A stretch of DNA of 8,258 nucleotides from IMG/VR virus record IMGVR_UViG_2563366829_000019, one strand, 5' to 3'. This document shows, one piece after another, positions 1 to 8,258 of this stretch. Numbering within the stretch: the stretch's first letter is position 1; every line of letters begins with the position of its first letter. This DNA is from a virus. Taxonomy: Duplodnaviria; Heunggongvirae; Uroviricota; Caudoviricetes. The notes beneath the pieces are model-generated. The model did not search any database. It had not been told where the DNA came from and saw nothing but the letters and a program-made list of their open reading frames with translations. The position numbers and the translations under genes were made by a program.

Positions 1-60
1 CGGCTTAACGATCACCAGCCCGAGTTCCGGTACCAGAACAGGTCGAAGTAATACCCGCAC
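1..60 (-). CDS. 5' end of an unidentified gene running off the left edge (first 20 codons, GTG start)
   Basis: Seen in sequence: GTG at 60..58 preceded by GGAGG at 4-nt spacing on the minus strand, 1 nt after the stop of the 92-aa gene; frame stays open to position 1. Product unknown. Confidence 0.3.
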   Translation of the reverse strand, partial: MRVLLRPVLVPELGLVIVKP

Positions 61-61
61 G

Positions 62-340
62 TTACCTCCAGATGCGTTGCTGGAATGTGCGGGACAGACG
101 CGGTGGGCGTTCGGAGTAAGGAAGCCTGACGGAGATTATCCAGTGACGGTAGTCGAGGCTAAGGGCTTTTTTAACCTCGCATCCGCGCCTGCGGTAACAC
201 TGAATGAGCCATTCGGCCTGTTCTTCAGTGCATGGGGGATGCTGGTACCAGTCTGACTTAAATGCGTGAGAATACCGCTCGTGCGTGTGGGCAAGAACGG
301 TCGAATTATCATGTTTGTAATATTTTGCGTTGCGTGCCAT
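62..340 (-). CDS. hypothetical prophage protein, 92 aa
   Basis: Complete ORF in the track with a GGAG Shine-Dalgarno 8 nt upstream of the ATG at 340..338. Same strand and tight spacing with rem-like and the next gene. No family recognised. Confidence 0.5.
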   Translation of the reverse strand: MARNAKYYKHDNSTVLAHTHERYSHAFKSDWYQHPPCTEEQAEWLIQCYRRRGCEVKKALSLDYRHWIISVRLPYSERPPRLSRTFQQRIWR

Positions 341-406
341 CGGTTTTCTCCGGTGGCACGGTGTTACTCAGCGGGAGTTCAGCCCCGCGCAAGATTGTAG
401 ATGAGT

Positions 407-658
407 TTATTCTTCTGAAAAAGCAGAAAAGCCAGCTTTTATTCCGATCTCTTTCAATACCTGTAATGAAGTGACAAACTCACCGTCGCGCAAGATAAAT
501 CCGTCCGTCACTCGGGCATCCACAAAATTAATTAACGCAGCCCCATTTTTTTGCAAACACACAATGCGGTAATGACTAACAATATTTCCATTTTCAACGC
601 ACACAGCATAGAGGCCATCTTCACAAAAAATTTTACGCAGTTCTTCGATGTTCATCAT
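407..658 (-). CDS. rem: Rem-like small prophage protein, 83 aa
   Basis: 83-aa ORF starting MMNIEELRKIF with a GGAAGGA Shine-Dalgarno upstream. It lies immediately downstream of hokD, as rem does in the Qin prophage of E. coli K-12 (recalled, not searched). Confidence 0.55.
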   Translation of the reverse strand: MMNIEELRKIFCEDGLYAVCVENGNIVSHYRIVCLQKNGAALINFVDARVTDGFILRDGEFVTSLQVLKEIGIKAGFSAFSEE

Positions 659-770
659 CAGAATCCTTCCGGATAATTAGCTCTCCCCTTTAAGGGACCA
701 TCCCTCTTATCCCTGCGCGCTACTTAAGTATTTTTGATTCTATTCCGGCACCGTCCAGAACTTCAAATGC

Positions 771-806
771 GTTGAAAATAAAAACAAAAACCCGCCGAAG
801 CGGGTT
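771..806 (-). terminator. Rho-independent terminator at the 3' end of the hok transcript
   Basis: Seen in sequence: 7-bp stem 789..795/800..806 (AACCCGC/GCGGGTT) with a 4-nt loop, followed on the minus strand by a U-rich run (plus-strand A-run 771..788). About 70 nt past the hok stop. Confidence 0.5.
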
Positions 807-845
807 AAGTGCGGGTGCGTTGAGAATGCCTGCCACATCAGAGGT

Positions 846-867
846 GGCGAGGGATTTCTCCCTCGCC
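846..867 (-). other. stable hairpin in the hok 3' UTR (fbi-like fold-back region)
   Basis: Seen in sequence: 9-bp perfect stem 846..854/859..867 with a 4-nt loop, 8 nt past the hok stop. Hok-family mRNAs carry 3' fold-back inhibitory structure. Confidence 0.4.
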
Positions 868-874
868 GGGTCTC

Positions 875-1030
875 TTACTCCTCAGGTTCGTAAGCTGTGA
901 AGACAGCGACCTCCGTCTGGCCGGTTCGGATTCGTACCTCGCAGAGGTCTTTCCTCGTTACCAGTGCCGTCACTATGACGGTTAAACAGATGACGATCAG
1001 GGCGATTAACATCGCCTTTTGCTGCTTCAT
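875..1030 (-). CDS. hokD: Hok-family type I toxin, 51 aa (HokD/RelF-type)
   Basis: Minus-strand ORF translating to MKQQKAMLIALIVICLTVIVTALVTRKDLCEVRIRTGQTEVAVFTAYEPEE, which matches HokD (RelF) of E. coli K-12 as I recall it. AAGGAGA Shine-Dalgarno 8 nt upstream. Absent from the ORF track only because it is short. Confidence 0.85.
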   Translation of the reverse strand: MKQQKAMLIALIVICLTVIVTALVTRKDLCEVRIRTGQTEVAVFTAYEPEE

Positions 1031-1086
1031 AGCCTGCTTCTCCTTGACCTTTCGGTCCGTAAGAGGCTAATCTCTATGTGTCGCAT
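1027..1086 (-). CDS. mok-like leader ORF, 19 codons, stop overlapping the hok start (ATGA)
   Basis: Seen in sequence: ATG at 1086..1084 with GAGG 8 nt upstream, translating to MRHIEISLLRTERSRRSRL, ending in a TGA that overlaps the hok ATG. Leader resembles the plasmid R1 hok/sok leader from memory. Confidence 0.4.
   Translation of the reverse strand: MRHIEISLLRTERSRRSRL
1044..1073 (+). promoter_or_regulatory. candidate sok-like antisense promoter (TTGACC, 18-nt spacer, TAATCT)
   Basis: Seen in sequence: -35 TTGACC at 1044..1049 and -10 TAATCT at 1068..1073 on the plus strand, firing antisense across the mok-like start and Shine-Dalgarno. Confidence 0.35.
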
Positions 1087-1150
1087 AGATATGGCCTCAG
1101 ATTAATGTTAAGCGTCTTGCAGGACGCGTAATGTTAACTGGGGCTTTTCT
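1080..1150 (+). ncRNA. candidate Sok-like antisense RNA (ends approximate)
   Basis: Inferred from the promoter at 1044..1073 and full complementarity to the mok-like translation initiation region (1084..1098). A GC hairpin at 1112..1127 (GCGTC/GACGC) could be part of a terminator. Ends not defined. Confidence 0.3.
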
Positions 1151-1205
1151 CTATCTGCCTTTTGGTGTTCATGCCTGAGACAGATAGCCTCAAGCACCCG
1201 CAGTT

Positions 1206-1233
1206 ATTCTACTTAACTAAGATTTCCCCGCAA
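1206..1233 (-). promoter_or_regulatory. candidate hok mRNA promoter (TTGCGG, 16-nt spacer, TAGAAT)
   Basis: Seen in sequence on the minus strand: -35 at 1233..1228 and -10 at 1211..1206, placing the start near 1200, just before a GCTTGAGGC motif that resembles the 5' end of R1 hok mRNA. Confidence 0.35.
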
Positions 1234-1288
1234 ACCGTTTTTGTCCGGCACAGTAAATATCCAACTAAACCAATGGCGTTCGCTGTAT

Positions 1289-1468
1289 TTACCGCCAGTA
1301 TTCAATGCACATGACCGCCATGAACACCCCTAAAAAAAGGGCATTTATATGTCCAAACATTAATATCAAAACATCAATTTTTTCCATATACCTTGCTGTG
1401 AAGATGATGGGCATACATGATGCGAACAACCAGAACGCAACAAACAAAAACTGCAATGCGTTTTTCAT
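1289..1468 (-). CDS. small hydrophobic membrane protein, 59 aa (72 aa from the upstream GTG)
   Basis: ATG at 1468..1466 preceded by AGGGGGAA at 5-nt spacing. Product MKNALQFLFVAFWLFASCMPIIF...LILMFGHINALFLGVFMAVMCIEYWR has two predicted hydrophobic segments. Sits in an AT-rich stretch; function unknown. Confidence 0.4.
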   Translation of the reverse strand: MKNALQFLFVAFWLFASCMPIIFTARYMEKIDVLILMFGHINALFLGVFMAVMCIEYWR

Positions 1469-1588
1469 TATTCCCCCTACAATCAATGTGCAATAACATT
1501 TAAACACACCTCAATTTGGCCGGACATATAAATATCTAAACCAGAAAAAATCACTTACATAGCGTTACAAACTCTTTAGTCTAAATAT

Positions 1589-2104
1589 TCATCGTAAAAC
1601 ATCCTCCACGCTTATCAGTCCATTTCGTTTCAGGTAATCTATCGCCTTCTCCGGTAATTTGCAGTCCGGCTGAGCTTTTTTCAGTTGACTGACCAGTCGT
1701 TTAACCCACATTGTTAATTCGCTAACCTGATTGCCGGATGCTGGTGGATTGTCGGCTTTACCCAGAATGGCAGCGCAGCAGGCCTCTCTGAGCACCCAGT
1801 CAACAGCATCCTTCCATGCTCCTGTTTCGACTGGCGGATTCTCACGCTTTACCTGTTCATAAAAGCGCACGGCTTTAACCAGTCCTTCTGATGTCACCGG
1901 GACTGGCGGGCCGATGAATAAGGCCTGAATTTCATAGTTCGGCCTGTCGTTACAATCCTCTTTTGTCGGTACATATTTCCAGTCACCAGCCCACGGCTTC
2001 CCCTGAAAGTCTGTAACGTCTTTTTTCACGTAGCGATATCGCCATGCAACTGGTTTTGCCTGCCCTGCCGTTTCATGCCCTTCCTGATAATTAATCTCGC
2101 TCAT
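1589..2104 (-). CDS. hypothetical prophage protein, 171 aa, Trp-rich
   Basis: Complete ORF. Its ATG (2104..2102) overlaps the stop of the upstream gene fragment (ATGA), indicating translational coupling in an operon. No family recognised. Confidence 0.6.
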   Translation of the reverse strand: MSEINYQEGHETAGQAKPVAWRYRYVKKDVTDFQGKPWAGDWKYVPTKEDCNDRPNYEIQALFIGPPVPVTSEGLVKAVRFYEQVKRENPPVETGAWKDAVDWVLREACCAAILGKADNPPASGNQVSELTMWVKRLVSQLKKAQPDCKLPEKAIDYLKRNGLISVEDVLR

Positions 2105-2258
2105 TCATCGCCCCACTCATCACAATATGCTTCGACCGGAGTTTTTCCTGCTTCATAATCATCACGCCATGCTTCAGCATCAGCAGCACTGCCACCACGT
2201 AACTCTGCATAGTCCATTAACAGTTCATGCCATGCTTCAAAACTGACGTTGTATTTAG
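2101..2258 (-). pseudogene. 3'-terminal fragment (51 codons) of a gene cut by IS5
   Basis: Seen in sequence: frame open from the IS5 boundary at 2258 down to TGA at 2103..2101, translating to ...KYNVSFEAWHELLMDYAELRGGSAADAEAWRDDYEAGKTPVEAYCDEWGDE. No start codon; the 5' part is missing. Confidence 0.5.
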
Positions 2259-3453
<1,195 letters not shown>

Positions 3454-3463
3454 TTAAAACACA

Positions 3464-5938
3464 ATGAGTAAAATCTTTATTTGCGCTGCTATTCCTGACG
3501 AACAGGCCATAAAAGAAGATAGCGCTGTTGCGGTGGCCACTGCCATTGAAGCCGGTGATGAACGTCGCGCCCGCGCAAAATTTCACTGGCAATTCCTGGA
3601 ACATTATCCGGCTGCTCAGGACTGCGCTTATAAATTTCTTGTTTGCGAGGATAAACCCGGCATACCCCGCCCTGCCCTCGATTCCTGGGATGCTGAATAT
3701 ATGCAGGAAAACCGCTGGGATGAGGAATCCGCTTCCTTTATTCCGGTCGAACCAGAATCCGATCCGATGAACGTCAATTTTGACAAGCTGTCCCTTGAAG
3801 TACAGAACGCGGTCCTGGTTAAGTTCGGTACATGTGAAAACATCACCGTTGATATGGCGATTGACGCGCAGGAATTACTGCAGGAAGACGTTGCTACCTT
3901 TGACGGGCATATCGTTGAAGCACTGATGAAAACGCCTGAAATTAACGCTATGTATCCGGAACGCAAACTGTTCGCTATCGGATGGGTTAAACACAAATGT
4001 AATCCGGGTGCCAAATGGCCAGAAATTCAGGCTGAATTACGTAACTGGAAAAAACGGCAGGACGCAGAGCGCAAAGAGACTGGAAAATACACGTCTGTTG
4101 TTGATCTCGCCCGCGCCAGAGTCAATCAACAGCACACTGAAAACTCAGCAGGAAAAATCAACCCAGTCACTGCCGCCATTTGTCGCGAATACAAGCAGAC
4201 ATGGAAAACGCTGGATGAAGAACTGGCCTACGCTCTCTGGCCTGGCGATATTGATACCGGAAACATTGACGGCAGCATCCATCGCCGGGCAAAAAATGAA
4301 GTTATCGACAAAGATCGCGAAGACTGGAAGCGCATTTCCGCATCAATGCGCAAACAACCCGATGCCGTTCGCTACGACCGTCAGACTATTTTTGGCCTTG
4401 TCCGTGAGCGTCCGATCGACATTCACAAAGATCCCGTAGCACTGAACAAATACATCACTGAATACCTGACTACCAAGGGCGTGTTTGAAGATGACGAAGG
4501 AACAAATCAGGGCACAGCTGGTACTCTCCCGTCACCAGTACCAGAAACTGATGCAGTGGAAACGGCAATGCCGGACAACGAAAAAACCGAATGCGAAGTG
4601 GAAGACGAACCATCTGTAGAGCGTGAGGGACCGTTCTACTTCCTTTTCACCGATAAGGACGGCGAAAAATACGGTCGCGCAAACAAACTTTCTGGTCTGG
4701 AAAAAGCACTGGCCCTGGGAGCTACGGAAATCACAAAAGAGGAATACTTCGCACGTAAAAACGGCACGTACTCAGGTTCACAACAAAATACTGGTGCATC
4801 TGACACGATCGCACAACCAGAGCCGGTAAAAGTTACCGCTGACGAAGTAAACAAAATTATGCAGGCAGCCAATATCAGCCAGCCTGACGCCAATAAGTTG
4901 CTTGCTGTATCACGTGGTGAATTTGTTGCAGGGATTAGCGACCCGAATGATCCGAAATGGGTGAAGGGGATTGAAACCCGCGATTCAGTGAATCAGAACC
5001 AGCAAGAAACGGAACAGAACGGCCAGAAAGCGGAACAAAACAGCCCAAATGCGTTACAAAACGAGCCAGAAACGAAACATCCTGAACCAGTGGCGCAACA
5101 GGAAGTGGAAAAAGTCTGCACCGCCTGCGGTCAGACCGGCGGCGGCAACTACCCTGATTGTGGCGCGGTGATGGGCGACGCAACATACCAGGAAACATTC
5201 GATGAAGAGTATCAGGTTGAAGTTCAGGAAGATGATCCGGAGGAAATGGAAGGCGCTGAACATCCACACAAGGAGAACACTGGCGGCAATCAGCATCACG
5301 ATAGCGATAATGAAACTGGCGAGACGGCAGATCACTCAATTAAGGTGAACGGTCATCAAGAAATCACATCCACCAGCAGGACGTGTGACCATCTAATGAT
5401 CGACCTTGAAACCATGGGAAAAAATCCTGATGCCCCGATCATCTCAATAGGTGCAATATTTTTCGATCCGCAAACCGGAGATATGGGACCGGAATTTAGT
5501 AAGACTATCGATCTGGAAACTGCTGGCGGAGTCATTGATCGGGACACCATTAAATGGTGGCTTAAGCAATCACGCGAAGCGCAATCTGCCATTATGACCG
5601 ATGAAATCCCGTTAGATGATGCACTGTTACAATTGCGGGAATTTATCGACGAAAACTCCGGTGAATTTTTTGTTCAGGTCTGGGGAAATGGAGCCAACTT
5701 CGACAACACGATTTTGCGCCGTTCATACGAACGGCAGGGGATCCCCTGCCCGTGGCGTTACTACAACGATCGCGATGTACGCACAATCGTTGAGCTGGGG
5801 AAAGCCATAGACTTCGATGCCAGAACGGCTATTCCATTCGAAGGTGAGCGCCATAATGCACTTGATGACGCTCGTTACCAGGCAAAATACGTTTCAGCTA
5901 TCTGGCAAAAACTGATCCCGAGTCAGGCTGATTTTTAA
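3464..5938 (+). CDS. RecE-like protein with a C-terminal DEDDh-type 3'-5' exonuclease domain (annotated in prophages as exodeoxyribonuclease VIII)
   Basis: Central region shares motifs I recall from E. coli RecE (KLLAVSRGEFVAGISDPNDPKWVKGIETRD; CTACGQTGGGNYPDCGAVMGDATYQETF). The last ~190 aa carry DnaQ-like exonuclease motifs (IDLETMG, WGNGANFD, HNALDDARY). No Shine-Dalgarno in the 10 bp between IS5 and the ATG. Confidence 0.8.
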   Translation: MSKIFICAAIPDEQAIKEDSAVAVATAIEAGDERRARAKFHWQFLEHYPAAQDCAYKFLVCEDKPGIPRPALDSWDAEYMQENRWDEESASFIPVEPESDPMNVNFDKLSLEVQNAVLVKFGTCENITVDMAIDAQELLQEDVATFDGHIVEALMKTPEINAMYPERKLFAIGWVKHKCNPGAKWPEIQAELRNWKKRQDAERKETGKYTSVVDLARARVNQQHTENSAGKINPVTAAICREYKQTWKTLDEELAYALWPGDIDTGNIDGSIHRRAKNEVIDKDREDWKRISASMRKQPDAVRYDRQTIFGLVRERPIDIHKDPVALNKYITEYLTTKGVFEDDEGTNQGTAGTLPSPVPETDAVETAMPDNEKTECEVEDEPSVEREGPFYFLFTDKDGEKYGRANKLSGLEKALALGATEITKEEYFARKNGTYSGSQQNTGASDTIAQPEPVKVTADEVNKIMQAANISQPDANKLLAVSRGEFVAGISDPNDPKWVKGIETRDSVNQNQQETEQNGQKAEQNSPNALQNEPETKHPEPVAQQEVEKVCTACGQTGGGNYPDCGAVMGDATYQETFDEEYQVEVQEDDPEEMEGAEHPHKENTGGNQHHDSDNETGETADHSIKVNGHQEITSTSRTCDHLMIDLETMGKNPDAPIISIGAIFFDPQTGDMGPEFSKTIDLETAGGVIDRDTIKWWLKQSREAQSAIMTDEIPLDDALLQLREFIDENSGEFFVQVWGNGANFDNTILRRSYERQGIPCPWRYYNDRDVRTIVELGKAIDFDARTAIPFEGERHNALDDARYQAKYVSAIWQKLIPSQADF

Positions 5939-5953
5939 TGTTCAACCCTAATT

Positions 5954-5979
5954 GCCGCTAACCGTATATAGTTAGCGGC
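5954..5979. repeat. perfect inverted repeat / hairpin GCCGCTAAC-N8-GTTAGCGGC
   Basis: Seen in sequence between the RecE-like stop and the xis-like start; 9-bp arms with an 8-nt spacer (CGTATATA). Not followed by a T-run. Confidence 0.45.
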
Positions 5980-5996
5980 GGTTATGAGATATAGCT

Positions 5997-6200
5997 ATGA
6001 GCAGCTTATTTTTAACCGAAGATGAATTGCTAATATTAACGGGCTGCAAATATGCAAGCCACCAGCGAAAATGGTTAATGGAAAACGGGCTTCCGTTCTA
6101 TACCAATCGTAGTGGCAAACCGATTGTCAGCCGGGATCTATTTACCTGCAATAAAACTTTACCACCACGCGAGGTAGAGCCGAATTTTGGTGCGATCTGA
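5997..6200 (+). CDS. small Xis-like protein, 67 aa (DUF4224-like by recollection)
   Basis: Sits directly upstream of int and its stop overlaps the int ATG (TGATG). Size, position and the N-terminal LTEDELLILTG motif fit small excisionase-like proteins paired with integrases. Confidence 0.5.
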   Translation: MSSLFLTEDELLILTGCKYASHQRKWLMENGLPFYTNRSGKPIVSRDLFTCNKTLPPREVEPNFGAI

Positions 6201-7225
6201 TGGGAAGACGAAGGAAAAATCCTGAACACGAAAAATTACCTCCAAATGTATACCCAAATAAATATAGTTATGTATGGAAACCAACATCCAGAGAATCTGT
6301 CACACTAACCGCCATCAAGGATGGTTTAGCTGCTTTATGGAAAAAGTATGAGGAAACTGTAAATAATCGCGATCGTGCAATGACATTCGGTCGCTTGTGG
6401 GAAAAATTCCTCGCCAGCGCCTGTTACAGTGACCTTAGTCCAAGAACACAAAAAGATTATCTGCAACATCAAAAAAAGTTGCTTGCCGTATTCGGTAAGG
6501 TACCAGCGGATTCCATAAAACCAGAACACATCCGTCGATACATGGACAAAAGAGGGGAGCAGAGTAAAACGCAAGCCAACCATGAAAAAAGCAGTATGTC
6601 CCGTGTTTACAGTTGGGGGTATGAGCGAGGGTACGTCAAGGCTAACCCATGTGCAGGTGTAAGTAAATTCAAGGCCAAAAACCGCGAACGATATGTAACC
6701 GACAAAGAATACCAGGCAGTATTAAGCGTTGCACCTCTTCCTGTTTTTATCGCAATGGAAATTGCCTATCTGTGTGCAGCGAGGGTTTCCGATGTGTTAT
6801 CGCTGAAATGGGAACAGATTGGAAACGACGGGATATTCATCCAGCAAGGGAAAACCGGAAAAAAACAGATAAAAGCATGGAGTCCACGATTACAGGCAGC
6901 GATCGAAAAAGCAAAACAGTTACCAAAATCTGCCTATGTGATCAGCAATCAATACGGCAACCGATATATGTACAAAGGCTTTAACGAAATGTGGGTAGAA
7001 GCAAGAAATCGTGCTGGAAAAATTTCAGGTATTTTAACCGACTTCACCTTTCATGATCTGAAGGCGAAAGGAATTTCAGACTATGAAGGAAGCAGCCGGG
7101 ATAAGCAACTTTTCTCTGGTCACAAAACCGAAGGGCAAGTGCTAATCTATGACAGGAAGGTTAAAGTTTCACCAACACTTGATGTCCCGTTACCTGAAAA
7201 TATTCCAAGAAAATATTCCAAGTAA
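6200..7225 (+). CDS. int: lambda-family tyrosine integrase
   Basis: 341 aa. Aligns by eye to the lambda Int catalytic region: Arg in ARVSDVLSLKWEQI, Lys in QGKTGKK, His in GHKTEG, Tyr in LIYDRK. The HxxR box reads H-D-L-K. Lies next to the 3' end of the tRNA. Confidence 0.85.
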   Translation: MGRRRKNPEHEKLPPNVYPNKYSYVWKPTSRESVTLTAIKDGLAALWKKYEETVNNRDRAMTFGRLWEKFLASACYSDLSPRTQKDYLQHQKKLLAVFGKVPADSIKPEHIRRYMDKRGEQSKTQANHEKSSMSRVYSWGYERGYVKANPCAGVSKFKAKNRERYVTDKEYQAVLSVAPLPVFIAMEIAYLCAARVSDVLSLKWEQIGNDGIFIQQGKTGKKQIKAWSPRLQAAIEKAKQLPKSAYVISNQYGNRYMYKGFNEMWVEARNRAGKISGILTDFTFHDLKAKGISDYEGSSRDKQLFSGHKTEGQVLIYDRKVKVSPTLDVPLPENIPRKYSK

Positions 7226-7232
7226 TTCCAAG
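7202..7232. repeat. three copies of ATTCCAAG (last two in tandem at 10-bp spacing) across the int 3' end
   Basis: Seen in sequence: ATTCCAAG at 7202..7209, 7215..7222 and 7225..7232, about 50 bp from the tRNA 3' end. Position fits integrase arm-type binding sites. Confidence 0.35.
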
Positions 7233-7277
7233 TGTGATTTTTGTCACTGACTTAATGATGTGTAAGTGATTGAATTT

Positions 7278-7367
7278 TGGCGGAGAGAGGGGGATTTGAA
7301 CCCCCGGTGGAGTTGCCCCCACTCCGGTTTTCGAGACCGGTCCGTTCAGCCGCTCCGGCATCTCTCC
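7278..7367 (-). tRNA. serU: tRNA-Ser (anticodon CGA)
   Basis: Reverse complement folds as a 90-nt class II tRNA: acceptor stem GGAGAGA/TCTCTCC, anticodon stem CCGGT/ACCGG with loop CU-CGA-AA, long variable arm GTGGGG-GCAA-CTCCAC, T-arm GGGGG-TTCAAAT-CCCCC, 3' CCA encoded. Confidence 0.9.
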
Positions 7368-7460
7368 GTTCAGATGGTTGCCATGATGCCAGGAAATTTG
7401 GCATTTTAACAGTCCCTGTCCGTGCAATTTTGTTCAAGTGACGAGTTTGCGAGCAAAACG

Positions 7461-8258
7461 ATGATTAAGTGGCCCTGGAAAGTACAAGAATCAGCACATC
7501 AAACTGCCCTTCCCTGGCAGGAAGCACTATCGATCCCCCTTTTAACGTGTCTGACAGAACAGGAACAAAGCAAATTGGTCGCTCTTGCCGAACGTTTTTT
7601 ACAGCAAAAACGGCTTGTTCCTTTACAGGGCTTTGAGCTGAATTCATTAAGAAGCTGCCGGATAGCACTTCTATTTTGCCTGCCCGTTCTGGAGTTAGGA
7701 CTGGAATGGCTGGATGGTTTTCATGAAGTCTTAATTTATCCTGCGCCATTTGTGGTCGATGATGAATGGGAAGACGATATCGGTCTGGTGCATAACCAAC
7801 GTATTGTTCAGTCAGGTCAGAGCTGGCAGCAAGGGCCTATCGTTTTGAACTGGTTGGATATACAAGATTCTTTTGATGCTTCTGGTTTTAACCTGATTAT
7901 TCATGAAGTCGCTCATAAGCTGGACACCCGTAACGGCGATCGCGCCAGCGGAGTTCCCTTTATTTCGTTGCGTGAGGTTGCTGGCTGGGAACACGATCTT
8001 CATGCTGCAATGAACAACATTCAGGAAGAAATCGAATTAGTTGGTGAGAATGCGGCGAGCATTGATGCTTATGCTGCCAGTGATCCTGCTGAATGTTTTG
8101 CCGTACTTTCTGAATATTTCTTTAGCGCCCCAGAACTTTTTGCTCCTCGTTTCCCTTCATTGTGGCAACGTTTCTGTCAATTTTATCAACAAGATCCTTT
8201 GCAGAGACTGCATCACGCTAATGATACAGACTCGTTTTCGGCGACGAATGTTCATTAA
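7461..8258 (+). CDS. mtfA: MtfA (Mlc titration factor A, YeeI), 265 aa
   Basis: Product [24 protein letters not shown]...DSFSATNVH matches MtfA as recalled. Start taken at the internal ATG (7461), not the track's 7422, to give the 265-aa form. Stop is the last codon of the window. Confidence 0.9.

Follow-up and report, generated by a model that had tools for sequence, protein, structure and literature searches.

A hok/sok-family type I toxin-antitoxin module encoding HokD in a defective lambdoid prophage

Our analysis of the window (the whole stretch of DNA that was studied, 8258 bp in length) revealed on its minus strand (1234..775) a module that is very probably an intact hok/sok-family type I toxin-antitoxin (TA) system of the form found in lambdoid prophages, the hokD/hokW group, residing in a defective prophage at tRNA-Ser(CGA). 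The locus is a known kind of genetic element and a known member of that kind. The original prediction of a complete hok/sok-type locus at 771-1233 was borne out, since every element that it listed was found, with positions agreeing to within a few bases. For each of these elements we could document its presence, its homology to related loci and its pairing potential, and our reading of the sequence revealed no disrupted element anywhere in the module. The suggestion that the locus is intact and possibly active is plausible, since its close homologue hokW-sokW works as a type I TA system.

Organization of the module

In the direction of hok transcription, the elements follow each other in the order promoter, 5' tac, a local hairpin, ucb, an imperfect palindrome, the mok SD, mok, dcb, the hok SD, hok, a 3' hairpin, fbi, and terminator (Table 1). 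A convergently oriented gene for a Sok-like RNA is set within the leader of the hok mRNA. The hok-sense strand matches the Rfam family RF01794 (sok/hok leader) between 1199 and 1028 with 106.7 bits (gathering score, 59; E = 4e-24), and this match covers model positions 1-157 of 157. Homology between loci starts at about the hok -10 region and ends just past the T-run of the terminator, so that the module appears as a cassette of about 430-460 bp, which is present in several prophage contexts.

Table 1. Features of the hok/sok-type module and the evidence used to place them (window coordinates).
Feature	Position	Strand	Evidence
Putative hok promoter: -35-like TTTGCG/TTGCGG 1234..1228, -10 TAGAAT 1211..1206	1234..1206	-	Sequence
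Predicted full-length hok mRNA, ~417 nt	1201..785	-	5' end, alignment to R1-type and Sp5 loci; 3' end, terminator
tac (translational activator) GCGGGUGCUUGAGG	1201..1188	-	MFE pairing with fbi; Rfam pairing with ucb
ucb (upstream complementary box) AAGCCCC	1146..1140	-	MFE pairs GCCCCAG with CUGAGGC; Rfam pairs ucb with tac
mok SD GAGG	1098..1095	-	Sequence
mok-like ORF, 19 codons (MRHIEISLLRTERSRRSRL); ATG 1086, TGA 1029..1027	1086..1027	-	Sequence reading
dcb (downstream complementary box) GCCUC	1067..1063	-	Rfam consensus stem with mok SD; constrained fold
hok SD AAGGAG	1045..1040	-	Sequence
hok toxin gene (hokD allele), 51 aa	1030..875	-	ORF list; Pfam; RefSeq annotation
3' GC-rich hairpin	867..846	-	Sequence, fold
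fbi (fold-back inhibition) UCUCAACGCACCCGC	825..811	-	Complementary to 5' end; MFE pairing
Intrinsic terminator: stem-loop 806..789 and T-run	806..775	-	Terminator scan; homology ends just past T-run
Putative sok promoter: -35 TTGACC 1044..1049, 18-nt spacer, -10 TAATCT 1068..1073	1044..1073	+	Sequence; position as upstream of annotated sokW
Predicted Sok-like RNA, ~69 nt	1080..1148	+	Maps onto annotated 71-nt sokW of VT2-Sakai

The toxin gene and the mok reading frame

The deduced toxin covers the entire Pfam profile PF01848 (HOK_GEF) with a score of 82.9 bits (cut-off, 22); when the same protein was searched against NCBIfam, Hok subfamily matches were obtained only below their curated cut-offs (48.5 vs 73). 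It is 100% identical to HokD of Escherichia coli K-12, with which it shares the accession WP_000813254.1, and RefSeq uses the name HokD for this protein. The initial assignment of the toxin to HokD/RelF is therefore correct. The same holds for the 19-codon mok-like reading frame described at the outset, whose TGA stop codon overlaps the hok start codon as ATGA.

We compared 81 loci that encode an identical toxin and found that 66 of them possess a 70-codon, in-frame mok of the mokW type, while a 19-codon mok ending in ATGA is present in 12, the window included. The leader is absent from the remaining three loci, two of which are fusions to relE and one of which carries an IS insertion. Across the relatives considered in this study, three mok architectures are thus represented: in-frame, +1-overlapping, and the 19-codon AUGA type. 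For one locus (L082), a fusion of hokD to a type II TA system was considered and rejected, as the gene upstream of hokD there encodes an IS transposase.

Promoters and the Sok-like antisense RNA

A generic sigma-70 scan called neither the hok promoter, which attains 8/12 matches against a threshold of 9 of 12, nor the sok promoter, which likewise falls below this threshold; both were therefore assigned by homology to sokW and to the R1 system. That neither promoter passes such a scan counts against an intact module. Most of 77 related leader-bearing loci have kept the hok -10 hexamer together with the adjoining GTTAAGTAGAAT, and the sok -35 hexamer of the window (TTGACC) is nearer to the consensus than that of the majority allele (TTGCCT). 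The only other promoter-like element called by the generic scan (766..737) is located ahead of rem.

The hexamers of the convergent antisense promoter that had been proposed for a Sok-like RNA are present, and their placement is supported by homology to sokW. The sokW-homologous span coincides with the site at which an RNA of ~65 nt had been predicted. This Sok-like RNA would begin with a single-stranded 5' tail of ~14 nt, followed by a long terminator hairpin with a U tail; its fold (1079..1150, plus strand) has a predicted energy of -30.2 kcal/mol (z = -5.3). It is fully complementary to the hok mRNA over ucb, the mok SD and the mok start.

Folding of the hok mRNA

The full-length hok mRNA is predicted to fold with an energy of -172.5 kcal/mol (z = -9.1 vs shuffles). 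In this minimum free energy (MFE) structure, tac and fbi form a helix of 14 bp, while the Rfam consensus pairs tac with ucb. The 5' element noticed originally (GCTTGAGGC; 1195..1187, minus strand) is situated within tac, and the remainder of what had been described as a full hok-type leader followed by 3' hairpins and a terminator was recovered as well, including the hairpin downstream of hok, fbi, and the terminator stem-loop.

For an evolutionary assessment of these structures, we aligned 67 loci (the window, Sp5, Rac and 64 IMG/VR contigs with an identical toxin; mean identity, 94%). The predicted pairs are kept in 97.6% of cases, and double changes occur at 8 pairs, compared with 2.5 +/- 1.1 in shuffles; these changes cluster in the 5' hairpin, the Sok stem and the terminator. 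The tac/fbi helix (helix 1) is paired in 99.5% of cases but is almost invariant, so that covariation is informative in neither direction; this silence is a point that the reading of the module as intact has to bear. One pair of the helix shows a C-A mismatch in 5/67 loci, and fbi itself is nearly invariant across the alignment.

The unconstrained MFE structure of an RNA lacking its 3' end differs from the R1-like active fold, which likewise speaks against an intact module. Because the active form was not obtained in this way, we compared the energies of constrained folds. The energetic penalty for imposing the R1-like active fold is +14.5 kcal/mol for the full-length RNA, and it falls to +1.7 kcal/mol when the 3' end (831..784) is removed. 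In these folding models, the drop in the predicted cost of the active fold upon 3' removal matches the switch published for R1 (PMC9841398).

Comparison with the hokW-sokW, R1 and Rac-type loci

The mokW/hokW/sokW locus of the Stx2 phages 933W and VT2-Sakai (Sp5) is 91.4% identical to the window region over 416 nt (query positions 16-431 of 463), from the promoter to fbi. The database records of both phages carry annotations for mokW, hokW and a 71-nt sokW antisense RNA. The 5' tac end, the Sok terminator hairpin and fbi are nearly the same in the two loci, both of which are hosted by lambdoid prophages. HokW and the window toxin are identical in 47/51 residues, and all four differences fall within the last seven. 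The loci differ in the Sok 5' tail (~15 nt) and the target loop, and also in mok: mokW has 70 codons, is in frame with hokW and ends at the hok stop codon, whereas mok of the window has 19 codons, is out of frame and ends at the hok start codon. The change of frame is accounted for by two differences from Sp5, namely a 2-nt gap that follows the ATG and a 1-nt insertion (GGTCAAGG). The position within the prophage differs as well, in that the module is found near the right end of 933W and Sp5, and upstream of rem and Q in E. coli AR_0013, whose locus is identical to that of the window.

Functional data are available for hokW-sokW (PMC8621323). It is a type I TA system with a toxic HokW protein, and sokW expressed from its own promoter neutralizes the toxin in an RNase III- and Hfq-dependent manner. 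The primers published in that study are nearly identical to the 5' end of the window module. HokW is 44% identical to Hok of R1 (PMC8621323).

The type system, hok/sok (parB) of plasmid R1, follows the same logic as the window module, with tac/fbi, ucb, an SD/dcb hairpin, a convergent sok promoter in the leader, a Hok/Gef toxin, and a terminator after fbi. Conservation of tac, ucb, the SD/dcb hairpin and the hok SD was evident from our alignment of the window with a plasmid hok locus of the R1 type. Compared with the window, the 5' hairpin region of the R1 leader is longer and its Sok stem is shorter. R1 mok, at ~70 codons, overlaps hok in another reading frame. R1 hok/sok further differs in being plasmid-borne and in having a demonstrated role in post-segregational killing (PSK).

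Rac-type hok/mok loci (MN652886, KU052037) are 94% identical to the window over 95% of the region and are followed, as in the window, by rem and a Q antiterminator module. Their mok and hok genes are annotated; the 68-codon mok shares the R1 arrangement, a +1-frame overlap with hok, and the toxin carries the substitution I19V.

Relationship to relB-relE-hokD of E. coli K-12

In the Qin prophage of E. coli K-12, hokD takes third place in the relB-relE-hokD operon, with only 14 nt retained upstream of its ATG; it is co-transcribed with relBE (PMC3598666). Homology between Qin and the window is limited to window positions 1..1044 (94.9% identity), and direct alignment and blastn agree on this end point. 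The toxins are identical, and the hok SD, the coding sequence, the 3' UTR, fbi and the terminator are 99% identical; rem (658..407), which lies downstream of hok, is also common to both. The breakpoint, at window position 1044, falls within the sok -35 hexamer; past it, K-12 has relE where the window has tac, ucb, mok, the Sok target and the sok promoter. These data uphold the statement that K-12 hokD stands third in relB-relE-hokD and lacks mok/sok elements, and the alignment to K-12 that had been proposed as a check shows that its hokD does not carry the leader present in the window.

Tblastn searches detected neither RelB nor RelE in the 8258-bp window (best E-values, 0.11-0.55), and relBE is likewise absent from the 9 kb on either side of the 100%-identical locus of AR_0013. 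The statement that relB and relE are missing here consequently stands, and the possibility of a relBE pair just beyond the region is ruled out by the same two lines of evidence. We conclude that relBE-hokD of K-12 is a derived truncation of the full module. The relE-hokD junction is found in 1165/5426 complete E. coli genomes.

Distribution of the full-leader form

We surveyed 5426 complete E. coli genomes and found the full-leader form in at least 2529 of them, that is, in about half (match to >=80% of a 601-nt query); it is the form that predominates in this species. E. coli AR_0013 matches the query, which was taken from the region of the locus, at 100% identity, and the open reading frame is annotated there as hokD. 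The number of hok-type matches in the same genomes has a median of 2 and ranges up to 9 per genome. The full module is also present in 77 of the 80 IMG/VR viral contigs with an identical toxin, and it occurs in 79 phage records, several of them with mok, hok and sok annotated.

The literature contains related observations. A passage in PMC7232551 attributes to Pedersen and Gerdes 1999 the finding that hok loci of K-12 are inactivated by IS elements, point mutation or rearrangement, and an apparently intact hokD homologue has been reported in the AIEC strain NRG857c (PMC7232551). A preprint of 2025-26 describes 44,248 Hok homologues and an approximately four-fold enrichment of hok in prophages, and it reports that HokD is toxic when expressed (bioRxiv 10.1101/2025.08.07.668861).

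It is in one respect that the original prediction did not hold, namely the rarity that it implied for this form of the locus. The idea of a rare or new ancestral hokD that has escaped notice might be prompted by the reference strain K-12, which has no leader, and by RefSeq entries that annotate the hokD coding sequence with no mok or sok under the leader. We give it practically no credence, however. The genome counts, the phage records, which include the mokW/hokW/sokW annotation of 933W and VT2-Sakai, and the report on NRG857c refute the claim of novelty; moreover, Rfam RF01794 already covers the locus, and the rearrangement in K-12 is credited, in the passage cited above, to Pedersen and Gerdes 1999.

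Allelic variation

Compared with the majority allele, the window copy has a target loop just after the mok ATG that is shorter by 2 nt, the 1-nt insertion mentioned above and several substitutions in the hairpin. The shorter loop and the different mok frame are features that an intact module has to accommodate. The exact mok/Sok allele of the window is present in ~780-813 complete E. coli genomes and in the species-representative genome of E. albertii (NBRC 107761 = DSM 17582), and it is found with several different upstream flanks. We therefore reject the idea that the 19-codon mok is a private frameshift, since 12/81 viral loci that differ in their flanks carry it, as do ~800 E. coli genomes and E. 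albertii. To judge from its sequence, nothing in the window allele looks disabling.

Among prophage modules with an identical HokD, the Sok 5' tail and the mok-start target hairpin make up the only strongly variable part. We found 17 alleles of this segment, with 0.205 differences per column, compared with 0.006 in the coding sequence and 0.04-0.09 in the other non-coding parts. One might speculate that diversifying selection, favouring Sok/hok "immunity" specificities that are orthogonal to each other, lies behind this hot spot, with the short-loop, short-mok allele of the window representing one class; we consider this rather unlikely and put it forward tentatively. If it were true, several hok-bearing prophages could coexist in a cell with no Sok RNA neutralizing the toxin of another. 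A within-genome check of two genomes gave one with two identical alleles and one with two different alleles, a result that is neutral with respect to this idea. The mildly new material in this study is at the level of alleles, and comprises the Sok-tail hot spot and the three interchangeable mok architectures.

Proposed mode of action

The R1 model comprises four steps (PMC9841398): closure of tac on fbi with ucb on the mok SD; 3' trimming; refolding into the tac/ucb and SD/dcb pairs; and either binding of Sok or mok-coupled translation of hok. From this model and from hokW-sokW, we infer how the window copy would be transcribed, processed, controlled by Sok and rendered toxic. A weak constitutive promoter would direct the synthesis of a stable hok mRNA of ~417 nt. 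With the 5' tac locked to the 3' fbi and the mok ribosome-binding site held by ucb, this transcript would be neither translated nor bound by Sok. Slow exonucleolytic trimming from the 3' end would remove fbi, upon which the 5' end would pair with ucb and the mok SD would shift into the SD/dcb hairpin, where it would become accessible to Sok. The short-lived Sok RNA (~69 nt), produced from the convergent promoter, would bind there and block translation of mok, and the duplex would be cut by RNase III. Once the supply of Sok is stopped by loss of the element, by DNA damage or prophage induction, or by a shut-off of transcription, the 19-codon mok would be translated; ribosomes stopping at AUGA would re-initiate on hok, and the 51-aa Hok protein would enter the inner membrane and cause cell death or arrest.

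Prophage context and possible roles of the module

The host of the module is a lambdoid prophage at tRNA-Ser(CGA), adjoining mtfA, with an integrase gene, a DUF4224 excisionase-like gene and a gene for an 824-aa exonuclease. An IS5 element (window 2259..3453) stands in place of ~7 kb that contain dicB, cI/cro-like and replication genes in AR_0013. Because the immunity and replication genes are lost, the prophage is defective; the hok/sok module within it is intact. The defect of the host prophage nevertheless has to be set against an intact module.

The same mechanism could serve a phage-related role in place of maintenance by PSK, namely help with lysis at induction, as described for hokW-sokW, or abortive infection directed at other phages upon a shut-off of host transcription. 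We regard this as a serious contender, somewhat short of an even chance. The presence of hokW-sokW accelerates lysis and doubles the release of phage Sp5 after mitomycin C treatment, and the loss of Sok RNA in this system is RecA-dependent (PMC8621323); the prophage enrichment of hok reported in the preprint cited above and the location of the module at the early-to-late junction, upstream of rem, DUF968, rusA and Q, point in the same direction. However, a role as a lysis helper cannot operate in the window prophage, given the loss of its immunity and replication region, and hok is not enriched near defence systems (bioRxiv 10.1101/2025.08.07.668861). No sequence feature separates the candidate roles.

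A structurally complete but silent locus, from which the RNAs are perhaps made and the toxin is never released and which persists by hitch-hiking in a decaying prophage, seems improbable to us. Such a fate would be in keeping with the loss of ~7 kb next to IS5, with the weak consensus matches of both promoters, and with a target loop that is shorter, and a mok frame that is shifted, in comparison with the majority and hokW alleles. Earlier work, in the summary given by one passage of the preprint (bioRxiv 10.1101/2025.08.07.668861), found no PSK by chromosomal hokA, hokB and hokC, a result that also weighs against reading the window module as intact. Set against silence are the absence of any disrupted element, the activity of the close homologue hokW-sokW (PMC8621323), and the gross truncation, by relE fusion or IS insertion, that inactivated modules display. 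Furthermore, the toxin reading frame and the pairing boxes are kept in hundreds of genomes with varied flanks, which speaks for purifying selection acting on the module as a whole.

Implications

K-12, with its truncated hokD behind relBE, is the exception; what E. coli prophages commonly carry in nature is the complete module with its own regulation. Such loci can be mistaken for orphan toxins of the K-12 kind, since RefSeq marks the hokD coding sequence alone, with no feature for mok or sok. The Sok-tail and mok alleles that occur naturally with one and the same toxin may provide a panel for studies of antisense specificity and translational coupling.

Integration site and loss of prophage modules

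The gene arrangement at the prophage end, with the 3' end of the tRNA-Ser(CGA) gene pointing towards the integrase, is typical of integration at the 3' end of a tRNA gene. The related AR_0013 prophage of E. coli, which is elsewhere 98-99.9% identical to the window, carries exactly at the position of the IS5 element a stretch of about 7 kb that contains dicB, cI/cro-like regulators, replication genes and nin-like genes. The presence of IS5 in place of these genes indicates that the immunity and replication modules of the window prophage were lost through an IS5-associated deletion.

Flanks of the hok/sok module

The sole consensus-grade sigma-70 site of the region (TTGAAG, 18-nt spacer, TAGAAT) directly follows the hok terminator and precedes rem, of which it is probably the promoter. 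On the other side of the module, the AT-rich DNA directly upstream of the hok promoter contains a small hydrophobic ORF that encodes 72 amino acids from a GTG start or 59 amino acids from an internal ATG (MKNALQFLFVAFWLF...). Pfam gave no match for this ORF, and the AR_0013 annotation shows no gene at the corresponding position.

Features of the prophage, the hok/sok module and the comparison loci
Feature	Sequence	Coordinates	Strand	Remark
Prophage end	window	5997..7367
DUF4224 excisionase-like gene	window	5997..6200
Tyrosine integrase	window	6200..7225		341 aa
tRNA-Ser(CGA)	window	7278..7367	(-)
mtfA	window	start 7422
IS5	window	2259..3453		1195 bp
IS5 transposase ORF	window	3385..2405	(-)
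Stretch at IS5 position	AR_0013 (L002)	1026..8042
Predicted rem promoter	window	737..766	(-)
rem	window	658..407
hok codon 47, TAC	window	890..892	(-)	context CUUACGAA
mok type 1	window	1027..1086	(-)	19 codons
Sok 5' tail and mok-start hairpin	window	1063..1096	(-)	alignment columns ~106-141
Small hydrophobic ORF	window	1289..1507	(-)
mok type 2 (mokW type)	L003	1632..1844		70 codons
mok type 3 (Rac)	L004	1638..1844		68 codons
Leaderless hokD locus	L082	1341..2500		IMG/VR contig 2548876852_000004

Annotation and loss of the leader

At the E. coli genome matches H121-H127, RefSeq (PGAP) contains no features under the mok/sok leader, and the hokD coding sequence alone is annotated nearby; mokW and sokW features are present in the older 933W and VT2-Sakai records. 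In the contig with the leaderless hokD locus (L082), everything 5' of the hok SD is replaced by an IS transposase gene (362 amino acids) on the opposite strand, an arrangement that represents a third kind of leaderless hokD. Its junction (ACAGGAGAAGCAGG) lies at most 1-2 bases from the relE-hokD junction of K-12, and this near coincidence means that the leader was cut at almost one site by at least two routes.

A conserved tyrosine codon near the C-terminus of the toxin

Codon 47 of hok specifies a Tyr residue near the C-terminus, stands in a UACG context, and is kept in all 67 aligned loci. TadA-mediated A-to-I editing of the hokC, hokD, and hokE mRNAs is reported to recode a Tyr to the second cysteine, which is needed for a disulfide bond (preprint, bioRxiv 10.1101/2025.08.07.668861).

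Diversity of mok and of the Sok tail

Three mok architectures surround what is essentially one toxin: the first ends in ATGA (12 of 81 loci), the mokW type is in the hok frame (66 of 81), and the Rac type overlaps hok in the +1 frame. Such variation around an essentially unchanged toxin suggests that the delivery of ribosomes is what matters, not the Mok peptide.

Among 65 distinct loci, all with an identical HokD, diversity is concentrated in the Sok 5' tail and the mok-start hairpin. This segment comprises 17 alleles and has 0.205 differences per column, compared with 0.006 for the coding sequence and 0.04-0.09 for the other non-coding parts. Substitutions in the stem of the hairpin are in part compensatory across the aligned loci. 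Each of two genomes possesses two copies of the locus; one pair shares the same allele and the other pair carries different alleles. The hot spot may reflect a diversification of antisense specificity.

Follow-up and report, generated by a model that had tools for sequence, protein, structure and literature searches.

The cluster of small genes at positions 1289–2258 of the window (the whole stretch of DNA analysed, 8,258 nucleotides of IMG/VR record IMGVR_UViG_2563366829_000019) is the promoter-distal stump of a series of small early accessory genes, belonging to a lambdoid prophage of the Rac/Qin type that is integrated at serU. Taken as a whole, it is best explained as an early accessory stump that has been left stranded and that codes for host-directed proteins of the Ea22/exo-xis type, a reading to which we assign a probability of roughly 0.6. 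The cluster consists of the 3' fragment of a gene for a 58-residue acidic protein, an intact gene for a 171-residue protein and a 59-codon frame, ORF59, with a hydrophobic product. This anatomy, with the hok locus following it, had been described in an earlier note made from the sequence alone, and all the features named there are present at the same coordinates, on the minus strand.

Over query positions 1100–2400, three complete E. coli chromosomes, among them that of strain MS 196-1, match the window with 100% identity. The prophage remnant is located at a tRNA-Ser gene (7278–7367) adjoining mtfA, as judged with ARAGORN and from the RefSeq annotation of an identical genome. In the same annotation, the plus strand of the remnant carries the integrase gene, a DUF4224 xis-like gene and the gene for an 824-residue exonuclease, followed by an IS5-family element. 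Past this element, the minus strand contains the three-frame cluster, hokD, rem and a gene for a 92-residue protein, and the series continues outside the window with DUF968, rusA and Q. In a relative free of the insertion sequence (L001, strain 266917_2), the order is P, several further genes, the 58-residue and 171-residue protein genes, hokD, rem, DUF968, RusA and Q. Going back from the 58-residue protein gene of this relative, the same strand contains genes for DUF7167, a 118-residue protein, an Ead/Ea22-like protein, DUF4406, DUF977, DUF1627, replication protein P, a DnaT-like protein, YdaT and Cro, while the repressor gene is divergent. The early-right strand of the intact phage, between P and Q, ends in the order Ead/Ea22-like, 118-residue protein, DUF7167, 58-residue protein, 171-residue protein, ORF59, hok/sok, rem, DUF968, rusA and Q. 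The cluster is thus situated between P and Q, in agreement with its earlier assignment to a nin-like region, and, as a mosaic piece, it is commonly found in the early-right accessory region of Rac/Qin-type prophages.

The IS5-family element (2259–3453, minus strand), with an ISKpn26-type transposase (coding sequence 2405–3385), was delimited by its terminal inverted repeats at 2259–2274 and 3438–3453 and by the RefSeq annotation of the identical genome. It directly abuts the 51-codon fragment, confirming that the upstream gene is truncated by IS5. The four bases on either side of the element differ, being TTAG (2255–2258) and TTAA (3454–3457), with no target duplication, and the element therefore marks a deletion joint rather than a simple insertion. 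On its far side, the start of the exonuclease gene is only 10 nt away. The IS5-linked deletion starts at codon 7 of the 58-residue protein gene and reaches as far as the exonuclease gene, having removed the replication and immunity regions in between, and as a result the cluster is without its native upstream promoter region.

The gene for the 58-residue protein retains 51 of its 58 codons plus the stop codon (2101–2256, minus strand), as established by translation and by comparison with PHROG; its full form is WP_000753058.1, of family phrog_519. The fragment translates as KYNVSFEAWHELLMDYAELRGGSAADAEAWRDDYEAGKTPVEAYCDEWGDE, followed by the stop. Recovery of the full-length gene from a relative free of the insertion sequence, which had been recommended, was successful: it codes for 58 residues starting with MADFGST, and compared with it the gene in the window is missing seven codons, the start codon and the ribosome-binding site. 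An internal ATG is present in the fragment at 2217, not preceded by a Shine-Dalgarno sequence.

The full-length protein matches phrog_519, a family without an assigned function, over residues 1–58 with E = 2e-22. It contains 15 aspartate or glutamate residues against four lysine or arginine residues, and three tryptophans, resulting in a net charge of about -11 over 58 residues. In the alignment of the family, conservative substitutions surround an invariant DYxAGK motif and the invariant residues Trp37 and Trp55. The AF2 model of a full-length homologue with 98% sequence identity (P0308) is a three-helix bundle, with a pLDDT of 83. The product is a conserved, strongly acidic protein, predicted from this model to be made up of three helices. 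Homologues with identities of 44–60% occur in strictly virulent Vi01-like (Ackermannviridae-like) phages, in podophages and in temperate phages of several enterobacterial genera. The possibility that the gene is a paralogue of the neighbouring DUF7167 gene was considered and rejected on comparison of the two.

The intact gene (1589–2104, minus strand) codes for a protein of 171 residues, identical to WP_001289993.1 according to RefSeq and belonging to phrog_660. Its ATG (2104–2102) overlaps the TGA of the upstream fragment (2103–2101) as ATGA, so the translational coupling proposed for the two genes is borne out; the 171-residue protein gene also has a Shine-Dalgarno sequence of its own, GGGG, located 6 nt ahead of the ATG. 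Tryptophan accounts for six of the 171 residues (3.5%). The protein matches phrog_660, again a family without an assigned function, over residues 2–171 with E = 2.4e-74. Since the PHROG E-values are 2e-74 and 2e-22 and homologues number in the hundreds, the 171-residue and 58-residue protein genes are both beyond what chance would produce. The products of these two genes and of ORF59 gave no family at E ≤ 1 in Pfam, NCBIfam or PADLOC (PADLOC-DB 2.0), consistent with the initial remark that none of them was recognisable; for two of the three, the PHROG families without an assigned function are the only matches. A placement in ordinary phage families had been named in the earlier note as speaking against an undescribed function, and such a placement was largely found, in that the proteins fall into accessory families. 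These families have no assigned function, however, and no model of a defence, toxin, replication or Nin family was matched.

Relatives of the 171-residue protein are numerous: 1615 were obtained in a word-seeded search and 453 in an exhaustive phmmer search of 1.84 billion representative proteins. Among the 453 phmmer hits, three segments are matched independently of each other. Module A (about residues 15–66) forms a small beta domain and contains the motif PVAW, while module B (about residues 67–115) and module C (about residues 116–171) are helical; the matches show the protein to be assembled, mosaic fashion, from these three portable modules. They are found elsewhere fused to an amino-terminal Ead_Ea22 coiled coil or followed by DUF551, and occasionally they are joined to a Rv2179c-like exonuclease, a dATP/dGTP pyrophosphohydrolase or YqaJ. 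The Ead_Ea22 domain is present in six of 56 module-sharing homologues, one of which (P0082) has the order Ea22, module A, module B. The mosaic nature is also apparent in the DNA, where joints were located at about 2056, 1830, 1780, 1750 and 1670 and the phages matched differ from segment to segment of the gene (among them Stx1, Stx2, P2-like, rV5-like and T7-like phages). In relatives, the gene has frequently lost internal DNA, between about 1830 and either 1750 or 1670, leaving forms of 132 and 85 residues.

Profile searches and structure prediction, both advised in the earlier note, were carried out; the former led to the two PHROG matches. When AF2 was run on the 171-residue protein with an alignment of 50 sequences, only residues 21–60, within module A, were modelled with confidence (pLDDT 78–84); the remaining chain was given as low-confidence helices, for a mean pLDDT of 55. 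When the model was compared with the PDB using Foldseek, nothing was found below E = 1. In BFVD, the nearest models belong to an uncharacterised protein of the Peduovirinae, to an Ead/Ea22-like protein (E = 2e-3) and to gp45 of phage N15. Sequence searches of the PDB, by single sequence and by profile, returned only designed TIM barrels, which are spurious, and one weak helicase-loader match.

The position that the 171-residue protein gene occupies is filled differently in other phages. In the early-left (exo-xis) region of Stx2 phage ArgO145, the DUF7167 gene is followed by the 58-residue protein gene, and this in turn by an Ead/Ea22-like gene overlapping it by the same four bases, ATGA. The ArgO145 proteins in that slot match Ead_Ea22 (PF13935) with E = 3.5e-39, and the 171-residue protein shares with the ArgO145 slot protein only its start, MSEI(N/D)YQ, which is all that it retains of the Ead_Ea22 domain. 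The 58-residue protein gene is translationally coupled, through ATGA, to whichever gene fills the following slot, which is swappable and of Ea22 type.

On the other side, the downstream limit of the cluster is set by the promoter and leader of the hok locus on the minus strand (1028–1233). The promoter, identified by eye, has a -35 hexamer TTGCGG (1233–1228), a spacer of 16 nt, a -10 hexamer TAGAAT (1211–1206) and a start of transcription at 1199, which is 89 nt past the ORF59 stop codon. The mRNA leader, with mok and sok, was recognised by Rfam model RF01794 at 1028–1199 (106.7 bits, model positions 1–157 of 157). The hokD toxin gene itself (875–1030, minus strand; Pfam HOK_GEF, E = 1.2e-23, and RefSeq) is outside the operon and is mentioned only as context. 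A strict consensus scan of the coding strand between 1200 and 2258 revealed no promoter-like or terminator-like site, a scan that also missed the hok promoter, the -35 hexamer of which scores below the threshold. Given this result and the embedding of the genes in the early-right region, the genes of the intact phage probably belong, in the ordinary way, to the early-right transcript and would not be morons expressed in the lysogen. In the remnant, the transposase gene of IS5 is oriented into the cluster and is the sole obvious source of incoming transcription, with read-through being possible. The cluster is probably silent or weakly expressed here.

ORF59 (1289–1468, minus strand) is a candidate gene for a protein with two transmembrane helices, identified by translation and by a shuffle test; its product would be MKNALQFLFVAFWLFASCMPIIFTARYMEKIDVLILMFGHINALFLGVFMAVMCIEYWR. 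It is separated from the 171-residue protein stop codon by an AT-rich spacer of 120 nt (1469–1588), in which the scan showed no promoter-like or terminator-like site. The location described in the earlier note, about 120 bp downstream in AT-rich DNA and directly before hok, is therefore right, with 120 nt on one side and 89 nt to the hok leader on the other. A Shine-Dalgarno sequence, AGGGGG (1478–1473), is found 4 nt ahead of the ATG, and the two hydrophobic stretches extend over about residues 5–24 and 33–55, with a GRAVY value of +1.2. Of the claim that this is a membrane protein, the two predicted hydrophobic segments and the Shine-Dalgarno sequence stand, while the frame itself is a candidate coding sequence in which all variable sites are nonsynonymous. 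ORF59 matches nothing in PHROG.

The main alternative for ORF59 is that it is not a gene at all, the AT-rich region 1200–1590 being a non-coding spacer or hok upstream sequence in which T-rich composition creates a frame. We consider this somewhat less probable than translation of ORF59, for which the odds are a little better than even. In dinucleotide shuffles of 1200–1590, an ATG-initiated frame of at least 59 residues appeared in 19% of cases, and the length of ORF59 by itself is thus unremarkable, as expected for a frame arising from composition. Frames of at least 50 residues with two hydrophobic windows, however, were present in 1.2% of the shuffles, and with a Shine-Dalgarno sequence in addition in 0.27%, which argues for a gene. 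The annotation is likewise divided, with RefSeq not calling ORF59 in any of 40 genomes sampled across the match ranking and some other annotators labelling it a membrane protein. Two phage records have the opposite-strand frame 1305–1496 annotated instead, as 'hornerin'; we rejected that frame, which lacks a Shine-Dalgarno sequence and is of low complexity, rich in N and K as the mirror image of the hydrophobic one.

Conservation of the ORF59 region also bears on both possibilities. Of 5426 complete E. coli genomes, 1585 (about 29%) contain the 391-nt segment to which it belongs, always with at least 95% identity. In favour of a gene, 117 IMG/VR contigs were picked by an upstream anchor sequence, hence blind to the frame, and 115 of them carry it intact; the substitutions observed are conservative exchanges between hydrophobic residues. 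In favour of a spacer, the 23 haplotypes vary at eight sites, every one of them nonsynonymous, and truncated or frameshifted alleles exist, some of them caused by a frameshift-prone run of seven T residues (1332–1338). No sign of purifying selection, in the form of synonymous-biased variation, was seen among alleles of at least 95% identity; the alleles at hand for both ORF59 and the 171-residue protein gene are at this level too alike for dN/dS. The word-seeded search yielded no full-length homologue below about 86% identity, the less similar matches being truncated or rearranged alleles of this very sequence, and tblastn found three phage records only; both results are as expected for a spacer.

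ORF59 is invariably flanked by module C and the hok leader, except where an insertion sequence intervenes. In the Qin-like phage PhiR42_1, ORF59 is kept with the hok leader, and the leader is split from the hok coding sequence by a block containing an insertion sequence, flxA, ydfV and relBE. That the segment always accompanies the leader, even with the hok coding sequence displaced, would also fit hok upstream sequence. In Rfam, nothing was found in 1200–1590 at E ≤ 1, nor was an antisense RNA for ORF59; RNA folding of this region gave a marginal z of -2.2 for the minus strand and of about -0.8 (-0.77) for the plus strand. On balance, ORF59 probably codes for a genuine small inner-membrane protein with two helices, reached by read-through transcription and confined to this phage lineage.

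As to function, the occurrence of homologues in virulent phages, the early-left slot of ArgO145 and the Ea22-type modules suggest that the 58-residue and 171-residue proteins are accessory proteins of the early lytic or decision phase. They may be non-enzymatic, protein-binding factors made early in lytic growth or on induction, an assignment in which our confidence is moderate to low. The products of the exo-xis region are described as early factors directed at the host (PMC10834534, PMC8614690). By analogy with those of lambda and Stx phages (Ea22, Orf63 and Orf73), the two proteins would act on host proteins, tuning the balance between lysis and lysogeny or the takeover of the host. The acidic 58-residue protein could be an inhibitor or mimic and the 171-residue protein a modular adaptor. 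The mechanism proposed for the two proteins rests on analogy and context.

A more specific proposal is that the acidic protein, perhaps together with the protein coupled to it downstream, serves in counter-defence, as an early anti-restriction or anti-defence inhibitor that mimics nucleic acid or inhibits an enzyme. Its high negative charge, its conserved aromatic residues, the compact helical fold of the model, the wide distribution of the family across virulent and temperate phages and the placement of the gene among early genes are all compatible with such a role. Acidity by itself is weak evidence, however; no sequence or structural match to known anti-restriction, Ocr/ArdA-type or Acr proteins was obtained, and the gene in the window is truncated and has no start codon, so we regard counter-defence as unlikely. 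A joint reading, in which ORF59 is genuine and forms a functional unit with the hok/sok leader, for instance as a modulator of Hok or an exclusion factor, and in which the 58-residue protein and its ATGA-coupled partner form a conserved early module of two proteins inhibiting a host defence or DNA-handling enzyme, seems slightly less probable again. The idea put forward in the earlier note, that this slot is a promising place for a defence, superinfection-exclusion or toxin module expressed in the lysogen, is the least likely of all: such cargo is frequent in lambdoid accessory slots, the cluster adjoins hok/sok, ORF59 is a small membrane protein candidate like several exclusion proteins and homology is no bar for uncharacterised proteins, but PADLOC gave nothing at E ≤ 1, no promoter-like site is seen on the coding strand of genes that belong to the early-right operon of the intact phage, the 58-residue family is found in strictly virulent phages, the 171-residue protein modules come from the Ea22-type mosaic pool of early genes, and the frequent internal deletions fit poorly with a maintained defence role.

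The cluster is already known, in the sense that it is catalogued but uncharacterised and is routine for lambdoid prophages. The exact sequence of the 171-residue protein is present on 988 public contigs and the exact ORF59 and 58-residue sequences on at least 1000 each, where they are labelled as hypothetical, prophage or membrane proteins; a full-text literature search with the three peptide strings found no paper. The genes of the cluster are among the many lambdoid accessory genes of the early phase that are uncharacterised, and their import for this window is small. The acidic 58-residue protein, common to temperate and virulent enterobacterial phages, is a possible guide for those working on Ea22 and the exo-xis region. 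Further possible leads, for the same workers or for those interested in small membrane proteins, are the coupling to a swappable gene and the frame linked to the hok leader; no long-standing question is opened by them.

When the cluster is compared with the nin region of lambda (ninA to ninI), both are placed between the replication genes and Q and consist of small, often overlapping frames read from the early-right promoter. The products of the cluster, however, match no Pfam or NCBIfam model, among which would be those of the Nin families represented in these libraries, and the gene content here is of the Rac/Qin type (hok, rem, DUF968, rusA). ORF59 resembles the Hok-type type I toxins in being short and hydrophobic and in adjoining hok; those toxins are single-helix proteins, whereas ORF59 has two predicted helices, and neither a HOK_GEF match nor an antisense RNA was found for it. 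Its predicted two-helix hairpin is similar in topology to class II holins, but ORF59 is not part of a lysis cassette. The DUF551 proteins (PF04448; YfdS of CPS-53 and Ea22 variant V2 are examples) are connected through some homologues, such as P0046, in which modules A and B have a DUF551 tail instead of module C. The 171-residue protein has no DUF551 match, its module C being a different helical sequence.

The closest comparison is with the Ead/Ea22-like proteins (PF13935; lambda Ea22 and the Stx-phage variants). Ea22 proteins are mosaic, domain-swapping, early and pro-lysogenic; their mechanism and host partner are unknown, and their coiled-coil part is needed for activity (PMC10834534, PMC8614690). 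Ea22 itself has a tetrameric coiled coil and pro-lysogenic activity (PMC10834534). The defining Ead_Ea22 coiled coil, which this activity requires (PMC10834534), is missing from the 171-residue protein, which has no Pfam match at E ≤ 1 and no similarity to the solved carboxy-terminal domain of lambda Ea22 or to any PDB chain. The locations also differ, the 171-residue protein gene being in the early-right nin region and the studied Ea22 genes between exo and xis. What is shared is the slot after the 58-residue protein gene, the ATGA coupling and the first residues of the protein. Modules A, B and C form carboxy-terminal parts of proteins with the Ead_Ea22 domain, and the second-best BFVD neighbour of the 171-residue protein model, which is the best one with a family name, is the Ead/Ea22-like protein. 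Judged by these sequence features, the 171-residue protein gene is best described as a 'headless' occupant of the Ea22 slot, the coiled coil having been lost or never present.

The prophage in the window is a defective remnant. Its immunity and replication region is entirely absent when compared with the IS-free relative, L001 of strain 266917_2. The IS5 element is bordered by TTAG (window 2255-2258) and TTAA (window 3454-3457) and, because these flanking tetranucleotides differ, it has no target-site duplication. The integrase gene (window 6200-7225, plus strand) is flagged as frameshifted in the RefSeq annotation of a genome whose sequence agrees fully with window 1100-2400; the frameshift fits a prophage in decay.

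Beyond the IS5 element, with its ATG at window 3464, 10 nt away from the IS5 end, lies the plus-strand gene for an 824-residue protein labelled exonuclease (window 3464-5938). The Pfam match of this protein is confined to residues 643-814 and is to an Rv2179c-like 3'-5' exoribonuclease domain; the first 640 or so residues have no Pfam match and abound in acidic and Q/N stretches.

On the other side of the IS5 element, the 171-aa gene (window 1589-2104, minus strand) is structurally very plastic, since many related contigs lack an internal segment, approximately window 1830-1750 or 1830-1670, and these deletions leave in-frame short versions of 132 or 85 amino acids. ORF59, the candidate two-helix membrane protein frame (window 1289-1468, minus strand), contains a run of seven T (window 1332-1338), with which the frame shift in several of its database alleles (P0139, P0140 and P0143-P0145) coincides. 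Two deposited phage genomes annotate the opposite strand instead (window 1305-1496, plus strand), one of them under the name hornerin. This frame is probably a mis-annotation, because its richness in N and K simply mirrors the hydrophobic ORF59 and no Shine-Dalgarno sequence precedes it.

Towards the start of the window, the minus-strand gene rem and its downstream neighbour, a 92-aa gene, lie at window 407-658 and 62-340. Their labels are inconsistent across phage records ("Antitoxin Rem", "toxin to Rem"), neither product matched Pfam, and the match of Rem to the SocB toxin is negligible (E=0.064). An Rfam match to IsrK, a Salmonella prophage sRNA, is located at window 785-866 (minus strand), a stretch shared in part with the 3' end of hok and its terminator; at 26.6 bits the match is below the gathering score of 50, and it is probably just the terminator hairpin.

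The hok locus was compared with that of the Qin-like phage PhiR42_1, matching positions 1-556 and 3830-4551 of its sequence to window 489-1044 and 1029-1754. In PhiR42_1, a block of an IS, flxA, ydfV, relB and relE is located exactly between the hok leader (window 1028-1199) and the hok coding sequence (window 875-1030), while the orphan leader, some 3.3 kb away from hok, still adjoins ORF59. Because the block splits leader from coding sequence, relBE-hokD in Qin-type prophages seems to have arisen by insertion into a formerly complete hok/sok locus.

Follow-up and report, generated by a model that had tools for sequence, protein, structure and literature searches.

A RecE-like prophage protein with a DexA-type DEDDh exonuclease domain in place of the RecE nuclease and no adjoining recT

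RecET is a workhorse of recombineering; as the comparison below shows, many lambdoid prophages of Escherichia coli lack a recombination pair of the Red or RecET type altogether. DexA of phage T4 is a DNA 3'-5' exonuclease that acts in the scavenging of host DNA and in intron-homing double-strand-break repair, and its standalone homolog from E. coli, EcD (also called "HREX"; HAK9828821.1), has been reported as an anti-T4 defence nuclease; DNA 3'-5' exonuclease activities have been described for both proteins (PMC12153337). The prophage gene described here encodes a scaffold shared with RecE that ends in a domain of the DexA type. It lies as a complete ORF in the window, the whole stretch of 8,258 nucleotides that was analysed (IMG/VR virus record IMGVR_UViG_2563366829_000019), and comprises the following parts:

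3464..5938, plus strand: modular prophage "exonuclease", complete ORF, 824 aa (PHROG 2082)
3464..4183, plus strand: YdfE_N-type head (PF27430), aa 1-240, 86.7% identity to the K-12 Qin pseudogene ydfE
4184..4492, plus strand: shared helical core, aa 241-343 (YdfE_C, PF27432)
4493..4873, plus strand: acidic linker, aa 344-470, mostly low-confidence
4874..5353, plus strand: RecE-like middle segment, aa 471-630 (BLASTP to RecE and NCBIfam match)
5390..5905, plus strand: DEDDh 3'-5' exonuclease domain, aa 643-814 (Pfam match to PF16473, DexA/Rv2179c family)
5396-5419, plus strand: Exo I, MIDLETMG (D647, E649)
5687-5716, plus strand: Exo II, NGANFDNTIL (D747)
5852-5881, plus strand: Exo III, HNALDDARYQ (H797, D802)

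Apart from a synonymous change at position 5530, the ORF is identical to the gene for WP_001555072.1 (NZ_CP091756.1). The protein matches phrog_2082 over the full length of the family (aa 1-824 to positions 1-823 of 823). The preliminary description implied that the gene is rare, which does not hold, because it has been catalogued before and is extremely widespread: 4800 of the 5426 complete E. coli genomes contain a match, annotated as "exonuclease". The label "exodeoxyribonuclease VIII", which is common on such genes, is a wrong annotation. All regions of the gene are under purifying selection (dN/dS of 0.12-0.42 in comparison with phage Tritos). Despite the abundance of the DEDDh form, a literature search found no study of, and no experiment on, the window protein or any full-length relative.

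The C-terminal domain matches PF16473 (Rv2179c-like) with an E value of 1.6e-67 and 227.1 bits (gathering threshold 27), covering profile positions 2-177 of 177. It is the only curated Pfam match on the 824-aa protein; precomputed matches to PF27430 and PF27432 are present on proteins that are 98-100% identical to it. All five catalytic residues are conserved: D647, E649, D747, H797, and D802 align with D7, E9, D119, H186, and D191 of DexA, which bears out the DnaQ-like Exo I, II, and III motifs that had been recognized at the C-terminus from the sequence alone. A PD-(D/E)XK fold, the finding that would have spoken against this assignment, was not matched anywhere on the window protein, whereas the RecE proteins of Rac-SA53 and HK225 match PF12684. 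Among PDB sequences, T4 DexA is the sole match (8kel/8ken, E 1e-6), and the domain is 38% identical over its whole length to an EcD-like protein of 189 aa (E 1e-37), which was identified through published primers.

The similarity to RecE resides in the middle of the protein. In a BLASTP comparison with RecE of Rac-SA53, aa 262-622 align (E 7e-64), with strong conservation from about aa 477 to 622, and the best stretch of the NCBIfam RecE equivalog covers only model positions 440-602 (275.8 bits, compared with a cut-off of 1269). The middle segment contains ISDPNDPKWVKGI at 4934-4972 and a zinc-ribbon-like CTAC...YPDC at 5117-5164. Of the RecE-like middle with a CxxC...CxxC stretch that had been proposed, the relationship to RecE is upheld, but this allele has YPDC as its second CxxC: Tyr563 (codon TAC, 5150-5152) stands where the family has its third cysteine, and RecE and all more divergent alleles listed have CPDC, the count of Cys and Tyr at this position being taken from a homolog search with aa 1-360 whose list consists mostly of near-identical E. 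coli fragments. For the same reason, that search was of little value for assessing diversity.

The description of the protein as RecE-like does not extend to its first ~240 residues, which belong to the YdfE_N family. In the predicted structure of the head, an alpha/beta region precedes a helical one, and a structure comparison of aa 1-240 gave no informative structural relative. The core (aa 241-343) is common to RecE-type, DEDDh-type, and Rad52-type relatives, and the acidic linker is in part conserved throughout the family.

Relatives combine two heads and a shared core with three C-terminal cassettes (the RecE nuclease, the DEDDh exonuclease, and a Rad52-like annealase), and all six combinations of head and tail are present among the cluster representatives. 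In vB_EcoS-640R1, a RecE-type N-terminus (PF06630) is joined to the same DEDDh tail, and the PF06630 head occurs also on some other DEDDh-tailed relatives. The third cassette was recognized by a fold search and by weak, recurrent Pfam matches. Human RAD52 makes up the top 25 Foldseek matches in the PDB (probability 0.98-1.00). Weak matches to Pfam Rad52_Rad22 occur in 7 of 20 members; a profile search against PDB sequences found nothing. With a Rad52-like annealase as a third tail, the scaffold common to these proteins continues to suggest a role in DNA recombination or, more generally, in end metabolism.

The cassettes differ in their partner genes. Among the 13 loci compared, RecT is the next gene in all five with a PD-(D/E)XK tail but in none of the six with a DEDDh tail and neither of the two with a Rad52-like tail. 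The presence of these heads and this core on proteins with the RecE nuclease, followed by RecT, corroborates the domain swap suggested earlier, and the intact relatives confirm that no recT adjoins the DEDDh form: the recT-less DEDDh loci are those of Tritos, the PPompW phages, vB_EcoS-640R1, the intact prophage in strain LC-1302-2020, and two more distant DEDDh-tailed relatives. The complete genome of Tritos (56 genes) contains no annotated annealase anywhere. In the leftward operon, the gene takes the recE-recT slot of Rac and HK225, immediately upstream of xis-int. In the window, as had been noted, it is followed by a gene in the xis position and by int, and a tRNA gene lies at the junction of prophage and chromosome:

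5997..6200, plus strand: DUF4224 protein, 67 aa, in the position of the excisionase
6200..7225, plus strand: tyrosine integrase, 341-aa ORF
7278..7367, minus strand: tRNA-Ser(CGA), prophage/chromosome junction, beside mtfA

The sequence of the integrase ORF is identical to one that is flagged as frameshifted in RefSeq.

The shared slot and the scaffold common to RecE and the Rad52-like annealase fusions would be in keeping with a RecET-like recombination in which the annealase comes from elsewhere in the phage, from the host, or from within the N-terminal scaffold itself. The large part of RecE outside its nuclease is not known to have a function, a point that was counted in favour of such an activity. 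This explanation nevertheless appears very improbable. A 3'-5' exonuclease produces 5' overhangs and not the 3' tails that load RecT or Red-beta (PMC11611040), RecT is missing from the DEDDh loci as described above, and a structure comparison of the N-terminal model revealed no Rad52, RecT, or ERF-like fold. From the predicted polarity and the gene content we infer, in agreement with the preliminary description, that the role is probably not RecET-style recombination.

The reading we prefer, to which we give an even chance, is that the gene product is a DNA 3'-end exonuclease of the early leftward operon that acts without an annealase. The YdfE_N head, the helical YdfE_C core, and the acidic linker with its zinc-ribbon-like motif form the scaffold shared with RecE, and the C-terminal effector is an exchangeable cassette, in this case a predicted metal-dependent 3'-5' exonuclease of the T4 DexA type. 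After induction or infection, transcription from the leftward promoter, which in the intact phage is under repressor control, would cover the gene along with dicF-dicB-ydfD-...-xis-int, and the product of the gene would remove nucleotides from DNA 3' ends. Of this reading, the domains, the catalytic residues, the exchange of cassettes, the lack of RecT, and the place in the operon were observed; DNA as the substrate, the polarity, and the biological role are predicted. Any role in recombination or end processing would then be exerted via host functions or by simple trimming of ends, as with T4 DexA in double-strand-break repair. If no phage annealase is used, single-strand annealing of the RecET or Red type would be impossible for this protein.

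The substrate of such an enzyme might instead be RNA. PF16473 is named after the exoribonuclease Rv2179c of Mycobacterium tuberculosis, a circumstance that was counted against DNA as the substrate, and some copies of the gene are named "3'-5' exoribonuclease" by PGAP. In the manner of Rv2179c or of the ISG20-like "TONDO" enzymes, the protein could trim RNAs of the phage or the host, for instance the dicF-dicB transcript from which it is itself translated, or RNA phages at their 3' ends. In intact relatives, the sRNA DicF, which is matured by processing, is encoded upstream at a distance of a few hundred bases, and DEDDh exonucleases with auxiliary domains on mobile elements defend against RNA phages (PMC13344964). 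However, DexA, a DNA exonuclease, is the one protein of solved structure that was matched by sequence, with no Rv2179c chain among the matches, and both sister cassettes are DNA-recombination proteins. The TONDO enzymes, moreover, are of the RNase_T type, and that Pfam model (PF00929) stays below its cut-off on the window protein (22.3 bits; cut-off 24). An RNA-directed function is therefore distinctly unlikely. Membership in the TONDO/ISG20-like group was rejected on the same score, PF16473 being the best family, and the genes of that group have been described as distinct from other DEDDh domains (PMC13344964).

The relationship to EcD raises yet another possibility, namely that the DEDDh domain degrades the DNA of superinfecting phages (e.g., T-even phages with hydroxymethyl-cytosine) to the benefit of the lysogen or the induced cell. 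DicB, which is encoded in the same operon, is reported to protect K-12 from some phages, which also speaks for a defensive role. Plasmid-borne expression of EcD confers protection against T4, the enzyme cuts 5hmC DNA only, and Escherichia accounts for 38% of the bacteria with DexA homologs (PMC12153337). The wide distribution of the window family among E. coli genomes and the identity between the two domains were likewise counted in favour. The same study lists K-12 as devoid of DexA homologs (PMC12153337), which fits the truncation of its ydfE by IS2 before the DEDDh domain. However, residues W152 and D169 of DexA, which have been proposed to recognise 5hmC, correspond to Tyr767 and Lys780 in the window protein, the alignment of the D169 loop being uncertain, whereas the EcD-like protein keeps W and E. 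At the tetramer-forming Asp of DexA (D90), which is lost in EcD (Ala78), the alignments differ: MAFFT places an Asp of the window protein in this column, with Ala one residue further on, and pairwise BLAST with the EcD-like protein places the Ala opposite Ala78. EcD is also a standalone protein of 189 aa and not the tail of a RecE-type scaffold, and PADLOC returned only a weak match to a generic CRISPR-associated DEDDh (E 1.4e-5).

The position of the gene bears on the same question. It belongs to an early operon under repressor control, and there is no promoter-like site for the gene itself (no sigma-70-like site within 3100-6300), so that it should be off in the lysogen. A function in exclusion or defence is thus unlikely. 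That EcD is reported as an anti-T4 defence nuclease and not as an enzyme of phage replication or recombination was, in turn, counted against the reading as a DNA 3'-end exonuclease of the early operon.

The copy in the window has suffered a change upstream:

2259..3453, minus strand: IS5, 1195 bp (transposase 2405-3385)

The element ends 10 bp before the ATG of the ORF and stands in place of 8.1 kb of prophage, including the operon promoter region and the Shine-Dalgarno sequence of the gene; its flanks are unequal (TTAG and TTAA). With both of these elements lost through IS5 and the deletion, the window copy is probably silent and not expressed. It joins many other pseudogene copies, among them K-12 ydfE and the frameshifted versions in PPompW phages, so that the host can do without the gene and the prophage, perhaps, often can too. 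The abundance of pseudogenes was also counted as an observation against an early-operon DNA exonuclease.

A more far-reaching and rather doubtful idea is that the RecE/YdfE scaffold is a general platform that brings interchangeable DNA-end effectors to one target. These effectors would be a 5'-3' nuclease working with RecT, a fused Rad52-like annealase, and a DexA-type 3'-5' exonuclease, and the DEDDh version would represent an undescribed, annealase-independent phage pathway. By destroying 3' tails, such a pathway could direct or inhibit both recombination by the host and its end-sensing defences; alternatively, it could exclude rival phages. Irrespective of this idea, a scaffold that can end in a nuclease of either polarity or in an annealase, with RecT following only the 5'-3' form, offers a concrete handle on the function of the scaffold. 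EcD, the nearest characterised relative, has recently been proposed as a defence against T4, and so abundant a gene may serve either the phage or the host.

In comparison with known systems, the window protein resembles RecE of Rac in its operon slot, in the helical core, and in the middle segment, where both have ISDPNDPKW and the zinc-ribbon-like motif. It differs in its C-terminus, which is a DEDDh 3'-5' domain and not the 5'-3' nuclease of the PD-(D/E)XK type found in RecE (PF12684-like; PDB 3H4R), in its YdfE_N head of 240 aa without a PF06630 match, and in the lack of an adjoining recT. An assignment to RecE (exodeoxyribonuclease VIII, NF007259) was rejected because four of the five defining features fail and the shared middle region alone is present.

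With T4 DexA (PDB 8KEL/8KEN), the protein shares the DEDDh subfamily PF16473 and the complete catalytic set, but the identity amounts to only 26%. DexA, which comes from a lytic phage, is a protein of 227 aa that stands alone and contains extra loops, and its W152 and D169 are replaced here by Tyr767 and Lys780. Likewise, the protein was not filed as HREX/EcD, because the architecture differs (a standalone protein as opposed to the tail of an 824-aa scaffold) and the proposed 5hmC-recognition residues are not conserved; nor is the gene known for any defence phenotype.

The proteins of the ZF40 gp07 type have the YdfE_N/YdfE_C head and core and the operon slot in common with the window protein; in contrast, they carry a Rad52-like part at the C-terminus, with a long coiled coil after it, and the next gene encodes a Sipho_Gp157 protein. 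The counterpart in K-12 is the Qin pseudogene ydfE (b1577), the namesake of the Pfam families YdfE_N and YdfE_C, which is orthologous, lies in the same operon (dicA-ydfABC-dicF-dicB-ydfD-ydfE-...-intQ), and is 86.7% identical over aa 1-256. Whereas K-12 YdfE is cut by IS2 after ~256 aa and thus lacks the linker and the exonuclease, the ORF in the window is complete.

The window ORF (3464-5938, +) encodes a protein of 824 aa whose sole curated Pfam domain is PF16473, an Rv2179c-like DEDDh 3'-5' exonuclease (aa 643-814; E 1.6e-67; 227 bits, cut-off 27). The three Exo motifs that a preliminary description had recognized at the C-terminus are present. Each catalytic position of T4 DexA has its counterpart among the five residues given in parentheses below, and the RecE-type scaffold of the window protein carries a complete DEDDh catalytic set:

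Exo I, MIDLETMG (D647, E649)
Exo II, NGANFDNTIL (D747)
Exo III, HNALDDARYQ (H797, D802)

True RecE combines an N-terminal PF06630 with a C-terminal PD-(D/E)XK nuclease (PF12684) and is followed by recT; both domains are missing from the window protein. Its match to the NCBIfam RecE equivalog is confined to model positions 440-602 (276 bits; cut-off 1269), and aa 262-622 align with RecE of Rac-SA53 (BLASTP, E 7e-64), with strong conservation at about aa 477-622. The middle is RecE-like, as had been proposed, but this character does not reach the first ~240 aa. These share 86.7% identity with ydfE, a pseudogene of the K-12 Qin prophage and the namesake of the Pfam families YdfE_N and YdfE_C. Of the zinc-ribbon-like CxxC...CxxC motif reported for the middle, the second half reads YPDC in the window allele, with Tyr563 (TAC, 5150-5152) in place of the third cysteine. 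CPDC is kept in RecE and in every more divergent allele listed; Tyr563 marks the allele group of the window, a widespread allele that may have lost metal binding. An identity as RecE is ruled out, as four of its five defining features fail; the gene is a member of both the DexA/Rv2179c DEDDh family and the YdfE family (PHROG 2082), its product being a full-length member of phrog_2082.

The cassette swap is genuine and belongs to a broader scheme of exchange. When window aa 1-360 were searched against 1.84 billion cluster representatives, only 178 clusters matched; domains were mapped on long members with local phmmer. Two kinds of heads occur in the family, YdfE_N and PF06630, the latter being that of RecE. 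They precede a common helical core (aa 241-343), to which linker pieces may be added, and one of three C-terminal cassettes: the DEDDh exonuclease, the PD-(D/E)XK nuclease of RecE, or a domain of ~300 aa typified by gp07 of Pectobacterium phage ZF40. All six head-tail combinations occur; in vB_EcoS-640R1, a RecE-type head precedes a middle and a DEDDh tail almost identical to those of the window. The third cassette is Rad52-like, based on its consensus (including KKSLTDAIKKALSxLGFSADV), weak Pfam Rad52_Rad22 matches in 7 of 20 members (best E 0.017), and the AlphaFold2 model of one relative (P0254), whose top 25 Foldseek matches in the PDB are human RAD52 (probability 0.98-1.00, E from 1.5e-3), followed by yeast Rad52. 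In ZF40 gp07 (L005 3974-6139), locus L006 (3869-6001), and P0254, this cassette follows the same head and core as in the window and continues into a long coiled coil. The labels "exonuclease" and "exodeoxyribonuclease VIII-like" on such proteins look wrong.

The gene that follows differs with the cassette, and among the 13 loci compared, RecT is strictly linked to PD-(D/E)XK.

Genes adjoining each C-terminal cassette (L001, the intact prophage of strain LC-1302-2020, is the counterpart of the window)
PD-(D/E)XK nuclease (Rac-SA53, HK225, P0127, P0217, P0256): next gene RecT, 5/5
DEDDh exonuclease (L001, Tritos, PPompW, vB_EcoS-640R1, P0218, P0223): xis/int directly next; RecT 0/6
Rad52-like (ZF40, BUCT708): next gene a Sipho_Gp157 protein; RecT 0/2

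A recT adjoining the gene in intact relatives would have refuted the preliminary reading, but none is present at these six DEDDh loci, and the complete Tritos genome (56 genes) contains no annotated annealase; the DEDDh exonuclease has no annealase partner. RecET-like recombination with a hidden annealase is accordingly given very little probability.

Compared with its Tritos homolog (L002 9001-11472), the window gene has a synonymous divergence of 0.56 in the head but of 0.02 in the DEDDh domain, a drop that identifies the gene as a recombinational mosaic and indicates recent recombination within it. The conserved middle segment, with ~84% DNA identity to recE, is the likely crossover point.

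The window copy itself lies in a decaying prophage. Positions 1-2258 and 3454-8258 are collinear with L001, and the right segment differs from it by a single synonymous change (5530).

2259-3453: IS5, in place of 8.1 kb that carried the replication genes, cro/cI-type regulators, Rha, dicB, and ydfD
5997-6200: DUF4224 protein in excisionase position
6200-7225: tyrosine integrase, 341-aa ORF
7278-7367 (-): tRNA-Ser(CGA), with mtfA beyond it

The 4-bp flanks of IS5 differ (TTAG, 2255-2258; TTAA, 3454-3457), which marks the event as a deletion rather than a simple insertion. The exonuclease ATG lies 10 bp past the IS5 end; the native GAGG Shine-Dalgarno, just left of the junction in L001, is absent, and no promoter-like site was found in 3100-6300. 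The exonuclease copy is a promoterless remnant and probably silent, though its ORF is intact. The integrase DNA is identical to a copy flagged by RefSeq as a frameshifted pseudogene (NZ_CP091756.1), and the prophage may be unable to excise. The left segment also carries a hok/sok-type toxin-antitoxin module (875-1199, -) and a 171-aa ORF (1589-2104, -) without Pfam match, "hypothetical" in the intact prophage.

875-1030 (-): HokD-like 51-aa ORF
1028-1199 (-): sok antisense RNA (Rfam RF01794, 106.7 bits)

The gene itself is not new, since it is abundant and already annotated. Of 5426 complete E. coli genomes, 4800 contain a match (at least 80% of the gene in 3511; median two places per genome). 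The gene is named "exonuclease" or "3'-5' exonuclease" in RefSeq and is also carried by phages that have been isolated (Tritos, mEp460, HannyBb, PPompW phages, and others), where it is often mislabelled "exodeoxyribonuclease VIII". A literature search found no paper studying it, and no earlier description of either the exchange of three cassettes on a RecE/YdfE scaffold or the strict link between RecT and PD-(D/E)XK.

Among solved structures, a sequence search with the exonuclease domain matched only those of T4 DexA (8KEL and 8KEN; E 1e-6); action as an RNA exonuclease seems improbable. An exclusion or defence nuclease is somewhat less so, but still unlikely. Its model is EcD, a standalone E. 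coli homolog of DexA that cuts only 5hmC DNA and, when plasmid-borne, protects against T4 (PMC12153337). The published EcD primers recovered a standalone DexA-family ORF of 189 aa from viral contigs (L010 2070-2636, -; also L015, L025, L028, and L031). The primers match it except that the printed reverse primer has an additional A, and position 78 is Ala, as the paper states. In the phage genome collection, the best copy reaches 46% identity (Klebsiella phage) and none exceeds 60%. The window domain shares 38% identity with this 189-aa ORF throughout (E 1e-37). PADLOC gave no specific defence match in the window. DexA W152 and D169, proposed to recognize 5hmC, correspond to Tyr767 and Lys780 (Trp and Glu in the EcD-like protein), so that 5hmC specificity cannot be assumed. 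The K-12 pseudogene ydfE (b1577, L037 6079-6999) is the same gene as in the window, cut by IS2 after ~256 aa, which explains why K-12 has been described as lacking DexA homologs (PMC12153337).

We give even chances to a DNA 3'-end exonuclease that acts without an annealase. The gene belongs to a repressor-controlled leftward early operon (dicA ... dicF-dicB-ydfD-gene-xis-int), and upon induction or infection its product would remove nucleotides from DNA 3' ends. Because this would leave 5' overhangs, with no RecT, Red-beta, or Rad52-type protein present, RecET-style single-strand annealing would not be performed; the preliminary description, including its nuclease swap, was essentially right. 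The protein may instead process ends via host functions or be purely degradative, comparable to the 3'-end trimming by DexA in double-strand-break repair of T4.
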